Assembly: GCA_009377375.1 (NCBI GenBank) | Contig: WHUE01000012.1 | Coordinates: 2,427-66,426, forward strand | DNA: 64,000 nucleotides | Reading direction: 5' to 3' | From: Alphaproteobacteria bacterium | Lineage (GTDB): Bacteria > Pseudomonadota > Alphaproteobacteria > MPNO01 > UBA2964 | Shown: piece after piece, positions 1 to 64,000 of the stretch | How the letters are laid out: every line of letters begins with the position of its first letter | How positions within the stretch are numbered: position 1 is the first letter of the stretch | The notes under the pieces: generated by a model | Databases searched by the model: none | Told to the model about the DNA's origin: nothing | What the model saw: the letters and a program-made list of their open reading frames with translations, nothing else | Translations under genes and position numbers: made by a program

Positions 1-1265
1 CGATCAAGGTGGTGCCGCGCGGCGCCGGCACCTCGCTGTCGGGCGGCGCGCTGCCGCTGGCCGACGGGGTGGTGCTGGGGCTCGCGAAGCTCAACCGCGT
101 GCTGGAGATCGACTACGCCAACCGCTGCGCCGTGGTGCAGCCGGGCGTCGCCAACCTCGCCATCTCCGACGCGGTGGCGGGGGCGGGCTACTACTACGCC
201 CCCGACCCGTCGAGCCAGGTCGCCTGCACCATCGGCGGCAACGTGGCGGAGAATTCCGGCGGGGTGCATTGCCTCAAATACGGGCTGACTACCAATAACC
301 TGCTCGGCGTCGAGATGGTGCTGATGGACGGCGAGGTAATCCGGCTCGGCGGCAGGCATCTCGATGCCGGCGGCTACGACCTGCTGGGGCTGGTCACCGG
401 CTCGGAAGGGCTGCTCGGCGTCGTCACCGAGGTCACGGTGCGCATCCTGCGCCGCCCGGCGACGGCGCGGGCCCTGCTGATGGGATTCCCCTCCTCGGAA
501 GCGGCGGGCGGCTGCGTCGCCGCCGTCATCGCCGCCGGCATCGTGCCCGGCGGGATGGAGATGATGGATCGCCCCGCCATCCACGCGGCGGAGGATTTCG
601 TCCATGCCGGCTATCCGCTGGACGTCGACGCGCTGCTGATCGTCGAGCTCGACGGGCCGGAGGCGGAGGTCGACCATCTCGTCGCCCGGGTGGGCGAAAT
701 CGCCGGGGCCTGCGGCGCGGTCTCGGTGCGCGCCAGCGAAACCGAGGCCGAGCGGCTGCTGTTCTGGGCCGGGCGCAAGGCGGCGTTTCCCGCGGTGGGC
801 CGCATCTCGCCCGATTACTACTGCATGGACGGCACCATCCCGCGCCACCGCCTGCCCGAGGTGCTGGCCCGCATGGCGGAGATGTCCTCGCGTTATCGCC
901 TGCGCGTCGCCAACGTGTTCCATGCCGGGGACGGCAATCTGCATCCGCTGATCCTCTACGACGCCAACGCGCCGGGCGAGCTGGAGGCGGCGGAGGCGTT
1001 CGGCGCCGAGATCCTGACGCTCTGCGTCGCCGTCGGCGGCGTGCTGACCGGCGAGCACGGGGTGGGGGTGGAAAAGCGCGACCTGATGGGCTCGATGTTC
1101 AGCGACACCGACCTCGCCGCGCAGCAGCGCCTGAAATGCGCCTTCGACCCCGACCTGCTGCTCAACCCCGGCAAGGTCTTCCCCGTCCTCCACCGCTGCG
1201 CCGAGCTCGGCCGCGTCCACGTCCACCGCGGCGAGACGCGGTTTGCGGACCTGCCGAGGTTCTGA
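1..1265 (+). CDS. glcD: glycolate oxidase FAD-linked subunit GlcD (N-terminus cut by window edge)
   Basis: ORF 9..1265 is open to base 1; FAD-oxidase motifs (GTSLSGGA, GGNVAENSGG, FHAGDGNLHP); directly followed by glcE and glcF. Confidence 0.85.
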   Translation, partial: IKVVPRGAGTSLSGGALPLADGVVLGLAKLNRVLEIDYANRCAVVQPGVANLAISDAVAGAGYYYAPDPSSQVACTIGGNVAENSGGVHCLKYGLTTNNLLGVEMVLMDGEVIRLGGRHLDAGGYDLLGLVTGSEGLLGVVTEVTVRILRRPATARALLMGFPSSEAAGGCVAAVIAAGIVPGGMEMMDRPAIHAAEDFVHAGYPLDVDALLIVELDGPEAEVDHLVARVGEIAGACGAVSVRASETEAERLLFWAGRKAAFPAVGRISPDYYCMDGTIPRHRLPEVLARMAEMSSRYRLRVANVFHAGDGNLHPLILYDANAPGELEAAEAFGAEILTLCVAVGGVLTGEHGVGVEKRDLMGSMFSDTDLAAQQRLKCAFDPDLLLNPGKVFPVLHRCAELGRVHVHRGETRFADLPRF

Positions 1266-1295
1266 ACGCGATGCGCGTCGTGTCGGCAGGCGGCC

Positions 1296-1332
1296 GCCCC
1301 TCCCCAGCCCTCCCCCGAGAGGGGGGAGGGAG
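1296..1332. repeat. GC-rich REP-like hairpin element (CCCTCCCC-N-CCCTCCCCC GAGA GGGGGGAGGG)
   Basis: glcD-glcE intergenic; self-complementary; the same unit recurs twice at 24344-24449. Confidence 0.7.
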
Positions 1333-1437
1333 CCGATGCGGGCCTGGTATTGCCGTTGCGTCCCCTGAGGGGAAAATTCGCCGCGGTATCCGCCTGCGTC
1401 CGTTCCCCCCTTGCGGGGGAAGGACAGGAAGGGGGGT

Positions 1438-2688
1438 ATGCCTGCCCCGCTCCCGGTTCCTCCCATGACCGCCGCCCTGCGCCCCGACACGGAGGACGCC
1501 GTCGTCGCTGCCGTCGCCGATGCGCTGGCCGACGACGCGGTGCTGGAGATCGTCGGCCGGGGCACGAAGCGCGGGCTCGGCCACGCCGTGCGGGCGCGGC
1601 GCGTGCTGGACCTGTCCGCGCTGAGCGGGATCGTGCTCTACGAGCCGGAGGAGCTGGTGCTGTCCGCCCGGGCGGGCACGACACTGTCCGACATCCAGGC
1701 GGCGCTGGCCGAAAGGAACCAGGCGCTGGCCTTCGAGCCGCCGGACTGGGGCCCGCTCTATGGCGGTCCGGCGCGCGCGGGCACGCTGGGCGGGGCCGTG
1801 GCGGCCAACCTGTCGGGGCCGGCGCGCATCCGCAGCGGGGCGGCGCGCGACCACGTGCTGGGCCTGCGCGCCGTCACCGGACGGGGCGAGCTGGTGAAGA
1901 CCGGCGGGCGTGTGGTGAAGAACGTCACCGGCTACGACCTGTGCAAGCTGCTGACCGGCTCGATGGGCACGCTGGCGGCGCTGACGGAAATCACCGTCAA
2001 GGTGCTGCCCGCGCCGGAAAAGATCCGCACCCTCCTCGTCCTCGGGGCCGACGGCGCGATGGCGCTGGCGGCGATGGAGACCGCGCTGCAGAGCCCGCAC
2101 GACGTCTCCGGCGCGGCGCATCTGCCGGCCTATGCCGCCGCGCGCTCGGCGGTATCGTATGTGTCTGGCGCCGGGGCCTCGGTCACCGCGCTGCGCGTCG
2201 AGGGACCGGCCCCCTCGGTGGAGGCGCGGTGCCTGGCGCTGAAGACGCTGCTCGCCGGGTTCGGCCCGCTGGAGGAGCTGCATTTCCGCAACTCGCGCAC
2301 GCTCTGGGCGGAGATCGGCTCGGCTTCGCTGCTGGTCCGGGGCGGCGATCCGCTGTGGCGCATCTCGGTGCCCCCCACCGCCGGCCCGCGCGTCGGCGCC
2401 GTGCTGGCGCGGACGCTGGGGGCGGAGATCGTCGCCGACTGGGGCGGCGGGCTGCTCTGGGCGCGCGTGCCGGCCGCGCTGGAGGACGCCGGCCATGCCT
2501 CCGTCCGCGCCGCCATCGCCCGGCCGGGCGGCCACGCCACGCTGGTCCGCGCGAACGACGCGGTCCGCGCATCGGTGCCGGTGTTCCAGCCTCCCGCGCC
2601 CGGAATCGCCCGGCTCAACGCCCGGATCAGGGACGGGTTCGACCCGAAGCGCATCCTCAATCCCGGCCGCATGGGGGCGGAGCCGTAA
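1438..2688 (+). CDS. glcE: glycolate oxidase FAD-binding subunit GlcE
   Basis: FAD_binding_4-like N-terminus; ATG 1438 preceded by GGAAGGGGGG RBS; operon position between glcD and glcF. Confidence 0.8.
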   Translation: MPAPLPVPPMTAALRPDTEDAVVAAVADALADDAVLEIVGRGTKRGLGHAVRARRVLDLSALSGIVLYEPEELVLSARAGTTLSDIQAALAERNQALAFEPPDWGPLYGGPARAGTLGGAVAANLSGPARIRSGAARDHVLGLRAVTGRGELVKTGGRVVKNVTGYDLCKLLTGSMGTLAALTEITVKVLPAPEKIRTLLVLGADGAMALAAMETALQSPHDVSGAAHLPAYAAARSAVSYVSGAGASVTALRVEGPAPSVEARCLALKTLLAGFGPLEELHFRNSRTLWAEIGSASLLVRGGDPLWRISVPPTAGPRVGAVLARTLGAEIVADWGGGLLWARVPAALEDAGHASVRAAIARPGGHATLVRANDAVRASVPVFQPPAPGIARLNARIRDGFDPKRILNPGRMGAEP

Positions 2689-2691
2689 GCC

Positions 2692-4056
2692 ATGCAGACC
2701 CGCTTCACCCTCGCCCAGCTCGCCGATCCCGACATTTCGGCCGCCAACGACATCTTGCGGAGCTGCGTCCATTGCGGGTTCTGCCTGCCGGCCTGCCCGA
2801 CCTACGCGCTGCTCGGCGACGAGCGGGACGGGCCGCGCGGACGCATCTACCTGATCAAGGAGATGCTGGAGGAAGATCGCGCCGCGACCCCGACCGATGT
2901 GACCCATATCGACCGTTGCCTGTCCTGCATGTCCTGCATGACCGCCTGCCCGTCCGGGGTGAACTACATGCATCTGGTGGACATTGCGCGCGAGCGCATG
3001 GCCGATGCGCCGTCGCGCTCCGCCGGCGGCCGGGCGGTCCGGGCGCTGCTGTCGCGCGTGCTGCCCTGGCCCCGACGCTTCCGCGCGGCGCTGGCCCTCG
3101 GCGCGCTGGCGCGGCCCTTCGCGCGCCTCCTCCCCTGGCCGCTGCGCCGCATGGTGGAGATGATGCCCCGGCGCGCGGCCTCGGGGACGGCGACCGCGCC
3201 CGGCGTGTACCCGGCGGACGGCGCGCGGCGGTTCCGGGTCGCGCTGCTGGCCGGCTGCGTGCAACAGGCGCTGGCGCCGGCGATCAACGCCGCCACGATC
3301 CGCCTGCTCACCCGGCTCGGCTGCGAGGTGGTGGTGGCCGAGGGCGCCGGGTGCTGCGGCGCGCTCGACCATCACATGGGCCGGGGCGGCGCGGCGCGCG
3401 GCCTCGCCCGCGGCAACGTCCGCGCCTGGCTCGCGGCGGCGGAACAGGCGGGCGGGCTCGATGCGATCCTGGTCAACGCCTCGGGCTGCGGCACGATGGT
3501 GAAGGATTACGGCTTCCTGCTGCGCGGCGGCGGCGATGCGGCGGCGGCCGGCCGCGTCTCCGCGCTGGCGCGCGACATCTCCGAGTTCCTGGCGGAGCGC
3601 GACCTGATCGGGCCGAACGTGCAGCCCCTGGCGCGGCCGATACGCGTCGCCTGGCAGGCGCCGTGCTCCCTGCAGCACGGCCAGCGCGTGACCGCCGCGC
3701 CGCGCGACCTGCTCGCCGCCTGCGGCTTCGCGGTGACGGAACCGGCGGACGCCCATCTCTGTTGCGGCTCGGCCGGCACCTACAATATCCTTCAGCCGGA
3801 GATCGCGGACCGGCTGCGCCGGCGGAAACAGGCGGCGCTGGCCGCGACTACCCCCGACGTGGTAGCCAGCGGCAATATCGGCTGCATCGCGCAATTGTCC
3901 GTTGACGCGGCGTGGCCGGTGGTGCATGTGGTCGAGCTTCTCGACTGGGCGACCGGGGGCCCGCGGCCCGCCTCGCTGGGCGATGCCCGCCCGCGGCGCC
4001 CGGGACGGAAAAGGGACGGTGGCAAGGACGGCGGCAGCGCGGCATGGAAGACCTGA
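2692..4056 (+). CDS. glcF: glycolate oxidase iron-sulfur subunit GlcF
   Basis: two 4Fe-4S ferredoxin cysteine motifs (CVHCGFCLPACP, CLSCMSCMTACP) plus C-terminal CCG domains (CCGA, CCGS). Confidence 0.85.
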   Translation: MQTRFTLAQLADPDISAANDILRSCVHCGFCLPACPTYALLGDERDGPRGRIYLIKEMLEEDRAATPTDVTHIDRCLSCMSCMTACPSGVNYMHLVDIARERMADAPSRSAGGRAVRALLSRVLPWPRRFRAALALGALARPFARLLPWPLRRMVEMMPRRAASGTATAPGVYPADGARRFRVALLAGCVQQALAPAINAATIRLLTRLGCEVVVAEGAGCCGALDHHMGRGGAARGLARGNVRAWLAAAEQAGGLDAILVNASGCGTMVKDYGFLLRGGGDAAAAGRVSALARDISEFLAERDLIGPNVQPLARPIRVAWQAPCSLQHGQRVTAAPRDLLAACGFAVTEPADAHLCCGSAGTYNILQPEIADRLRRRKQAALAATTPDVVASGNIGCIAQLSVDAAWPVVHVVELLDWATGGPRPASLGDARPRRPGRKRDGGKDGGSAAWKT

Positions 4057-4598
4057 AGGCCTGGATGGACACTCACGCGAGGCTCGCCTTCCGCCTGCCG
4101 GGCGGGGCGGGGCAGCGCGATTCACGGCTCGACGGGCTGTTCGCGCGGCTGCGCGCCGCGGCCTGCCCGGAAGACGCGGCGCCCATCGAGGAGCGCATCT
4201 GGGCGCTCTGGACCACCAGCGGCGATGCGGCCGTGGACCGGCTGATGTCGATCGGGCTGCGCGCGCTCAGCGCCGGCGGCTACGACGCCGCGCTCGAAGC
4301 CTTCGACGAGGTGACCGAGCTCGCCCCCGATTTCGCCGAGGGCTGGAACAAGCGGGCGACGGTCAACTACCTGATCGGCGATTACGACCAGTCGATCTCC
4401 GACGTGGAAATGACGCTGAGTCTCGAGCCCCGCCATTTCGGCGCGCTGTCCGGCCTCGCCATGATCGCGCTGGCGCTGGGCGAGGAGGAGCAGGCCGTCG
4501 ACGCCTTCGAGGCGGCGCTGGAAATCCACCCCCACATGATCGGCGACAACCGCCAGATCCGCGAACTCCGCGCCCGCGTCCGCGGCCGCGACATCTGA
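4044..4598 (+). CDS. tetratricopeptide-repeat protein
   Basis: ATG 4044 overlaps the glcF 3' end; TPR-like helical repeats (AEGWNKRATVNYLIGDYDQSI...). Confidence 0.55.
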   Translation: MEDLKAWMDTHARLAFRLPGGAGQRDSRLDGLFARLRAAACPEDAAPIEERIWALWTTSGDAAVDRLMSIGLRALSAGGYDAALEAFDEVTELAPDFAEGWNKRATVNYLIGDYDQSISDVEMTLSLEPRHFGALSGLAMIALALGEEEQAVDAFEAALEIHPHMIGDNRQIRELRARVRGRDI

Positions 4599-4623
4599 TC
4601 CCGCCGGTCGTACCTCAGAGCTT

Positions 4624-5493
4624 TCAGAGCTTTCTGGCCGTCAGCGCGGCGCGGGCGCCATCGATCTCCACCGCGCCCTCGATGGCGTCCCCCGACACGG
4701 TGCCCTCGATGCGCAGCGGAACGGTCCGCCCGTCGCGCACGACGCGGGCCTCGATGTGCAGCGCCGTGCCGCGCAGCCTGGCGTTTCCGATCGGCGTTTC
4801 CCGGCCGAAGGCGTGGAGCGTCCCCGACACGTTCTGGAATTCCTGGTGGAGGTCCAGCCGGAAGACCTCGCCCTCCGCTTCCCATTCCCAGCGTCCGGCG
4901 ACGGGCGCCGGAACGGTCCAGAGATAGACCTGCAGGGATTCGTCGTCCTCGATGACGTTGCCGCCCGGCGCCGCCCGCCTGGATGGGTTCACCGCCGCGT
5001 CGGCCTGCCAGTCGCCGAGATGGAACTGGTACGACACCAGGCGGGTGCCCGGCCGCAGCGCGAGCAGCCGCGATCGCAGCTCGAGGTTGAGGTCCTGGAG
5101 CAGATACATCGTGACGACCGTGGCGTCGCTGAAATCGGCCTCGAACACGTCGCCCTCGACGAACCGGACCCGGTCCGAAAACCCGGCCTTCTCCGCGTTC
5201 TCGATGCCCTCCTTCACGCGTGCCGGGTCCAGGTCGATGCCGGTCGAGCGCGCCGCGCCGAAATCCCTGACCGCGGCGATGGAGATCCGCCCGTCGCCCG
5301 AGCCGAGGTCGTAATGGATATCGCCGGGTCCGACCCCGGCCATCCGCAGCATCGTCTCGACGGTCGAATGCGGCGTCGGCAGGAACGGGGCGTTGGTGCG
5401 CGCGCCAAGGTCGTTGGCCGCGGCCTGCGGGGCGACGGCGCCGCAGAGCGACAGCGCCGCGATTGCCGCTGCAACCAGCCGGAAAGGAGTCAT
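4624..5493 (-). CDS. secreted class I SAM-dependent methyltransferase
   Basis: signal-peptide-like N-terminus (MTPFRLVAAAIAALSLCGAVA) and SAM-binding motif (DLGSGDGRISI); start ATG 5493 with GGGAGG RBS. Confidence 0.7.
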   Translation of the reverse strand: MTPFRLVAAAIAALSLCGAVAPQAAANDLGARTNAPFLPTPHSTVETMLRMAGVGPGDIHYDLGSGDGRISIAAVRDFGAARSTGIDLDPARVKEGIENAEKAGFSDRVRFVEGDVFEADFSDATVVTMYLLQDLNLELRSRLLALRPGTRLVSYQFHLGDWQADAAVNPSRRAAPGGNVIEDDESLQVYLWTVPAPVAGRWEWEAEGEVFRLDLHQEFQNVSGTLHAFGRETPIGNARLRGTALHIEARVVRDGRTVPLRIEGTVSGDAIEGAVEIDGARAALTARKL

Positions 5494-5751
5494 CGCCGGG
5501 CGCCTCCCGCCGCCATTCGTCCCATGCGCCGTTCCCCACCGGCTCTTCCCGCCGGCGGCCCCGGCGCGCAAGACTAGGCAACGGCGCGCGATGCCGCAAT
5601 CCGCAACGCGGCGCGGCGGCGCCCTCGGCGCGCGGTTGCCACGATTCACGTGGTCGGAAATAGGAATTTGGTCCCTTCAGGACCCGTGCTGGCTTATTAA
5701 GAAAATATTCCTCTACAGGGATTTGCGCTGAGAACCGGACGCATTCCGGAA

Positions 5752-5769
5752 ATGTTCCACGTGGAACAT
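5752..5769. promoter_or_regulatory. perfect 18-bp palindrome ATGTTCCACGTGGAACAT (candidate operator)
   Basis: seen in the pyk 3' / methyltransferase 5' intergenic region; flanked by two shorter dyads. Confidence 0.45.
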
Positions 5770-5780
5770 CGGGGGGAATC

Positions 5781-7199
5781 TCAGGCGCCGACCCAGGCGA
5801 TGCGCAGGATGTTGGTCGCGCCGGGGGTGCCGAAGGGGACGCCCGCGGTGATGACCAGCCGCGTGCCGGCGGCGGCGTAGCCGCCGGACTGGGCGAGGCG
5901 GCAGGCCTTGTCGACCATGTCGCCGAAATCCTTCACGTCCTCGGTCAGCAGGCACTGCACGCCCCAGGCGATGGCGAGCTTGCGGGCGGTCTCCGGCTTC
6001 TCGGTCAGGCACAGGATCGGCGCGTCGGGCCGCTCCCGCGCGGCGCGCAAGCTCGTGGAGCCCGAGGTGGTGTAGGTGACGATGGCGGCGGCGGACACGG
6101 TGCGGGCGACCTGGCGCGCGGCGGCGGTGATCGCGTCGGGCGCGGTGGCCTCCGGGTCGTGGTGCTCGGCGTCGCGGATGACGCGGTATTGCGGGTCCTG
6201 CTCCACCCGGGCGATGATGCGCTCCATCATCTCGACCGCCTCGCGCGGGTACTTGCCGGCGGCGGTCTCGGCCGACAGCATCACCGCGTCGGCCCCGTCA
6301 TAGACCGCGGTGGCGACGTCGGAGGCCTCGGCGCGGGTCGGCGCGGGGGCGCCGATCATCGATTCCAGCATCTGCGTCGCCACCACCACCGGCTTGCCGT
6401 GCTGGCGGCAGGCGCGGACGATCTGCTTCTGCAGCGACGGCACGTCCTCCGGCGGCAGCTCGACGCCCAGATCGCCGCGCGCGACCATCACCGCGTCGGA
6501 CAGCATGATGATCTCGTCCAGATGCTGGATCGCCGACGGCTTTTCCAGCTTGGACAGGATCGCCGCGCGGCCCGCCACCAGCTTGCGCGCCTCGGCCACG
6601 TCCTCCGGCCGCTGGACGAAGCTGAGCCCGATATAGTCCACCCCGTGATCGACCGCGAAGCGCAGGTCGTCGCGGTCCTTGGCGCCCAGCGCCGAGATCG
6701 GCAGCGTCGCGTTGGGGACGTTGACGCCCTTGTGGTTCGACAGCCGGCCGCCGACCATCACCTCGGTCTCGGCGAACTTCCTGTCCGCGCGGGTGACGCG
6801 CAGCCGCAGCTTGCCGTCGTCGAGCAGCACCTCGGTGCCTTCCTCGATGGCGGCGAAGATTTCCGGATGGGGCAGGGGGGCGCGGCCCGAATCGCCGGGC
6901 GTCCTGTCGAGGTCGAGCCGGAACGCGCGGCCGGCCACGAGCTCCACCGCGCCGTCCTCGAAATCGCCGACGCGGAGCTTCGGCCCCTGCAGGTCGGAGA
7001 GAATCCCGATCGGGCGGCCGGTCTCCTGTTCCAGCGCGCGGATCGTCTCGATGCGCGCGGCGTGCTCCGGATGGGTGCCGTGGCTGAAATTCAGCCGGAA
7101 GACGTCGGCCCCGGCCTCGAACAGCGTCCGGATCATCTCCGGCGAATCGCTGGCCGGGCCGAGCGTGGCGACGATCTTCGCTTGTCTGTGACGGCGCAT
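5781..7199 (-). CDS. pyk: pyruvate kinase
   Basis: full-length PK domain (KIVATLGPAS, NFSHG, MVARGDLGVE). Confidence 0.9.
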   Translation of the reverse strand: MRRHRQAKIVATLGPASDSPEMIRTLFEAGADVFRLNFSHGTHPEHAARIETIRALEQETGRPIGILSDLQGPKLRVGDFEDGAVELVAGRAFRLDLDRTPGDSGRAPLPHPEIFAAIEEGTEVLLDDGKLRLRVTRADRKFAETEVMVGGRLSNHKGVNVPNATLPISALGAKDRDDLRFAVDHGVDYIGLSFVQRPEDVAEARKLVAGRAAILSKLEKPSAIQHLDEIIMLSDAVMVARGDLGVELPPEDVPSLQKQIVRACRQHGKPVVVATQMLESMIGAPAPTRAEASDVATAVYDGADAVMLSAETAAGKYPREAVEMMERIIARVEQDPQYRVIRDAEHHDPEATAPDAITAAARQVARTVSAAAIVTYTTSGSTSLRAARERPDAPILCLTEKPETARKLAIAWGVQCLLTEDVKDFGDMVDKACRLAQSGGYAAAGTRLVITAGVPFGTPGATNILRIAWVGA

Positions 7200-7207
7200 C
7201 TTTAGCC

Positions 7208-8479
7208 TTATAGATCAGTACGTTCTTCGGGGCCAGCGGCGATGAGGATGCAGCGGAAATCGTTAACATTCGTCCGTGTCGGTCCGGTGACAACGGCGTC
7301 GCCCAGCGCGGCGAAGAACGCGCCGCTGCGATGGCCCTCCAGCATCGCCGCGGCGTCCAGCCCGGCGGCGCGGGCCCGGGCCAGCGTGTCCGGGCCGACG
7401 ACCGCGCCCGCGGCCTCCGAGTCGCCGTCGATCCCGTCGGTGTCGCAGGCGATGGCCCGGATGCCCGCCCGCCCGTCCAGCGCGAGGGCTAGGGCCAGGG
7501 CGTATTCGGCGTTGCGCCCGCCGCGCCCCGCCTCGCCCGCGATCGTCACCGTGGTCTCGCCGCCGGAGACCAGGGCCACGGCGCGGCCCAAAGCCGCGTG
7601 GCGCAGCGCCAGCGCGGCGTGCGCCGCCGCCACCTCCCGCGCCTCGCCCTCGATGCCGCCGCCGAGATCGACCGGCTCGAACCCCGCGGCGCGCGCGGCG
7701 GCGCAGACGGTGGCGAGCGCGTCGCCGGCACGGGCGACGATGTGCACCGCGCCCTCCGCGGCGCCGGGCTTCGGCGTCTCGTTCGCGGGATCCTCCAGCG
7801 CGCGGCGGACGGCATCCGGCGGTGCGATGCGATAGCGCGCCAGAACGGCCCGCGCATCGGCCAGCGTGGTCGCATCGGCGAGCGTCGGGCCGGAGGCGAC
7901 GGTGGCCGGATCGTCGCCCGGCACGTCGGAGACCACCAGCGTCGCCAGCCGGGCCGGGCGCGCCCGCGCCGCCAGCCGCCCGCCCTTGATCGCCGACAAA
8001 TGCTTGCGCACGCAGTTGATCGCCGCGATCGGCGCGCCGCTTCGCAGCAGCGCCCCGGTCACCGCGCGCTTGTCGGCCAGCGAAACCCCCGGCGCCGGCA
8101 GGGCCAGCAGGGCCGAGCCGCCGCCCGAGACCAGCGCCAGAAGCAGGTCGTCCGGCCCGAGCCCGGCGGCGAGATCGAGCATGCGCCGGGCCGCCGCCTC
8201 GCCGGCCGCGTCGGGCACCGGGTGGGCGGCCTCGATCACCGCGATACGCTCGCACCCGACCCCGTGGCCGTAGGGCACGACCACGGCGCCGGACAGCGGG
8301 CCGTCCCAGCGCTGCTCGACCGCGCGGGCCATCGCCGCGGCGGCCTTGCCGGCGCCGACCACGACCGTCCGCCCCGCCGGCGGCGGGGGCAGATGCGGCG
8401 GCACGCAGGTCTCGGCCTGCACCGCGCGCAGCGCCGCCTCGAACAGCGCCAGCAGCGTCGGGTCGGGCCTGTCGGTCAT
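7208..8479 (-). CDS. glycerate 2-kinase (MOFRL family)
   Basis: MOFRL/GckA-like sequence starting MTDRPDPTLL at ATG 8479; the upstream in-frame stretch to 9220 is a non-coding ORF extension. Confidence 0.8.
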   Translation of the reverse strand: MTDRPDPTLLALFEAALRAVQAETCVPPHLPPPPAGRTVVVGAGKAAAAMARAVEQRWDGPLSGAVVVPYGHGVGCERIAVIEAAHPVPDAAGEAAARRMLDLAAGLGPDDLLLALVSGGGSALLALPAPGVSLADKRAVTGALLRSGAPIAAINCVRKHLSAIKGGRLAARARPARLATLVVSDVPGDDPATVASGPTLADATTLADARAVLARYRIAPPDAVRRALEDPANETPKPGAAEGAVHIVARAGDALATVCAAARAAGFEPVDLGGGIEGEAREVAAAHAALALRHAALGRAVALVSGGETTVTIAGEAGRGGRNAEYALALALALDGRAGIRAIACDTDGIDGDSEAAGAVVGPDTLARARAAGLDAAAMLEGHRSGAFFAALGDAVVTGPTRTNVNDFRCILIAAGPEERTDL

Positions 8480-8569
8480 GGGGGTCGCCTCCGGGGCCGG
8501 ATCGGGCGTCACGATAATACGCCGCGCGGATTTGGCGCAAATCGCGGCATGGCCCCATATAATGGGACG

Positions 8570-9379
8570 ATGCATGAGCTTTCCTCCCCCGACGCCCCCC
8601 TGATCGGCGCCGACGATCCCGCCCCGGTCTCCGTCCATAACGGCAACGGCAGGGCGTCCGCCATCGTGCTCTGCGATCACGGCTCGAACGCGGTGCCGAA
8701 GGCGCTGCGCGGGCTGGGGCTGACCGAGCGCGAGCTGCACCTGCATATCGCCTGGGACGTGGGCGCCGCCTCGGTCACGCGTCGTCTCGCCGACGCGCTG
8801 GATGCGCCCGCAGTGCTGGCCAACTACTCGCGCCTGGTGGTCGACTGCAACCGCCCGCTCGATCATCCGACCTCCATCGCCAGCGAAAGCGACGGGGTGC
8901 GGATTCCCGCCAACATCGCGGTGACGGAGGCGGAGGCGCGCCGCCGGGCGGAGGCGATCTTCTGGCCCTATCACCGCAAGATCGGCGCCGGGCTCGCCGG
9001 GTTCGCCGTGCGCGGCGTCCTGCCGGCCATCGTCTCGGTGCACAGCTTCACGGCCACGCTGGGCGGGCACAGGCGGCCGTGGCAGGTGGGCGTGCTGTGG
9101 GACCGTGACGACCGCGTCGCCGCGCCGCTGATCGCCGCACTCCGCGCCGGCGGGATGGAGGTCGGCGACAACCATCCCTATTCCGGGCGCATGCGGTTCG
9201 GCTATTCGATCGAGGTGCACGCCACGGAATGCGGCCTGCCCAACGTGCTGATCGAGCTGCGCGAGGACATGGTGGCCGACGAGGAGGGCCAGGCGCGGAT
9301 GGCGGCGGCGCTGGCCGGCGCGTTGCTTCCCGTCCTCGCGGATCCCGCGCTCTATGCGCGCTGGGCGGGGGCCGAATGA
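8570..9379 (+). CDS. N-formylglutamate amidohydrolase (FGase/HutG-like) family protein
   Basis: FGase-family motifs (CDHGSN, VSVHSF, H..ECGLPNV); alternative start at ATG 8549; its stop overlaps the next gene's start (ATGA). Confidence 0.7.
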   Translation: MHELSSPDAPLIGADDPAPVSVHNGNGRASAIVLCDHGSNAVPKALRGLGLTERELHLHIAWDVGAASVTRRLADALDAPAVLANYSRLVVDCNRPLDHPTSIASESDGVRIPANIAVTEAEARRRAEAIFWPYHRKIGAGLAGFAVRGVLPAIVSVHSFTATLGGHRRPWQVGVLWDRDDRVAAPLIAALRAGGMEVGDNHPYSGRMRFGYSIEVHATECGLPNVLIELREDMVADEEGQARMAAALAGALLPVLADPALYARWAGAE

Positions 9380-10512
9380 GCGCGGAGGAGCCCAGCTTCA
9401 CCCTCGGCATCGAGGAGGAGTACCTGCTGGTCGACACCGGATCGCGGGATCTGGTGGACGATCCGCCCGAGGCGATGCTGGCGCAGTGCGAGGCGCTGCT
9501 CGAGGGGCAGGTGACGCCGGAATTCATGCGCTCGCAGATCGAGGTCGGCACCCGCGTCTGCGGCACCATGGCGGAGGCGCGCGCCGATCTCGCCCATCTG
9601 CGCCGGACGGTGGCCAGCGTCGCCGCGTCGCATGGCTGCGCGCCCATCGCCGTCTCCACCCATCCCTTCGCGGAGTGGCAGCAGCAGAAGCATACCGACA
9701 AGGACCGCTACAACGAGCTGGCCGAGGACATGCAGGTGGTGGCGCGGCGGCTGCTGATCTGCGGCATGCACGTCCATGTCGGCATCGAGGACGACGATCT
9801 GCGCATCGAGCTGCTGAACCAGCTGCCCTATTTCCTGCCGCATTTGCTGGCGCTGTCGACCTCGTCGCCGTTCTGGGGCGGGGCGGATACAGGCATGAAG
9901 TCCTACCGGCTCTCGGTGTTCGACGAGCTGCCGCGCACGGGGCCGCCGGAACATTTCGACAGCTGGGGCGAGTACCAGCGCACGGTGGCGCTGATGGTCC
10001 GCGCCGGGCTGCTGGAGGACGCGACCAAGCTGTGGTGGGACGTGCGCCCGTCGGCCCGGTTTTCGACGGTGGAGATGCGCATCACCGATGTCTGCCCGCT
10101 GCTGGACGACACCGTCGCCATCGCCACGCTGTTCCGCTGCATCTGCCGGATGCTGTGGCGACTCCGGCGCGAGAACAAGCGCTGGCGCGCCTACCCGCCG
10201 ATGCTGATCGCGGAGAACCGCTGGCGCGCCCAGCGCTACGGGCTGGACGAGGGGCTGGTCGATTTCGGCAAGGGCGCGATGGTGCCCTACAGCGCGCTGC
10301 TGAACGAGCTGATCGGGATGCTGCACGAGGACGCGGTGGCGCTCGACTGCGCCGCCGAGCTCGAATCCGCCCGCGCCATCGTCGGCCGCGGCACCTCCGC
10401 CCATCGCCAGCTCGCCGCCTTCGCGGAAGCGAAGGGGGCCGGCGCGGACGATGCCGAGGCGCTGCGCCGCGTCGTCGACGAGCTGGTGGCGGAGACGGTG
10501 GAGGGGCTGTAG
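9376..10512 (+). CDS. YbdK/GCS2-family carboxylate-amine ligase (putative glutamate-cysteine ligase 2)
   Basis: GCS2 signature (FTLGIEEEYLLVD, GMHVHVGIED); start ATG 9376 overlaps the FGase stop. Confidence 0.8.
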   Translation: MSAEEPSFTLGIEEEYLLVDTGSRDLVDDPPEAMLAQCEALLEGQVTPEFMRSQIEVGTRVCGTMAEARADLAHLRRTVASVAASHGCAPIAVSTHPFAEWQQQKHTDKDRYNELAEDMQVVARRLLICGMHVHVGIEDDDLRIELLNQLPYFLPHLLALSTSSPFWGGADTGMKSYRLSVFDELPRTGPPEHFDSWGEYQRTVALMVRAGLLEDATKLWWDVRPSARFSTVEMRITDVCPLLDDTVAIATLFRCICRMLWRLRRENKRWRAYPPMLIAENRWRAQRYGLDEGLVDFGKGAMVPYSALLNELIGMLHEDAVALDCAAELESARAIVGRGTSAHRQLAAFAEAKGAGADDAEALRRVVDELVAETVEGL

Positions 10513-10583
10513 GCCGGCCCACCCGCGATTGCGTCGGTTATGACGGTGGGGTCAGCACTTTAATTTATAGGGTTCGATATTTA

Positions 10584-11126
10584 CTACGATCCGGCGAGCG
10601 CGGCGAGCTTCAGCACCGTGTTCCAGTTGCGGCCGGTGCCGCAGGTGTCGAGGCGGGACTCGACGATCGCGCCGGTCAGTTTCGACCTGCCGATGCCGTC
10701 CGGATAGCTGATGTAAAGTTGCGCGCCTTGCGCGTGGATACGCTCCCGCCCCGCGATGGAAGCCCGCAGCGCGTCGAGGGCCGGACGGCCGGGCGTGTTG
10801 CCCAGCGTCATGAGGACGAGGCGGCTCGGATCCTGCGCCGCCTCGGCTCGGAAGGGGTTGGCGGCAACGATCCGCGCCCACTGCGCCGCGCTGCGGACGA
10901 ACACCTCGGTACGAAGGCCGAAGCGGTCGGCGACGGCGCGCCCGATCGCCGCCTCCAGCGCGCCCCCGCTGCGGCCGTCGCCGCGAAAGACGACATTGCC
11001 GGTTTGCAGCAGGGTCCGCGCATCCGCCAAACCGAGCCCGGCGAACAGGTCGCGCAGCTCCGCCATCGCGACCTTCCCGTGCCCGCCGACATTGACCGCG
11101 CGCAGAAGCGCGATGTGAACCGTCAT
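10584..11126 (-). CDS. DUF1697 family protein
   Basis: N-terminus MTVHIALLRAVNVGGHGKVAMAELR is typical of DUF1697; ATG at 11126. Confidence 0.65.
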   Translation of the reverse strand: MTVHIALLRAVNVGGHGKVAMAELRDLFAGLGLADARTLLQTGNVVFRGDGRSGGALEAAIGRAVADRFGLRTEVFVRSAAQWARIVAANPFRAEAAQDPSRLVLMTLGNTPGRPALDALRASIAGRERIHAQGAQLYISYPDGIGRSKLTGAIVESRLDTCGTGRNWNTVLKLAALAGS

Positions 11127-11287
11127 GGGCCCGCTCCGCCGAAGACCGTTTCCGCGTTCAGACTGCCACGCCGCGGGCGGCGGCGACAGGGGCGGCGGCG
11201 CGGGACTGGATTTTTCGGCCGCACCGGCCAACATTACCGGCAGGAACGGGCGCGCCCGGCGGCGCGCCGCTGAGGAGGACGAGAGCG

Positions 11288-11605
11288 ATGGACCAGATCG
11301 ACGACAAGACCCGCACCGAGCTGGAAGCGGCGGCGTTCCGCACCCTGCTCGGCCATCTCCAGAAGCGCAGCGACGTGCAGAACATCGACCTGATGAACCT
11401 GGCCGGGTTCTGCCGCAACTGCCTCAGCAAGTGGCTCGTCGCCGCCGCCAAGGAAAAGGGCGTTGCGCTGTCGATGGAGGATGCGCGCGAGCACGTCTAC
11501 GGCATGCCCTATGACGAATACAAGGCGAAGCACCAGGAAGAGGCCACGCCCGACCAGCAGGCCGCGTTCAAGAAGGTCATGGAGACCCCCGGCCTCACGA
11601 CCTGA
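11288..11605 (+). CDS. DUF1244 family protein
   Basis: conserved alphaproteobacterial small protein ([10 protein letters not shown] motif). Confidence 0.65.
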
Positions 11606-11653
11606 GGCGGCCGGGGGGGACACCCGGCCGTTCCGCACACCAATTTCCTTCTC

Positions 11654-11686
11654 CCGTCGTGGTCGGCCTTTGCCGACCACGACGGA
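11654..11686. other. perfect 13-bp-stem hairpin (CCGTCGTGGTCGG cctttg CCGACCACGACGG)
   Basis: between the DUF1244 gene and gapR; a weaker GC hairpin at 11608-11630 sits just after the DUF1244 stop. Confidence 0.5.
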
Positions 11687-11906
11687 TAGGGGGTGCGTTG
11701 GAGCCGGACGGCGGCAGGCTCAACCGGGGCATGACGCAACGAGAGGGGAGCCGGCGTCCCGATCTTGGCGATGGCCGCACGGCGAGACCTGGCTTATCCA
11801 CATCCGTCCACAGGAATCTGCCGCGCGCCGCCTGCGCGGCATTCCGATTCAGCGCCGCGTTCCCTATGGTCCGGGAACGCATAGCCCAACCGGACGGAGA
11901 CGACCC

Positions 11907-12176
11907 ATGACCGACGCCCCTGTCACGCTCGCGCGCGACCACCTGCGCAGCTTCATCGAGAGAATCGAGCGGCTGGAGGAGGAAAAGGCGACGCTCTCGG
12001 CCGACATCCGCGAGGTCTACGCGGAGGCCAAGGGCACCGGGTTCGACCCGAAGATCATGCGCCAGGTCGTGCGGTTGCGCAAAATGGAGCCCAACGACAG
12101 GCAGGAGCAGGAGCACGTGCTCGACACCTACCTCGCCGCGCTCGGCATGCTCGATACGCCGATGGCGGCGGAATAG
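11907..12176 (+). CDS. gapR: GapR-like nucleoid-associated protein (DUF2312)
   Basis: 89 aa; ERLEEEKA...[19 protein letters not shown]......LDTYL matches the Caulobacter GapR family; GGAGACGAC RBS. Confidence 0.8.
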
Positions 12177-12398
12177 GGCGCATCGCGGCGCACCGGCCCC
12201 CGATTTCCGACCCGCCTTTCCCCTCCGCGCGCCGGCACTGTATTCTGCCCGCATCGGTTCCCTGTTTCGTACAGGGTTGGCGAGGGAGGACGGAGCCGAT
12301 GCTGAAACCCGGAGGCGCGGCAGCGCGCGCGCCGTACCCGTGCCTCGCAGGCCATGCGGGCATACCGACACCGCAGGGCGACTGCCGGAGCGACGGCC

Positions 12399-13811
12399 AT
12401 GCCGCGCTCCGATGATACCGCCCCGCGCGACGGCTTCCTGAGGCGCTGGAGGCGGCCGGTCGCCGCCGCGGCTGCGGGCGTGCTGGTGGGGATCGTCTTC
12501 GCCTACGGCGTCTGGCACGTCCTGCGGACGCCTGGGGACCCGCGCTACATCCGGCTCGATGGCGACGGGCTCGCTGCGCATTATGCGTCCAGCTTCCTGC
12601 CGATCCAGCACTGGTCCTACCCGGAGTTCGATCCGGCGCTGTTCGCGGGCGACGACCCCGGACGACGGTTCGGCTTCGATTTCGCGCGCGACGTGCGGGA
12701 CCGCTGGCGCGTGGTTGCGGTCGGGGACATCATGGCCCACGATTCGCTTCAGATCACGGCGTTCACCCGCCGGACGGCGCCGGGCGAGAGCGCCGGCGGC
12801 TACGGTTGGGTGCTGTCGGAGGCCGGGGCGGTGATCGGCGGGGCGGATTTCGCGATCGGCAATCTGGAGACGGTGGCCTCCGCCCATCTCCCGCGCCGGG
12901 GCTTCCCCCGGTTCAACGTCGATCCGCAATACCTGAAGGCGCTGGCGGCGCTCGGCTTCGACGCCATGACGACGGCCAACAACCATATTCTCGATCACGG
13001 CATCGAGGGCCTGCGCGACACCGAGAAAAGCCTGGCCGCGCACCGGCTGGCATTCACCGGCACCGGCGGCGCGCTGCGGCGGGGCGTGCCGATCGAGGTT
13101 GCGTCGCGGAACGCCGCGGAGCCCCTGACCGTCGGCATCGTCAGCTACACGGACTCCGTCAACGGAACCGCCTGGCAGCATATCCGCCGGCGCGGCGCGC
13201 TGGCGGAGGTCAATTATCTCTGCACCGACAAGCACTGGACGTTCGGCGTCTTCGTAGACTGGTTCGCCCCCGGCACCTGCCACACGACCGAGGAGAGCTT
13301 CCTCGCGGAGGCAGGCGCGTCGATCACGGCCCTGCGGCGGGACGGGGCCGACTATGTCGCCGTGTTCGTGCACCGGCTTCGGGCCGATGCGTTCTTTCCG
13401 AGCGAGGACGAGCGGCGGCAATCGGCCGCGCTGGCGAAGCTCGGCGCGGATGCGGTCGTCAATACCGGGTCGCACACGATCATGCCGCTCGAGCGCCTGT
13501 ATACGAAGGACGGCGAGGTCCGGCCGACGGCCGATCCTGAATCGAGGGAACACCTGATCGTCTACGGCCTCGGCAATTTCGTCTCGAGCCAGGGCGGGGC
13601 GAGCGCATACGGGCTCGTCGCCGAGATCGATATCGGCCGCGACCGTGACGGCCGGTTCGTTCATGCGGTGACGCCGCATATCGCCCAATCCGTGATGACG
13701 ATGGAGGAGCATCCGCAGGGCGAGCGCCGCCGGAAGCTCGAGATCTACCGCCTGCGCATGCTGACCTTCGACGCGTTCCTTGCCGGGGTCCGGCGGATTC
13801 CGAAGATGTGA
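12399..13811 (+). CDS. CapA/PGA_cap-family membrane-anchored metallophosphoesterase-like protein
   Basis: N-terminal TM anchor; VAVGDIMAHD ... TTANNHILDHG ... YGLGNF motifs of the CapA (poly-gamma-glutamate capsule) family. Confidence 0.7.
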   Translation: MPRSDDTAPRDGFLRRWRRPVAAAAAGVLVGIVFAYGVWHVLRTPGDPRYIRLDGDGLAAHYASSFLPIQHWSYPEFDPALFAGDDPGRRFGFDFARDVRDRWRVVAVGDIMAHDSLQITAFTRRTAPGESAGGYGWVLSEAGAVIGGADFAIGNLETVASAHLPRRGFPRFNVDPQYLKALAALGFDAMTTANNHILDHGIEGLRDTEKSLAAHRLAFTGTGGALRRGVPIEVASRNAAEPLTVGIVSYTDSVNGTAWQHIRRRGALAEVNYLCTDKHWTFGVFVDWFAPGTCHTTEESFLAEAGASITALRRDGADYVAVFVHRLRADAFFPSEDERRQSAALAKLGADAVVNTGSHTIMPLERLYTKDGEVRPTADPESREHLIVYGLGNFVSSQGGASAYGLVAEIDIGRDRDGRFVHAVTPHIAQSVMTMEEHPQGERRRKLEIYRLRMLTFDAFLAGVRRIPKM

Positions 13812-13866
13812 AGCCCACGGCTGTTTCAACCCGCTCCCGATACGCCGATGGCGGCGGAACAGGCGC

Positions 13867-14349
13867 CTATTCCCGCCACTCCGCCTCCGGGTCCAGCCGG
13901 CGGTCGATGGCGTGGATCGCATGGCCGGCGGTGACGCCGGCCAGCGCGCCGCACACGGTCCAGAACACCGCCATCAGGACGAACGCCCCCACGCTCTCCA
14001 TCAGCACCGGCGCGGCGCAGGTCAGCGCGAACACGACGGCGCCCGTCCAGCACCCGGTCCGCCGGTAGAAGGCGCGGCCGGGGTTCCCGCGGCGCCGCGC
14101 CAGCACGACGACGATGGCGGCGACCGCGAAGGACAGCACGGCCAGCGGCAGCGCCAGCCCCGCCCATCCGGTCGCGCCGACCAGGAACGCGCCGAGCCAG
14201 GCGACCAGAAGGAACAGCATGAAGCTGAGCGTCTGAAGCCCGGCCAGCGGTCCCGCCCACCAGACCAGCGCCATGACCGCGGCCAGCGCGCCGAACGCCG
14301 CTGCCGTGCCGCCGAGGGCCATCAGCAGGTTCTGGAGCGGGCGATGCAC
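13867..14349 (-). CDS. small integral membrane protein (about 4 TM), hypothetical
   Basis: hydrophobic segments only; no family recognised. Confidence 0.4.
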   Translation of the reverse strand: MHRPLQNLLMALGGTAAAFGALAAVMALVWWAGPLAGLQTLSFMLFLLVAWLGAFLVGATGWAGLALPLAVLSFAVAAIVVVLARRRGNPGRAFYRRTGCWTGAVVFALTCAAPVLMESVGAFVLMAVFWTVCGALAGVTAGHAIHAIDRRLDPEAEWRE

Positions 14350-14367
14350 CGACGCGCTCCGGCTCGC

Positions 14368-15069
14368 TCAGAACTTCTCGACCCAGGGGCGCAGCTCGAT
14401 CTCCCAGCTCCACGCGCTGCGGTGCTGGCGCCAGAAATCCCGGTAGGTCTGCGCGATGGCGTCGGGATGCAGCATCCCGTCCGGGCCGCGGTCGCCGGCG
14501 CGCGGATCGTCGGGGCCCTGCAATATGCCGCCGTCGATGACGAAATGGGCGACATGGATGTTCTTCGGCTGCAGCTCGCGCGCCAGCGCCTGGGCGAGGC
14601 CGCGCAGCGCGAACTTGCCCATCGCGAAGGTGGTGGAGTTGGCGTAGCCCTTCACGCTGGCCGAGGCGCCGGTGAAGAAGATCGCGCCGGCGCCGCGCGG
14701 CACCATGCGCTTCGCCGCCGACTGGGCGACGTGGAAGCCGCCCAGCGCGGTGATGTGCACCGCGCGGGCGACCTCGGCGGGATCGATCTCCAGGATGGGC
14801 CCGCGCACCCGGGCGGAGGCGTTGAACACGGCGATGTCGGGCAGGGCGATCTCGGACTCCACCCGTGCGAACAGCGCCTCGACGCTGGCGGCGTCGGCCA
14901 CGTCGCATTCATAGGCCTTCGCGCCGGTCTCCGTGCAGAGCGCGTCCAGCTTGCCCGTGTTGCGCGCCGCCAGCGCCACCTGCACGCCCTCCGCCGCGAA
15001 CCTGCGCGCCAGCGCGGCGCTCAGCCCCCGCCCCGCGCCCACGATCAGGGCCGTTTCCCTCTCTGCCAT
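14368..15069 (-). CDS. SDR-family oxidoreductase
   Basis: TGAGRGLS Rossmann motif and Y..K catalytic pattern. Confidence 0.8.
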   Translation of the reverse strand: MAERETALIVGAGRGLSAALARRFAAEGVQVALAARNTGKLDALCTETGAKAYECDVADAASVEALFARVESEIALPDIAVFNASARVRGPILEIDPAEVARAVHITALGGFHVAQSAAKRMVPRGAGAIFFTGASASVKGYANSTTFAMGKFALRGLAQALARELQPKNIHVAHFVIDGGILQGPDDPRAGDRGPDGMLHPDAIAQTYRDFWRQHRSAWSWEIELRPWVEKF

Positions 15070-15130
15070 GACGGTCTCTCTCCCTTTACCCGTTATCCGG
15101 CGCGAAACGACGACCCTTGTCCGCTCCGAT

Positions 15131-15240
15131 TGTCACCCCGGACCCGATCCGGGGTCCAGCCCCGCCGCCTGTCGCAGCCACCGGGCCGACACCCGTCGCG
15201 CCCTCCGCTGGACCCCGGATCAAGTCCGGGGTCCAGCGGA
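15131..15240. repeat. pair of related dyad hairpins sharing CCGGGGTCCAGC
   Basis: fadD-SDR intergenic; the second has perfect 13-bp arms (GCTGGACCCCGGA tcaagt CCGGGGTCCAGC). Confidence 0.6.
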
Positions 15241-15258
15241 GAACCGGCTGCTGAAGTC

Positions 15259-17043
15259 TCAACGTCCGTAGAGCCCCTCCAGCGCCGCGCCGTATTTTTC
15301 GCGGATCAGGTGGCGGCGGATTTTCAGGGTCGGCGTCAGCAGGTCGTTGTCCTCCGTGAAGGGCTCCTCGGCCAGCGTGAAGCGGCGCACGCGCTCGATG
15401 GTCGACAGCTCGGCGTTGGCGCGTTCGATCGCGTCGCGGATCGCCTGGCGGAATCCATCGTGGCTGCCGAGCGCGGCGGTCTCGACGCCGCGTTCGCGCG
15501 CGAAAGCCGCGGCGAAGGTCTCATCGGGTGCGATCAGCGCCACCAGATGCGGCCGCTTGTCGCCGTAGACCATCGCCTGGCCGATCTCCGGCTGGAGGGT
15601 CAGCAGCCCCTCGACCCGCTGCGGCGAGATGTTGTCGCCGCCCGAATTGACGATGATATCCTTCTTGCGGTCGGTGATGCGCAGATAGCCGTCCTCGTCG
15701 AACTCGCCGACATCGCCGGTGTGCAGCCAGCCGTCGCGGATCGTCTCCGCCGTCGCCGCCTCGTTGCCCCAGTAGCCCTGCATCAGCAGCTCGCCCCGGG
15801 CGAGGATCTCCCCGTCCCCGGCGATGCGCACCTCGACGTCCTGCAGCGGCGGGCCCACGGCCTCGATCTTGATCCGCGACGGCGGGTTGCAGCTGATCAC
15901 CGGCGCCGATTCGGTCTGGCCGTAGCCTTGCAGCAGCCTGACGCCCAGCGCGGTGAAGAACAGCCCGACCTCGTAGTTCAGCGGCGCGCCGCCGGAGACC
16001 ATCGCCTTCAGCCTGCCGCCGAACCGCTTCGCCACCTTGCGGCGGACCAGCAGGGTCAGCGCCGCGTCGGTCAGCCGCTCGCCCAGCGTCAGCGAGCCCG
16101 GCGCCTCGTACCGCTTGGAGCCCAGCGTGACGGTCTTCTCGAACAGCGCCTCCTTGCGGCCGCCGGCCAGGCTCACGCCGCGCCGGATGCGCTCGTACAT
16201 CGCCTCGTAGAGCCGGGGCACGGCGGTCATGATGGTCGGGCGCACCTCCTCCATGTTCGCGGACAGCTTGTCGACGCCCTCGGCGTAGTAGATCTGCGCG
16301 CCCACCGCGATGGGGAAGAACAGCCCCGCCATATGCTCGTATGCGTGCGACAGCGGCAGGAAGGACAGGAACACCTCGTCCTTCAGCCCCAGCTCGGCCA
16401 GCAGGATGCGCGCGCCGTTGCAGTTGGACAGGATCGCGCCGTGGCTGAGCATCACTCCCTTGGGCGTGCCGCCGGTGCCGCTGGTGTAGATCAGACAGGC
16501 GGTGTCGGTGCGCGCGGCGGCCTCGGCGGCCTGCACGGCCTCCGCCAGCGCGTCGCCGGCCTCCGCGATCGTCTCGTCCCAGCGGTGCAGCGTCAGGTCG
16601 GGCGTCTGGGGTGGCTTGACCTCGTCCATGGTGACGGCGAAGCGCAGGTCGGGCGCGCGGATCGCGGCGGGAAGCACCTTCTCCGCCAACGCGGCGGTGG
16701 ATACGATCACGCCCTTCGCGCCGCTGTCGGTCAGCAGATGCAGGTGGTCGCCCACACCGTTGGTCGTGTAGGCGGGCACCGTGATCGCGCCGGCGGCCAT
16801 GATGGCGATGTCGGCGATGGGCCATTCCGGCCGGCTTTCGCTGACCAGCGCGACCCGGTCGCCGGGTTCCACCCCCAGCGCCTTCAGCCCCTTCGCCAGC
16901 GCCGCCGCGCGCCGCGCCGCCTCCGCCCAGCTCACGGGCCGCCAGGCGCCGTCCCGCTTGCTCCAGGCGAACGGCTTCCCGCCCAGCCGCGCCGCCTGGC
17001 GGAAGAACAGCGCGGCGAGGCTCGGTATGCCGTCGGTGTCCAT
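15259..17043 (-). CDS. fadD: long-chain fatty-acid--CoA ligase (AMP-dependent synthetase)
   Basis: AMP-binding signature YTSGTGGTPKGV; start ATG 17043 (MDTDGIPS); the ORF stretch upstream to 17355 is Arg/Pro-rich junk. Confidence 0.85.
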   Translation of the reverse strand: MDTDGIPSLAALFFRQAARLGGKPFAWSKRDGAWRPVSWAEAARRAAALAKGLKALGVEPGDRVALVSESRPEWPIADIAIMAAGAITVPAYTTNGVGDHLHLLTDSGAKGVIVSTAALAEKVLPAAIRAPDLRFAVTMDEVKPPQTPDLTLHRWDETIAEAGDALAEAVQAAEAAARTDTACLIYTSGTGGTPKGVMLSHGAILSNCNGARILLAELGLKDEVFLSFLPLSHAYEHMAGLFFPIAVGAQIYYAEGVDKLSANMEEVRPTIMTAVPRLYEAMYERIRRGVSLAGGRKEALFEKTVTLGSKRYEAPGSLTLGERLTDAALTLLVRRKVAKRFGGRLKAMVSGGAPLNYEVGLFFTALGVRLLQGYGQTESAPVISCNPPSRIKIEAVGPPLQDVEVRIAGDGEILARGELLMQGYWGNEAATAETIRDGWLHTGDVGEFDEDGYLRITDRKKDIIVNSGGDNISPQRVEGLLTLQPEIGQAMVYGDKRPHLVALIAPDETFAAAFARERGVETAALGSHDGFRQAIRDAIERANAELSTIERVRRFTLAEEPFTEDNDLLTPTLKIRRHLIREKYGAALEGLYGR

Positions 17044-17108
17044 GCGCACTCCCTGTTGGTTCTGGTCTCCGAAGCCCTTATATCGTGCGGAGAAAGAAGG
17101 AGTCACCC

Positions 17109-18893
17109 ATGCCCGCCCAGACGAAGACCAAATCGGAGTTCGGCCGCCTGCCCCGATGGAATCTCGACGATCTCTATCCCGGCCCGAAAAGCGCCGTGCT
17201 TCATGGCGATCTGAAACGGGCGGAGAAGGCGGCCGCCGCCTTCCACCGCAACCATGCGGGCAAGGTCGAGAAGATGGGCGGCGACGCGCTGGGCGCGGCC
17301 ATCGCCGCGTTCGAGGAGATCGACGAGACGCTCGACCGGGCGATGAGCTACGCACAGCTCCTCTACGCCGCCAATGTGGCGGACGCGGAAACCGGGCGCT
17401 TCTACCAGACCGTGCAGGAGCGGGTGACGGACATCTCGGCGAAGCTCGTCTTCTTCGGGCTGGAGATCAACCGCATCGACGACGCGGCGCTGGCGAAGAA
17501 GCTGAAATCGAAGACGCTGGCGCATTACGCCTCGTGGATACGCGACATGCGCAGCTTCCGCCCCCACCAGCTGTCGGAGGACATGGAGCGGCTGCTGCAC
17601 GACAAGCGGGTGGCGGGGCGCGCCGCCTGGAACCGGCTGTTCGACGAGACCATGGCCGCACTCCGCTTCCGCGTCGGTCGCGAGGAACTGACCACCGAGC
17701 AGACGCTGCATCTGCTGTCCGATTCGTCCGGTGTGAAGCGTAAGCAGGCGGCCAAGGCGCTGGGCAAGGGGCTGGGCGAGAACGTGCGGCTGTTCACGCT
17801 GATCACCAACACGCTCGCCAAGGACAAGGAGATCGAGGACCGCTGGCGCAGCTTCCCGCGCCCCGAATCGTCGCGCAACCTCGCCAACCATGTCGAGGAC
17901 GAGGTGGTGGCGGCGCTGGTCGCCGCGGTGAAGGACGCCTATCCGAAGCTGTCGCACCGCTACTACCGCTACAAGGCGAAGCGGATGGGCCGGAAGACGC
18001 TGGATTACTGGGACCGCAACGCGCCGCTGCCGGCGGCCGACGACCGGCCGATCCCGTGGCGCGACGCGCGCCGCCTCGTGCTCGACGCCTACGGCGCGTT
18101 CTCCCCGGACCTCGCCGACGTGGGACGGCGCTTCTTCGACCATGCCTGGATCGACGCCGAGGCGCGGCCCGGCAAGGCCTCGGGCGCCTTCGCCCACCCC
18201 ACCGTGCCGTCGGCGCATCCCTACCTGCTGCTGAACTACATGGGGCGCGCGCGCGACGTGATGACGCTGGCGCACGAGCTTGGCCACGGGGTGCACCAGG
18301 TGCTGGCCGGGCCGCAGGGCCACCTGAAATGCGCCACGCCGCTGACGCTCGCGGAAACCGCCTCGGTGTTCGGCGAGATGCTGACCTTCCGCGCGCTGCT
18401 GGCGCGCCAGTCCGATCCGGCGAAGCGCGAGGCGATGATCGCCGGCAAGGTCGAGGACATGCTGAACACCGTGGTGCGCCAGATCGCGTTCTACGAGTTC
18501 GAGCTGCGCGTCCACGCGGAGCGCCGCGAGGGCGAGCTGTCCTCCGAGCGCATCGGCGGGATCTGGCTCGACGTGCAGCGCGAGAGCCTGGGCCCCGCGA
18601 TCCGCTTCGAGGAGGAGTACAGCTACTACTGGAGCTATATCCCGCATTTCGTCCATTCGCCGTTCTACGTCTACGCCTACGCCTTCGGCGACTGCCTCGT
18701 GAACTCGCTCTATGCGGTTTACGAGAACGCGCATGAAGGCTTCGCCGCGCGCTATCTCGACATGCTGCGTGCCGGCGGCACGCTGCACCACAGGGACCTG
18801 CTGGCGCCGTTCGGGCTCGACGCCTCCGATCCCGCCTTCTGGTCGAAGGGGCTGGGCGTCGTGTCCGGGCTCATCGACGAGCTCGGCGCCTGA
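17109..18893 (+). CDS. pepF: M3-family oligoendopeptidase F
   Basis: HELGHGVH zinc motif; AAGGAG RBS before ATG 17109. Confidence 0.85.
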   Translation: MPAQTKTKSEFGRLPRWNLDDLYPGPKSAVLHGDLKRAEKAAAAFHRNHAGKVEKMGGDALGAAIAAFEEIDETLDRAMSYAQLLYAANVADAETGRFYQTVQERVTDISAKLVFFGLEINRIDDAALAKKLKSKTLAHYASWIRDMRSFRPHQLSEDMERLLHDKRVAGRAAWNRLFDETMAALRFRVGREELTTEQTLHLLSDSSGVKRKQAAKALGKGLGENVRLFTLITNTLAKDKEIEDRWRSFPRPESSRNLANHVEDEVVAALVAAVKDAYPKLSHRYYRYKAKRMGRKTLDYWDRNAPLPAADDRPIPWRDARRLVLDAYGAFSPDLADVGRRFFDHAWIDAEARPGKASGAFAHPTVPSAHPYLLLNYMGRARDVMTLAHELGHGVHQVLAGPQGHLKCATPLTLAETASVFGEMLTFRALLARQSDPAKREAMIAGKVEDMLNTVVRQIAFYEFELRVHAERREGELSSERIGGIWLDVQRESLGPAIRFEEEYSYYWSYIPHFVHSPFYVYAYAFGDCLVNSLYAVYENAHEGFAARYLDMLRAGGTLHHRDLLAPFGLDASDPAFWSKGLGVVSGLIDELGA

Positions 18894-18894
18894 C

Positions 18895-20295
18895 ATGGCG
18901 GAGGGGCGCAGCGGGAAACCGGAGCGCGATACTAAACAGGTACGCGCGGAGCGCGACGACGAGCGGGCGACGCTCGGCGGGCGCGTGCGCCGCTACGCCC
19001 GCGTCGGCACCGCGGTCGGCGGTCTGGCGGCCCGGCTGGCGGGGAACCGCTATCTCGGCGTGGAGATCGACCGCGACAGGCATGCCCGCTCGCTGCGCGA
19101 CGCGCTGGGCGGGCTGAAGGGGCCGCTGATGAAGGTGGCGCAGATCATGTCGACCGTGCCCGACATGCTGCCCGCCGAATACGTCGCCGAGCTCGCCCAT
19201 CTGCAATCCAACGCGCCTCCGATGGGCTGGCTGTTCGTGCGCCGGCGCATGGCGACGGAGCTCGGCCCGGACTGGCAGAAGAAATTCAGGGAATTCGGAC
19301 GCGAGGCGGCGGCGGCGGCCTCGCTCGGCCAGGTCCACCGCGCCACCGGGCATGACGGCGCCGACCTCGCCTGCAAGCTGCAATATCCGAACATGCAGTC
19401 GGCGGTGGAGGCCGATCTGCGCCAGCTCAAGCTGATCTTCGCGCTGTACCGCCGCTACGATCCCTCGATCGACACGACCGACATCCACAAGGAGGTCGCG
19501 GCCCGGCTGCGCGAGGAGCTGGATTACGAGCTGGAGGCGAAGCATATCCGGCTCTACCGCCAGATGCTGCGCGGCGAGGACGGCGTCCATGTGCCGAAGC
19601 CGGCGCCGGCGCTGTCGACGCGGCGGCTGCTGACCATGAGCTGGCTCGACGGCGTCAACCTTTCCACCGTCAGCGAATGGCCGGTCGAGACGCGGAACCA
19701 TATCGCCTACAACCTGTTCCGCGCCTGGTATGTGCCGTTCTACAGCTACGGCGTGATCCACGGCGACCCGCATCTCGGCAACTATTCGGCGCGGGAGGAC
19801 GGGGCGATCAACCTGATCGATTTCGGCTGCATCCGCATCTTCCGCTCGCCCTTCGTCAAAGGGGTGATCGACCTCTATAACGCGCTCGAGACCGGCGACC
19901 GCGACCTCGCGGTCAGCGCCTACGAGACCTGGGGGTTCGCGAATCTCTCCAACGAGGTGATCGACACGCTCAACCTCTGGGCGGAGTTCGTCTACGCGCC
20001 GCTGCTGGAGGACCGCGAGCGGCTGATCCAGGACACCGGCGGCACGATGTACGGCGCCCAGGTGGCGGGCAAGGTCCATGCAGAGCTGCGCCGGCTCGGG
20101 GGCGTGAAGCCGCCGCGCGAGTTCCTGCTGATGGACCGCGCGGCCATCGGGCTGGGCTCGGTGTTCCTGCGCCTCGACGCCCATATCAACTGGCACCGCC
20201 TGTTCCAGGGGCTGATCGAGGATTTCGACGTGGACGCGCTGGAAAAGCGCCAGGCGAAGGCGCTGAAGGCGGCGGAGATGGAGATGACGGACTGA
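18895..20295 (+). CDS. ABC1/UbiB-family atypical protein kinase
   Basis: ABC1 domain (AAASLGQVHRA..., HGDPHLGN); start 2 nt after the pepF stop. Confidence 0.75.
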   Translation: MAEGRSGKPERDTKQVRAERDDERATLGGRVRRYARVGTAVGGLAARLAGNRYLGVEIDRDRHARSLRDALGGLKGPLMKVAQIMSTVPDMLPAEYVAELAHLQSNAPPMGWLFVRRRMATELGPDWQKKFREFGREAAAAASLGQVHRATGHDGADLACKLQYPNMQSAVEADLRQLKLIFALYRRYDPSIDTTDIHKEVAARLREELDYELEAKHIRLYRQMLRGEDGVHVPKPAPALSTRRLLTMSWLDGVNLSTVSEWPVETRNHIAYNLFRAWYVPFYSYGVIHGDPHLGNYSAREDGAINLIDFGCIRIFRSPFVKGVIDLYNALETGDRDLAVSAYETWGFANLSNEVIDTLNLWAEFVYAPLLEDRERLIQDTGGTMYGAQVAGKVHAELRRLGGVKPPREFLLMDRAAIGLGSVFLRLDAHINWHRLFQGLIEDFDVDALEKRQAKALKAAEMEMTD

Positions 20296-20469
20296 CGCCC
20301 GGCCAAGTCCGGAAAATCCCGGTTTCGCGCCGGAATTTGCAATTCCTTCACCTTGGGCCCATATCAATTGTGGGCTTTGCTTGTCGGCCGAATTCTGGTA
20401 GACAGGCGCTCCCCGGCCTCGTGCCGGGTCTGTTTTTCTGGGTCATGGCTTAAGGAGAAGCTGGGAACC

Positions 20470-20673
20470 GTGCAGGTATTCGTTCGCGACAACAACGTCG
20501 ATGGTGCCCTCAAGGCGCTGAAGAAGAAGATGCAGCGCGAGGGCATCTGGCGCGAAATGAAGCGTCACCGCTCTTACGAGAAGCCGTCCGAGCGCCGCGT
20601 GCGCAAGCAGGCGGAAGCCGTGCGCCGCACCCGCAAGCTCGAGCGCAAGCGGCTGCAGATCGAGGGCTTCTAG
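20470..20673 (+). CDS. rpsU: 30S ribosomal protein S21
   Basis: [26 protein letters not shown]...; GTG start 10 nt after AAGGAGAAG; the in-frame ORF portion upstream is leader. Confidence 0.85.
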
Positions 20674-20755
20674 CCCCTTCCAACGTTTCCGGCACAGGCC
20701 GCGTCCCCGGTCCGGGGGCGGGGGCTCCGAGTCCCGACGCCGGCGACAGCCGGCG

Positions 20756-22063
20756 TCAGTCGTTTCTGCCCTCTCGCTCCCTCAGCACGTCCACGATCGC
20801 GCCGGTCAGCACCGCCACCTCCTCCGGCGTCGCGATCAGCGGCGGCATCAGGTAGACGACGTCGCCGAACGGGCGCAGCCACACCCCGCGCTCCACGAAG
20901 CGGTCCTTCATCCACGGAAAATCGCGTGGCGATTCGAGCTGCACCGCGCCCATCGCGCCGAAGGCGCGCACGTCCCTGACACCCAAGATATCCCGGCAGG
21001 GGGCGAGCCCTGCCGCGATCTCCGCCTCCATCGCGGCGGCGCGGGCGACCGTCGTCCCATCGGCAAACAGGTCCAGCGCGGCCAGCGCGGCGGCGCAGCC
21101 CAGCGGGTTCGCCATGTAGCTCGGCCCGTGCATCAGCGCGCGGGAGGCATCGTCCGACAGGAAGGCGTCGAACACGGCCGCGCTCGCCGCCGTGGCCGCC
21201 ATGCCGATGGCGCCGCCGGTCATCGCCTTGCCGATGCAGACGATGTCGGGCACGACGCCGGCATGGTCGCAGGCGAACATCCGCCCGGTGCGGCCGAACC
21301 CGGTGGCGATCTCATCGGCGATGAACAGCATTCCGTGCCGCCGCGCCGCCTCCGCGACGAAGCGCAGCGTGTCGGCGTCGTGCAGCTTCATGCCCCCGGC
21401 GGCCTGCAGCATCGGCTCGACGATCACGGCCGCGGCCTCGTCGCGATGGCGCGCCAGCAACGACTCGAACGCCGCGCGCGCCTCCGCCGTGCGGGGGATG
21501 TCGGCCAGGACCTGTTCGGGGAAATAGCCGCGGAACAGCGCATGCATGCCCTCAATCGGGTCGCAGACCGACATCGCGCCCATCGTGTCGCCGTGATAGC
21601 CGAAGCGGAAGCAGACGAAGCGGTTGCGCGCCGCCTCGCCGCGGTTGCGCGCCGCCTCGCCGCGGTTGCGCCAGTACTGCACCGCCATCTTCATCGCCAC
21701 CTCGACCGCGACCGAGCCGGAATCGCAGAAGAAGACATGGCCCAGCGCCGCCTCCGTGCCCGCGCCCGGCAGCACGGCGGCGAGCCGGTCGGCGAGCGCC
21801 AGCGCCGGCTCGTGCGTCAGCCCGCCGAACATCACATGCGGCATGGCGCGGAGCTGCGCCTCCATCGCGGCGACGATATGCGGGTGGTTGTAGCCGTGGC
21901 AGGCCGTCCACCACGACGCGATGCCGTCCAGCAGCGTGCGCCCGTCTTCCAGGTGGATGCGGGTGCCCTCCGTCCGCACCGCCTTCCACGGCGCGGGCTC
22001 GGTCTGCATCTGGGTGTAGGGCCGCCAGACGCGGCGCAGGCGGGGATCGGGCGCGCCGGTCAC
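20756..22063 (-). CDS. bioA: adenosylmethionine-8-amino-7-oxononanoate aminotransferase
   Basis: class III aminotransferase; WRPYTQM aligns with E. coli WHPYTSM 11 aa after the start, which supports the GTG start at 22063 (the start is uncertain); contains an in-frame 7-aa duplication. Confidence 0.8.
   Translation of the reverse strand: MTGAPDPRLRRVWRPYTQMQTEPAPWKAVRTEGTRIHLEDGRTLLDGIASWWTACHGYNHPHIVAAMEAQLRAMPHVMFGGLTHEPALALADRLAAVLPGAGTEAALGHVFFCDSGSVAVEVAMKMAVQYWRNRGEAARNRGEAARNRFVCFRFGYHGDTMGAMSVCDPIEGMHALFRGYFPEQVLADIPRTAEARAAFESLLARHRDEAAAVIVEPMLQAAGGMKLHDADTLRFVAEAARRHGMLFIADEIATGFGRTGRMFACDHAGVVPDIVCIGKAMTGGAIGMAATAASAAVFDAFLSDDASRALMHGPSYMANPLGCAAALAALDLFADGTTVARAAAMEAEIAAGLAPCRDILGVRDVRAFGAMGAVQLESPRDFPWMKDRFVERGVWLRPFGDVVYLMPPLIATPEEVAVLTGAIVDVLREREGRND
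21621..21672. repeat. in-frame 21-bp tandem duplication inside bioA (two full units plus a partial third)
   Basis: unit cggttgcgcgccgcctcgccg x2; encodes YWRNRGEAARNRGEAARNRF where orthologs have a single copy. Confidence 0.8.
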
Positions 22064-22068
22064 GGTGC

Positions 22069-23067
22069 CTACGGCGCGGAAGGGTCCATCGGGTGCAGCC
22101 CCAGCCGGTCGAACAGGGCCCTGTCGGCCGCGCTCGCCGGGTTCTCGGTGGTCAGCAGCATGTCGCCATAGAAGATGGAGTTCGCCCCGGCGAGGAAGCA
22201 CAGTGCCTGCATCTCGTCGGTCATGTCCTCGCGGCCGGCGGACAGGCGGACGACGGAGGCGGGCATCATGACCCGCGCCGCCGCGATGGTGCGCACGAAT
22301 TCCAGCCCGTCCACCGGCTCCGCCCCTTCCAGCGGCGTGCCGGCGACGGCGACCAGCCGGTTGACCGGCACGCTCTCCGGATGCCGCGGCAGGCTCGCCA
22401 GCGTGGCCAGCATGGCCGCGCGGTCGGCGCGCCCCTCGCCCATGCCGACGATGCCGCCGCTGCAGACATGGATGCCGGCGTCGCGGACGCGGGACAGCGT
22501 GTCCAGCCGGTCGGAGAACCGGCGGGTGGAGATTATCTCGCCGTAGAACGCCTCCGACGTATCGATATTGTGGTTGTAGTAGTCCAGCCCCGCCTCGGCC
22601 AGCCGGGCGGCCTGCGGGCCGGTCAGCATGCCGAGCGTGACGCAGGTCTCCATCCCCAGCGCCTTGACCGCGCCGATCATCTCGCAGACGGGGGCGAGCT
22701 GCGCATCGGTCGGGCTGCGCCAGGCCGCGCCCATGCAGAACCGGCTGGCGCCCGCGTCCCTGGCGCGCCGCGCGGCCTCGGTCACGCGGTCGAGCCCCAG
22801 CAGCGCCTCGCGCTCCAGCCCGGTGTCGTAATGCGCGCTCTGCGGGCAGTAGGCGCAGTCCTCCGGGCAGCCGCCGGTCTTGATCGACAGCAGGGTGGAA
22901 AGCTGCACCGCGTTGGGATCGAAATGCGCCCGATGCGCCGCCTGGGCGCGGAAGATCAGGTCGTTGAACGGCAGATCGAATAGCGCCAGCGCCTGGGCCT
23001 GCGTCCAGTCGTGCCGGATGTCGGGGTCGGGCGCGGCATGCGCCTCGGGAGGCAGGGTGGTTGCCAT
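22069..23067 (-). CDS. bioB: biotin synthase
   Basis: radical-SAM CPEDCAYC motif; start ATG 23067 (MATTLPPE). Confidence 0.9.
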
Positions 23068-23155
23068 GCGGCGCTTATAGCATGCGATTCGGGACGGCGC
23101 GATTCGGAGTCTCGGCCCTAGGCGCGATGGCGCGCGCGGGTGTATTAACGCCTCG

Positions 23156-24325
23156 ATGGGCGACGGAAAACACAGCCTCGCGCAATTCGCGGCCGGCAAG
23201 CTCGCGGCGCTGGAGGCTTCGAGTCTGCGGCGGGGGCTGACGGTCACGTCGCGCGGGCCGGCCGGCGCCGCGACGCGGGGCGGGCGGGCGCTGGTCTCGT
23301 TCTGCTGCAACGACTATCTCGGTCTCAGCCAGCATCCCGCCGTCAAGCAGGCCGCGGCGGCGGCGTTGGCGCAGTACGGGGCCGGGTCGGGGGCGTCGCG
23401 GCTGGTGACCGGCAACCACCCGCTCTATGAGGCGCTGGAAGCGGCACTGGCGCGGATCAAGGGCACCGAGGCCGCCTGCGTGTTCGGCAGCGGCTACCTC
23501 GCCAATCTCGGCATCGTGCCGGCCTTCGCGGGCGCGGGGGATCTGATCCTCGCGGACGAACTCAGCCATGCCTCGATGCATGCGGGCATCGTGGCGAGCC
23601 GCGCCGAGGCGCATTTCTTCGCCCATAACGATGCGGCCGACTGCCGCCGGCTGCTGGAGGCGCACCGAGGCGGCGCGCGGCACTGCATCGTGATGACCGA
23701 GGGCGTGTTCTCGATGGACGGCGACCGCGCGCCGCTGGCGGCGCTGGCCGACCTCGCCGACGAATTCGACGCCTGGCTGATGACCGACGACGCGCACGGG
23801 CTCGGCGTGCTCGGCGGCGGGCGGGGCAGCGCGGCGGAAGCGGGCGTCGCCGGGCGCGTCGCGCTGCAGATGGGCACGCTGTCCAAGGCCGTGGGCTCCT
23901 ATGGCGGCTATCTCTGCGCCGCCCGCCCGGCGATCGAGCTGCTGGCCAGCCGGGCGCGCAGCCTGGTCTATTCCACCGCCCTGCCGCCGGCCTCGGTCGC
24001 CGCCTCCTACGCCGCGCTGGACCTGATCGAGCAGGGGGGCGCGCTGGTCGCCGCGCCGCTGGCCAGGGCGCGGCGCTTCACCGCGGCGCTGAACCTGCCC
24101 GAGGCCGAAAGCCCCATCGTGCCGCTGATCGTCGGCGATCCGGCGCGGGCGCTCGCCGCTTCCTCCGCGCTGGAGCAGGCCGGATTCCTGGTCACCGCCA
24201 TCCGCCCGCCGACCGTGCCGGCGGGCACCGCCCGGCTCCGCTTTACCTTCGCCGCCGACCACGCCGAGGCCGATATCGACCGGCTGGTTACCGCCGTGCG
24301 GGGGCTGGATCTGGCGGGGGCATGA
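23156..24325 (+). CDS. bioF: 8-amino-7-oxononanoate synthase
   Basis: class II aminotransferase, PLP lysine context [12 protein letters not shown]. Confidence 0.85.
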
Positions 24326-24343
24326 TGTTGCAACATCTGCCGT

Positions 24344-24449
24344 CCCCCCCTCCCCGACCCTCCCCCGCGAGGGGGGAGGGGGCGCTGTTGCGACACCTCA
24401 CTTCAAATACTCCCTCCCCCCTCGCGGGGGAGGGTCGGGGAGGGGGGGC
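24344..24449. repeat. two inverted copies of the same REP-like element (CCCTCCCCGACCCTCCCCCGCGAGGGGGGAGGG and its reverse complement)
   Basis: bioF-bioD intergenic; the copies are about 30 bp apart and inverted, so the pair can form one large cruciform. Confidence 0.75.
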
Positions 24450-24476
24450 TGCCTGCCCCGGGACCGGGTGCCGGCC

Positions 24477-25163
24477 ATGAGCGGGCTGTTCGTCACCTCG
24501 ACCGGCACCGGGATCGGCAAGACGCTGGTGACGACGCTGCTGATCGGCCGGCTCCGGGCGCAGGGGCGGGTTGTGGCGGCGGTCAAGCCGGTGATCACCG
24601 GGTTCGATCCGGCGGACGCCGCGGCCAGCGACACCGGCCTGCTGCTGGCGGCGCTTGGCCGCGCCGTGACGGCGAGGAACGTCGCCGCGATCTCGCCCTG
24701 GCGCCTCAAAGCGCCGCTGTCCCCGGACATGGCGGCGTCGCGCGAAGGCGCGACGCTGTCCGCCGCCACGATTGCCGCCTTCTGCCGCGACGCCGACCGG
24801 CCCGGCCAGGTCACGCTGGCGGAAGGCGTCGGCGGGGCCATGGTGCCGCTGGGCGGGCGGGAGACCCTGCTGGATGCGATGGCCGCGCTCGGCTGGCCGG
24901 CGGTGCTCGTGGCGGGCAGCTATCTGGGCACGTTGAGCCATACCCTGACCGCCGCCCGCGCGCTGGCCGGGGCGGGGGTGAATCTGGCCGGCCTCGTGAT
25001 CAGCGAATCGCCCGAAAGCCCCGTGCCGCCCGCCGAGACGGCGGCGACGCTCTCCCGTTACGTGACGTCCGTCCCGGTGATCGTCGTGCCGCGCCTGGAT
25101 CCGGCGGCCCCGCCCGCCCGCGGCCTGCCCGATCTCACCGTGCTGGCGGGCGCGGCGCCGTGA
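24477..25163 (+). CDS. bioD: dethiobiotin synthetase
   Basis: P-loop LFVTSTGTGIGKT; ATG 24477 preferred (a GTG at 24468 is also possible). Confidence 0.85.
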   Translation: MSGLFVTSTGTGIGKTLVTTLLIGRLRAQGRVVAAVKPVITGFDPADAAASDTGLLLAALGRAVTARNVAAISPWRLKAPLSPDMAASREGATLSAATIAAFCRDADRPGQVTLAEGVGGAMVPLGGRETLLDAMAALGWPAVLVAGSYLGTLSHTLTAARALAGAGVNLAGLVISESPESPVPPAETAATLSRYVTSVPVIVVPRLDPAAPPARGLPDLTVLAGAAP

Positions 25164-25278
25164 CCGGCACAGCGACGCGGGCGCGCGGCGGGATGGCGCA
25201 TGTTACCCTTGGCAACCCCGCGGCTGTTGTGCATTGTGCCGCCGGGGTCATGGGTAATGAATTGATATCCAATCCAGC

Positions 25279-26460
25279 ATGAAGATCGCGGTTTCCAGAG
25301 AACGCCGCGCGGGCGAGGCGCGCGTCGCGGCATCCCCCGACACGGTGAAGAAGCTCGTCGGGCTCGGCTTCGACGTCGTCATCGAATCCGGCGCCGGCGA
25401 CGGCGCGTCCTTCACCGATGCCGCCTTCGCCGAGGCCGGCGCCGTCATCGCCGCCGACGAGGCGCAGGCGCTGGACGGCGCCGATATCGTGCTCAAGGTG
25501 CAGCGCCCGATGACGGCGGCGGAGGGCGGGCCGGACGAGCTCGCCATGATGAAGCCGGGCACGATTCTGGTCGGCACGCTGGCGGCGCTGTCCAACCGGG
25601 AGCAGGCGGAGGCTTGGGCGAAGGCGGGGATCACCGCCTTCGCGCTGGAGCTGCTGCCGCGCATCACCCGGGCGCAGTCGATGGACGTGCTGTCGTCGCA
25701 GTCCAGCCTCGCCGGCTACAAGGCGGTGCTCGACGCCGCGCAGGAATTCAGCCGCGCCTTCCCGATGATGATGACCGCGGCGGGCACCATCCCGCCGGCG
25801 CGGGTCTTCGTGCTGGGCGCGGGCGTCGCCGGGCTGCAGGCCATCGCCACGGCGCGGCGTCTCGGCGCGATCGTGTCCGCCTACGACGTGCGCCCCGCGG
25901 TGAAGGAGCAGGTCGAAAGCCTCGGCGGCAAGTTCGTGCAGGTGGACGAGGCGGCGACGAAGGACGCGGAGACGGCGGGCGGCTACGCCAGGGAAATGGG
26001 CGAGGAGTACCAGAAGCGGCAGGCCGGGGTGATCCACGAGACGCTGAAGAAGCAGGACATTGCCATCTGCACCGCCCTGATTCCCGGCCGGCCGGCCCCG
26101 GTGCTGATCACCGACGAGATGGTGGCCGACATGAAGCCCGGCTCGGTGATCGTGGACATGGCGGTGGAGGCCGGCGGCAACTGCACGCTGAGCCGGCCCG
26201 GCGAGGTGGTGGAGGCGAACGGCGTTCGCATCGTCGGCCATCTGAACATCCCCGCGCGCATAGCCGCCGACGCCTCGTCGATGTACGCGAAGAACCTGCT
26301 GAACTTCGTCGCCCCGCTGGTCGACGCCGAAACGAAGGCGCTGAAGATCGACTGGGAGGACGAGATCGTCAGGGGCTGCCTCGTGGCGCGCGACGGCAGG
26401 GTGGTGCATGAGCGGCTCGGCGGCGCGCCCGCCGCCCCCGCGGAAGGAAAGGCGGACTGA
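25279..26460 (+). CDS. pntAA: NAD(P) transhydrogenase subunit alpha part 1
   Basis: alanine dehydrogenase/PNT N- and C-terminal domains. Confidence 0.9.
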
Positions 26461-26462
26461 CC

Positions 26463-26786
26463 ATGGAACGGATCGCCAATGCCGTCGGCATCGCCACGGT
26501 CAACGAGCCCACGCTGATCATGCTGTTCACCGTGTTCGTGCTGGCGGTGTTCGTCGGCTACTACGTGGTGTGGAACGTCACCGCGGCGCTGCATTCGCCG
26601 CTGATGAGCGTGACCAATGCGATCTCGTCGGTGATCATCGTCGGCGCGCTGATCGCCGCCGGGCCGATGGAGGTCAACTTCTCCAAGGTCATGGGGTTCG
26701 TCGCGGTCGTCCTGGCCTCGATCAACATATTCGGCGGTTTCATCGTCTCGCAGCGCATGCTGCAGATGTACCGCAAGAAGAAGTAG
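26463..26786 (+). CDS. pntAB: NAD(P) transhydrogenase subunit alpha part 2 (membrane)
   Basis: 107-aa 3-4 TM protein between pntAA and pntB. Confidence 0.85.
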
Positions 26787-26805
26787 CGGCGGGGAGGACA
26801 GGGAT

Positions 26806-28200
26806 TTGTCGGCCGAGCTTACCGGTTTCGCCTACCTGATCGCGGCGATCTGCTTCATCCTCGCGCTGCGCGGGCTGTCGTCGCCGGAAACCGCGCGCCA
26901 GGGCAACATCATCGGCATCTGCGGCATGGCGATCGCCATCGCCACCACGCTGGCGAGCCCCGAGGTGCTGAGCTACACGTGGATCCTCGCCGGCATCGTC
27001 ATCGGCGGCGCCATAGGCACCGTGATCGCGCTGAAGATTCACATGACGGCGCTGCCGCAGCTCGTCGCCGCCTTCCACAGCCTGGTCGGCCTCGCCGCCG
27101 TGTTCGTCGCCTCGGCCACGCTGTATGCGCCCGACGCCTACGGCATCGGCTCGGTCGGCTCCATCAAGACCGCGAGCCTGGTCGAGATGGCGGTCGGCGC
27201 CGCGATCGGCGCGATCACCTTCACCGGCTCCATCGTCGCCTTCGCCAAGCTGCAGGGGCTGGTCACCGGCGCGCCGCTGGTCTTCACCGGCCAGCATGCG
27301 CTGAACGCGGTGCTCGGCATCGCCGCCGTCGCGCTGGTCGTGTTCTTCGCGCGGGAGGAAAGCCATCTCGCCTACTGGGGCATCGTGGCGCTCGCGCTGG
27401 CGCTCGGCTTCCTGATGATTCTCCCCATAGGCGGCGCCGACATGCCGGTGGTGATCTCGATGCTCAACTCCTATTCCGGCTGGGCGGCCTGCGGCATAGG
27501 CTTCACGCTCGGCAACACGCTGCTGATCATCACCGGCGCGCTGGTCGGCTCGTCGGGCGCGATCCTCAGCTACATCATGTGCAAGGGGATGAACCGCTCC
27601 TTCATCAGCGTGATCCTGGGCGGGTTCGGCGCCGACGATTCCGCGGTGGCCGCGGGCGGACCCTCGGGCGACCGCGCCGTGCGCCAGGGCAGCGCCGAGG
27701 ACGCGGCGTTCATCATGAAGAACGGCGGCAAGGTCATCATCGTGCCGGGCTACGGCATGGCGGTGGCGCAGGCCCAGCACGCCGTGCGCGAGATGGCCGA
27801 CATCCTGAAGGCCGAGGGGGTGGACGTCTCCTACGCCATCCATCCGGTGGCGGGGCGCATGCCGGGGCACATGAACGTGCTGCTGGCCGAGGCCAACGTG
27901 CCCTATGACGAGGTGTTCGAGCTGGAAGTGATCAACAACGCCTTCGCCATGGCCGATGTCGCCTATGTCATCGGCGCCAACGACGTGACCAACCCGGCCG
28001 CGAAGACCGACCCGGCCAGTCCGATCTACGGCATGCCGATCCTCGACGTGGAGCGGGCCAAGACGGTGCTGTTCGTGAAGCGCTCCATGGCGTCCGGCTA
28101 TGCCGGCGTCGACAACGAGCTGTTCTTCCGCGACAACACCATGATGCTGTTCGGCGACGCCAAGAAAATGACGGAAGAGATCGTCCACGCGCTGGGATAG
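26806..28200 (+). CDS. pntB: NAD(P) transhydrogenase subunit beta
   Basis: PntB family; TTG start after GGGAGGACAGGGA. Confidence 0.9.
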   Translation: MSAELTGFAYLIAAICFILALRGLSSPETARQGNIIGICGMAIAIATTLASPEVLSYTWILAGIVIGGAIGTVIALKIHMTALPQLVAAFHSLVGLAAVFVASATLYAPDAYGIGSVGSIKTASLVEMAVGAAIGAITFTGSIVAFAKLQGLVTGAPLVFTGQHALNAVLGIAAVALVVFFAREESHLAYWGIVALALALGFLMILPIGGADMPVVISMLNSYSGWAACGIGFTLGNTLLIITGALVGSSGAILSYIMCKGMNRSFISVILGGFGADDSAVAAGGPSGDRAVRQGSAEDAAFIMKNGGKVIIVPGYGMAVAQAQHAVREMADILKAEGVDVSYAIHPVAGRMPGHMNVLLAEANVPYDEVFELEVINNAFAMADVAYVIGANDVTNPAAKTDPASPIYGMPILDVERAKTVLFVKRSMASGYAGVDNELFFRDNTMMLFGDAKKMTEEIVHALG

Positions 28201-28252
28201 GACCGCCCGACCGGGGTTTTGACCTCGGCGCCGCACGACCCATATAACGCCC

Positions 28253-28840
28253 ATGGCCATTCTGAAGATCGCCCACATGGGGCACCCCGTTCTTGCCCGC
28301 GTCGCCGACGCGGTGGCGGACCCGACCGCGCGGGAGATCCGCCTGCTGGTCGAGGACATGATGGAGACCATGGCCGACGCCCAGGGGGCGGGCCTGGCCG
28401 CGCCGCAGGTGCACGTGCCGAAGCGGGTGATGATCTTCACCGCGCCGAAGGAGCGCGCCGAGCAGGACAATCCCGATCTGGCCGAGACCGATTTCTGCGG
28501 CATGACCCCGCTGATCAACCCGGACTGGGAGCCGCTGTCGGACGAGCTGGCGATCGGCTGGGAAGGCTGCCTGTCGGTGCCCGGGCTGACCGGCGCGGTG
28601 GCGCGGCATACGCATATCCGCTATCGCGGCTTCACCCCCGCCGGGCAGAGGCTGGAGCGCGAGGCCACCGGGTTCCATGCCCGCGTGTTCCAGCACGAGT
28701 TCGACCATCTCGACGGCATCCTCTACCCGCAGCGGATGCACGATCTCAGCCTGCTGGTGTTCACCGAGGAGGCGCGCCGCTTCGGCCTGCCGGAGATCCC
28801 GGCGGACGACGAGGAGGACGATGACGACGCCGCCGCCTGA
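28253..28840 (+). CDS. def: peptide deformylase
   Basis: GxGxAAxQ, EGCLS, HEFDH motifs. Confidence 0.9.
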   Translation: MAILKIAHMGHPVLARVADAVADPTAREIRLLVEDMMETMADAQGAGLAAPQVHVPKRVMIFTAPKERAEQDNPDLAETDFCGMTPLINPDWEPLSDELAIGWEGCLSVPGLTGAVARHTHIRYRGFTPAGQRLEREATGFHARVFQHEFDHLDGILYPQRMHDLSLLVFTEEARRFGLPEIPADDEEDDDDAAA

Positions 28841-29522
28841 TCCCGCCGGGGCCGGACGCGATGCGGGCGACCGGACGCGCCGGCGCGACGCGCTGCTGCT
28901 GGCGGCGCTGCCCCATGTCGCCTTCGACGGCTGGGGACGCGCCACGCTGGCCGCGGCCGCGCGGGATCTGGGGATGAAGGCTGCGGACGCCGAGCGCCAT
29001 TTTCCCGGCGGCGCGGCCGATCTGGTCGCCCATTTCAGCGACTGGGCGGACCGGCGCATGACGGCCGCGCTCGTGGAGCACGAGCTCGGCGGCATGCGGC
29101 TGCGCGACCGGATCGCGCTGGCGGTGCGCACCCGCACCGAGGCGCTGGCGGCGCATCGCGAGGCGGTGCGCCGGGCGCTGTCCTGGCTGGCGATGCCGCT
29201 GAACGCGCTGCTGGGCCTGCGGCTGCTCTATCGCAGCGTCGATGCGATCTGGCGCGCGGTCGGCGACCGGTCCGTCGATTTCAGCTTCTACACCAAGCGG
29301 GCGCTGCTCGCCGGGGTACTGTCGTCCACGGTGCTCTACTGGCTCGACGACGATTCGGACGGCGCCGCCGAAAGCTGGGCCTTCCTCGACCGGCGCATCG
29401 CCGACGTGATGCGCATCCCCCGGCTCACCGGACGGGTGCGCGGGGCCGCGGCGAGGCTGCCCGACCCGTTCCGCCTGATGCGCGGGCTGCGCGGCGGCGC
29501 GCGGCGGTTCCGCCGGGCCTGA
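28821..29522 (+). CDS. COQ9-family (ubiquinone biosynthesis accessory) protein
   Basis: alphaproteobacterial COQ9-like helical protein; ATG 28821 overlaps the def 3' end by 20 nt. Confidence 0.6.
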   Translation: MTTPPPDPAGAGRDAGDRTRRRDALLLAALPHVAFDGWGRATLAAAARDLGMKAADAERHFPGGAADLVAHFSDWADRRMTAALVEHELGGMRLRDRIALAVRTRTEALAAHREAVRRALSWLAMPLNALLGLRLLYRSVDAIWRAVGDRSVDFSFYTKRALLAGVLSSTVLYWLDDDSDGAAESWAFLDRRIADVMRIPRLTGRVRGAAARLPDPFRLMRGLRGGARRFRRA

Positions 29523-29541
29523 CCCGCCGGCTTTCCCGCCG

Positions 29542-30060
29542 CTATTCCGGCTTAAGCGGCACGGCCTTCGTCTGGTCGGCGCGGAATTTCTCCACCGCCC
29601 TGGCGACCGCCGGATCGGACAGGCCGAGGATGGCGGCGGCCAGCAGCGCGGCATTCACCGCGCCTGCGCGCCCCACCGCCAGAACGCCGACGGGAATGCC
29701 GCCCGGCATCTGCACCATCGACAGCAGGCTGTCCATCCCGCCCATGACGCGGGTCTCCATCGGCACGCCGAGCACCGGCCTCGCGGTCATCGCCGCGACG
29801 ACGCCGGGCAGCGCCGCGGCCATGCCGGCGCCGGCGATGAACACCTGCGTCCCGCCCTGGTCCAGCGCCTTCACCCAGTCCGCCAGCCGGTCCGGGGTGC
29901 GGTGGGCGGAATGGACCGCGACCTCGTGGCCGATCTTCAGCTTCTTCAGCGTGTCCGCCGCGTGGCGCATGGTCTCCCAGTCGGACTGGCTGCCCATGAC
30001 GATGCCGACGCGCGGCGCCCCGCCTGCCGTGGCGGGCTTCTTCGATGGTGTCCTGGCCAT
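29542..30060 (-). CDS. purE: 5-(carboxyamino)imidazole ribonucleotide mutase
   Basis: PurE fold (VGIVMGSQSDW, SAHRTP). Confidence 0.9.
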   Translation of the reverse strand: MARTPSKKPATAGGAPRVGIVMGSQSDWETMRHAADTLKKLKIGHEVAVHSAHRTPDRLADWVKALDQGGTQVFIAGAGMAAALPGVVAAMTARPVLGVPMETRVMGGMDSLLSMVQMPGGIPVGVLAVGRAGAVNAALLAAAILGLSDPAVARAVEKFRADQTKAVPLKPE

Positions 30061-30242
30061 GTGATCGAGCGTCTCCCGGTAATGGTCGCGGCATTATAGG
30101 GAGCGGGGATGCGTCCGCAACGCCGCGCAAGCATTCGTTAATGAAATCGATGCACTCTGGTCGTCACAAGGAGCCGACGGCATGACCGCCGCCCCGCGCG
30201 GTGCGATTCTCCAGGGCTTCAAACTGCGGGCGCGCGCGGCTG

Positions 30243-30971
30243 ATGAAGATTTCGGACACCAGGAGCACGACGCCGGCGTCCCGCTACGCCGCCGCCTACA
30301 GCCGGACGGCGGCCGTCTCCGCGCCGGCCCCGCTCGCCGCCCCGGCGGATTCCGCCAGCATTCTCGGCATTCCCGCCGGCGAGTTGACGCCCAAGGTGCG
30401 CGACGCGCTGATGCGGCTGATGCAGGAGGTGGACAGCCTGCGCCGGGAGCTGGAGCAGAGCCGCCAGCGCATCGCCTATCTGGAGCAGCTCGCCGACCAG
30501 GATTCGCTGGCCCCGGTGGCCAACCGCCGTGCCTTCGTGCGCGAGCTGTCGCGCACCATCGCGTTCTCCGAGCGCTACAATTCGCCCTCCAGCGTGATCT
30601 ATTTCGACGTCAACGGCCTCAAGCCGATCAACGACACGTACGGCCACCCGGCAGGCGACGCCGCGCTGATGCAGATCGCCGACGCGCTGGTGGAGAACGT
30701 GCGCGAATCGGACATCGTCGGTCGGCTCGGCGGCGACGAGTTCGCGGTCATCCTGAGCCACGGCGACGAGGAGGCGGCGCGGGAGAAGGCGGAATCGCTG
30801 TCGGCGACGATCGAATCCCGGCCGCTCGACTGGAACGGCGCGGCGATCCCGCTGCGCGTGTCCTGGGGCGTCTACACCTTCCGCGGTGGCGACAGCGCCG
30901 GCGAGGCCCTGGCGGCCGCCGACCGCGCGATGTACGCCCACAAGCAGCAGTGGAAGACGGTCCGCGGCTGA
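30243..30971 (+). CDS. GGDEF-domain diguanylate cyclase with N-terminal coiled coil
   Basis: intact RLGGDEFAV active-site motif; start ATG 30243 (MKISDTRS). Confidence 0.8.
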   Translation: MKISDTRSTTPASRYAAAYSRTAAVSAPAPLAAPADSASILGIPAGELTPKVRDALMRLMQEVDSLRRELEQSRQRIAYLEQLADQDSLAPVANRRAFVRELSRTIAFSERYNSPSSVIYFDVNGLKPINDTYGHPAGDAALMQIADALVENVRESDIVGRLGGDEFAVILSHGDEEAAREKAESLSATIESRPLDWNGAAIPLRVSWGVYTFRGGDSAGEALAAADRAMYAHKQQWKTVRG

Positions 30972-30996
30972 CGCACCGGCGCCGTTTCCGGCGCGG

Positions 30997-31203
30997 TCAG
31001 GCGATCCAGTCGGGCACCAGGCGGCTGCGGACGCGCGAGATCTGGTCCTTCAGCAGCAGCTTGCGTTTCTTGAGCCGCTGCATCTGGATCTGGTCGAACG
31101 GCCCCCCGCCGACGATGCGCGCAATGATATCGTCGAGGTCCCGGTGTTCGGTTTCCAGCTCCTTGAGCCGGGTTTGCAAGGCTTCGCGCTCTTCGTTTTC
31201 CAT
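30997..31203 (-). CDS. DUF465 (YdcH-like) family protein
   Basis: MENEEREALQTRLKELETEHRDLDDII is typical of DUF465. Confidence 0.65.
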   Translation of the reverse strand: MENEEREALQTRLKELETEHRDLDDIIARIVGGGPFDQIQMQRLKKRKLLLKDQISRVRSRLVPDWIA

Positions 31204-31301
31204 CGTTCCGGCGCTGTAATTGACGACGCAATCTAGCAAATTTTATCCCACCGCGGTGACTTACCGATTGACGTGGCCGGCCAAGAGGTAAAACTAGCGC
31301 C

Positions 31302-32387
31302 ATGGCGGAAATCGGACGTATCGGTGTCCTGACCAGCGGCGGGGACTGCGCCGGTTTGAACGCCGCGATCCGCGCGGTGGCCCAGCGGGCCATTCTCGGA
31401 TACGGCTGGCGTGTCTTCGGCATCCACGAGGGCACGCGCGGGCTGATGGACCGCCCGGTCGGCTGCAGGGAACTCACCCTCAGCATGTTCGACGGCAACG
31501 TGCTGCGCATGGGCGGCACCATCCTCGGCACCACGAACCACGGCGATCCGTTCCATTTCCCGATGCCCGACGGCAGTTACAGGGACCGGTCGGCGGAGAT
31601 CGCGGAGGGCTACCATGAGTTGGGGCTCGATGCGCTGATTGCCATCGGCGGCGACGGCAGCCTGTCGATCGTGCGCCGGATCGCCGAGCAGGGCGGGATG
31701 AAGCTGATCGGCATTCCCAAGACCATCGACAACGACGTGCCGTTCACCGAGAACGCCATCGGCTACGTCACCGCCGTCGACGTCGCGACCGAGGCGCTGG
31801 ACCGGCTGCAGCCGACGGCGGCCAGCCACAACCGGGTGATGCTTCTGGAGGTGATGGGGCGCGACAACGGCCATATCGCCATCAATACCGGCATCGCCGG
31901 CGGCGCCGACGTCATCCTGATTCCCGAAATCCCCTACACCATGCAAAGCGTCCGCCAGAAGCTCGAGGCGGTGCGGGCGGCGGGCCGAAACTTCGGCCTG
32001 GTCGTGGTCGCCGAGGCGGTGAAGACCGAGAACGGCGAACCCGTGATCACGCTCGGCCATGACGGCAAGCAGCGGCTCGGCGGGGTCGGCCACTATCTGG
32101 GACGCCGCATCACCGAGGAGACCGGCGCGGAGACGCGGGTAACGGTGCTGGGCCACACCCAGCGCGGCGGTACGCCCAGCCCGCGCGACCGGATATTCGC
32201 GTCCGCCTTCGGGGTTCACGCCGTCGATCTCGTGGCGCAGGGCAAGTTCGACCGTATGGTCGCCTGGGCCAACCGCGCCGTGATCGACGTGCCGCTGCGC
32301 GACGTCATCGATCATAACCATCCGGTCGACCTGAATGGAGCGATCGTGCATACCGCCCGCGGCCTGGGGATATGTCTTGGCGATTGA
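31302..32387 (+). CDS. pfk: 6-phosphofructokinase (group III; phosphoryl donor unclear)
   Basis: PFK domain; the GGDGS motif (Gly104-type) is combined with PKTIDND (Lys124-type). Confidence 0.85.
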   Translation: MAEIGRIGVLTSGGDCAGLNAAIRAVAQRAILGYGWRVFGIHEGTRGLMDRPVGCRELTLSMFDGNVLRMGGTILGTTNHGDPFHFPMPDGSYRDRSAEIAEGYHELGLDALIAIGGDGSLSIVRRIAEQGGMKLIGIPKTIDNDVPFTENAIGYVTAVDVATEALDRLQPTAASHNRVMLLEVMGRDNGHIAINTGIAGGADVILIPEIPYTMQSVRQKLEAVRAAGRNFGLVVVAEAVKTENGEPVITLGHDGKQRLGGVGHYLGRRITEETGAETRVTVLGHTQRGGTPSPRDRIFASAFGVHAVDLVAQGKFDRMVAWANRAVIDVPLRDVIDHNHPVDLNGAIVHTARGLGICLGD

Positions 32388-32463
32388 GCCACAAGGCACC
32401 ATTTCAAATCTGTATGGGCCGGCTCCGGCGGCGTTTCTTGATTGGCAACGATGGAGGTTATCC

Positions 32464-32631
32464 ATGAGCGTTTCGGAACATATCGAAACCCTTCGCGCAA
32501 AGCATCAGAAGCTGGAAGGGAGGCTGGAGGACGAGATCAACCGTCCCCACCCCGACGACACCCTGGTCGCCGATCTTAAAAAGGAAAAGCTCCGGATCAA
32601 GGACGAGCTGGCGCAGCTCACGACGCATTAG
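32464..32631 (+). CDS. DUF465 (YdcH-like) family protein
   Basis: MSVSEHIETLRAKHQKLEGRLEDEI... is a second DUF465 paralog; a hairpin followed by TTTT lies after it. Confidence 0.6.
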   Translation: MSVSEHIETLRAKHQKLEGRLEDEINRPHPDDTLVADLKKEKLRIKDELAQLTTH

Positions 32632-32704
32632 CCGCGCCGCAGACAAGCTGTGGGACCGGCCCGGGGTGGGCGGGCCGGAACAGGCTACGGTTTGTGAAAC
32701 ACAG

Positions 32705-32740
32705 GGGCGGATGCCGGGATCAGGCGCCGCCCTTTTGCAT
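32705..32740 (+). terminator. candidate rho-independent terminator after the DUF465 gene
   Basis: GGGCGG...CCGCCC stem followed by TTTTGC. Confidence 0.4.
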
Positions 32741-32751
32741 GTCCGGGGCGC

Positions 32752-33060
32752 TCAGGCCGTGACGGCGGCGACCGGCGCCGGGGCGCTGCCGGTCCGCGCG
32801 GCCCGGCGATAAGCCGCGGCGGCGCCGGCGGCTATGGCGCCCGGACCCTCATCCTCGAGCATGATCTGGCCGATCTGCTGCGCCACATAAGGCACGGCGG
32901 ATGCGACGGCGAAGGCGCTGCTGGCGGCGACGCGCCGGATGGCGGCATCCCGCCCGGCCGCCGCCCTGCTTCCGGCGAGGCGGAAGGTGGGGTCGCCGGC
33001 CGCGGGCCGCTCGCGGTAGCTGCGGGGCCGGAAGGCCTTGCTGGCAGGGAGAATCTTCAC
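32752..33060 (-). CDS. hypothetical protein (weak call)
   Basis: ORF of ordinary GC content whose start abuts the AT-rich island; no recognisable family. Confidence 0.25.
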   Translation of the reverse strand: MKILPASKAFRPRSYRERPAAGDPTFRLAGSRAAAGRDAAIRRVAASSAFAVASAVPYVAQQIGQIMLEDEGPGAIAAGAAAAYRRAARTGSAPAPVAAVTA

Positions 33061-33084
33061 CCGATGCTTCCGATAGATGGTCAG

Positions 33085-33205
33085 TCCGAAGCAGCAAACT
33101 TAGTGAAAAATAAATAAAAATCAACGAAAAATTAATGTAATTCCTAATATAGTTAATATTAATTAACATTAATCGGATTCAGACATCGTCTGTTAAGCAT
33201 AGCAC
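33085..33205. promoter_or_regulatory. AT-rich island (about 15% GC core) in a divergent promoter region
   Basis: aaaaataaataaaaatcaacgaaaaattaatgtaattcctaatatagttaatattaattaacattaat; multiple TTAA/ATTAA repeats. Confidence 0.6.
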
Positions 33206-33385
33206 TGGGCCGCAGAATTCTGCCAAAAATATAAAGCCGGGCTTATGCACCGCAAACGCGGCGGTCGACGGTGTTTTTAACAAATTAGAAAGAGCTGCTG
33301 TCCTATCGTCAGGCCGTACCCCTTCGCCCCGTGCGGCAGGGGTGCAGGCTCCCATGTAGGGGGCGTGTTTTGCAGGAAGCAGAGT

Positions 33386-35113
33386 ATGAGCGACTCAACC
33401 CACCAGCTTGAGCGCCTGCAGGCCGCTTACGAGGCCTCCGGCGATCTCGCCTATGACTGGAATCTCGTCGATGACGGGATCGCCTGGCTGGGCGGCAATC
33501 CGGCGAGTCTGGGGCTTCCGGCGTTCAGCGAGCTGTCGAACGGCGAAGCCTTCCATCAGCACATCCATCCCGACGATCTGACCGTTCGCCTGGAAGCGCT
33601 CTCGGCGCTCTACAAGGGGCGGCGCTCGTTCGAATGCGAATTCCGCTGCCGCGGCGGCGACGGCCGCTTCAGGCGTTTCCACGACCGCGGCGTGGCGGTC
33701 TATGGCCCCGACGGCCGCCCCTTGCGGCTGTCGGGCATTCTGCGCGCGGTCGGCGGGCAGCGTCGGGAGCCTTTGCGGGACCGCCATTTTGCCGATTACG
33801 ACGAGTTGACCGGCCGCTACAGCCGCACCCGTCTGCACGAGGCGCTGGATCAGGCGATCTACTATGCGCTGCGCTACGACGTGTCCGGCGCCTTCATGGT
33901 GGTGGGGGTGGACAAGATCAACGTGGTCAACCAGGCGTTCGGCTACGAGGTCGCCGACGCGATCATACTGGCCATCGGCCAGCGACTGGACCGCTGCCTG
34001 CGCGCCAGCGACACGGTGGGCCGGCTTGGCGGCGACCGCTTCGGCGTCGTGCTGACCAACTGTCCCTCCTCGGACGTGCCCCAGGCGGCCGAAAAGCTGC
34101 TGGAGATCGCGCGCAACACCCGGATCGACACCCCGTCGGGGCCGATTCACGTCACCGTGTCGGTCGGCGCCGTGGTGTTCCCGCGTGCGATCCGCGCCTC
34201 GGTCGATGCCGTGACCAAGGCCGAGATCGCGCTGCAGAACGCCAAGCGGGCGAGCAGCAACTCGTGGTCGGTCTACAGCTATTCCGAAGAGCAGCGCCGC
34301 GACCACCGCCGCAACATGGTGGTCGCGGAACAGGTCAAACGGGCATTGACGGACGAGCGTCTCGCGCTGGCGTTCCAGCCCATCGTGCGCGCCAGCGATC
34401 ACGTGCCCGAGATGCACGAATGCCTGCTGCGCATGACCCTGCCGGACGGCGAGCTCGTGCCCGCCGGGGCCTTCATGCCGGTTGTCGAGGAGCTGGGGCT
34501 TATCCGCCTCATCGACAAGAGGGTGCTGGAGCTGGCGATCGCCCAGATGGACACGCACCCGGCGGCGCGGCTCGCGGTCAACGTTTCGGCGCTGACGGCG
34601 ACGAACCGGTCATGGCTGAGCGGCACGGTCGCCGCGCTGCGCCCGCGCCCGGAAATCGCCGAGCGGCTGACGGTGGAGATCACCGAAACCGCGGGGCTCG
34701 ACGACGTGGAGGAATGCGCGCGTTTCGTCGCCACGCTGCGCGACCTCGGCTGCCGCGTCGCGCTGGACGATTTCGGCGCCGGCTACACCTCGTTCCGCCA
34801 TCTCAAGATGCTCGCCGTCAACATGGTGAAGATCGACGGCTCCTTCGTCCGCGACATCGCCAACAACCCGGACAACCTGATCTTCATCCGCACCCTGATC
34901 GGCCTCGCCGGCAATTTCGGCCTCGACACGGTGGCCGAATGCGTCGAGCACATGGAAGAGGCCACGCTGCTGCGCGATGAAGGGGTGCAGTATCTTCAGG
35001 GCTATGCCTTCGGCAAGCCGTCCCTGATCCCGCCCTGGCCCTCCGCCGCGCCGCGCCAAATCGCCGCAGCGCCTGCGGAGCGCGTCAGACTGGGGCAGCG
35101 CCGTCTCGGCTGA
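33386..35113 (+). CDS. PAS-GGDEF(degenerate)-EAL signalling protein, likely a c-di-GMP phosphodiesterase
   Basis: GGDEF motif degenerate to GGDRF; EAL domain has QPIV, ECLLRM (in place of EALLRW), EITE, DDFGAGYTS, KIDGSF. Confidence 0.8.
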   Translation: MSDSTHQLERLQAAYEASGDLAYDWNLVDDGIAWLGGNPASLGLPAFSELSNGEAFHQHIHPDDLTVRLEALSALYKGRRSFECEFRCRGGDGRFRRFHDRGVAVYGPDGRPLRLSGILRAVGGQRREPLRDRHFADYDELTGRYSRTRLHEALDQAIYYALRYDVSGAFMVVGVDKINVVNQAFGYEVADAIILAIGQRLDRCLRASDTVGRLGGDRFGVVLTNCPSSDVPQAAEKLLEIARNTRIDTPSGPIHVTVSVGAVVFPRAIRASVDAVTKAEIALQNAKRASSNSWSVYSYSEEQRRDHRRNMVVAEQVKRALTDERLALAFQPIVRASDHVPEMHECLLRMTLPDGELVPAGAFMPVVEELGLIRLIDKRVLELAIAQMDTHPAARLAVNVSALTATNRSWLSGTVAALRPRPEIAERLTVEITETAGLDDVEECARFVATLRDLGCRVALDDFGAGYTSFRHLKMLAVNMVKIDGSFVRDIANNPDNLIFIRTLIGLAGNFGLDTVAECVEHMEEATLLRDEGVQYLQGYAFGKPSLIPPWPSAAPRQIAAAPAERVRLGQRRLG

Positions 35114-35216
35114 GACTTCTTTTCCCCGTTTCGTCACCGTTTTCACTCCCCCGCGCCTTGCGCCTCGCTATACTTGGGCCATATCCCGAACTGTCAGCGA
35201 ATAGGGGAATTTTCAG

Positions 35217-36392
<1,176 letters not shown>

Positions 36393-36464
36393 ACATATCC
36401 TGTACGGCGCATCCCGGCCGGGAGGGGCGGGTCGCGGACGGAACCGTAAGGGAGGGATGACGAT

Positions 36465-37187
36465 ATGGCGCGTGTGGCTGTGGTGACGGGAGGAACCCGC
36501 GGCATCGGTGAAGCCATCTGCAAACGGCTGAAGGAAGCGGGTTACACCGTCGCCGCGATCTACGGCGGCAACGACGCGGCGGCGAAGACCTTTACCGACG
36601 CCACGGGCATCCCCGCTTACAAGGTGGATGTCTCCGATTTCGGCGCGTGCAAGGCGGGGATGGAGAAGATCGCGGCCGAGCTCGGCCCGATCGAGGTGCT
36701 GGTCAACAACGCCGGCATCACCCGCGACGGCACCATGCACCGCATGAGTCACGAGAACTGGCAGGCGGTGATCGACACCAATCTCGGCGGCTGCTTCAAC
36801 ATGAGCCGTTGCGTGATCGACGGCATGCGCGAGCGCGGCTTCGGCCGCATCGTCAATATCGGCTCGATCAACGGCCAGGCCGGTCAGTACGGTCAGGTCA
36901 ACTACGCCGCCGCTAAGTCCGGCATCCACGGCTTCACCAAGGCGCTGGCCCAGGAAGGCGCGGCGCGCGGGATCACCGTCAACGCCATCGCGCCGGGCTA
37001 TGTCGACACCGAGATGGTGCGCGCCGTGCCGCCCGACGTGCTGGAGAAGATCATCGCGCGCATTCCGGCGGGCCGGCTCGGCAGCGCCGACGACATCGCC
37101 CGCGGGGTGCTTTTCCTGGTCGCCGACGCGGCCGATTTCGTCACCGGCGCCACGCTGTCGATCAACGGCGGCCAGCACATGTACTGA
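36465..37187 (+). CDS. phaB: acetoacetyl-CoA reductase
   Basis: SDR-family acetoacetyl-CoA reductase, adjacent to phaA. Confidence 0.9.
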   Translation: MARVAVVTGGTRGIGEAICKRLKEAGYTVAAIYGGNDAAAKTFTDATGIPAYKVDVSDFGACKAGMEKIAAELGPIEVLVNNAGITRDGTMHRMSHENWQAVIDTNLGGCFNMSRCVIDGMRERGFGRIVNIGSINGQAGQYGQVNYAAAKSGIHGFTKALAQEGAARGITVNAIAPGYVDTEMVRAVPPDVLEKIIARIPAGRLGSADDIARGVLFLVADAADFVTGATLSINGGQHMY

Positions 37188-37208
37188 GGCGGGCGAGCGC
37201 CGCCGCCG

Positions 37209-37832
37209 CTACGCCACTTCGCCCGGGGTGACCAGCCGGGTGGCTATCAGCGACGGCCGCCTCGTGAAGGCGTCGAACCAGTCGGCCAGCGCCGCGTGCT
37301 CCGCCCGCCAGTCGAGATCCGGCAGGTGGATGGCCAGCAGTTCCAGCGCCACCGCGACGGTCAGCGTTCCCACCGTCGCTTCCTCCTTCAGCGCGCCGGC
37401 CTCGGCGTCCAGCGAGGCGAGGCCGCGCTCGACCACGCTGCGGTTGTGGGCGATCCATCCGGCGGACTGGCGCTCCGGCTTGCGCATCCTCTCGATCATG
37501 GCGAGCACGGCGGCGTCCATCATGCCGTCGGCCAGCGCCTGGAGGCGCAGCGCCTTCCATCGTTCGGGGCCGGATCGCGGGATCAGCCGGTTGCCGCCGT
37601 GCTCGCTGTCCAGGTATTCGATGATCACCGGCGAGTCGTAAAGCACCTGTCCGTCCTCGGCGATCAGGCAGGGCACCTTGCGCAGCGGGTTGGGCGAATC
37701 CGCCATGTCGTCGCGCTTCATCGGGTTGGTGGGGACGCGCTCGACCCTGTCCTGCAGCCCCAGCTCCTCGACGGCCAGCCAGACCTTGCGCACGAAGGGC
37801 GAGGCGGGGGAATAGTGCAGCTTCATCGTCAT
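37209..37832 (-). CDS. glutathione S-transferase
   Basis: GST N/C domains; paralog of the adjacent gene. Confidence 0.8.
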   Translation of the reverse strand: MTMKLHYSPASPFVRKVWLAVEELGLQDRVERVPTNPMKRDDMADSPNPLRKVPCLIAEDGQVLYDSPVIIEYLDSEHGGNRLIPRSGPERWKALRLQALADGMMDAAVLAMIERMRKPERQSAGWIAHNRSVVERGLASLDAEAGALKEEATVGTLTVAVALELLAIHLPDLDWRAEHAALADWFDAFTRRPSLIATRLVTPGEVA

Positions 37833-37839
37833 CGTTTTC

Positions 37840-38445
37840 TCACTTCGGTCCGGTCGCCTGCATCGACGGGCGCTGGCTGAATGCTTGGTACCACGCGGCG
37901 ACTGCCGGCCAGCGCTCCTCCCACCCCTCGAGCTTGTCGGGCAGGCGCAGCAGGATCCAGTCGAGCCCGCATCCCAGCGCGATCTGGCCGATGGTCAGCT
38001 CGCCATTCAGAAGCGCCGCGTTGCTGTCGATCGCGTCCAGCGTGCGTTCGACCTTGGCCCAGTTGCGGCTCTCCCAGTCCTCCCAGTACTTCTCCGCCGG
38101 CCGCGCCCGTTCGCGCTGAACCGCGATGGCGGATTCGGTCATCCCGTCGGCCAGCGCCTCCAGCCACAGCGCGTTGCGCCGAGCTTCGGGCTGCTTCGGA
38201 ATCAGCTTCGCGCCGTCATGCTGCCCGTCAAGCCAGGCGCAGATGACCGAGGATTCGATCATCGGCTTGCCGTCGTCGGTGATCAGCGTCGGCACCCGGC
38301 CCAGCGGGTTGTCCCGGGCCAGCCCGTCGGTGGGATCGGCGAAATCCGTGGGCACTCGCTCGATGCGGCCGTCGAGGCCGGTCTCGATCGCGGTGACCGT
38401 CACCTTGCGGACGAAGGGCGAACCGGCGGCGAAGCGCAGCTTCAT
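37840..38445 (-). CDS. glutathione S-transferase
   Basis: GST N/C domains; start abuts the gloB stop. Confidence 0.8.
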   Translation of the reverse strand: MKLRFAAGSPFVRKVTVTAIETGLDGRIERVPTDFADPTDGLARDNPLGRVPTLITDDGKPMIESSVICAWLDGQHDGAKLIPKQPEARRNALWLEALADGMTESAIAVQRERARPAEKYWEDWESRNWAKVERTLDAIDSNAALLNGELTIGQIALGCGLDWILLRLPDKLEGWEERWPAVAAWYQAFSQRPSMQATGPK

Positions 38446-39216
38446 TCAGAAATTGTCCTTGCGGGTGCGGATTTCGGCGAACACCGCGACCGGGTCGGCA
38501 TCCGCCATGCCGATGGCGCGCTTCAGCGGCTCCGCGCCGGTGCGCAGGAACGGGTTGGTCTCGCGCTCCTCGCCCAGCGTCGAGGGCACGGTTGGCTTGC
38601 CGGCCTCGCGCAGCGCGTCGATCGCCTTCGACCGCGCCGCCAGCGCCGCGTTACCGGGCTCCACCGTCAGCGCGAATTTCGCGTTGGCCTGGGTGTATTC
38701 GTGGGCGCAGAAGACGCGGGCATCGTCCGGCAGCCCGTCATACTTCCCCAGCGAATGCCACATCTGCTCGAACGTGCCCTCGAACACGCGGCCGCAGCCC
38801 AGCGCGAACAGCGTGTCGCCGCAGAACAGCGCCTTGCTCCCCGGAAACCAGAACGAGATATGGCCGCGCGTGTGGCCGGGCGTGTCGAAGACCTGCGCCC
38901 TGGCGCCGCCGACGCTGTAGGTGTCGCCGTCGCCGACGTCGATGTCGATGCCGGCGATGCGGTCGTGATCGGCGCGGGGCCCCACCACGACGCAGCCGTA
39001 TTTCTCCTTCAGCTCCAGGTTGCCGCCGGTGTGGTCGTTGTGGTGGTGGGTGTTCAGGATATGCGTCAGCGCCCAGCCCAGCTCGTCCAGCTTCGCGAGG
39101 ACGGGCGCGGCGTCCGAGGGATCGACCACCGCGACCTTGCCCTCCGCGCTTTCGCGGATCAGGTAGACGTAATTGTCCTTGCGGGTCGGAATCTGGTGAA
39201 TCTCGAGGGTCGACAT
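38446..39216 (-). CDS. gloB: hydroxyacylglutathione hydrolase (glyoxalase II)
   Basis: metallo-beta-lactamase HHHNDH motif; ATG 39216 with GGAGGA RBS; the upstream ORF extension is non-coding. Confidence 0.9.
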   Translation of the reverse strand: MSTLEIHQIPTRKDNYVYLIRESAEGKVAVVDPSDAAPVLAKLDELGWALTHILNTHHHNDHTGGNLELKEKYGCVVVGPRADHDRIAGIDIDVGDGDTYSVGGARAQVFDTPGHTRGHISFWFPGSKALFCGDTLFALGCGRVFEGTFEQMWHSLGKYDGLPDDARVFCAHEYTQANAKFALTVEPGNAALAARSKAIDALREAGKPTVPSTLGEERETNPFLRTGAEPLKRAIGMADADPVAVFAEIRTRKDNF

Positions 39217-39357
39217 GGTTGCGGCTCCTCCGGATTTTCGGTGCGAACTCGGTGCGCGGAAGGTAGCAAACGCCCCGCGCGTCGCCAAGCCGGCCCTGTG
39301 CGGTCCCGCTCGTGCGGCCATTGGGGATTTGGGCACTGGATACGCTAATATAAGATC

Positions 39358-40161
39358 ATGTGGAACGACGCCGTCGATTTGCGCGATTTCTACCGCACCA
39401 GCCTGGGGCAGATGGCGCGGCGCATCATCCGCGCCCGCATCCGCGCGATGTGGCCGGACGTGTCGCGCATGACCGTGCTCGGGCTGGGCTACGCGACGCC
39501 GTATCTGCTGCCCTTCGCCGACGAGGCGGAGCGCGTCCTCGCCACGATGCCGGCGCAGCAGGGCGTGCTGCACTGGCCGGTGGAGGGGCCGGGGCGGGTG
39601 GCGCTGGCCGACGAGACCGAGCTGCCGCTGCCCGACGTGTCGGTGGACCGCGTGCTGCTGGTGCATGGGCTGGAATGCAGCGAGCAGCTTCGTCCCATGC
39701 TGCGCGAGATCTGGCGCATCCTGGCCGATGGCGGGCGGGTGCTCTGCGTGGTGCCCAACCGGCGCGGCATCTGGGCGCGGCTGGACCGCACGCCGTTCGG
39801 CCACGGCCACCCCTATACCCCGTCGCAGCTCTCCCGGCTGTTGCGGGACACGCTGTTCACGCCGACGCAGACGGCGGCGGCGCTGTTCGTGCCGCCGTCG
39901 CGCTCGCGCATGATGATCGCCTCCGCCCCGGCCTGGGAACAGATCGGGCCGCGCTGGTTCCAGACCGTCGCAGGGGTGCTGCTGGTGGAGGCCGGCAAGC
40001 AGATCTATGCCGCGACGCCCGAGATCGCGCCCGCGCGCGGCCGGCGGCGCTATGTCCAGATCAGCCCGACCGCAAAGCGGGTGCCCACGGAGGGGCAGGC
40101 GGGACGCGGATGCCTCATCCCTGGCACAGCAGGAACAGGGCCTGCTCGCCGGTCAGGTTGA
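39358..40161 (+). CDS. YafS-like SAM-dependent methyltransferase-family protein
   Basis: divergent from gloB, the same pairing as E. coli yafS-gloB; the 3' end is uncertain (it overlaps metW on the other strand). Confidence 0.55.
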   Translation: MWNDAVDLRDFYRTSLGQMARRIIRARIRAMWPDVSRMTVLGLGYATPYLLPFADEAERVLATMPAQQGVLHWPVEGPGRVALADETELPLPDVSVDRVLLVHGLECSEQLRPMLREIWRILADGGRVLCVVPNRRGIWARLDRTPFGHGHPYTPSQLSRLLRDTLFTPTQTAAALFVPPSRSRMMIASAPAWEQIGPRWFQTVAGVLLVEAGKQIYAATPEIAPARGRRRYVQISPTAKRVPTEGQAGRGCLIPGTAGTGPARRSG

Positions 40162-40750
40162 CCAGCCGGCCGACGCGGCCGATGGAGCGGCCGGCGCCGG
40201 TGGGGGACACCAGCATCGCCTTTTCGATCGTCAGCCCCAGCTCGTCGCATAGCGCGACGAAATCCAGCAGGGTGCAGGGATGGATGTCCTCGCTGTCATA
40301 CCAGCTCTTGCCGATGCCGGCGGTGACGGGGGCCCGGCCGGAGAGCAGCAGCCCGGCGCGGATGCGCCAGTGGCCGTAATTGACGAAGGATACGGCGGCG
40401 AAGCGGCCGATGCGCGCCAGCTCCTGCAGCACCTCCCGCGGGTTGCGGGTCGCCTGCAGCGTCTTGGACAGCACGACGTAGTCGAACGCCTGGGACGGAT
40501 AGTCCTTCAGGTCGGTGTCGGCGTCGCCCTGGATCACCGACAGCCCGTGGCTGACGCAGGCGCGCACCCCGTCGCGGCTGATCTCGATGCCGCGTCCGTC
40601 GACGTTCTTCTCATGCGCCAGCCAGGCCAGAAGCTCGCCGTCGCCGCAGCCGATGTCGAGCACGCGGCTGCCCGGCGCGATCATGTCGGAGATGAGCTGC
40701 AGGTCCGGGCGCAGGGCCCTCGTGGCGGGCACGATCGATCCGTCCGCCAT
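40115..40750 (-). CDS. metW: methionine biosynthesis protein MetW
   Basis: MetW family (VLDIGCGDGELL); start overlaps the metX stop (ATGA). Confidence 0.85.
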   Translation of the reverse strand: MADGSIVPATRALRPDLQLISDMIAPGSRVLDIGCGDGELLAWLAHEKNVDGRGIEISRDGVRACVSHGLSVIQGDADTDLKDYPSQAFDYVVLSKTLQATRNPREVLQELARIGRFAAVSFVNYGHWRIRAGLLLSGRAPVTAGIGKSWYDSEDIHPCTLLDFVALCDELGLTIEKAMLVSPTGAGRSIGRVGRLVNLTGEQALFLLCQG

Positions 40751-41919
40751 CAGCCGGGAAGTCCCCTGTGGCGCGCCGCGCCCTCGATGAAGCCGCGCAG
40801 CGTGCGGTGCATCTCCGGCTCGTCCAGCAGGAAGGCGTCGTGGCCCTTGTCGGTCTCGATCTCCATGAAGCTCACATTGGCGGCCACCGCGTTGAGCGCA
40901 TGCACGATGGCGCGGCTTTCCACGGTCGGGTAGAGCCAGTCGCTGGTGAAGGAGATCACGCAGAACCGCACGCCGGTGTTGCGGAACGCCTCGGCCAGCA
41001 CGCCGCCATGTTCGGCGGCCATGTCGAAATAGTCCATCGCCCGGGTGATGTAGAGATAGGAGTTGGCGTCGAACCGCTCGACGAAGGTGCTGCCCTGGTG
41101 GCGCAGGTAGGATTCGACCTGGAAATCGGCGTCGAAGCCGTAGGTCACGGTGTCGCGCCCCTGCAGCCGGCGGCCGAACTTGCGCGTCAGCGCCGCCTCG
41201 GACAGGTAGGTGATGTGCGCCTCCATACGCGCGACGGCCAGCCCGCGCCGGGGCCTCTTGTCGAGGCTGTGATAGTCGCCCTGGCACCAGTCCGGATCGG
41301 CCATGATTGCCTGGCGGCCCACCTCGTGGAAGGCGATGTTCTGCGCCGAATGGCGCGGGGTCGCGGCGATCGGCACGGCGGCGAACACGCGGTCGCCGTA
41401 TTTCGACGCCCATTCGAGCGCCTGCATTCCCCCCATAGAGCCGCCGATGACGCAGAACAGCCGCTCGATGCCCAGATGGTCGATCAGCATGGCCTGCGCA
41501 CGCACCATGTCGCCGATGGTGATGACGGGGAAGTTCAGGCCGTAGGGCCGGCCCGTGGCCGGATCGGCGCTTGCCGGGCCGCTGGTGCCCATGCAGCCGC
41601 CGAGCACGTTGGCGCAGAGGACGTAGAACCGGTCGGTATCCAGCACCTTGCCCGGGCCGATCATGATTTCCCACCATCCCTCGCGCCCGGTCACCGGGTG
41701 CGGGCCGGCGGCGTACTGGTCGCCGGTCAGCGCGTGGCACACCAGTATGGCGTTGGACTTGTCGGCGTTGAGCGTGCCCCAGCTCTGCCAGGCCACGGTA
41801 TAGGGGCCCAGCGCGACGCCGCAATCCAGCGTCAGCGGCGCGTCGCCGCCGAGCGCCACCCGATGGCCGGGCAGCGTTTCGGGCGAAATTTCGGCTAACG
41901 GCAGTGTCGGCGCGGCCAT
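40750..41919 (-). CDS. metX: homoserine O-acetyltransferase
   Basis: alpha/beta hydrolase MetX (GGSMGGMQ); start ATG 41919. Confidence 0.9.
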
Positions 41920-42088
41920 CGGCACCAGGACCCTGTTACAATTGCAGGCGGAACTAGCAGCATAGCTAGGGCGAATTGGCAATTCTATCAATGTTTTCTT
42001 TGCTTTTGCGCGCTGCCGCGAACAGGTATAACCGCCCCGGCCCGGTGCGGAAGGTTTTCCGCAGACCGGCCGCCGATTCTGCCCCGCA
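41920..42088 (-). promoter_or_regulatory. structured lower-GC 5' leader of metX-metW (candidate SAM-responsive riboswitch)
   Basis: nested dyads (AATTGC...GCAATT; CTAGC..GCTAG) and A-rich GCAAAAGCAAAGAAAAC on the transcribed strand. Confidence 0.3.
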
Positions 42089-42964
42089 ATGCCGCTTGAG
42101 CTCGCCCCGATGCCTAAAGATCCGACAGCGCTGAGCGAAATCCGCCGGGAGATCGACGCGATCGACGCGGCCCTGCACGACCTGCTCGTCCGGCGCGCCG
42201 CGATGGTGGAGCGCGTGCGCGCGGCCAAGGCGGTCGTGGACACCGCCGCCTCGGCGTGGCGTCCGGCGCGCGAGGCGGAGATATTGCGGCGGCTCGCCCG
42301 CCGGCACGAAGGCGCCCTGCCGCTGGCCGTCGTCGTGCGCATCTGGCGCGAGCTGACGAGCGCGCTGGTGGCGCTGCAGGGCCCGTTTTCCGTCGCGGTT
42401 TTCGACGATCCCGAGCACGGCTACTGGGACCTCGCCCGCGACCATTTCGGCGGCGTCGTGCCGCTGACCCGGCACGGCTCCGCGCGCGGCGTGATCCAGG
42501 CGCTGGGCGAGGCCCCGACCACGATCGGCGTGCTGCCGCTGCCGCAGGACGGCGAGGCCGACCCCTGGTGGCCGGTGCTGATGGGCGCGGCCGGCGGGCC
42601 GCTGCGCATCGCCGCCCGGCTGCCCTTCGCGGACGGTGGCAACGGGCGCGGCACCGGCGCGCTGGTCGTCGGCTCGATGGAGCAGGAGCCGACCGGCGAC
42701 GACTGCAGCTATATCCTGATCGAGGCCGCCGGCCCCGTCAGCCGCGCCAGCCTGACGGCCAGGCTGAAGGAAGCCGGGCTGGTCCCCGTCTTCCTCACCG
42801 GGCGCAGCGAGGCGGGCGCGCCGCCGCTGTTCCTCGCCGAGGTGGCCGAGTTCATCGGTCCGGGCGACGAGCGGCTGGCGATCGCCGCCGCCGAGGGCGG
42901 GCCGGTCGCGGCGATCTGGGCCGTGGGCGGATACGCCGTGCCGCTGGGCGGGACGGGACGATGA
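42089..42964 (+). CDS. chorismate mutase-domain protein
   Basis: N-terminal CM_2 helix ([22 protein letters not shown]) with a C-terminal extension of unknown function. Confidence 0.6.
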
Positions 42965-44058
42965 CCGCCCCGGCCCCGCGCCCCGGCATCCTCGATATCG
43001 AACCCTACAGGCCCGGCAAGTCCTCGGTGCCGGGCGGGCCGGCGCATGCGATCAAGCTGTCGGCCAACGAGGGCGCGCTGGGCCCGTCGCCGGCGGCGCT
43101 CGCGGCCTATGCCGGCGCGGCGAAGACGCTGCATGTCTACCCGGAAGGCGGCGCAGTGACGCTGCGCGAGGCCATCGGCCGCGTCCACGGGCTCGACCCC
43201 GACCGCATCGTCTGCGGCGCCGGTTCGGACGAGCTGCTTTACAACATCGCCCGCGGCTATGCCGGGCCGGGCGACGAGATCGTCTACAGCCGGCATGGCT
43301 TCAACATCTACCCCATCGTCAGCCACGCGGTGGGCGCGACGCCGGTGGTCGCGCCGGAGGAGAAGCTGGTGTTCGACGTGGATGCCGTGCTCGCCTGCGT
43401 CACCGAGCGCACGCGGCTGGTCTTCATCGCCAACCCCAACAACCCGACGGGCTCCTACATCCCGGCGGACGAGCTGGCGCGGCTGCGCGCGGGCCTGCGC
43501 GACGACATCGTGCTGGTGATCGACTGCGCCTATGCCGAGTTCGTCATGCGCAACGACTATTCCACCGGGGTGGAGCTGGTGGATCGCGGCGCCAACACGG
43601 TGATGACGCGCACCTTCTCCAAGATCTACGGGCTGGCGGCGCTGCGCCTCGGCTGGGCCTATGCGCCGTCCGCCATCGCCGACGTGCTCAACCGGCTGCG
43701 CGGGCCGTTCAACATCTCGACCGCGGCGCAGGCGGCCGGCAGGGCGGCGGTGGAGGATCAGGCGCATGTCAACCGCGCCCGCGACCACAACGCCGCCTGG
43801 CTGCCCTGGTTCGCGGAGCGCATGCAGGCGCTGGGGCTGCACGTCTATCCCAGCGCGGCAAATTTCATCCTGGTGCGATTCCCCGACACGCCGGGCCGCA
43901 CCGCCGCCGACGCCTTCGCCTTCTTCGCCGGCAACGGGGTGATCCCGCGCGAGACCAACGGCTACCACCTGCCCGACTGCCTGCGCTTCACCATCGGGCG
44001 CGAGGACGAGCTCACGCTCGCCGCCGACATCGCCCGCCGCTTCATGGCGCAGGGCTGA
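42961..44058 (+). CDS. hisC: histidinol-phosphate aminotransferase
   Basis: class II aminotransferase; ATGA overlap with the upstream gene. Confidence 0.85.
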   Translation: MTAPAPRPGILDIEPYRPGKSSVPGGPAHAIKLSANEGALGPSPAALAAYAGAAKTLHVYPEGGAVTLREAIGRVHGLDPDRIVCGAGSDELLYNIARGYAGPGDEIVYSRHGFNIYPIVSHAVGATPVVAPEEKLVFDVDAVLACVTERTRLVFIANPNNPTGSYIPADELARLRAGLRDDIVLVIDCAYAEFVMRNDYSTGVELVDRGANTVMTRTFSKIYGLAALRLGWAYAPSAIADVLNRLRGPFNISTAAQAAGRAAVEDQAHVNRARDHNAAWLPWFAERMQALGLHVYPSAANFILVRFPDTPGRTAADAFAFFAGNGVIPRETNGYHLPDCLRFTIGREDELTLAADIARRFMAQG

Positions 44059-44068
44059 GGAGGGGACG

Positions 44069-44992
44069 GTGGCGGACCCGCTTTTCAGGCGCATCGCCTT
44101 CATCGGCATCGGGCTGATCGGCTCGTCGCTCGCCCGTGTGGTGCGACGGGACGGGCTCGCCGGCGGCATCGTCGCCTGCGCCCGCAGCGCGGCGACGCGC
44201 GAGACCGCGCTCCGGCTCGGCCTGTGCGACGAGGCGACGGAGGACCCGGCCGCGGCGGTCGCGGGCTGCGACCTGGTCGTCCTGTGCACGCCGCTCGGCG
44301 CCTATGAGGACATCGCGCGGCGCATCGGGCCGCATCTCCAGGAGGGCTGCATCGTCAGCGACGTCGGCTCGGTCAAGGCGCTGATGGACCGCGCGGTGAA
44401 ACCGCATCTGCCGCCCGGTGTCCACATGGTGCCCGGCCATCCGGTGGCGGGGACCGAGAATTCCGGCCCCGAATCCGGCTTTGCGGAACTGTTCGAAGGC
44501 CATTTCACGGTGCTGACGCCGTCCGCCGGCACGGACGAGGCGGCGGTGCGCCGGATCGAGGCGCTGTGGCGCGCCGCCGGCAGCATGGTGGAGCGTATGG
44601 ACGCCGGTCATCACGACCAGGTGCTGGCGATCACCTCGCACGTGCCGCATGTCATCGCCTACACCATCGTAGGCACCGCGACCGACCTGGAAGATCGGCT
44701 GCGGTCCGAGGTCATCAAGTTCGCCGCCAGCGGGTTCCGGGATTTTACCCGTATCGCCGCCTCCGATCCGGTGATGTGGCGCGACATCTTTCTCAACAAC
44801 AAGGACGCGGTCCTCGAGATGCTGGGCCGGCTGACCGAGGACATCGCCGGGGTGCAGCGGGCGATCCGCGACGGCGACGGCGCGACGCTGGAGACGCTGT
44901 TCACCCGCACCCGCGAAATCCGCCGCGGCGTCGTCGCCGCCGGCCAGCACATCGCCCCGGCGCCGCCGGAAGACCGCCACGGGGAAGACTGA
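44069..44992 (+). CDS. tyrC: prephenate/arogenate (cyclohexadienyl) dehydrogenase
   Basis: Rossmann GIGLIGSS plus PDH domain; GTG start. Confidence 0.8.
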   Translation: MADPLFRRIAFIGIGLIGSSLARVVRRDGLAGGIVACARSAATRETALRLGLCDEATEDPAAAVAGCDLVVLCTPLGAYEDIARRIGPHLQEGCIVSDVGSVKALMDRAVKPHLPPGVHMVPGHPVAGTENSGPESGFAELFEGHFTVLTPSAGTDEAAVRRIEALWRAAGSMVERMDAGHHDQVLAITSHVPHVIAYTIVGTATDLEDRLRSEVIKFAASGFRDFTRIAASDPVMWRDIFLNNKDAVLEMLGRLTEDIAGVQRAIRDGDGATLETLFTRTREIRRGVVAAGQHIAPAPPEDRHGED

Positions 44993-45004
44993 CGGCCGTC
45001 CCTT

Positions 45005-46045
45005 CTACCGCCAGTCGATCCGCGGCAGCGGCAGCAGGGCGACGGGGCCGATGAACAGCCGGCCGCCCTGCAGCGTGATGGGCGCCTCGATCACCGGCGG
45101 CCCGCCGCCTTCGGGGCGCTTCGCCAGCGCGTTGAGCGCATAGCCGATCAGCACGCCGTGCCGCGCCTTCACGATCCCGGCGGCGACCAGCGTTTCCACC
45201 GTCGCGTCGAACCCCGCGATGCGCGCGGTCAGGGCGCCTTCGGGCTGCAGCGCCGCGTCCAGCGCCAGCGTGCCGTCGCCGTCCGCGATCAGCGGCCCCC
45301 AGCCGAGGGCGAACTGGCGGACCTCGACCGTGCCGCCCGAATCCCGCCACGCCGCCAACGCGACCGCAGGCCGGCCGGGGGCGGTCTCGCCCAGCATCTG
45401 CGCGTCCAGCGCGATGCGCCCGACGGTGCGGCCCAGCGCGGGCTCGACTCCCTCCGGCAGGGTCAGCCCCAGCATCTCGCCCTTCACCGTAAAGGCGACG
45501 CGGCGATGCGCCGGAGTGCCGGCGTCTTCCGCCGGCCGCTCCCGTCCCACCGTCGCGGCAATGCGGTTGACGATCGCCGGCGGGCCGTCCGGCGGCGTGG
45601 CGAGGGCGACGTCGTCGATCGCCAGCTCCGCCCGCTCCACGTGACCGTTCCTCGCCAGCCGGGCGCGGGCCCGGGCGCGGCCAAGCTCCGCGCGCCCCGC
45701 TGCCGGCCCGGCCCATTCGACCGTGGACGGCTGCGGCGCATGCAGCAGGATCCGGTCCGGCCGCCACGGCACGAGATCGGCAAGAAGCACGGGGGCGGAC
45801 CAGCGCGGCTCGGATGGGCGGGGCGCGGTTGCCGCCGGTTGCGCGATGCGGGCGCGGAGCCGCAACGGGAATCCCTCGACCGCAAGGGACGCGTATTCGA
45901 TACGCCAGCCCTCGGCGCGGCGCGCTTCGGCCCAGGCGGCGATGCCGGCCTCCAGCCGCTGCGCGGCGTACAGCCAGGCCGCGCCGTACAACGCCGCGGC
46001 GACGGCGAGCGCGGCCGGAACGATCAGTATCTTGCGGCGCAGCAT
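45005..46045 (-). CDS. DUF2125 family protein (secreted or anchored)
   Basis: signal-anchor N-terminus; conserved alphaproteobacterial DUF. Confidence 0.55.
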   Translation of the reverse strand: MLRRKILIVPAALAVAAALYGAAWLYAAQRLEAGIAAWAEARRAEGWRIEYASLAVEGFPLRLRARIAQPAATAPRPSEPRWSAPVLLADLVPWRPDRILLHAPQPSTVEWAGPAAGRAELGRARARARLARNGHVERAELAIDDVALATPPDGPPAIVNRIAATVGRERPAEDAGTPAHRRVAFTVKGEMLGLTLPEGVEPALGRTVGRIALDAQMLGETAPGRPAVALAAWRDSGGTVEVRQFALGWGPLIADGDGTLALDAALQPEGALTARIAGFDATVETLVAAGIVKARHGVLIGYALNALAKRPEGGGPPVIEAPITLQGGRLFIGPVALLPLPRIDWR

Positions 46046-46164
46046 GGCGGCTCCCTTGGCTTTCGATTATAGCCCGAAAAGACGGGGCGCGGCGAATGGA
46101 CCCGTCCGATGGCGGGCGGGCGCGGGCTGCGATATAACGCCAGGTCATTTCGGGGCTGATCTCC

Positions 46165-47049
46165 ATGAACGATACCGGGCCGAGCGGGCTTTCGCGGCTG
46201 CAGGTCGCAGCGGCGGGTGCGCTGTTCACCTTCTTCTGGGCCAGCGGCTTCGTGTCCGCCAAGTACGGGCTGCCCTATGCCGAGCCCTTCACCTTCCTGA
46301 GCCTGCGCTTCGTCATCGCCATCCTCCTGCTGGCCCCGATCGCGGCGCTGTGGCGGGCGCGCTGGCCGCGCAGCCCGGCGGCGCTGGGGCATATCGTGGT
46401 CGCCGGGCTGCTGGTGCAGACGATCTATCTGATCGGGGTGTTCCAGGCGATCCGCTTCGGTATATCCACCGGGGTGATCGCGCTGATCGTGGGGCTCCAG
46501 CCGCTGCTGACCGGCGCGCTGGCTAGCGCCGCGCTGGGCGAGCGGGCGACGCGGGGCCAGTGGATCGGCCTCGCCCTCGGCTTCGCCGGCCTGGCGCTGG
46601 TAGTGGCGGAAAAGGTGGATTTCGGCGCCGGGGACGGGGTGGGCGCCGCGTTCGGCGTCGCCGGACTGATCGGCATCACCATCGGCACGCTCTACCAGAA
46701 GCGGTTCTGCGCCGGGATGGACATCCGCAGCGGCGTCATCATCCAGAATGCCGCCTCGCTCGCCGTCATCGGCGTGCTGGCGCTGGCCTTCGAGACGCGC
46801 GAGGTGCAGTGGACGGGCGACTTCGTGTTCGCGCTGACCTGGTCGGCGATCGGCCTCTCGGTGATCGCCATCGCGCTCTACTACGTGCTGGTCCGGCGCG
46901 GCGCAGCGGCGAAGGTGACCAGCCTGATCTATCTCAGCCCGCCGACCACCGCGCTGATGGGCTGGGCGGTGTTCGGCGAGACGTTCTCGGCGCTCGCGCT
47001 GGCCGGGATGGGCGTGGCCGTCGCCGGCGTCGCGCTGGCGAACCGGTGA
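46165..47049 (+). CDS. DMT-superfamily (EamA) transporter
   Basis: 10-TM two-EamA-repeat architecture. Confidence 0.8.
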   Translation: MNDTGPSGLSRLQVAAAGALFTFFWASGFVSAKYGLPYAEPFTFLSLRFVIAILLLAPIAALWRARWPRSPAALGHIVVAGLLVQTIYLIGVFQAIRFGISTGVIALIVGLQPLLTGALASAALGERATRGQWIGLALGFAGLALVVAEKVDFGAGDGVGAAFGVAGLIGITIGTLYQKRFCAGMDIRSGVIIQNAASLAVIGVLALAFETREVQWTGDFVFALTWSAIGLSVIAIALYYVLVRRGAAAKVTSLIYLSPPTTALMGWAVFGETFSALALAGMGVAVAGVALANR

Positions 47050-47101
47050 CAGGCGGGGCGCGAGCGGATAGGGTTCGCCGGATTCCCACCGCGCCCCGGC
47101 C

Positions 47102-47719
47102 ATGACCGATCCCCAGCCGAACCCCGAGAGAAGCCGCATCGTCGTCGAAGAGCCGGGCGACGTGTGGTTCTTCGCCTATGGCTCGCTGATGTGGGACCCC
47201 GGATTTGCGCCGGTGGAGATGCGTCCCGCGCTGCTTTACGGCTGGCACCGCGCCTTCTGCGTGCGCTCCGTGCGCTATCGCGGCACGCCGGCCGCGCCGG
47301 GGCTCGTGCTGGGGCTGGACCGGGGCGGGTCCTGCCGGGGCCGCGCGCTGCGCGTCGCCGGGGCCGATCGCGAGCGTGTCTTCGGCTACCTGGAGGAGCG
47401 CGAGATGCCGGAGGAAATCTACTCCTGCCGCCGGATGACCATGGCGACGCCACAGGGGCTGATCGAAGGCTACGGGCTGGTGGTCAACCGCGACAATGCG
47501 CTTTACGATGGCGCGCTGGCGCCGCTGGACATGGCGCGCCGCATCGCGGTCTGCGCGGGCGAGCGGGGGCCGAACCGGGATTATCTGGCCCACACGGTGC
47601 GCCATCTCGACGAGCTCGGGATCGGGGACGGACCGATGCACGAGCTGCTGGCGATGGTCGAGCGGCTCGCGGCCGAAGACGAAAAAGGCGGGCGTGGCAA
47701 GGTCGGGGCCCCGGGATGA
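47102..47719 (+). CDS. ChaC-family gamma-glutamylcyclotransferase
   Basis: FAYGSLMWDP motif. Confidence 0.75.
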   Translation: MTDPQPNPERSRIVVEEPGDVWFFAYGSLMWDPGFAPVEMRPALLYGWHRAFCVRSVRYRGTPAAPGLVLGLDRGGSCRGRALRVAGADRERVFGYLEEREMPEEIYSCRRMTMATPQGLIEGYGLVVNRDNALYDGALAPLDMARRIAVCAGERGPNRDYLAHTVRHLDELGIGDGPMHELLAMVERLAAEDEKGGRGKVGAPG

Positions 47720-47744
47720 GGACGAGGAAAGGGATACAGGGCAG

Positions 47745-48596
47745 ATGAAACTTGTGAGCTATCGCCACAGCGGGGTCGCCCGCTTCGGTGCGGTCAAGGA
47801 CGACGGGGTGGTTGAGCTGTCGGGGCGCCTCGGCGGCCAGTATCCGAACCTCGCCTCGGTGCTCGGCAACGGGGCGATGGATGCGATCCGCGAGCTTGTC
47901 GCCGGCCGCTCGCCCGACGTGGCGCTGTCCGACATCGAATACGACCTGCCGATCCCCGCGCCGCAGAAGATCATGTGCATCGGCCGCAACTACCGCGCCT
48001 ATCACGAGGTGCTGGAGGACGGCCGTCCCGACTGGCCGAGCGTCTTCCCGCGCTTCGTCAACTCCTTCGCGCCGCACGGCCAGCCTATCGTCCGCCCGAA
48101 GGTGGACGGCGACCAGCTCGACTACGAGGGCGAGATCGTGGTGGTCATCGGCAAGCGCTGCCGCCATGTCGCCCAGGCGGACGCCATGTCCGTGATCGGC
48201 GGCTACACGGTGGCCAACGAGGGCAGCGTGCGCAACTGGATCGGCCGCGGCACGCAGAACTGCCCGGTGAAGAACCAGTACCGCTCCGGCTCGATGGGGC
48301 CGTGGATGGTCACGGCGGACGAGATCGACGATCCGATGAAGCTGCACATCAACACTCGCGTGTCGGGCGAGACCCGCCAGGACGGCGGCGCCGACATGAT
48401 GATCTTCGACATCCCCTACGTGGTCGCCTTCGTCTCCACCATCACCTGGCTGGAACCCGGCGACGTCATCTGCACCGGCAGTCCCGGCGGCTCGGCCATC
48501 GAGCAGGACCCGCCCGCCTATCTCAAGCCGGGCGACGTGCTGGAGGTGGAGATTCCCGGCATCGGCCTGCTGCGCAACTCCATCGAGGACGAGTAG
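47745..48596 (+). CDS. fumarylacetoacetate hydrolase (FAH)-family protein
   Basis: FAH C-terminal domain motifs. Confidence 0.75.
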   Translation: MKLVSYRHSGVARFGAVKDDGVVELSGRLGGQYPNLASVLGNGAMDAIRELVAGRSPDVALSDIEYDLPIPAPQKIMCIGRNYRAYHEVLEDGRPDWPSVFPRFVNSFAPHGQPIVRPKVDGDQLDYEGEIVVVIGKRCRHVAQADAMSVIGGYTVANEGSVRNWIGRGTQNCPVKNQYRSGSMGPWMVTADEIDDPMKLHINTRVSGETRQDGGADMMIFDIPYVVAFVSTITWLEPGDVICTGSPGGSAIEQDPPAYLKPGDVLEVEIPGIGLLRNSIEDE

Positions 48597-48951
48597 AGGA
48601 CACCTGCGGCCGCGTGGCGGGAGAAAGCCGTCGTTGACGCGCCCCATGAATTGCATCCACTATCGTTCCAGGGTCCGTCCTCAGGCGCAACGCTTCGCGC
48701 CGAGGGGCGCCCGGCGAAAGGCCGGTACTGGCGGGATAGCAGGTAGGACAAGGCTTCTCTCGCCGGGGGAGACGAGGGGGGGAACGGGAGGTTCGGATCG
48801 GGCGGCAGCGTCCGAAAACCGTGTTCGCCGGCGCTGCGCCCCGGCGTTCAGCATCCAGCCGGAAAGCCGGCCCACACCAGACTCGGTTCCCGGAGGGGAG
48901 GCCGGGCGAGTACGGTGGCTGGCGTAAAGGGAAATCCAGAGGAGGAAACAG

Positions 48952-49992
48952 ATGCCGAGAAAAAATTCAGCGTTCATGGCCGCGACGGCCGCAGTGGCTT
49001 TTACGACGTTCTTCGCGGTGACCGCGATGCAGACCGCGGAAGCGCAGCGGAAATCGCTTCGCTGGGCGACGTCCAACACCGGTTCCTACGGCTACAAGGT
49101 CGGCGCCGCGATGTCGACGATCCTCGAGAAGGCGCTCGACGGCGAGTATACGGTGACCGTCCAGCCGTATCCGTCGACCACCGGTGCGATGAAGTCCGCC
49201 ATGGATGGCGGGGCCGAGATCGGCTACACCGCCGATGTTGGCATGCGCAGCCTGTATGACGGCCAGGCCGGCTTCAAGGGCTACACGCCGAAGAAGGGCC
49301 GGCTCGTGCATACCTGGTACGCCTATCCGATGGAAAGCTTCATGGCGGCTCCGGCGAAGACGGCGTCGCAGTACAAGTGCTGGGGCGACTTCTCGGGCAA
49401 GCCGGTGTTCTTCACCACCGCCGGATTCATGAACTGGCTGAACTTCCGCCGCATCTACGACGCGCTCGGCTACAAGTTCAATCACGTCGAGATCGATCCC
49501 TCCACCCAGGCCGACGCGCTCCAGTCCGGCAGCATCGCCGGCTCGGTCGCCTACACCACGGCCGGCCGGTCCCTGGCCTCCTACTGGCGCGAGACGGAAA
49601 TCCGCGCCGACATCAAGCTGATCAACCCCTGCCCCGACGAGGTCAAGAAGCTCACGGAGAAGGGCCTGAAGCCGGTGGAGGTGAACCCGAAGAATGCCTT
49701 CAGCAAGGATGTCGGGGTCGACATGGTCCTCGGCGTGCCGATCTATTTCGCCTACAACGTGCGTGCCGACATGCCGGCGGATGTCGTCTACAAGATGGTG
49801 AAGGCGTTCTACGACAGCCGAGAGGGCCTCGCCAAGCAGGACAAGGGGTTCACGCCGATGGCGCGCGACTTCGTCGGCATGCAGGCCGGCGGCATCGGCG
49901 CCAATCCCGACATTCCCGTCCATCCCGGCCTTGCCCGGTTCCTCAAGGAACAGAAGGCCTGGAACGACTCGTGGAAGGTCGCGGGCAAGTAA
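48952..49992 (+). CDS. TAXI-family TRAP transporter solute-binding protein
   Basis: signal peptide plus TAXI (immunogenic-protein) family. Confidence 0.8.
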   Translation: MPRKNSAFMAATAAVAFTTFFAVTAMQTAEAQRKSLRWATSNTGSYGYKVGAAMSTILEKALDGEYTVTVQPYPSTTGAMKSAMDGGAEIGYTADVGMRSLYDGQAGFKGYTPKKGRLVHTWYAYPMESFMAAPAKTASQYKCWGDFSGKPVFFTTAGFMNWLNFRRIYDALGYKFNHVEIDPSTQADALQSGSIAGSVAYTTAGRSLASYWRETEIRADIKLINPCPDEVKKLTEKGLKPVEVNPKNAFSKDVGVDMVLGVPIYFAYNVRADMPADVVYKMVKAFYDSREGLAKQDKGFTPMARDFVGMQAGGIGANPDIPVHPGLARFLKEQKAWNDSWKVAGK

Positions 49993-50009
49993 CGCCGCAC
50001 TGAACGGCC

Positions 50010-50046
50010 GGGGCGGGGCGGCGTCCGCATGACGCCCTCCGCCCCG
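50010..50046 (+). terminator. GC hairpin between the TAXI binding protein and permease genes (attenuator/terminator candidate)
   Basis: GGGGCGGGGCGGCGTC cgcat GACGCCCTCCGCCCCG. Confidence 0.35.
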
Positions 50047-50190
50047 TGCTCATCCACGCCGTCAGCGGCCGGTCGGGCGGTGCGCCGCACCGTAAGAGCA
50101 TGCTGGTCGCAGGGACGCCGTTCGGCGCCTGTGGCGCGTGGCCGTGCCGCGGGACCATGGCCACGGACGACCTGACAAGGGGACGGACGC

Positions 50191-52149
50191 ATGCCCGACA
50201 CGATCAAGACCTGGCTCAGCCTGAAGAACCTGACATTCCTCCTGTCGGTCGGCCTGTTCGCGTGGCTGGTCTACTATTTCTACACCGGGGCCGGCGGGGC
50301 GCGGTATCTCGCCGTCCATCTCGTGCCGATCGCGCTCGCGATCCATGTGCTGCTGCTTCGCCAGACGGGTCCCCTGTATCCCCTGCTTCCGCGCGTCGCG
50401 AACGATGCGCTGGTTACGGCCTATGTCCTGATCTGCGCCTACGCGTTCTACTACTTCTTCATCAATTACGAGGACATCGCCATCTGGCGGCAGGGCTCGT
50501 ATACGCAGCACGATTTCATCGTCGGGCTGCTCGTGTTCCTGCTCGTGATGGAGCTGTCGCGGATGGCGCATCCGATCCTGTTCTGGGTCAATGTCGTTCT
50601 CGTCATCTACACGATCTGGGGTCATCTCAGCCCGGTCGACTTCTTCTGGCACCCGGGCACGGACTTCCATCGCGTGGTGACGTCCAGCACGGTAGAGTTG
50701 GCCACCGGCGTCTACGGGCTCTATGCCCAGCTCGCGCTCACCCTGATCGCGGCCTTCCTCCTGCTCGCCGCGGCGGCCAACGGGTTCGGCGCGCAGAGCG
50801 CCATGGTGCAGGTGATGCGACGGCTCGCCGGACGGTCGCGCGGCACCGTGCCGCAGACCGCGGTGCTCGCCTCGGTCTCCGTCGGCATGGTCAGCGGCAG
50901 CGGCGCGGCCAATACCGCCGTCACGGGGATGTTCACCATCCCGCTGATGAAGCGGTACGGCTTCCCGCCGGCCTTCGCCGGCGCGGTGGAGACAGCGGCG
51001 TCGATGGGCGGGCTGATCATGCCGCCGCTGATGGCGGTGGCGGGGTTCCTGATGGCCGAGTTCCTCGGCGTGCCGTACTGGGACGTGGTGGTGCGCGGCT
51101 TCGCCGTCGCCTTCGTGTACTTCGCCTCGCTGATCCTGGCGGTCTATCTCCTCAGCGTGCGGCTGATCCCGGACGACCGCATCACCCCGCCGGCCGTGCC
51201 GGGTTACGCCCAGGCGAAGACGGTGATCTTCTTCGCGGCGGTGATCTTCCTGATCGCGCTGATGGGGGGCTTCGGCTTCGGCGCGCTGCGCGCCGCCCTC
51301 TACACGGCGGTCTTCCTGTTCTCGTCGCTGCTCGCCAACTTCCTGTGGTTCAAATACGTGCGGAAGGATCCCGAGGCGGCGGAGGAGTCCCTGCTGGGCA
51401 GCATCCGCACCGCCATCGAAACCCACGCGGACATGACGTCGTATCTGGTGCTGCTGATGGCGACTCTGGGGATCATGATCGGCCTGTTCACCGTGACCGG
51501 CTTCATTCTCCGCATGGGCAACATCCTGCTGCAGCTCGGCGACTTTCACATCCTGGCGACGATCCTGGCGGCCTGGGTGTTCGGCTGGCTGGTCGGCGCG
51601 GGGCTGCCGCCGACCGCGACCTACATCGTGCTCGCGGTCATCGTCGTGCCGCCGCTCCAGAAGCTCGGCATCGATCCGTGGATCGCGCATTTCTTCTGCT
51701 TCCTGATCGCGATCTGGGGCGAGCTGTCGCCGCCCACCTCGCTGACCGCGGCGGTGGCCTCGCGCATCGCCGACGCCTCGTTCATGCTGACCATGTGGGA
51801 GGCGCTGAAGATCTGCCTGCCGGTGACGTTCATGTCCTTCGCGATCTTCGTCCGCGAGGACATGGTGGTGAATCCCGGCTGGGCGCAGATCCACGACGCG
51901 GTCCTGGTCGCCACCGGCACATGCGGCGTCACCTTCGCGATCTTCGGCCGGATGCTGGCGTCACGCGGGGCGGACATGGCCTTCCGGATCTCGCTGGCGA
52001 CGGGTTCGCTCGTCGTCATGCTGCATCCGGACGACGCGCTGGCGCTGGCGGCGGGCGCGATCGTGCTGCCGCTTACGCTGATCGGCGTCTGGCGTCACCG
52101 CAGGCTCGCCGCGCCCCCGCCGGGCGCCGCCGCGGCGGAGCCTGCGTAG
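50191..52149 (+). CDS. TRAP transporter fused 4TM/12TM permease (TAXI-associated)
   Basis: about 650-aa polytopic DctQM-fusion type. Confidence 0.8.
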   Translation: MPDTIKTWLSLKNLTFLLSVGLFAWLVYYFYTGAGGARYLAVHLVPIALAIHVLLLRQTGPLYPLLPRVANDALVTAYVLICAYAFYYFFINYEDIAIWRQGSYTQHDFIVGLLVFLLVMELSRMAHPILFWVNVVLVIYTIWGHLSPVDFFWHPGTDFHRVVTSSTVELATGVYGLYAQLALTLIAAFLLLAAAANGFGAQSAMVQVMRRLAGRSRGTVPQTAVLASVSVGMVSGSGAANTAVTGMFTIPLMKRYGFPPAFAGAVETAASMGGLIMPPLMAVAGFLMAEFLGVPYWDVVVRGFAVAFVYFASLILAVYLLSVRLIPDDRITPPAVPGYAQAKTVIFFAAVIFLIALMGGFGFGALRAALYTAVFLFSSLLANFLWFKYVRKDPEAAEESLLGSIRTAIETHADMTSYLVLLMATLGIMIGLFTVTGFILRMGNILLQLGDFHILATILAAWVFGWLVGAGLPPTATYIVLAVIVVPPLQKLGIDPWIAHFFCFLIAIWGELSPPTSLTAAVASRIADASFMLTMWEALKICLPVTFMSFAIFVREDMVVNPGWAQIHDAVLVATGTCGVTFAIFGRMLASRGADMAFRISLATGSLVVMLHPDDALALAAGAIVLPLTLIGVWRHRRLAAPPPGAAAAEPA

Positions 52150-52159
52150 CAACCGGCGT

Positions 52160-54517
52160 TCAGCCGCACTTGGAATAGGCGCAGCTGGTGCAGAGATCGC
52201 AGCCTTCCTGGCGGATCAGGGTGGCGGCGCCGCATTTGGGGCACTGGCGCATCGGGGCGGTCGCGCGGCGGTGGGGCGGGGTCTCGGCGCTGCCGTGGCG
52301 GCGGCCGGCCTCCAGCAGGACCCGGGCCGTGTCCCGCTCGCCGTCCTCGCCGGGCTTCGGCAGGAATCCGATATCTATCATGTGGCGCTCGATCACGCCG
52401 CCGATGGCGGCGAGCAGCGAGGGCACGTAGCGGCCGTCCAGCCACTGGCCGCCGCGCGGGTCGAACACGGCCTTGAGCTCCTCCACCACGAAGGCGACGT
52501 CGCCGCCGCGCCGGAACACGGCGCTGATCATCCGCGTCAGCGCCACGGTCCAGGCGTAGTGCTCCATGTTCTTGGAGTTGATGAACACCTCGAACGGGCG
52601 GCGGCGGCCGTCCTGCACGATGTCGTTGATGGTTATGTAGATGGCGTGGTCGGAATCCGCCCATTTGATCTTGTAGGTCTGGCCCGGCAGCTCTTCCGGC
52701 CGGTCGAGCGGGCGGGTCATGTAGACCACCCCGCCGGCATCGAACTCGTCCGCCGGCGCGGTCTGCTGCCGCTCCAGCCCCAGCGGCAGCTCGTCCTGCC
52801 CGTCCGCCGCCGCGGCCGCGCCGCCGCCGGCCTCCAGAACCGCGCCGGTGACGTCGTTCGGGCGGTAGGTGGTGCAGCCCTTGCAGCCCAGGTCGAAGGC
52901 CTGCTGGTAGATGTCCCTGAACGCCTCGAAACCGAGATCCGCCGGGCAGTTGATGGTCTTGGAGATGGAGGAATCGACGTATTTCTGCACCGCCGCCTGC
53001 ATCACCAGGTGGTCGCGCGGGCGCAGGGACTGTGCGTCGACGAAGTAGTCGGGCAGCGGCGCGGCCTCGCCATGCATCCGCCGGTACAGCCGCCAGGCAT
53101 AGTCGGACACGTGCTCCGCCTGGCGCGAGCCGTCCGGCATCAGCACGTTGCGGGTGTAGGTGTAGCAGAACACCGGCTCGATCCCCGAGGTCACGTTGTC
53201 CGCGAACAGCGAAATCGTGCCGGTCGGGGCGATGGAGGTCAGCAGCGCGTTGCGGATGCCGTTTGTGCGGATCGCCGCCTGCACGTCCTCGTCCAGCGTG
53301 CGGATATGCTCGCCAGCCAGATACGGCTCGGCGTCGTAGAGCGGGAACGCGCCCTTTTCGGCGGCGAGCGCGGCGGATGCCAGATAGGCCGCGCGGCGGA
53401 TCGCCGCGGCCCACTCCTCGGTGAGCTGTACCGCGCGCTGCGAGCCGTAGCGCGCCCGGCACATGATCAGCGCGTCGCCCAGACCGGTTATGCCCAGCCC
53501 GATGCGCCGCTTGGCCCGCGCCTCCTGCGCCTGTGCCTCCAGCGGGAAGCGGGAGACGTCGACCACGTTGTCCATCATGCGCACGGCCAGCGGCACGATC
53601 TCGTCCAGCGCCTCCATGTCCAGCGCCGCCTCCGCCGCGAACGGCTCGCGCACCAGCCGGGCGAGGTTGATCGAGCCCAGCAGGCAGGCGCCGTAGGGCG
53701 GCAGCGGCTGTTCGCCGCAAGGATTCGTAGCCGAAATCGTCTCGCAGTAATGCAGGTTGTTCTGGCGGTTGATGCGGTCGATGAAGATCACGCCGGGCTC
53801 GGCATAGGCGTAGGTCGCCCGCATGATGCGGTTCCAGAGGTCGCGGGCGCGGACCGAGCGGTAGGTCTGGCCGCCGAACACCAGCTCCCAGGGCGCGTCC
53901 TGCCGCACCGCCTCCATGAAGGCGTCGGTGACCAGCACCGAGAGGTTGAACATGCGCAGCCGGCCGGGCTCGTGCTTGGCGGCGATGAACGCCTCGATAT
54001 CGGGGTGGTCGCAGCGCATCGTGGCCATCATGGCGCCGCGGCGCGAACCCGCGCTCATGATGGTGCGGCACATCGCATCCCACACGTCCATGAAGCTGAG
54101 CGGCCCGCTGGCGTCCGCGCCGACGCCGCGCACCAGCGCGCCCCTGGGGCGCAGGGTGGAGAAGTCGTACCCGATGCCGCCGCCCTGCTGCATGGTCAGC
54201 GCCGCCTCGCGCAGCTGTTCGAAAATGCCGCTCATGTCGTCGGGGATGGTGCCCATGACGAAGCAGTTGAACAGCGTCACGCTGCGCGCGGTGCCGGCGC
54301 CGGCGACGATCCGCCCGGCGGGCAGGAAGCGGAAATCCTCCATCGCCTTGTAGAACCGTGGCGCCCAGAGCCCGGGGTCGCGCTCCGGCGCGGCCAGCGC
54401 CTTCGCCACCCGCCGCCAGGTGTCCTCGATGGTCTTGTCATGCACCTCGCCGCCGGGGGCCTTGAAGCGATACTTCATGTCCCAGATCTGCTGCGATATG
54501 GCGGCGACGGCAGTCAT
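52160..54517 (-). CDS. nrdJ: class II (adenosylcobalamin-dependent) ribonucleotide reductase
   Basis: about 785 aa with an NrdJ-type active-site region and a C-terminal cysteine pair. Confidence 0.9.
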   Translation of the reverse strand: MTAVAAISQQIWDMKYRFKAPGGEVHDKTIEDTWRRVAKALAAPERDPGLWAPRFYKAMEDFRFLPAGRIVAGAGTARSVTLFNCFVMGTIPDDMSGIFEQLREAALTMQQGGGIGYDFSTLRPRGALVRGVGADASGPLSFMDVWDAMCRTIMSAGSRRGAMMATMRCDHPDIEAFIAAKHEPGRLRMFNLSVLVTDAFMEAVRQDAPWELVFGGQTYRSVRARDLWNRIMRATYAYAEPGVIFIDRINRQNNLHYCETISATNPCGEQPLPPYGACLLGSINLARLVREPFAAEAALDMEALDEIVPLAVRMMDNVVDVSRFPLEAQAQEARAKRRIGLGITGLGDALIMCRARYGSQRAVQLTEEWAAAIRRAAYLASAALAAEKGAFPLYDAEPYLAGEHIRTLDEDVQAAIRTNGIRNALLTSIAPTGTISLFADNVTSGIEPVFCYTYTRNVLMPDGSRQAEHVSDYAWRLYRRMHGEAAPLPDYFVDAQSLRPRDHLVMQAAVQKYVDSSISKTINCPADLGFEAFRDIYQQAFDLGCKGCTTYRPNDVTGAVLEAGGGAAAAADGQDELPLGLERQQTAPADEFDAGGVVYMTRPLDRPEELPGQTYKIKWADSDHAIYITINDIVQDGRRRPFEVFINSKNMEHYAWTVALTRMISAVFRRGGDVAFVVEELKAVFDPRGGQWLDGRYVPSLLAAIGGVIERHMIDIGFLPKPGEDGERDTARVLLEAGRRHGSAETPPHRRATAPMRQCPKCGAATLIRQEGCDLCTSCAYSKCG

Positions 54518-54804
54518 GGTGCTATCCGGATCCGGCTTTGCCTTGACGGTGACGGGCGGTTACGGGCTATTACAAGATATGGGATGCGGGGCCGTGCACG
54601 GCACCGGCGCCGCATCGCGCTCCAAAGAATAGCGCGCCCGGCGCGGCCGATCAATGTTCTTGTTATGTTCAAGATTGGGCGCAGGATGGCGTGCCCCCGT
54701 GCCGGCGCCGCCCCGCGGCCGGTTATCGACAGGGTTGGCCACAGGCTATCCCGCGGCGTCTTATGGGAAACGGTCGGTTATCCCCATGTTGTGGACGACA
54801 GTTT

Positions 54805-55542
54805 TCAACCGCCTGGGGACAAGTCCGCCTCGCCGGCGCCCGCGACCAGCGCGGCCGTCGCGCCCTCGATATCGCTTTCCAGCCGCGCCATGAAGTCGCC
54901 GGCGGCGAGCCCCGGCGGAATCGCCGGCAGGATGCGCACGGTGATGACGCCGGGCCGCAGGAACAGGTTGCGCCGTCCCCAGTAGAGCCCGGAATTGAGC
55001 GCCACCGGCACCACGGGCAGGCCGAGCCGGCTGTAGAGCGCGGCGATGCCCCGCTGGTAGGGCCGCTTCTCGCCCGGTGCGGTGCGGGTGCCTTCGGGGA
55101 ACATCACCAGCGTCTGGCCGCGCTCCGCCGCCCGGGCCGCGTCGGCGACCATGCCGCGCAGCGCGCTGGCGCCCGCCTTGCGGTCGATGCCGATCATGCC
55201 GTGCTTGCGCGCATACCAGCCGTAAAACGGGATCCGCAGCAGCTCCTTCTTCAGGATCACCACCGCGTCCGGAATCAGGATCGGCATGACCAGCGTGTCC
55301 CACGCCGACTGGTGCTTTGCGGCGACCATGAAGCGGCCCTCGGGCAGGTTCTCGATGCCCTCCACCCGGTGACTCAGACCGACGGTGACGCGGAGCAGCC
55401 ACAGCACCGACCGCGACCACAGCCGGCCGAGGAAGACGATGGCGCCCCGCGGCAGGGCCAGCGCCGGCAGGTAGGCGAAGGCGACGATCACCGTCCAGCC
55501 GTAGAACAGCGTCTGGAACAGCAGCGCCCTTGCCGCCCTCAC
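54805..55542 (-). CDS. plsC: 1-acyl-sn-glycerol-3-phosphate acyltransferase
   Basis: HxxxxD-type (AAKHQSAWD) and FPEGTR motifs; GTG start at 55542 overlaps the upstream stop (GTGA). Confidence 0.75.
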   Translation of the reverse strand: MRAARALLFQTLFYGWTVIVAFAYLPALALPRGAIVFLGRLWSRSVLWLLRVTVGLSHRVEGIENLPEGRFMVAAKHQSAWDTLVMPILIPDAVVILKKELLRIPFYGWYARKHGMIGIDRKAGASALRGMVADAARAAERGQTLVMFPEGTRTAPGEKRPYQRGIAALYSRLGLPVVPVALNSGLYWGRRNLFLRPGVITVRILPAIPPGLAAGDFMARLESDIEGATAALVAGAGEADLSPGG

Positions 55543-56186
55543 CCCTCGCGCTCCGGCGTTTCCGGCCAGTGGAGCGTCGGCTGCAGCCGGGCCAGCACGT
55601 ACTTGCTGTATTCGCTCGCCAGCAGCGCCGCGGTGCCGGGCCAGCGCCACCAGCCGTCGAGCATGAACTGCTCGGGGAAGACCGGGCGGGGCACGATCCT
55701 GATCCCGGGCATGGCGGCGCGGAATTCGACCAGGCTGCGCGGCATGTGGTAGTTGGCGGTGACCAGCAGCATGGAGGCGTAGCCTTGGCTGCGCATCCAC
55801 GCCGCGGTTTCGCGCGCGTTGCCGGCGGTGTTGTCGGCGGCGTAGCCGACGGCGATGCAGCAGGCCAGCTCCTCCGGCTGACGGCGGGCAATGCGCAGCA
55901 GCTGGGTGACGTCGACCCCCCGCGCGACGCCGGAAACGAAAAGCTTTTCGGCATGGCCTTCGGCCAGCAGCTTCAACCCGGCGTCGAGCCGCCCGGTGCC
56001 GCCTGTGAGCACGACGACGGCGTCGGCGCGCGGCTCGGGGAGGGACGCATCCCCCGGCCGCGGCACCTGCCCGGCGAACCACGCCAGCCCCGCAATCCAT
56101 GCGACCAGGGCGACGGCGAGCGCGAGCCCGGCACGGCGCAATACGCGCAGCCGAATGCGTTTCGCCCGTCGGCGGACGCTGGACAT
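55539..56186 (-). CDS. DUF218 (YdcF/ElyC-like) family protein
   Basis: VVLTGGTGR motif; start overlaps the ftsX stop. Confidence 0.7.
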   Translation of the reverse strand: MSSVRRRAKRIRLRVLRRAGLALAVALVAWIAGLAWFAGQVPRPGDASLPEPRADAVVVLTGGTGRLDAGLKLLAEGHAEKLFVSGVARGVDVTQLLRIARRQPEELACCIAVGYAADNTAGNARETAAWMRSQGYASMLLVTANYHMPRSLVEFRAAMPGIRIVPRPVFPEQFMLDGWWRWPGTAALLASEYSKYVLARLQPTLHWPETPEREG

Positions 56187-57073
56187 CAGGGCATCCGGGC
56201 CAGGGCGCGCATCACCGTCAGCCGTGCGGTGATCATGGCGATCAGAGCCACCGCGATGGCCAGCCCCGCCAGCGCCGCCCACTGCGCGAGGCCCAGCGCG
56301 ATCGGCGGCAGCAGCCCGGCCTCGACCCGCCCTGCCAGATAGACGACTACCGCGACAGTCGCCGCGACCAGCACGAACCCGCCGACGCCGCCCTTGAGGC
56401 CCAGCCGGAACGCGTGGCCCTGGAACTCGCGGGCGACGAAGCCGTCGCGCGCCCCGATCAGATGCAGCAGCTCGACGACCTCGTGATGGATGGCGAGGCC
56501 GGTCTTGGTGGCGAACACCACGGTGGCCACCGCCGCCAGCGCGATCAGCCCGACGATGGCGAAGGCGATGGCCTGGATCGCGCCGGCTAGCGTCACCAGG
56601 TTGGCGAGCCACAGCCCGTGATCCTCCAGCGACGTGCCGGGGACCTGTGCGGCGATGCGCGCGCCCAGCGCTCTGGTGTCCATCGGCGCCCCGTCTTCCA
56701 GCACGACGTCGATCATGCGCGGCACGGGCAGCTCCTCGACCAGCGCGCTCTTGCCCAGCCACGGCTCCAGCAGCGCGGCGGCGGCTTCTTTCGGCATCGC
56801 CTCGGCCCGCGCGACGCCGGGCGTCTCGCGCAGCAGCGCCAGCGCGCGCCCGATGCGGGCCTCCAGCGCCTCGGCGGATTCGTCGGCCGCCGGGACGACC
56901 TGCATCGTCAGGCGGCCGGCGACGCCCTTCACCCACGCGTCGCTGGTCGTCTGGATCTGCATCGCGCCGGCCAGCGCCAGCCCGGCCAGCCACACCATGA
57001 ACGCGATCAGCCAGGGCAGGAACCGGCTGGCCGGATCGCGGGAGAGCGGCAGTATCGCGCGATGCCCGATCAT
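56186..57073 (-). CDS. ftsX: cell division protein FtsX
   Basis: 4-TM FtsX-like permease; ATGA overlap with ftsE. Confidence 0.8.
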   Translation of the reverse strand: MIGHRAILPLSRDPASRFLPWLIAFMVWLAGLALAGAMQIQTTSDAWVKGVAGRLTMQVVPAADESAEALEARIGRALALLRETPGVARAEAMPKEAAAALLEPWLGKSALVEELPVPRMIDVVLEDGAPMDTRALGARIAAQVPGTSLEDHGLWLANLVTLAGAIQAIAFAIVGLIALAAVATVVFATKTGLAIHHEVVELLHLIGARDGFVAREFQGHAFRLGLKGGVGGFVLVAATVAVVVYLAGRVEAGLLPPIALGLAQWAALAGLAIAVALIAMITARLTVMRALARMP

Positions 57074-57774
57074 GCCATTCCCGCCTGCGCCCCGCCGCCT
57101 GGCAGCGCCGTGAGCTCCCCCGCGTCGAGATGCAGCCGCCTGTGCTTGAACCGGGCGACGAGCGGCTCGCTGTGGGTAGCGACCACCACGGTGGTGCCGA
57201 TCTTGTTCAGCTCCTCCAGCAGCCGCATCAGCCGCAGCGCGATCTCGGCGTCGACATTGCCGGTCGGCTCGTCGGCCAGCAGAAGGGCGGGGCGGGCGAT
57301 CACCGCCCGGGCGATGGCGACGCGCTGTTTCTGCCCGCCGGACAGCGTCGGCGGACGGGCGTCGATCTGGTCTTCCAGCCCGACCCAGCGCAGCAGCTCG
57401 GGCACGTGCTCCTTGACCTGCGCCTCGCTGGCGCCGGCGATGCGCAGCGGCATGGCGACGTTCTCCATCGCCGTCATGGTGTCGATCAGCCGGAAATCCT
57501 GGAACACGACGCCGATGCGGCGGCGGATATCCGGCAGGGCGCCGCGCCGCGCGGTCGCGATGTCGTTGCCGAACAGCGTGACGAGCCCGCGCGACGGCCG
57601 CTGCGCCAGGTACATCAGGCGCAGCAGCGACGATTTGCCCGCGCCGCTGGGGCCGGTGAGGAAATGGAAGGAGCCCTTGGGCAGCCGGAACGAGATGTCG
57701 TGCAGCACCTCGGGGCCCAGGCCGTAACGCATTCCCACGTTCTGAAACCGGACGACGTCCTGGTCTTCCGCCAC
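57070..57774 (-). CDS. ftsE: cell division ATP-binding protein FtsE
   Basis: Walker A GPSGAGKSS, LSGGQ signature, Walker B LLADE; GTG start 57774 after GGGGGA. Confidence 0.8.
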   Translation of the reverse strand: MAEDQDVVRFQNVGMRYGLGPEVLHDISFRLPKGSFHFLTGPSGAGKSSLLRLMYLAQRPSRGLVTLFGNDIATARRGALPDIRRRIGVVFQDFRLIDTMTAMENVAMPLRIAGASEAQVKEHVPELLRWVGLEDQIDARPPTLSGGQKQRVAIARAVIARPALLLADEPTGNVDAEIALRLMRLLEELNKIGTTVVVATHSEPLVARFKHRRLHLDAGELTALPGGGAQAGMA

Positions 57775-57916
57775 GCTTTTCCCCCGAGTCTGTAGGCGCA
57801 CATCAGCATCGCATGGCGGCGCGACTCCCGTCCAGCCGCCGCCAGCTTGCCAGAGACCTGCCGACCACCTATACAACGCGAAAGCCGAATCGCTGACCCC
57901 GTGGCACGCGAAACGC

Positions 57917-58741
57917 ATGATCCTGATCTGTCCTGAGTGCTCCACCCGCTTCCAGGTTCCGGCCGAGTCGCTTGGCGACGGCCGCACCGTGCGCTGTTCG
58001 CGCTGCAGTCACCGCTGGTTCCAGGCGCCCGAGGGGGACACGCCGGCGCCCGCGGCGGCGGAGCCCGCGGTGGAGGAAGACGTCTCCCCGGCCGACATTC
58101 CGGATGGCGTCGATGACGGCGAGCGGGAAGACGCGCCGGCTGCCGCGGCGGACGAGAGGCGCGACGATGCGTCCGCCGCCGCGCCCGGCGGCGGTCCGGA
58201 TCGCCGCACGGTGGCGGATGAGCGCCTCGTTGCCGACGGTCCGCCGCCCCGCGCTGCGCGTGCCGTCCCCCGCCGCCCGGCCGCCGCGCAGGACGGCAGC
58301 AGGCTGGCGACGGTGCTCTGGGTCGTGCTGTTCGTCGCGGTCGCCGGAGTGGTGGGTTCGGCGATCGGCTTTCGCGGAGCGGTCATGGCGCACTGGCCGG
58401 CGGCTGAATCGCTGTACGACCTCGTCGGGCTGGGGGCGGAGCCGCCCGGGGCCGGGCTGGGGCTGCGCAACGTGCGCTGGAAGGCCGCCGCCCAGGGAGA
58501 CACCGCGGTACTGCGGGTGGAAGGCGAGGTCGCCAACCTGACCGACACGGTGCGCAGCGTGCCGCCGATCGAGGGCGTCATCTACGACAAGGCGGAGAAA
58601 GAGCTGCAGCGCTGGACGTTCACCGCGCCCGAGCCCCGGCTGCTGCCCGGCGAAAATGTGCCGTTCGTGACCGAACTGAAGAATCCCGCCGCCGGCGCGG
58701 TCCGGCTTCAGATCGTTTTCGCGCCGCGCAGGCCCCGCTGA
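57917..58741 (+). CDS. MJ0042-type zinc-ribbon / DUF3426 protein
   Basis: N-terminal CPECSTRF...CSRCSHRW zinc ribbon; acidic linker; TM; DUF3426-like C-terminus. Confidence 0.7.
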   Translation: MILICPECSTRFQVPAESLGDGRTVRCSRCSHRWFQAPEGDTPAPAAAEPAVEEDVSPADIPDGVDDGEREDAPAAAADERRDDASAAAPGGGPDRRTVADERLVADGPPPRAARAVPRRPAAAQDGSRLATVLWVVLFVAVAGVVGSAIGFRGAVMAHWPAAESLYDLVGLGAEPPGAGLGLRNVRWKAAAQGDTAVLRVEGEVANLTDTVRSVPPIEGVIYDKAEKELQRWTFTAPEPRLLPGENVPFVTELKNPAAGAVRLQIVFAPRRPR

Positions 58742-58749
58742 GCCGCGCG

Positions 58750-59283
58750 GTGACAGGCGGTTCCGAAATCGAGGTCCTGTTCAGCGCCGAGTGTATCGCC
58801 CGGCGGGTGGATACGCTGGCGCAGCGGATTGCCGCCCGTTACGAGCGGGAATTCCTGGTCGTGGTCGTGCTCAAGGGCAGTTTCGTCTTCGCCGCCGACC
58901 TGATCCGCGCCCTCGACCGCGCCGGCGCGGCGACTCGGGTGGATTTCATCACCCTGGCAAGCTACGGCGACGCCACGCAGAGCGCCGGTGCGGTGACGCT
59001 GACCCACGACCTGACCGAGGATGTGGCCGGGTGCGACGTGCTGCTGGTCGACGACATTCTCGAATCGGGGCGCACGCTGGCCTTCGCCCGCGACCTTCTG
59101 GCGGGACGCGGCGCCGCGTCCGTCCGCAGCTGCCTGCTGCTCGACAAGAAGACGCTGCGCAAGGTGCCGGTCGAGGCGGACTATGTCGGCTTCGAGATCG
59201 GTCCCGCCTTCGTGGTGGGGTACGGGCTCGACCTCGCCCACCGCTTTCGCGGCCTGCCCTATATCGGCGTGCCCAGAGCATGA
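58750..59283 (+). CDS. hpt: hypoxanthine phosphoribosyltransferase
   Basis: PRTase motif VLLVDDILESGRTL. Confidence 0.85.
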   Translation: MTGGSEIEVLFSAECIARRVDTLAQRIAARYEREFLVVVVLKGSFVFAADLIRALDRAGAATRVDFITLASYGDATQSAGAVTLTHDLTEDVAGCDVLLVDDILESGRTLAFARDLLAGRGAASVRSCLLLDKKTLRKVPVEADYVGFEIGPAFVVGYGLDLAHRFRGLPYIGVPRA

Positions 59284-59374
59284 TTGTTCCAGATCCGCAA
59301 TTCCCCGGTAACGAATTGGCAAGGATTGAGGCTTAGGGTCTCCCTGCGGGGTAGCATCTTCAGGAACAGTAGAC

Positions 59375-59758
59375 GTGGCCAGTATTCTTATTGCCGAGGA
59401 CGACAAGGCGGTACGCGAGTTCGTCAGCCGCGCGCTGCGGCAGGACGGGCACGACATCATGGCGGTCAGCGACGGCCAACAGGCGCTGAACGCGCTGGGC
59501 AGCCGGCGGTTCGACATGCTGCTGGCCGATATCGTCATGCCCCATGTCGACGGCATCGCGCTCGCGCTGAAGGCGTCGAAGGATTACCCCGACCTGCCCG
59601 TGCTGCTGATGACCGGCTATGCCGCCGAGCGCCAGCGGGCGCACAATCTGGAAACGCTGATCCACGAAGTCATCAGCAAGCCGTTCACGCTGCGCGACAT
59701 CTGCGAATCGGTCCGCCGCGTGCTTGCCGAACCGCCCGCCGGCCAGCAGGTTCATTAG
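59375..59758 (+). CDS. cpdR: single-domain response regulator, CpdR-like
   Basis: receiver-only protein with the CpdR-type DIVMPHVDGIALA...TGYAA pattern; GTG start. Confidence 0.7.
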   Translation: MASILIAEDDKAVREFVSRALRQDGHDIMAVSDGQQALNALGSRRFDMLLADIVMPHVDGIALALKASKDYPDLPVLLMTGYAAERQRAHNLETLIHEVISKPFTLRDICESVRRVLAEPPAGQQVH

Positions 59759-59794
59759 GAAAGCCCTCGCTGCCGCCGCTGCGGCCGTCCGGCC

Positions 59795-62284
59795 TCAGAA
59801 GCGGTGGAGCAGGCGGTCGATGTAATCCAGCTCGATGCGCGGGCGGAAGCTCTGCCCCGAGCGCCGGCGCAGCTCGTCGAGAATGTCGCGGGCGCGCTGC
59901 ACGGCCGATTCGTCGGGGATCTGCACATCCGAGGAATCGGCGTCCGACCCCATCATCTCGCGGCCGAGCGGGTCGCGCTGCGGCTGTCCGGGGCGCTGCT
60001 GGCGCGGCCGGCCCATCCCGCTCTCGCGGGCGAAGCGTTCCATCATCTGCTCCATCAGCCCGCGCCCGGCCTGGCGCAGCTGTTCCAGCGCCTGGCCCTG
60101 CTGTCCGGCGGCGTCGCCGGGACGGCCCTGCTGCAGCGACCGGATGGCCTGCTCCATCGCCTCGTTGGCGCGATCGAGAAACTGGCCGGGGCCGGGGCCC
60201 TGGCCGGGCTGCATGCCCTGCATCTGCTCGCGAAACTGCTGCAGCATGCGCTGAAGCGCCTGCTGGTCCGTCGCCTGGCCGGGGCCGGGCTGCATGCCCT
60301 GCTGCTGCCGCCGGAACGACTGGTCCATGAGCTGGCGCTGGCGCTGCATCATCTGCTGAAGCTGGCGCATCGCGCCCGCGCCCTGGCCCTGCGGGCTGCG
60401 CGAGCGCATGACCTGCATGGCGCGCATGTTCTCCATCATCTGCTGCAGCTGGGCGAGCATCTCGCGCGCCGCCTGGCGGGCGCCGGACCGCATCAGATCG
60501 CGAATCTGGTCCAGCATCTTCTGCAGGTCGGACGATCGCATCATCTGCATGGTGCTGGGATCGAACTCCTGCGGCTGCTGGTCCGGATTCTGCATCATCT
60601 GCTGCGCCATCGCGCGCAGGTAGCGGTCCAGCGCGCGCCTGAGCTCGGCCATCAGCCGCTCCAGCTCGGCATCGGAGGCGTTCTCGGCCAACGCCTTCAT
60701 CAGCGTCTCCTGCGCCCGGCGCAGCTCGCGCTCGGCGAGCGAGACGCGCCCGTCCTCGAGCCGCAGCGCGGTGTCCCAGAGCAGCCCGCGCACCGGCTCG
60801 ACAGCGCCGTCGGTCTCATCCATCGACAGCCGCGACCGGGCCGTGATCAGCGCGAGGAACACCACGGAATCGTGATGGAACGCACCGGGCTCGGAGGCGA
60901 TCTCCACGATCCGGCGGACGATGTCCTCGCGCTTGTGCGGCTCGCTTGTCAGGCGCTTGCGCTGCTCGATGATGGCGCGGGCGACCGGGTTGGTGAACTG
61001 GCGCTCGGGCAGGGTGAACGGCATTGCCTCGGAGCGCCCTTCCTGGCCCAGAGCGTCCACCGCCACAAGCTCCATCGTCACCGGCATTCCCGCCCATTTG
61101 TGCGGGGCGAGGTCGTGGAAGCCGGATTCCTTCGCCGCGGTGGCGTTGCGGCCCGGCAGATGGAGCTCCAGCGTCGTCATCTCCTTGCCGATCACCGCGC
61201 CTTTTTCATAAGTGCGGCGCAGTTCCGCCCGGACGGAGACCAGCCCGTAATCGTCGGCCGCGTTGAACGCGATCCCGGTGGCGGCGTGCAGCGTCGGCTG
61301 CGGCGGTTTGTCGAAGGCGATGGTCGGCGGCCGGTCCGGCACGATCTCGACGGCCCATGCGCCAAGCGTCTCGCCCGAAAGCTCGACCTCGAGCGGCCCG
61401 CCCTTTTCGAGCGCCATCTCCAGCCGGCTGCTGGCGCGATCGACCGTCTCGAACGGGACCGCATCGTCGCCGAGGCGCAGCCGCGCCTGGCCGCCGCCCG
61501 GCCCCTGCACCTGGGCCGCCAGCTTGCTGCCGGCGGGCACCTTCAGCAGGACCGGGCCGTCCGGCGCGGCGGCGCCCTGCGGTCCCGCAGGCGGCGCGCC
61601 CGCGGGCGCCTTCGCCAGCCGCGTCGGGAACAGCGGGGCGAGACCGGTATAGGAGGGCGGCGTAATCCACAAATCCAGCCTGGCGACGTTCGCCGCGCTC
61701 TTGCCCACGCCCAGCGCCGGCTGCAGTGCGCGGGCCAGCCGTTCGTCCGCGTCCCTCCACCCGGCGGTCAGCCCGACGACGAGCAGCAGCAGCAGCGCGC
61801 CGCGCAGGCTCCACTGGTCGAGGCGGGCAAGGCCCGGCGTCGGGGCGCCCACGCGCAGCCGCCGCACCATCTCGGCCATGCGTTGCTGGTGCACCCGCCA
61901 CAGCGCGGCGGAATCGGGGTCGTTGCCGCCGACGGCGAGCGTGTCCTCCATCGCGGCCAGCGGCCGGTGGTCGAGCCCGCTCGCCTGTTCCAGCCGGCGC
62001 CGCGCCTCCTCCGTGCCGGGGGCGGAGAAGCGGCGGCAGCCCCGGCGCGCCGCAACGCCGAACGCGACCGCAAGCGCCAGCAGGACGAGCGCGTGAGCCC
62101 ATCCGGGCAGATGCGGCAGGACATCGAGCAGGGCAAGGGCCAGAAACAGCCCGGCGATTCCCACGGCGGGCCACGCCGCCAGCCAGGCACTCTCCCAAGT
62201 CAGCGCGAGCCGGGCCAGACCAAGCTTTCGTCCCAGCCGGGGGAGAGTCGGGCGGATACGGTCGTCTTCGGCCAAATCCGTCAT
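59795..62284 (-). CDS. TIGR02302/DUF4175-family membrane protein with Q/M-rich coiled-coil region
   Basis: N-terminal TM helices, large periplasmic-like domain, long Gln/Met-rich low-complexity C-terminus. Confidence 0.75.
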   Translation of the reverse strand: MTDLAEDDRIRPTLPRLGRKLGLARLALTWESAWLAAWPAVGIAGLFLALALLDVLPHLPGWAHALVLLALAVAFGVAARRGCRRFSAPGTEEARRRLEQASGLDHRPLAAMEDTLAVGGNDPDSAALWRVHQQRMAEMVRRLRVGAPTPGLARLDQWSLRGALLLLLVVGLTAGWRDADERLARALQPALGVGKSAANVARLDLWITPPSYTGLAPLFPTRLAKAPAGAPPAGPQGAAAPDGPVLLKVPAGSKLAAQVQGPGGGQARLRLGDDAVPFETVDRASSRLEMALEKGGPLEVELSGETLGAWAVEIVPDRPPTIAFDKPPQPTLHAATGIAFNAADDYGLVSVRAELRRTYEKGAVIGKEMTTLELHLPGRNATAAKESGFHDLAPHKWAGMPVTMELVAVDALGQEGRSEAMPFTLPERQFTNPVARAIIEQRKRLTSEPHKREDIVRRIVEIASEPGAFHHDSVVFLALITARSRLSMDETDGAVEPVRGLLWDTALRLEDGRVSLAERELRRAQETLMKALAENASDAELERLMAELRRALDRYLRAMAQQMMQNPDQQPQEFDPSTMQMMRSSDLQKMLDQIRDLMRSGARQAAREMLAQLQQMMENMRAMQVMRSRSPQGQGAGAMRQLQQMMQRQRQLMDQSFRRQQQGMQPGPGQATDQQALQRMLQQFREQMQGMQPGQGPGPGQFLDRANEAMEQAIRSLQQGRPGDAAGQQGQALEQLRQAGRGLMEQMMERFARESGMGRPRQQRPGQPQRDPLGREMMGSDADSSDVQIPDESAVQRARDILDELRRRSGQSFRPRIELDYIDRLLHRF

Positions 62285-62390
62285 CCTTTCGATGCGCCGC
62301 GCGCGCGGCGCGGCCTGTACGGGCCTATGCTACCAGATGTGTCGCCGGAGGCCCAAATCAACATTTCCTAGTCTTCGAGCCAAGCGGGTC

Positions 62391-63656
62391 CTAGTCTTCG
62401 AGCCAGGTGGGCAGGCGGTCAAGGGATATCAGCGCTTCGTAATCCGGCCGCGGGCGGATGACGAAGAATTGATCGCCGTTCACCATCACCTCCGCCACCG
62501 GCAGCCGGGTGTTGTAGGTGGACGCCATCGCCGCGCCGTAGGCCCCGGCGGACTCGATCGCCAGCAGTGCGCCGGCGGCGATGTCGTCGGGCAGGGCGGC
62601 GCCGCGGGCGAGCACGTCGCCGGTCTCGCAGACCGGCCCCACCACCTCCGCCGCCCGCCGCGCGGCGTTGCGCCGGTCTGCCGCGGGAACCACATTGTGC
62701 TTCGCGTCGTAGAGTGCGGGCCGTATCAGGTCGTTCATCGCCGCGTCGACGATGACGAAGCGCTTCGTCGCCGTGTCCTTCACGAAGATGACGCTGGTGA
62801 CCAGGATGCCGGCATTGCCGACCAGCACGCGGCCCGGCTCGAACACCAGCTTCACGTCCAGCCCGCCCACCGTCTCCGCGACCATCGCCGCGTAATCGGC
62901 GGGGTTCGGCGGGGACTCGCCCTCGTAGACGATGCCGAGCCCGCCGCCGAGATCGAGCCGCTCCACCGTCAGCCCCTGGGCGCGCAGGCTCCGCACCAGC
63001 GCGGCGACGCGGGCGAAGGCGGCGCGGAACGGGTCCAGCGTGGTGAGCTGCGAGCCGATATGGACCGCGATCCCGACCGGCTTCAGCGACGGCAGCGCGG
63101 CGGCGCGGGCATACAGCGCGGGGGCGAGCGCGAGATCGATGCCGAACTTGTCCTCCTTGCGCCCGGTCGCGATCTTGTGGTGGGTGTTCGCATCCACATC
63201 CGGATTGACGCGGAGCGCCACGGGGGCGGTGCGGCCCAGCCCGGCGGCGATTTCGGCCAGCGCCTCCAGCTCGGGCGCGGATTCGACGTTGAACTGGCCG
63301 ATCCCGGCTTCCAGCGCGAAGGCCATTTCCGGCCGCGTCTTGCCGACGCCGGAAAACACGATCTTCTCCGCCGGCACCCCGGCCGCCAGCGCGCGGCGCA
63401 GCTCGCCCTCGCTGACCACGTCCGCGCCCGCGCCGAGCCGCGCGAGGGTGCGGATCACCGCGATATTGCTGTTGGCCTTCACCGCGTAGCAGACGAGCGC
63501 GCCAAGCGAGGCGAGCGCGCCAGCGAACACCTGATAATGCCGCGTCAACGTCGCCGCGGAATAGCAGTAGAACGGCGTGCCCACCGCGGCCGCGATCTCG
63601 GCGACGGCGACGCCCTCGGCGAACAGCCGCCCGTCGCGGTACTCGAAATGGTTCAT
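62391..63656 (-). CDS. lysA: diaminopimelate decarboxylase
   Basis: Orn/DAP/Arg decarboxylase family (YAVKAN, GGGLG); ATG 63656. Confidence 0.9.
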   Translation of the reverse strand: MNHFEYRDGRLFAEGVAVAEIAAAVGTPFYCYSAATLTRHYQVFAGALASLGALVCYAVKANSNIAVIRTLARLGAGADVVSEGELRRALAAGVPAEKIVFSGVGKTRPEMAFALEAGIGQFNVESAPELEALAEIAAGLGRTAPVALRVNPDVDANTHHKIATGRKEDKFGIDLALAPALYARAAALPSLKPVGIAVHIGSQLTTLDPFRAAFARVAALVRSLRAQGLTVERLDLGGGLGIVYEGESPPNPADYAAMVAETVGGLDVKLVFEPGRVLVGNAGILVTSVIFVKDTATKRFVIVDAAMNDLIRPALYDAKHNVVPAADRRNAARRAAEVVGPVCETGDVLARGAALPDDIAAGALLAIESAGAYGAAMASTYNTRLPVAEVMVNGDQFFVIRPRPDYEALISLDRLPTWLED

Positions 63657-63811
63657 TTGGGGACGTACGGATTCGGGTCGTACGGATAGACTCTCGGATA
63701 GTCGGACTTCTCGCCCGGCGGCGGTTCCAGATCGGCCTTCTTGCCGCACCCCGAAAGGGGCAGGGCCAGCGCCAGCGCGGCCAGCAGCGCGATCGGCCCC
63801 TGCCGCCTCAT
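63653..63811 (-). CDS. small lipoprotein (LptM/YifL-like)
   Basis: lipobox ALALPLSGC plus Pro-rich tail; its stop overlaps the lysA start. Confidence 0.6.
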
Positions 63812-64000
63812 AGGAAACGCTCCCGCGCGGCCCGGACCTGCGCGCGTACGCAATCGGGCGCGGTGCCGCCGTAGCTGGTGCGGCTGGCCACGGAATTCTC
63901 CACGCCGAGCACGCCGTAGACCTCCGCCGTGATCGCGGGTTCCACCTTCTGCATCGCGTCGAGCGCCAGCGCGCCGATCTCGCAGCCCGACTCGTCCGCC
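63808..64000 (-). CDS. argH: argininosuccinate lyase, C-terminal fragment (continues beyond the window)
   Basis: manual translation ends ...[32 protein letters not shown]; its stop overlaps the lipoprotein start. Confidence 0.6.

Follow-up and report, generated by a model that had tools for sequence, protein, structure and literature searches.

A predicted zinc amidohydrolase of the FGase family (PF05013) and a YbdK/GCS2-family ATP-dependent carboxylate-amine ligase (PF04107) are encoded by two overlapping genes in the 64,000-nucleotide stretch of alphaproteobacterial DNA analysed here (the window). Their adjacency is more than chance, as several phyla show the two genes in the same order, on one strand and closely spaced, and the two genes are separable, since each also occurs alone. 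We interpret the pair as a putative small operon for a gamma-glutamyl 'on/off' enzyme couple, a reading that we give about an even chance of being correct. The features discussed below are as follows.

7208-8479, minus strand: glycerate-kinase-like gene (DUF4147 and MOFRL), called from third-position GC and translation
8480..8569, no strand: divergent intergenic region between the glycerate-kinase-like gene and the FGase-GCS2 pair, from the sequence
8570..9379, plus strand: FGase-family predicted zinc amidohydrolase (PF05013, COG3931-type, 269 aa), with an alternative in-frame start at 8549
9376..9379, plus strand: ATGA start/stop overlap (translational coupling), read straight from the sequence
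9376..10512, plus strand: YbdK/GCS2-family ATP-dependent carboxylate-amine ligase (PF04107, NF010039; 378 aa)
12354/12399-13811: CapA/PGA_cap open reading frame (PF09587, E 1.2e-43) with a single N-terminal hydrophobic segment

The two genes and their products

Profile searches agreed with the families proposed in the initial annotation. The hydrolase matches the PF05013 FGase profile with an E-value of 1.5e-43 (149.9 bits against a cutoff of 28.9), spanning positions 3-217 of its 219, and the ligase matches the PF04107 GCS2 profile with an E-value of 6.9e-58 (196.7 bits against a cutoff of 21). Third-position GC is 0.90 in the hydrolase reading frame and 0.93 in that of the ligase. The plus-strand frame originally given for the hydrolase does exist (8549-9379, with ATG 8549 in frame), but ATG 8570 is the likelier start (8570-9379), because close homologues, with P0001 (94% identical) the nearest of them, begin at the equivalent position (MHELSS...). 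The junction of the two genes reads ...GCCGAATGAGC..., with the ligase ATG at 9376-9378 and the hydrolase TGA at 9377-9379, and therefore the ATGA overlap claimed earlier is real. Upstream, a TATAAT at 8558-8563 lies 6 nt before ATG 8570; its role as a promoter is only a suggestion, because a consensus promoter scan around the pair gave no full -35/-10 site. No intrinsic terminator was found around the pair and no meaningful inverted repeats in its flanks, and the window as a whole yielded no Rfam families, no tRNAs and no paralogues of either gene elsewhere.

The hydrolase has the carboxypeptidase-like alpha/beta fold common to solved PF05013 members. Residues H37, H59, D63, D92, H158, H217 and E229, candidates for metal binding and catalysis, are invariant among 40 homologues, the Atu2144 clade included. 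Atu2144 is the closest solved structure, and the next-closest fold is that of PghP and PghL (12-15% identity), which are poly-gamma-glutamate hydrolases (PMC6506827). With 32-35% identity to the Atu2144 clade and a separate clade in the tree, the hydrolase does not qualify as an Atu2144 orthologue. In that tree, a simple neighbour-joining one drawn without support values, the FGases linked to GCS2 ligases form a clade apart from those linked to glutamine-synthetase-like (GS-like) ligases, and hence their substrate specificity may differ.

The ligase passes the NCBIfam equivalog NF010039 'carboxylate-amine ligase' (531.9 bits, cutoff 371) and TIGR02050 (323.8 bits, cutoff 176.4), and falls below the cutoff of the YbdK model NF010040 (223 against 425). 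None of the glutamate-cysteine ligase equivalogs (GshA/EgtA) scored above cutoff: TIGR02048 gave 45 bits (cutoff 249) and EgtA 17.5 (cutoff 371). Also below cutoff were NF010043 (342 bits, cutoff 409), NF010042 (265, cutoff 427), NF010044 (263, cutoff 437) and NF010045 (194, cutoff 395). The structural matches are to YbdK (1TT4, E 1e-46; 1R8G, E 1e-44), and 41 residues invariant in the ligase's clade are identical in E. coli YbdK, the HVHVG motif (H132-V-H134-V) among them. To our knowledge, YbdK-type ligases have been known by structure and weak in vitro activity since 2004 without acquiring an accepted physiological role, and a full-text literature search for 'YbdK' gave no paper on such a role among the matches listed. 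The GhExE signature, which marks the Mg/ATP site (PMC2588565), is present as G11-I-E13-E14-E15.

Conservation of the pair and the CapA-like neighbour

The initial annotation had treated conservation of the two genes as neighbours in related genomes as the test of its proposal. Surveyed from the ligase side, 53 of 76 informative loci have an FGase gene as the immediate upstream neighbour of the orthologous ligase, in the same orientation. The pair passes the test and can be read as a conserved, co-expressed unit; the conservation is not universal, however, since either gene can be found without its partner. Paired loci come from several phyla, including Alpha- and Gammaproteobacteria, Acidobacteriota, Latescibacterota and Gemmatimonadota (labels of loci from metagenome-assembled genomes, MAGs, being taken from record titles). 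The spacing from FGase to ligase falls between -4 and +71 nt at all 52 loci scored: about half of these homologous pairs overlap by 4 or 1 nt, and the rest have gaps of at most 71 nt. Surveyed from the hydrolase side, a GCS2 gene follows immediately downstream of the FGase in 41 of 73 informative metagenome loci. One protein, P0257, is an FGase-GCS2 fusion with the domains in the order of the gene pair; it is a singleton, from a single MAG contig, and an assembly error may account for it.

The remaining 23 of the 76 ligase loci have no FGase gene; most of them belong to Hyphomicrobiales (where the ligase has no adjoining FGase) or Methyloceanibacter and carry VIT1 upstream instead. The neighbours at these 23 loci are unrelated (VIT1, GGDEF/EAL, Dus, an SBP, aminotransferases), the sole exception being locus L012, which has an MBL-fold hydrolase as neighbour. 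Conversely, 30 of the 73 FGase loci have no GCS2 or GS-like ligase nearby, and some, such as L139, keep the synteny of pyruvate kinase, glycerate kinase, FGase and DUF1244 without the ligase. All-against-all clustering of the open reading frames at 80 ligase loci and 30 ligase-less FGase loci revealed no third partner conserved across phyla. In Alphaproteobacteria the pair is embedded in a long conserved stretch of housekeeping genes, with pyruvate kinase and glycerate kinase at one end and DUF1244 and GapR at the other, and in distant phyla its flanks are entirely different. Full-text searches combining FGase with YbdK, GCS2, carboxylate-amine ligase or glutamate-cysteine ligase found no paper on the pair. 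A survey of amidoligase neighbourhoods, reportedly by Iyer et al. in 2009 (Mol BioSyst), may mention the FGase-GCS2 pairing.

The initial annotation also reported a CapA/PGA_cap gene nearby and linked it to the pair. The gene is present, 1.8 kb downstream, and the fold of the hydrolase does resemble that of PghP and PghL, as a role for all three proteins in a poly-gamma-glutamate-like or capsule-type pathway might lead one to expect. The link did not hold up: no CapA homologue lies within 8 kb of the ligase at any of 80 related loci, even at an E-value of 1e-3, and a syntenic locus that is 68% identical (L081) has the same gene order minus CapA and DUF1697. Between the pair and the CapA-like gene come three unrelated genes: DUF1697, which is on the minus strand, DUF1244 and GapR. 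The flanking genes scanned also include an AMP-binding enzyme, an SDR and a 160-aa open reading frame without a Pfam match, and neither CapB nor CapC is among them. From the poly-gamma-glutamate synthesis set (CapB/PgsB, CapC and CapA), the CapA-like gene alone is represented. CapA is a lineage-specific insertion unrelated to the pair, and the neighbourhood survey effectively refutes a shared pathway, for which we see almost no prospect.

What the pair may do

As a gamma-glutamyl on/off couple, the two enzymes would put a glutamate 'handle' onto a small molecule and later remove it. The ligase would activate, at the cost of ATP, the gamma-carboxylate of glutamate or else a closely similar carboxylate, with cysteine or another amino acid as the leading guesses for the acceptor. 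The hydrolase, as a carboxypeptidase-like metallo-amidohydrolase, would cut a gamma-glutamyl-amino-acid amide and release glutamate; this amide could be what the ligase makes directly, or that product after modification by enzymes whose genes lie elsewhere. We infer the gamma-glutamyl chemistry of both steps, the relatedness of the two enzymes' substrates and the identity of the acceptor by analogy. Gamma-glutamyl chemistry, already suggested in the initial annotation, is the best guess, and it gains independent support from PF05013 paralogues that are found repeatedly beside GS-like gamma-glutamyl ligases: FGase paralogues of about 32-41% identity adjoin glutamine-synthetase-family ligases on Klebsiella, Sinorhizobium and Brucella replicons. 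The cluster of the Atu2144 orthologue comprises RpiR, FGase, a permease, Gln-synt_C, Aldedh and Fe-ADH, and the same Pfam set is listed for a gamma-glutamyl ethanolamine pathway whose PF05013 member is assigned as a gamma-glutamylglycine amidohydrolase (PMC9397018 Table 2; PMC6529630). According to PMC10132767, which cites Vetting et al. 2015 for it, both C. salexigens and A. tumefaciens C58 have been shown to possess that pathway. On our best reading, then, what is new here is a GCS2 ligase in the place of the GS-like one in a gamma-glutamyl ligase/hydrolase module.

Several observations sit uneasily with such a couple. If the ligase and the hydrolase acted on one and the same amide, ATP would be spent in a futile cycle, and the pair has no conserved modifying enzyme beside it. 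The genes are separable, as the partnerless loci on both sides of the survey attest (23 of 76 for the ligase, 30 of 73 for the FGase), and the GCS2-linked FGases stand in a clade of their own, apart from the GS-linked ones.

Another way to view the pair is through thiols, with the ligase as a second gamma-glutamylcysteine synthetase and the hydrolase controlling or recycling gamma-Glu-Cys or a related thiol conjugate. This is an outside prospect, and the same low weight attaches to its corollary that cysteine would be buffered under oxidative or thiol stress. The activity reported for YbdK on cysteine is weak, all glutamate-cysteine ligase equivalogs stay below cutoff while the 'carboxylate-amine ligase' equivalog passes, and there is no adjacent gshB; even so, a glutamate-cysteine ligase model scores strongly (the 342 bits of NF010043). 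Neighbours with a thiol or redox flavour do occur: a glutathione-reductase-like flavoprotein about 740 bp from the ligase at some 15 Hyphomicrobiales loci, a serine O-acetyltransferase near the ligase on a P. yeei plasmid, an adjoining SOD-family gene in P. ferrooxidans and a GFA-domain gene after the fusion gene at locus L092. Each is limited to one lineage, however, and does not accompany the pair from phylum to phylum. In the account of PMC2588565, which cites Lehmann et al. 2004, gamma-glutamyl:cysteine ligation is the sole activity shown for YbdK-type enzymes. The futile-cycle problem disappears if the enzymes act in sequence, the hydrolase freeing glutamate or another amino acid from an N-acyl or gamma-glutamyl conjugate and the ligase re-attaching it to a different amine, for a net ATP-driven transfer or salvage route. 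The hydrolase gene does precede the ligase gene, to which it is translationally coupled, the known FGase-family reactions (hydrolysis of N-formylglutamate and of gamma-glutamylglycine) both free glutamate (PMC9397018, PMC6529630), and glutamate is the usual carboxylate substrate of the ligase family. Gene order is weak evidence of reaction order, however, and since cells contain plenty of glutamate, there seems to be little need for a dedicated source of it; we regard both the hand-off and its proposed outcome as unlikely.

The enzymes might also be functionally independent, their adjacency reflecting inherited synteny or horizontal co-transfer rather than a shared pathway. Either gene is often found without the other, and the alphaproteobacterial pair lies within conserved synteny, but the pair recurs in distant phyla with entirely different flanks, always in the same orientation and with stop and start overlapping or nearly so. 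The apparent fusion P0257 and the pairing of paralogous FGases with ligases of the same fold superfamily likewise tell against independence, which we judge quite unlikely. Reversible tagging of proteins or peptides in the manner of PafA/Dop, in which the ligase would load a protein with glutamate or a peptide for the hydrolase to take off again, is highly improbable. PafA probably goes back to a GCS2-like ancestor (PMC2588565), and the hydrolase's carboxypeptidase-like fold has relatives among enzymes whose substrates are gamma-glutamyl polymers; against this, the 80 loci and the annotated contexts held no small open reading frame, proteasome gene or chaperone gene conserved with the pair, the ligase is a YbdK homologue of ordinary length, and GCS2-like ligases without a Pup-like neighbour have been argued to make small peptides (PMC2588565). 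Finally, the PF05013 family is named after HutG, the N-formylglutamate deformylase of histidine catabolism, and the names in databases read 'N-formylglutamate amidohydrolase', yet that it is a genuine HutG is scarcely credible: it scores 16.1 bits against the TIGR02017 hutG equivalog (cutoff 278.75), and no hut genes occur at the related loci L081 and L083 or among the genes identified between 4.6 and 18.9 kb of the window, where the neighbours are pyruvate kinase, glycerate kinase, DUF1697, DUF1244 and GapR.

Returning to the gamma-glutamyl couple, a bolder version of it would have the module make and turn over an undescribed gamma-glutamyl compound that is the physiological product of YbdK ligases, or reversibly gamma-glutamylate a macromolecule. 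We think this improbable. One candidate for such a compound would be a gamma-glutamyl amino acid or gamma-glutamyl thiol that serves as a redox or stress buffer, and the module would then operate in several phyla of soil and marine bacteria. The NCBI name for the ligase clade is still just 'carboxylate-amine ligase', while the closest characterised relatives of its coupled partner are assigned as gamma-glutamyl-amino-acid hydrolases. Finding the substrates would provide an annotation for a family of more than 1000 clusters at 50% identity (at E <=1e-30) and would extend the theme of glutamate as a removable handle from GS-like to GCS2 ligases; should the pair prove to be a minor gamma-Glu-Cys backup, the result would be an ordinary one.

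Comparison with known systems

E. coli and Salmonella YbdK (1R8G, 1TT4) share family, length and the GhExE/HVHVG core with the ligase, which nevertheless belongs to a different NCBIfam equivalog (NF010039 passes, NF010040 does not at 223 against 425), and we know of no FGase partner for enterobacterial ybdK. HutG has PF05013 in common with the hydrolase, which fails the hutG equivalog and lacks a hut context. PghP and PghL (YndL), at 12-15% identity to the hydrolase, are phage or prophage enzymes that act on a polymer and have no ligase partner. PafA/Dop is likewise a ligase/hydrolase pair with gamma-glutamyl amide chemistry, and its ligase probably descends from a GCS2-like ancestor (PMC2588565); there, however, Dop is paralogous to the ligase and genes for Pup and the proteasome are present, none of which applies here.

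The gamma-glutamyl ethanolamine pathway, with examples in C. salexigens, the A. tumefaciens Atu2144 cluster, S. coelicolor (SCO1613/SCO1615) and Phaeobacter (MED193_10026-10056), combines a GS-like ethanolamine gamma-glutamylase with a PF05013 gamma-glutamylglycine amidohydrolase, an Fe-ADH (PF00465) and an aldehyde dehydrogenase (PF00171). Neither a GS-like ligase nor these two dehydrogenases occur in the neighbourhood within the window, and unlike the pathway genes the pair travels without an Fe-ADH, aldehyde dehydrogenase, transporter, oxidoreductase, RpiR or other regulator. Its hydrolase falls in a clade separate from the FGases of that pathway (Atu2144), and its ligase is of the GCS2/YbdK type (PF04107) rather than PF00120. 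In the Puu system both families differ again, PuuA being GS-like and PuuD a class I glutamine-amidotransferase-type hydrolase, and the puu cluster includes oxidising enzymes, whereas the pair here has no oxidoreductase. The logic is shared all the same: ATP is spent to attach glutamate to an amine, and hydrolysis later removes it (PMC9397018, table).

The coupled genes and their surroundings

Genes were called from third-position GC, in a window with a G+C content of about 71%, together with profile matches. The initial annotation had named the two families and described an ATGA start/stop overlap; profile searches upheld both families, and the sequence places the hydrolase TGA at 9377-9379 and the ligase ATG at 9376-9378.

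The pair and its flanking genes (window coordinates)
5781-7199, minus strand: pyruvate kinase, upstream of the pair
7208-8479, minus strand: glycerate-kinase-like gene (DUF4147 and MOFRL), upstream of the pair, divergent
8549-9379 (frame), plus strand: hydrolase ORF, Pfam PF05013 (FGase), E 1.5e-43
9376-10512, plus strand: ligase ORF, Pfam PF04107 (GCS2), E 6.9e-58
10584-11234, minus strand: DUF1697 gene, downstream of the pair, convergent
11288-11605, plus strand: DUF1244 gene, downstream of the pair
11463-12176, plus strand: GapR-domain ORF, downstream of the pair
12354-13811, plus strand: CapA/PGA_cap ORF, downstream of the pair, past the GapR ORF

With a divergent gene upstream and the convergent DUF1697 gene downstream, the operon therefore consists of the two genes alone. 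For the hydrolase, ATG 8570 is a likelier start than ATG 8549, because a 94% identical protein (P0001) and further close homologues begin at its equivalent. A perfect TATAAT hexamer at 8558-8563 ends 6 nt ahead of ATG 8570, and a consensus scan found no matching -35; if this hexamer acts as a promoter, the transcript would lack a leader or nearly so, and it would begin downstream of ATG 8549. The GapR ORF as listed encodes 237 aa, with its domain limited to residues 157-228, while the homologue at L081, a syntenic locus, has 89 aa; the true start is therefore probably near 11900. The long minus-strand ORFs at 1162-4125 and 4122-4535 are probably non-coding in that frame, since they gave no Pfam match and their GC peaks at the first codon position. 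The likelier real genes here are the plus-strand ORFs at 2692-4056 and 3912-4598, whose GC3 is about 0.9.

With 531.9 bits, the ligase exceeds the cutoff (371) of NF010039, the NCBIfam equivalog for 'carboxylate-amine ligase', and it stays under the cutoff of every NCBIfam glutamate-cysteine ligase equivalog. Its nearest solved relatives are the YbdK proteins of Salmonella (E 1e-46) and E. coli (E 1e-44), with the latter of which it has 41 clade-invariant residues in common, and it retains GhExE, the signature by which the carboxylate-amine ligase superfamily is defined (PMC2588565). One GCS2 ligase, P0367 (41% identical), is extended at its C terminus by a region whose ACT domain scores 25.5 bits, slightly below the Pfam cutoff, a hint that some members of the family are regulated by amino acids. 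The nearest solved relative of the hydrolase by sequence is Atu2144 (2ODF; E 5.6e-42), and a group of invariant His, Asp, Glu and Arg residues, shared with its homologues (n=40), is consistent with an active metallo-amidohydrolase. Identification as HutG was rejected, the hutG equivalog giving 16 bits vs a cutoff of 279.

Frequency and limits of the pairing

A ligase-side scan with one genome per species yielded 524 relatives or more; the 80 best (58-69% identity) were kept. An FGase homologue (40-53% identity) lay directly upstream on the same strand at 53 of the 76 of these loci with enough upstream sequence. The labels on the MAG records assign the paired loci to Rhodospirillales and other Alphaproteobacteria, Woeseiaceae, Chromatiales and other Gammaproteobacteria, Bryobacterales, Terriglobia, Latescibacterota and Gemmatimonadaceae. 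The 52 scored pairs all have between -4 and +71 nt from FGase stop to ligase start, with overlaps of 4 or 1 nt in about half of them. Clustering of all ORFs from the 80 ligase loci, where ORFs were called mechanically, found no third gene common across phyla, and the next commonest families, in at most 18 of the 80, represent lineage-specific synteny. In the reverse test, an FGase alignment was run against metagenomes and the best 80 loci of the scan were examined: the ligase is directly downstream at 41 of the 73 informative loci, and at 30 no GCS2 or GS-like ligase is nearby, nor did ORF clustering find an alternative partner common to those 30. A 657-aa FGase-GCS2 fusion (P0257; L092:6001-7974) has the domain order of the pair, its domains joined by a linker of some 40 residues. 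The fusion may be genuine, of the Rosetta-stone type, or may reflect a stop codon lost in assembly; known as a singleton on a single MAG contig, it counts as weak support.

The expectation that the two genes would be conserved neighbours thus held across several phyla, although not universally, as 23 of the 76 ligase loci, mostly from Hyphomicrobiales or Methyloceanibacter, lack the FGase. About 15 Hyphomicrobiales loci of this kind (L001, L003, L008 and some 12 more; e.g. L008:9909-11303) have a VIT1 transporter gene upstream of the ligase and, downstream on the opposite strand, an SDR gene and a glutathione-reductase-like flavoprotein gene; the ligase also stands alone on Paracoccus plasmids. 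Conversely, L139 (5001-6098) and five similar metagenome loci have FGase followed directly by DUF1244, with pyruvate kinase/glycerate kinase upstream and no ligase. The pair is frequent yet separable, and neither enzyme is therefore obligatorily dependent on the other. At a Latescibacterota-labelled locus (L012:7102-7962) an MBL-fold hydrolase (Lactamase_B_2) fills the FGase slot directly upstream of the ligase, a single case that may be a non-orthologous replacement.

The initial annotation had also linked the CapA gene to the pair, a suggestion that fails. At none of the 80 related loci does the ligase have a CapA or DUF1697 homologue within 8 kb, even at E 1e-3; at L081, whose hydrolase is 66% identical, the order is pyruvate kinase, glycerate kinase, FGase, GCS2, small ORF, DUF1244, GapR, SDR, BON, AMP-binding, peptidase M3, which is the window order without its inserted DUF1697 and CapA; and neither CapB nor CapC is among the scanned genes that flank the window pair. 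CapA is therefore a lineage-specific neighbour outside the FGase-GCS2 module, and it and DUF1697 look like lineage-specific insertions into conserved alphaproteobacterial synteny. DUF1244 and GapR are conserved neighbours in Alphaproteobacteria only. The CapA-like protein has a single N-terminal hydrophobic segment and matches the lasso-peptide epimerase MslH model weakly (42 bits, far below cutoff).

Hydrolase paralogues and a putative gamma-glutamyl couple

The decisive lead to function comes from paralogues of the hydrolase; in a neighbour-joining tree that carries no support values, the GCS2-linked FGases group separately from the GS-linked ones. Klebsiella IncF plasmids, S. medicae pSymA and a B. 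anthropi plasmid carry FGase-family paralogues, 39-41% identical, beside a 'glutamine synthetase family protein', in clusters that also include a class III aminotransferase, an isochorismatase-family hydrolase, a transporter and an RpiR regulator. The cassette at L085 (a Klebsiella IncF plasmid), L086 and L087, with GS-family ligase, FGase, these two enzymes, RpiR and either a permease or an ABC transporter, resembles a gamma-glutamylation-type island for amine catabolism; this cassette is present in 45 records of Klebsiella plasmids and also on rhizobial replicons. The cluster of P0122, the Atu2144 orthologue (96% identical to 2ODF), comprises RpiR, FGase, amino-acid permease, Gln-synt_C, aldehyde dehydrogenase and Fe-ADH, and its Pfam set matches exactly that tabulated for the gamma-glutamyl ethanolamine pathway (PF00120, PF00465, PF00171 and PF05013; PMC9397018 Table 2). 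The PF05013 member of that pathway is gamma-glutamylglycine amidohydrolase (PMC9397018 Table 2; S. coelicolor SCO1615, PMC6529630). PMC10132767 cites Vetting et al. 2015 for demonstration of the pathway in C. salexigens and A. tumefaciens C58, and describes induction of Phaeobacter homologues on phosphatidylethanolamine. Given these clusters and the pathway assignment, FGase-family hydrolases repeatedly partner ATP-dependent glutamine-synthetase-fold ligases, removing the glutamyl group that the ligase installs. GCS2 ligases are members of that superfamily and have the same chemistry (PMC2588565).

By analogy, our preferred reading, to which we give an even chance, is that the window pair represents this scheme in minimal form, in which the GCS2 ligase would form a gamma-glutamyl amide and the FGase-type hydrolase would cut a gamma-glutamyl-amino-acid amide. 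The acceptor may be an amino acid, such as the cysteine that YbdK uses in vitro, which would suit the hydrolase because both known FGase-family reactions free an alpha-amino acid from an amide (N-formylglutamate to glutamate; gamma-Glu-Gly to glycine and glutamate; PMC9397018, PMC6529630). However, a ligase and a hydrolase that share one bond would consume ATP, and the pair has no accompanying modifying enzyme. Modifying enzymes may be encoded elsewhere, the pair may set the level of a gamma-glutamyl compound, or the steps may be sequential, with the hydrolase first, instead of opposing; this last arrangement we consider improbable. A role in gamma-Glu-Cys metabolism would fit the thiol-related neighbours, namely the glutathione-reductase-like gene in Hyphomicrobiales, a serine O-acetyltransferase (L091), an SOD-family gene (L090) and a GFA-domain gene (L092:7986-8393), yet each of these is limited to one lineage. 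Specific evidence counted against each of the tagging, CapA and HutG readings.

Annotation of both genes is routine, and NCBIfam includes a curated model for the ligase clade. The searchable literature yielded no paper describing the FGase-GCS2 pairing; Iyer et al. 2009, outside that search, may mention it. The pair gives experiments a direct way of approaching the physiological role of YbdK-type ligases. It is not a new kind of system, as the logic of a gamma-glutamyl ligase joined with a hydrolase is already known.

Follow-up and report, generated by a model that had tools for sequence, protein, structure and literature searches.

An in-frame 21-bp tandem duplication, probably genuine and recent, in bioA of an alphaproteobacterium

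The bioA gene of an alphaproteobacterium, carried on a 64-kb stretch of DNA that was analysed as a whole (hereafter the window), contains a 21-bp unit that is repeated head to tail within the reading frame. This raises the question of whether the organism really carries the repeat, how and when it was gained, and whether the encoded transaminase still works. The evidence makes it probable that the array is genuine and that it arose in a functional bioA by an evolutionarily recent tandem duplication of a single 21-bp unit, in frame; we infer that the repeat is real in the cells, beyond the assembly.

The repeat array in bioA

Tandem Repeats Finder reported a perfect array on the minus strand at 21620..21671, consisting of two full 21-bp units and 10 further bp (period 21, 2.5 copies, 100% matches, 0% indels). 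With a score of 104 it was the top-scoring tandem repeat of the 64-kb window, the runner-up reaching 60. The letters from 21620 to 21671 are GCGGTTGCGCGCCGCCTCGCC twice, followed by GCGGTTGCGC; the head-to-tail copies are identical and lie without spacer, as in a duplication of the slippage type. A preliminary description of this DNA had recognized the repeat and given the same unit in another phase, with both ends placed one base too far right (21621-21672). On the coding strand, TGG is followed by two copies of CGC AAC CGC GGC GAG GCG GCG and then by CGC AAC CGC and TTC, the array itself beginning with the G before the first CGC. In frame this reads W131, RNRGEAA, RNRGEAA, RNR and F149, with R132-R148 encoded by the array (translation ...MKMAVQYWRNRGEAARNRGEAARNRFVCFRFGYHGDT...). 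The first RNRGEAA copy (residues 132-138) lies at 21650..21670, the second (residues 139-145) at 21629..21649, and the triplet R146-N147-R148 at 21620..21628, all on the minus strand. The translation of the minus-strand ORF that holds the array (20756-22201) agreed exactly with the peptide described previously and with the claim that the 21-bp repeat lies in frame within bioA.

A scan of the window over all offsets from 4 to 200 found the longest perfect self-match, 31 bases, at offset 21 starting at 21620, whereas the longest self-match in 100 second-order Markov simulations of the window had a mean of 13.3 and a maximum of 17. Since 31 bases compare with a simulated maximum of 17, the array is far beyond chance, and it is not an effect of the G+C composition of 70%.

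The coding sequence at 20756..22063 (minus strand, 435 aa and a stop) was identified as bioA, encoding adenosylmethionine-8-amino-7-oxononanoate transaminase, from its ORF, NCBIfam models and PDB matches. It exceeded the BioA equivalog cut-offs of both NF004624 (544.4 bits; cut-off 494) and TIGR00508 (515.6 bits; cut-off 405), scoring 4-10 bits lower than P0002, a single-copy BioA used as control (554.4 and 519.8 bits, respectively). In a PDB search, the BioA chains of E. coli, Citrobacter and M. tuberculosis were matched with E-values from 1e-111 to 5.8e-127. The Schiff-base lysine and the PLP- and substrate-binding residues were mapped through a phmmer alignment to 6ED7, which showed conservation of E. 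coli Y17, W52, W53, G112, S113, Y144, H145, D147, E211, D245, R253, K274 and R391; the roles of these residues are taken from published E. coli work, and the PDB lists mutant entries for Y17F, Y144F, D147N, R253A/K and R391A.

The surrounding genes form a biotin-operon context. Directly upstream of bioA on the same strand lies bioB (biotin synthase, 22069..23067, minus strand; TIGR00433, 397 bits, cut-off 225), with which it is probably co-transcribed. Beside them is a divergent pair on the plus strand, bioF (8-amino-7-oxononanoate synthase, 23156..24325; TIGR00858, 439.1 bits, cut-off 426.45) and, downstream of it, bioD (dethiobiotin synthase, 24468..25163; TIGR00347, 115 bits, cut-off 83.3), so that bioB, bioF and bioD each pass an equivalog cut-off. 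Downstream of bioA are rpsU and a gene for an ABC1/UbiB-type kinase. The synteny recurs in relatives: the bioB/bioA layout is common to the related loci L001-L003, and related metagenome contigs are arranged alike.

The most plausible start of bioA, judged from the sequence, is the GTG at 22063, 5 nt past the bioB stop, because it agrees with the start in the closest relative (P0002, encoded at locus L001) and keeps the conserved WRPYTQM motif. The GenBank record MPY69426.1 (417 aa) begins instead at the internal Met of MQTEP (region 22007-22063, minus strand) and loses 18 residues, including WRPYTQM, whose Tyr is the active-site Y17 of E. coli. The JGI call for P0002 uses a start equivalent to the GTG at 22063, and the GenBank start codon of the window bioA was probably mis-called.

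Copy number among relatives and the origin of the duplication

Among 5.8 billion proteins searched, the sole 100%-identical entry was this same MPY69426.1 ("MAG: Alphaproteobacteria bacterium"), which comes from the same MAG; the duplication is known from that single assembly, its GenBank protein being the one other record. Looked up exactly, the GenBank protein matched no contig of the assembly collection, and it is the only member of its 90% cluster. The nearest proteins, P0002 and P0003, share 93-95% amino-acid identity with the window BioA, and P0004-P0006 share 77-83%; all five have a single RNRGExxRxR segment. At the nucleotide level, the loci L001 (P0002; JGI 3300044698) and L002 (P0003; JGI 3300037483) are 93.9% and 94.3% identical to the window over 5.5-5.7 kb. 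Both have the gene order of the window (ABC1 kinase, rpsU, bioA, bioB) and lack the 21-bp unit, their loops reading RNRGEAGRNR in L001 and RNRGEAARTR in L002. The unit is the sole indel within bioA relative to either locus, and the 5.5-kb comparison with L001 contains three indels in total.

The same single-copy state was found throughout the wider sample, in L001-L005 and all other homologues checked (119 further proteins and at least 162 loci). The distance from DSGS to YHGD is 39 residues in 117 of the 120 proteins listed, 38 in two, and 46 in the window's own protein only. Of the scorable loci listed from GTDB genomes and JGI metagenomes (at least 162), 145 have a distance of 39 and 17 one of 38. 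The expectation that orthologues carry one copy was thus borne out in 119 of the 120 proteins listed and in at least 162 loci, and the proposed check of recency against sister sequences came out in favour of a recent event, the closest relatives, at ~94% nucleotide identity, carrying one copy. Because these close relatives are single-copy and the two copies in the window are still identical, the sequence comparison indicates that the duplication is lineage-specific and recent, having arisen after the split from relatives ~6% apart in DNA. An ancient, conserved insertion is ruled out by the single-copy relatives.

The relatives also point to how the unit was gained. When one unit is removed, the inferred ancestor reads TGG, a single 21-bp unit, CGC AAC CGC and TTC, and it holds the 10-mer GCGCAACCGC twice, exactly 21 bp apart. 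This direct repeat consists of the CGC AAC CGC codons, identical at R132-N133-R134 and R146-N147-R148, together with the preceding G. Of the five single-copy relatives, two show partial microhomology: L001 has GGCGCAACCG twice (10 nt) and L004 GCGCAACCG twice (9 nt); in the remaining three the second triplet contains ACC or ACG (ACC in L002). With the RNR...RNR codon repeat in relatives, the partial third copy is accounted for, and so are the points at which the duplication begins and ends. Read in this way, the sequence indicates a gain of one 21-bp unit, with the 10 bp at the end of the array belonging to an ancestral direct repeat outside the event. Of the two perfect tandem copies and partial third copy originally described, the former therefore stand (100% matches in Tandem Repeats Finder), and the latter was not part of the duplication but a pre-existing 10-bp direct repeat. 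MAFFT pairs the second RNRGEAA copy with the single copy of the homologues; the two copies are identical, and the sequence does not tell a new one from an old one.

Tandem duplications of short units between direct repeats are a classical class of bacterial mutation. Slipped-strand mispairing or template switching classically leaves a unit as long as the spacing of an earlier direct repeat, with its junctions within the repeat. The window array resembles such duplications in its identical head-to-tail copies, its direct-repeat end points and its unit equal to the spacing; it shows no difference in kind, and no signal of a secondary-structure hot spot. The 10-bp direct repeat was likely the slippage substrate. 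We infer a mechanism in which the ancestor already had GCGCAACCGC twice, its two Arg-Asn-Arg triplets having identical codons at a spacing of 21 bp; once the nascent strand had copied the second repeat during replication, it would re-pair with the first, and the intervening 21 bp would then be copied again, by slipped-strand mispairing or microhomology-mediated template switching. The idea that DNA secondary structure promoted the slippage was rejected, since the array and the inferred ancestor, folded as single-stranded DNA on both strands, had hairpin potential no better than shuffled sequences (z from -0.2 to +0.8, that is, around 0). The phenomenon is well known, and this particular allele is new but unremarkable, an ordinary finding with little significance outside this genome. 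It does offer a clean natural case of microhomology-templated, in-frame duplication in a housekeeping enzyme with the copies still identical.

The same observations bear on whether the repeat is an artefact of assembly or sequencing, in which case the organism would be single-copy or have another copy number, and the extra unit would stem from the assembler, from polishing or from polymerase slippage in vitro. An artefact would equally give perfectly identical copies, the duplication occurs in one assembly only, which is a MAG, and when GTDB species representatives and JGI metagenomes were scanned with the protein, no further contig among the matches listed exceeded 65% amino-acid identity. 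Moreover, the period of 21 is a common starting k-mer size. However, a single-copy template with only a 10-bp repeat would form no de Bruijn cycle at k of 21 or more and would give an assembler no motive to add a unit, and ordinary reads and final k-mers are longer than the 52-bp array, which would normally be resolved. Assemblers collapse repeats more commonly than they expand them, and a mis-assembly of a true two-copy array would give a wrong copy number but leave the duplication itself in place. The junctions coincide exactly with microhomology common to relatives, a signature of biological or polymerase slippage, while the event is in frame and the rest of the 5.5-kb comparison is clean. 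An artefact is thus less likely than a real duplication, and on balance we consider it unlikely. In practical terms, the analysis flags this MAG site for verification, along with the probably mis-called GenBank start codon.

The altered loop and the function of the enzyme

The window BioA and the single-copy control P0002 were modelled with AlphaFold2 using a 120-sequence alignment. Both models have a pTM of 0.92, and the mean pLDDT is 90.8 for the window BioA and 91.7 for P0002. The helix that precedes the insert spans residues 116-132 in the window protein and 116-133 in P0002; the loop comprises 15 residues (133-147) against 7 (134-140), and the following strand spans 148-152 against 141-145. 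All secondary-structure elements beyond the loop are unchanged and offset by exactly +7. The model has the fold-type I, class III aminotransferase fold, superimposing on BioA crystal structures with a TM of ~0.9 and an rmsd of 1.8 A, and the best 50 Foldseek matches are all BioA (TM 0.81-0.91). These models place the insert in a loop after the MKMAVQYW helix, where the preliminary description had put it, and the E. coli protein has the single copy that had been described at this site (YWQAKGEARQRF), the alignment with 6ED7, 1DTY and 5UC7 opening an 8-residue gap opposite the insert.

The N-terminus of the helix, G116-S117, is the PLP-phosphate site, and the insert follows at the C-terminal end ~16 residues on, which by helix geometry would put it ~24 A from the cofactor. 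In the proposed arrangement, the seven extra residues RNRGEAA would lie between this C-terminal end and the strand leading toward the active-site Tyr156-His157, with one copy able to hold the native contacts and the other bulging out. As an exact duplicate, the insert would leave either copy able to supply the conserved loop residues in the native register; in the AlphaFold model, the first copy is the looped-out, low-confidence part. In engineered tandem duplications of T4 lysozyme from the Matthews laboratory, one copy is reportedly free to adopt the native position, with the other looped out. Like behaviour is suggested here by the AlphaFold model, but T4 lysozyme is a different protein and an experimental system, so that the comparison is an analogy only.

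How well such an insert is tolerated depends on the loop itself. Its length is near-invariant among close homologues, with 38 or 39 residues from DSGS to YHGD in all 281 others listed, and loop positions N133, G135 and R139 (P0002 numbering) show little or no variation. The fixed length rules out a free, fully variable loop, and since these positions are conserved and the length nearly constant, an insertion here could be costlier than in a free loop. With close homologues near-fixed, tolerance finds its support in same-site insertions in more distant BioA lineages. When a 56-residue segment was searched against 1.84 billion proteins, ~12 of the best 150 representatives carried +2 to +17 residues in the same loop, and a comparable repeat was present in no other protein among these 150. 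For example, P0261 reads YWQGQDLPLAQKAQKQRIL where the Citrobacter BioA 5UC7 has YWQAK------GESRQRFL (6-residue gap). These natural inserts (P0261 +6, P0209 +6, P0267 +8, P0140 +7, P0181 +10 and P0252 +17) occupy the same position, from the end of the QYW/QY helix to the K/R-x-F/L strand. Unlike the window insert, which is an exact copy of its neighbour, they are of low-complexity or unrelated sequence, are not internal repeats and are fixed in divergent lineages, several of which are probably eukaryotic, judging by length and composition. As far as these alignments indicate, the site is demonstrably permissive in the wider BioA family. The structurally characterized enzymes of E. coli and M. 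tuberculosis (1QJ5, 1MLY, 6ED7, 3TFT and 4CXQ) share with the window BioA the fold (46-48% identity, TM ~0.9), the catalytic and substrate-binding residues checked, and the MKMA(L/V)QYW...RF helix-loop-strand. The Trp-to-Phe loop, by comparison, has 9 residues in E. coli, 10 in close relatives and 17 in the window BioA, and PDB alignments showed an insertion at this site in no solved BioA structure. The loop after the PLP-phosphate helix is thereby marked as insertion-permissive, which might interest engineers of class III transaminases.

Substitution patterns were consistent with a maintained gene. Pairwise dN/dS against five relatives was 0.20-0.31, and lineage-unique codon changes numbered 20 synonymous and 10 non-synonymous in the window, 19 and 7 in L001, and 10 and 13 in L002. 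These counts give no sign of gene decay or relaxed selection, bearing in mind that a very recent event would leave no trace in them. A pseudogene is ruled out, since the frame is intact, the catalytic residues are conserved and the substitution pattern speaks against it. Because it exceeds the equivalog cut-offs, retains the catalytic residues, lies in a bio cluster and shows no relaxed selection, the window bioA looks functional; its product most likely still makes 7,8-diaminopelargonate (DAPA), the predicted activity being the SAM-dependent transamination of KAPA.

The duplication might nevertheless be real and damaging, with BioA impaired or inactivated and the allele either transient and deleterious within the MAG consensus or tolerated through import of biotin or DAPA. 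Such damage would fit the near-invariant loop length in the 281 close homologues listed and the conserved N, G and R positions, the fall in mean pLDDT over residues 131-140 from 96 in P0002 to 62 in the window model, and the HMM scores 4-10 bits below the control. It is set against a gene free of frameshifts and stops, with its catalytic residues kept and a synonymous to non-synonymous ratio like that of relatives (in which a very recent event would show nothing), an otherwise unchanged AlphaFold model, three other intact bio genes and same-site insertions of up to 17 residues in other BioA lineages. Weighing these points, we regard a damaging duplication as quite improbable. The best-supported reading is instead the one offered at the outset as a possibility, a recent slipped-strand event tolerated in a loop, given the single-copy relatives, the placement in the loop and the same-site insertions elsewhere. 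The effect of such a duplication is most likely neutral or slightly deleterious.

An opposite view would have the array benefit the organism, either as a functional in-frame VNTR through whose variable copy number BioA is tuned or as an adaptive duplication under positive selection; this we hold to be highly improbable. The two-copy array, with its 31 bp of self-identity, would be more prone to slippage than its ancestor, and copy number could vary in the population. Other high-GC bacteria are known to have in-frame repeats that vary (PMC12817950). On the other hand, no copy-number series was seen: the copy states observed were one (relatives, the closest at ~94% nucleotide identity) and two (window), and no protein had three or more copies among the 120 proteins listed, the at least 162 loci and the best 150 of 1.84 billion representatives. 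Phase-variable repeats have units not divisible by three or lie at a promoter site, whereas this unit of 21 bp is seven codons inside the CDS; being a multiple of three, it could not switch the gene on and off. The insert is far from the active site, and a housekeeping cofactor enzyme has no obvious need of tuning. The comparisons made gave no positive evidence for a copy-number repeat that tunes the enzyme. Very little credence is accordingly given to the idea that the RNR...RNR codon repeat seeded a polymorphic in-frame repeat with a copy number that differs within the natural population and alters BioA stability, oligomerisation or activity. Were it true, the array would be a small tuning element in an enzyme of cofactor biosynthesis.

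Other features of the window

Residue 170 of the window BioA (21554-21556) is Ile, giving CDP-I-EGMH where nearly all homologues have CDP-D-EGMH. None of the closest relatives shares this Asp-to-Ile change, although Ile is also present in P0070. In the divergent bioB-bioF spacer (23068-23155), no match to the alphaproteobacterial BioR operator consensus TTATNNATAA was found, even with one mismatch allowed, and Rfam and tRNA scans detected no RNA genes in the window.

The divergent bioF-bioD pair adjoins bioB in L001 as in the window, whereas L002 has ~1.8 kb of extra genes between bioB and bioF (726-2581 of L002), absent from L001 and from the equivalent position of the window (~23107-23171). 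The extra segment encodes an HTH/Peptidase_M78 (ImmA/IrrE-like) protein and a DUF4411 protein, and looks like a small two-gene module inserted in the divergent bio promoter region. At the extreme 3' end of bioF, the window has 9 extra bases relative to L001 (TGCCCCCGC on the aligned strand, at ~24314-24322, the stop being at 24325), which is the only other indel of a multiple of three in the 5.5-kb comparison. Elsewhere in the window, the minus strand at 59798-62284 encodes an 829-aa DUF4175 protein (Pfam, 759.8 bits) with a Gln/Met-rich C-terminal part (QQMMQ..., MQPGQG...), whose degenerate internal repeats (~60020-60630) account for two of the window's next-longest self-matches, at offsets 81 and 93.

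Follow-up and report, generated by a model that had tools for sequence, protein, structure and literature searches.

The short AT-rich island found in the window (by which we mean the whole stretch of 64,000 nucleotides analyzed here) probably forms the AT-rich center of a conserved promoter/operator region that would work in both directions, serving a small minus-strand gene and a plus-strand PAS-GGDEF-EAL gene. Conservation of the island's position and composition, of a dyad within it, of promoter-like hexamers at its edge, and of a promoter-like box and a hairpin farther downstream is seen directly, as is the co-occurrence of the island with the small gene, and the coordinates of these features are collected in Table 1. 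Judged from the sequences compared, the island is neither a scar nor a product of chance.

Table 1. Features in and around the AT-rich island, in order of position in the window (strand "." denotes a feature that is not assigned to a strand).
Feature	Position	Strand	Basis
Divergent small gene, 102 aa, GTG start, uncharacterized family	32752..33060	-	Conserved homologues
AT-rich island	33096..33173	.	Maximal AT segment and lowest GC of the window
Candidate -10 hexamer TAAGTT of the small gene	33097..33102	-	TTGAYW-N16/17-TAnnnT arrangement conserved
Three A5 tracts	33106-10, 33116-20, 33127-31 (span 33106..33131)	.	Direct-repeat family D1, spacing 10 and 11 bp
Candidate -35 hexamer TTGATT of the small gene (plus-strand block AAAAATCAA)	33119..33124	-	Block conserved; promoter scan
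Outer 8-bp inverted repeat ATTAATGT / ACATTAAT around the dyad	33131..33173	.	Repeats I17 and I3
20-bp dyad TTAA-TA-TTAA-TTAA-CA-TTAA, candidate operator	33153..33172	.	Palindrome I5
Palindrome GCAGAATTCTGC, followed by CAAAAATAT	33212..33223 (to 33232)	.	Conserved in close clade
Promoter-like box, TTAA-N7-GAAA (33277-33291) then CCTATCGT (33302-33309)	33277..33309	+	Columns invariant in alignment A2
Leader RNA hairpin GGCTCCC-ATGTA-GGGGGCG	33347..33365	+	20 nt before the Shine-Dalgarno; flagged as terminator-like site
PAS-GGDEF-EAL gene	33386..35113	+	Pfam PAS_3, GGDEF, EAL

A preliminary description of this DNA had reported an AT-rich island of about 80 bp and about 15% GC, and both figures were borne out: the island (AAACTTAGTGAAAAATAAATAAAAATCAACGAAAAATTAATGTAATTCCTAATATAGTTAATATTAATTAACATTAAT) measures 78 bp and has 14.1% GC (A42 T25 C6 G5), in a window of 70.2% GC. 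The lowest 80-bp stretch of the 64-kb window has 16% GC (z about -8 relative to the mean of the window, 70%), and the second-lowest such stretch has 44%. On a scale that counts +1 for AT and -2 for GC, the island scores 45 and the best other island of the window scores 13, so the drop in GC was rightly called unusual. Moreover, an AT-island scan, of the kind that the preliminary description had proposed for the whole genome, detected no island scoring at least 20 in 190 kb of flanking DNA from relatives with at least 60% GC, and no comparable island was found in the approximately 250 kb of other sequence examined. The three A5 tracts, placed 10-11 bp apart, are present in the window's clade; their phasing was considered as a conserved curvature signal and rejected, as the periodicity is not significant (it was matched in 293 of 2000 shuffles) and is missing in distant relatives. 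It was also observed that three metagenomic contigs of close relatives (L009/L018, L015 and L016) end within the 330-bp intergenic region, perhaps because coverage is low or assemblies break at the AT-rich stretch.

Ordinary chromosomal genes surround the island, among them def, purE, a phosphofructokinase gene (31302-32387) and a DUF465 gene (32461-32631). The order runs from the DUF465 gene through the 102-aa minus-strand ORF and the island to the PAS-GGDEF-EAL gene, which is followed by phaA and phaB. A phosphodiesterase-type gene had been placed 180 bp downstream, and the start codon of the PAS-GGDEF-EAL gene does lie 181 bp beyond the end coordinate given at that time, that is, 213 bp beyond the end of the island as delimited here. 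The open reading frame on the other side had been called weak and divergent: divergent it is, but it turns out to be a real, conserved gene. The GapR homolog that had been noted in the same window could be confirmed as well (11907-12176; PF10073, E=2e-36). A perfect DnaA-box 9-mer, TTATCCACA, the sole exact match in the window, is located at 11794-11802, 105 bp upstream of the gapR start at 11907.

We then compared the locus with those of relatives. Syntenic loci were gathered by exact-protein look-ups and by a metagenome scan with the PAS region of orthologues; a scan of genome contigs with the phosphodiesterase protein contributed one useful locus only, and a first metagenome scan with a small-protein profile returned no matches. 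In every syntenic relative, at 51-70% GC, the strongest AT island of the locus occupies the same intergenic position, with the divergent small ORF on one side and the PAS-GGDEF-EAL gene on the other. Counting as island-bearing those loci whose island scores at least 25, and detecting the small ORF by an iterated profile, we found this ORF in 33 of the 35 island-bearing loci versus 5 of the 30 island-less ones, the remaining 25 of which are without it (Fisher p=7.5e-11, a phylogenetically uncorrected value that overstates the support because the loci are not phylogenetically independent). Wherever it occurs, the small ORF is encoded on the opposite strand, immediately upstream of the phosphodiesterase gene. 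Locus L001 has neither the small ORF nor the island, yet its phosphodiesterase gene still has the promoter box and the leader. The preliminary description had placed the island upstream of the PAS-GGDEF-EAL gene, which is correct as to position; the feature that the island tracks across loci, however, is the divergent small gene. In close relatives, the identity of the island and that of the third codon positions of the small ORF are nearly the same (0.92 and 0.92, 0.80 and 0.81, 0.77 and 0.74), and most island positions therefore drift at a roughly neutral rate. The alignments point to the AT composition and a few short blocks as the parts held by selection.

Homologues of the small protein share the motifs RDAL.FR, APY(V/L)AQQIGQ and AAY(R/Q)RA, and no relatives of it were found in Pfam, NCBIfam or PDB. 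The family is narrow, with 21 clusters matched among 1.84 billion representatives and approximately 58 homologues at 90% clustering. The matching clusters are of about 100-130 aa, save for two long repetitive proteins that are probably spurious matches, and no fusion to a known domain occurs among the 21 clusters. The AlphaFold model of the protein displays a disordered basic N-terminus and two helices, at a pLDDT of 59 that makes it too weak for a fold search. The N-terminus carries a PRG/GGRP-like stretch, and the AQQIGQ helix is conserved. As a matter of speculation, the protein could be DNA-binding or a partner of the phosphodiesterase.

Hexamers at the left edge of the island are read here as a candidate sigma-70-type promoter of this small gene. 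In the window, the arrangement TTGATT-N16-TAAGTT agrees with the consensus at 7 of 12 positions, and the built-in promoter scan reported none. Block AAAAATCAA is kept in the window and in L014, L016, L017, L006, L007 and L024. Better matches to the consensus are found in other relatives, namely TTGACT-N16-TATAAT in L011 and TTGACT-N16-TAGAAT in L010 (10-11 of 12 positions), and L008/L013 carry TTGACA-N16/17-AAATAT or AATATA at the same site. Across relatives, the -10 hexamer ends 24-36 nt ahead of the start of the small gene, the window being at about 36 nt before the GTG. An inverted repeat, TGCTTCCGA / TCCGAAGCA, was also observed at 33065-33093, within what would be the small gene's leader; the GGAAG Shine-Dalgarno falls within its 3' arm on the minus strand, and the repeat is not clearly conserved in L014.

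The right part of the island carries a 20-bp dyad, with the pattern TTAANNTTAATTAANNTTAA, that is, TTAA-N2-TTAA-TTAA-N2-TTAA; the string quoted in the preliminary description, TTAATATTAATTAACATTAAT, corresponds to 33153-33173. The TTAA motifs of the island start at 33132, 33153, 33159, 33163 and 33169, and start-to-start distances within the island are 6, 4, 6 and 10, which gives spacings of N2, N0 and N6, never N7. The dyad is present exactly in L008, L013, L015, L016, L017 and L023, and with one mismatch in L006, L007, L014, L020 and L024, hence in 11 loci from several lineages at 51-70% GC. In all carrier loci its start falls at -228 to -236 relative to the ATG of the phosphodiesterase gene, although clades share just 35-50% identity over the DNA that separates it from the next conserved box. 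As the pattern was derived from the window, a shuffle test on the window itself is circular and the independent tests are those on other lineages, where 0-18 of 5000 dinucleotide shuffles per island matched the dyad (L006, L007, L008, L013, L023 and L024). Over the 35 islands, TTAAnnTTAA was observed 27 times versus 2.0 expected and TTAA-N6-TTAA 23 times versus 2.2 expected, and TTAACC occurs 37 times versus 8.2 expected in the islands of the relatives. The most distant island-bearing lineages retain only the half unit TTAAC(C/T)TTAA. To our knowledge, the dyad, which is unique in the window, matches no named regulator's motif. Given its fixed distance to the ATG of the phosphodiesterase gene, the dyad may mainly serve that gene. 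The IHF consensus WATCAANNNNTTR, judged by eye, fits L007 only and was discarded.

Regarding the gene downstream, the closest solved structures to the PAS-GGDEF-EAL protein are PA0861, MorA and DosP. Its GGDEF motif is degenerate (GGDRF) and the EAL signature is kept (ECL, EITE, DDFGAGYTS, and also KIDGSF), which makes a phosphodiesterase role plausible and upholds the original assignment as a c-di-GMP phosphodiesterase-type gene; going by these residues, the protein probably acts as a phosphodiesterase only, with a regulatory GGDEF domain. Ahead of this gene lies the promoter-like box, which is unique in the window and lies at about -109 from the ATG. About 30 of the 72 distinct loci, some of them island-less, have a TTAA-N7-[GT][AT]AA motif at -97 to -132, mostly at -104 to -117. 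The reading of the box as a sigma-54 promoter was rejected by eye against consensus spacings (GG-N8-GC rather than N10), as was, also by eye, that as an ECF/EcfG promoter (CGTT is not conserved).

The leader hairpin is found in 34 of 66 loci, with an invariant loop A(A/T/G)GTA and closing pairs (C/T)C..GG. Of its cells, 90.5% are paired versus 73% after shuffling and 43-58% after sliding, a percentage biased upward because the sequences were picked for showing the hairpin. The variety of pair types is free from this bias: double changes number 45 versus 15.7, and the stem covaries by compensation. In addition, the hairpin is predicted independently by RNAalifold, and as it is without an Rfam match it may be an undescribed cis-regulatory RNA motif. 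Since box and hairpin also occur without the island (L001, L018, L043 and others), the phosphodiesterase gene has expression signals of its own. Between island and box lies the perfect palindrome at 33212-33223, which may be a second operator; in L016 it reads GCGGAATTCCGC, with both arms changed, and GCCAAwwwAT persists in the L008 group and in low-GC relatives.

Altogether, these features can be arranged into a model in which the start sites, the protein binding and the direction of regulation are what we infer. The left third of the island would hold the small gene's core promoter of the sigma-70 type, with a 16-nt spacer between its hexamers, and transcription would be predicted to start near 33090, so that the leader would measure about 30 nt. 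DNA at about -40 to -60 would act as an AT-rich, UP-element-like region. The dyad, whose center lies at about -72 relative to this predicted start and at about -223 relative to the ATG of the phosphodiesterase gene, would most likely bind a dimeric or tetrameric sequence-specific regulator, as yet a putative one. The phosphodiesterase gene would be transcribed from its own box, TTAA-N7-GAAA ... CTAT, with a leader of about 75 nt ending in the conserved hairpin beside the ribosome-binding site; as the dyad stands at a fixed distance from that box, both promoters may respond to it. Selection would hold the AT-richness against a background of 70% GC, and the duplex would be of low stability between two diverging transcription units. 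The same composition would also be expected to draw AT-seeking nucleoid proteins, of the GapR or the MucR type.

That such proteins are the whole explanation, the island being solely a landing pad which GapR or a MucR/Ros-type silencer coats and by which both promoters are tuned or silenced, seems rather unlikely to us. The composition does invite it: with 86% AT over 78 bp near a predicted start and gapR encoded in the window, the island is a predicted GapR site, and with its A5 tracts, 13 T-A steps and two AAATA cores (33108 and 33112) it is a candidate MucR/Ros site too. GapR is widespread in alphaproteobacteria, and its gene, 21 kb distant, is no specific pointer to the island. In the literature, AT-dependent GapR peaks are found no more than 100 bp from start sites, which they activate (PMC13408042), MucR-type proteins require a 5-bp AT core that contains a T-A step (AAATA, for example) and leave pure A-tracts unbound (PMC5693944), and MucR1 prefers AT-rich DNA in GC-rich genomes, where it co-controls CtrA-dependent G1 promoters (PMC4083442); these reports would support a part for nucleoid proteins in general terms only. 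What the reading of composition cannot explain is an exact 20-bp dyad at a fixed position in lineages of 51-70% GC; moreover, tblastn with an approximate MucR query gave no match in the 64-kb window. A contribution of nucleoid proteins is compatible with the promoter/operator explanation, as the two are not exclusive. That the island is a group of CtrA (or SciP) sites through which the cell cycle would control the gene pair is, in our assessment, very unlikely, even though the island has its TTAA repeats, TTAACC and the exact 8-mer TTAACCAT are enriched in the islands of relatives (the latter in 7 of 35 versus 0.8 expected), and the phosphodiesterase box combines TTAA with a second A-rich half-site 11 bp farther on. 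Definitions of the CtrA box and the SciP motif are available (PMC4083442). The preliminary description had already recognized that the TTAA repeats are not exact CtrA boxes, and TTAA-N7-TTAA is indeed missing from the entire window; where it further suggested near-matches to CtrA half-site spacing, the arrangement is instead a specific conserved dyad with N2 and N6 spacings. Without an N7 full site, the island lacks the defining feature of a CtrA site. In the 35 islands, TTAA-N7-TTAA was observed 7 times versus 2.2 expected, an enrichment equal to that of N8, against the roughly tenfold enrichment of N2 and N6. The half-site TTAACCAT is absent from the island, which carries TTAACAT (33163-33169) instead. 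The only CtrA-like 11-bp geometry is the TTAA-N7-GAAA of the box, 100 bp outside the island, where the second half-site is GAAA or TAAA and not TTAA; going by geometry alone, an OmpR-family regulator (such as CtrA) could act there.

It is highly improbable that the island is a plus-strand promoter for a long structured leader, or for a small RNA, running towards the phosphodiesterase gene. The constant distance from dyad to ATG would suit such a transcript, as would the GC-rich hairpins seen ahead of the TTTT of the box in several lineages. Against it, Rfam gave no match: over 32000-34000, its covariance models (c-di-GMP riboswitch classes included) returned two chance-level hits with E of at least 1.1, far below the gathering scores. 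In addition, hairpins before the T-run compared with shuffles gave z values from -2.5 to +1.0, mostly near 0, RNAalifold found no conserved structure from the island to the box, and this stretch has the low identity between clades given above. A terminator or small RNA ending at the T-run before the box was rejected likewise, the hairpins being no better than shuffles and without a consensus structure. As for a scar of foreign or mobile DNA, or the unwinding element of a replication origin, the abrupt drop in GC is the only point in favor, and we regard this explanation as almost certainly wrong. A scar is hard to reconcile with an orthologous position in many lineages and with housekeeping genes as neighbors; neither terminal inverted repeats nor target-site duplications were detected, plasmids gave no match, and the motif has no further copies in the window, which also speaks against a mobile element of the MITE kind. 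An origin is contradicted by the lack of any DnaA box within 20 kb of the island, the nearest match being the one at 11794, and of a GC-skew switch in the window.

Returning to the bidirectional promoter/operator region, its most far-reaching form would be that the four-TTAA dyad, the small helical protein and the phosphodiesterase with a degenerate GGDEF domain make up a module for c-di-GMP control that is undescribed so far and belongs to an uncultured clade of alphaproteobacteria. The small protein would then be an autoregulator binding the dyad or AT-rich DNA, or else a partner of the phosphodiesterase, and the leader hairpin a cis-regulatory RNA motif not described before; all of this together we consider distinctly unlikely. 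Overall, the locus illustrates that an 80-bp AT island in a 70% GC genome can be a selected, positionally conserved regulatory element, and not foreign DNA. It also supplies testable parts for a c-di-GMP phosphodiesterase locus from a clade that is represented by metagenomes only, namely a small-protein promoter, a 20-bp dyad, a CtrA-like box and a covarying hairpin. Should the binder of the dyad be identified, or the small protein's role, control by nucleoid proteins or transcription factors would be linked to c-di-GMP turnover in these bacteria.

Several known systems bear comparison with this region. With the CtrA box and the CtrA/MucR-controlled G1 promoters of Caulobacter (PMC4083442) it shares TTAA motifs in a GC-rich alphaproteobacterium, AT-rich DNA beside a promoter whose box is formed by TTAA and an A-rich half-site one helical turn on, and a PAS-GGDEF-EAL target. 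It departs from the CtrA box TTAA-N7-TTAA in having no N7 full site, N2/N6 spacings in the island and GAAA as the second half-site of the box. Like AT-dependent GapR sites (PMC13408042), it presents an AT-rich tract less than 100 bp from a predicted start in a genome that encodes gapR. GapR, however, reads composition and topology, not a fixed dyad. Moreover, divergent promoter regions carry negative, not positive, supercoils, which is a further difference from GapR sites. With the many T-A steps of its right half and its AAATA cores, the island recalls targets of Ros/MucR and H-NS-type proteins (PMC5693944, PMC9410896); those are typically horizontally acquired genes, whereas here the AT-rich DNA is limited to 78 bp and the genes beside it are syntenic core genes rich in GC. 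Bidirectional sigma-70 promoter regions offer the remaining parallel, with two divergent genes, candidate hexamers at a 16-nt spacer and AT-rich DNA upstream of the -35, and the dyad, at about -72 from the predicted start, is placed like class I-type sites near -70. Unlike in those regions, the contrast in composition is extreme (14% versus 70% GC), and a four-TTAA dyad without a named regulator stands at a fixed distance of about 113 bp from a second promoter box. The element is thereby of an ordinary kind, and its dyad motif is an undescribed one.
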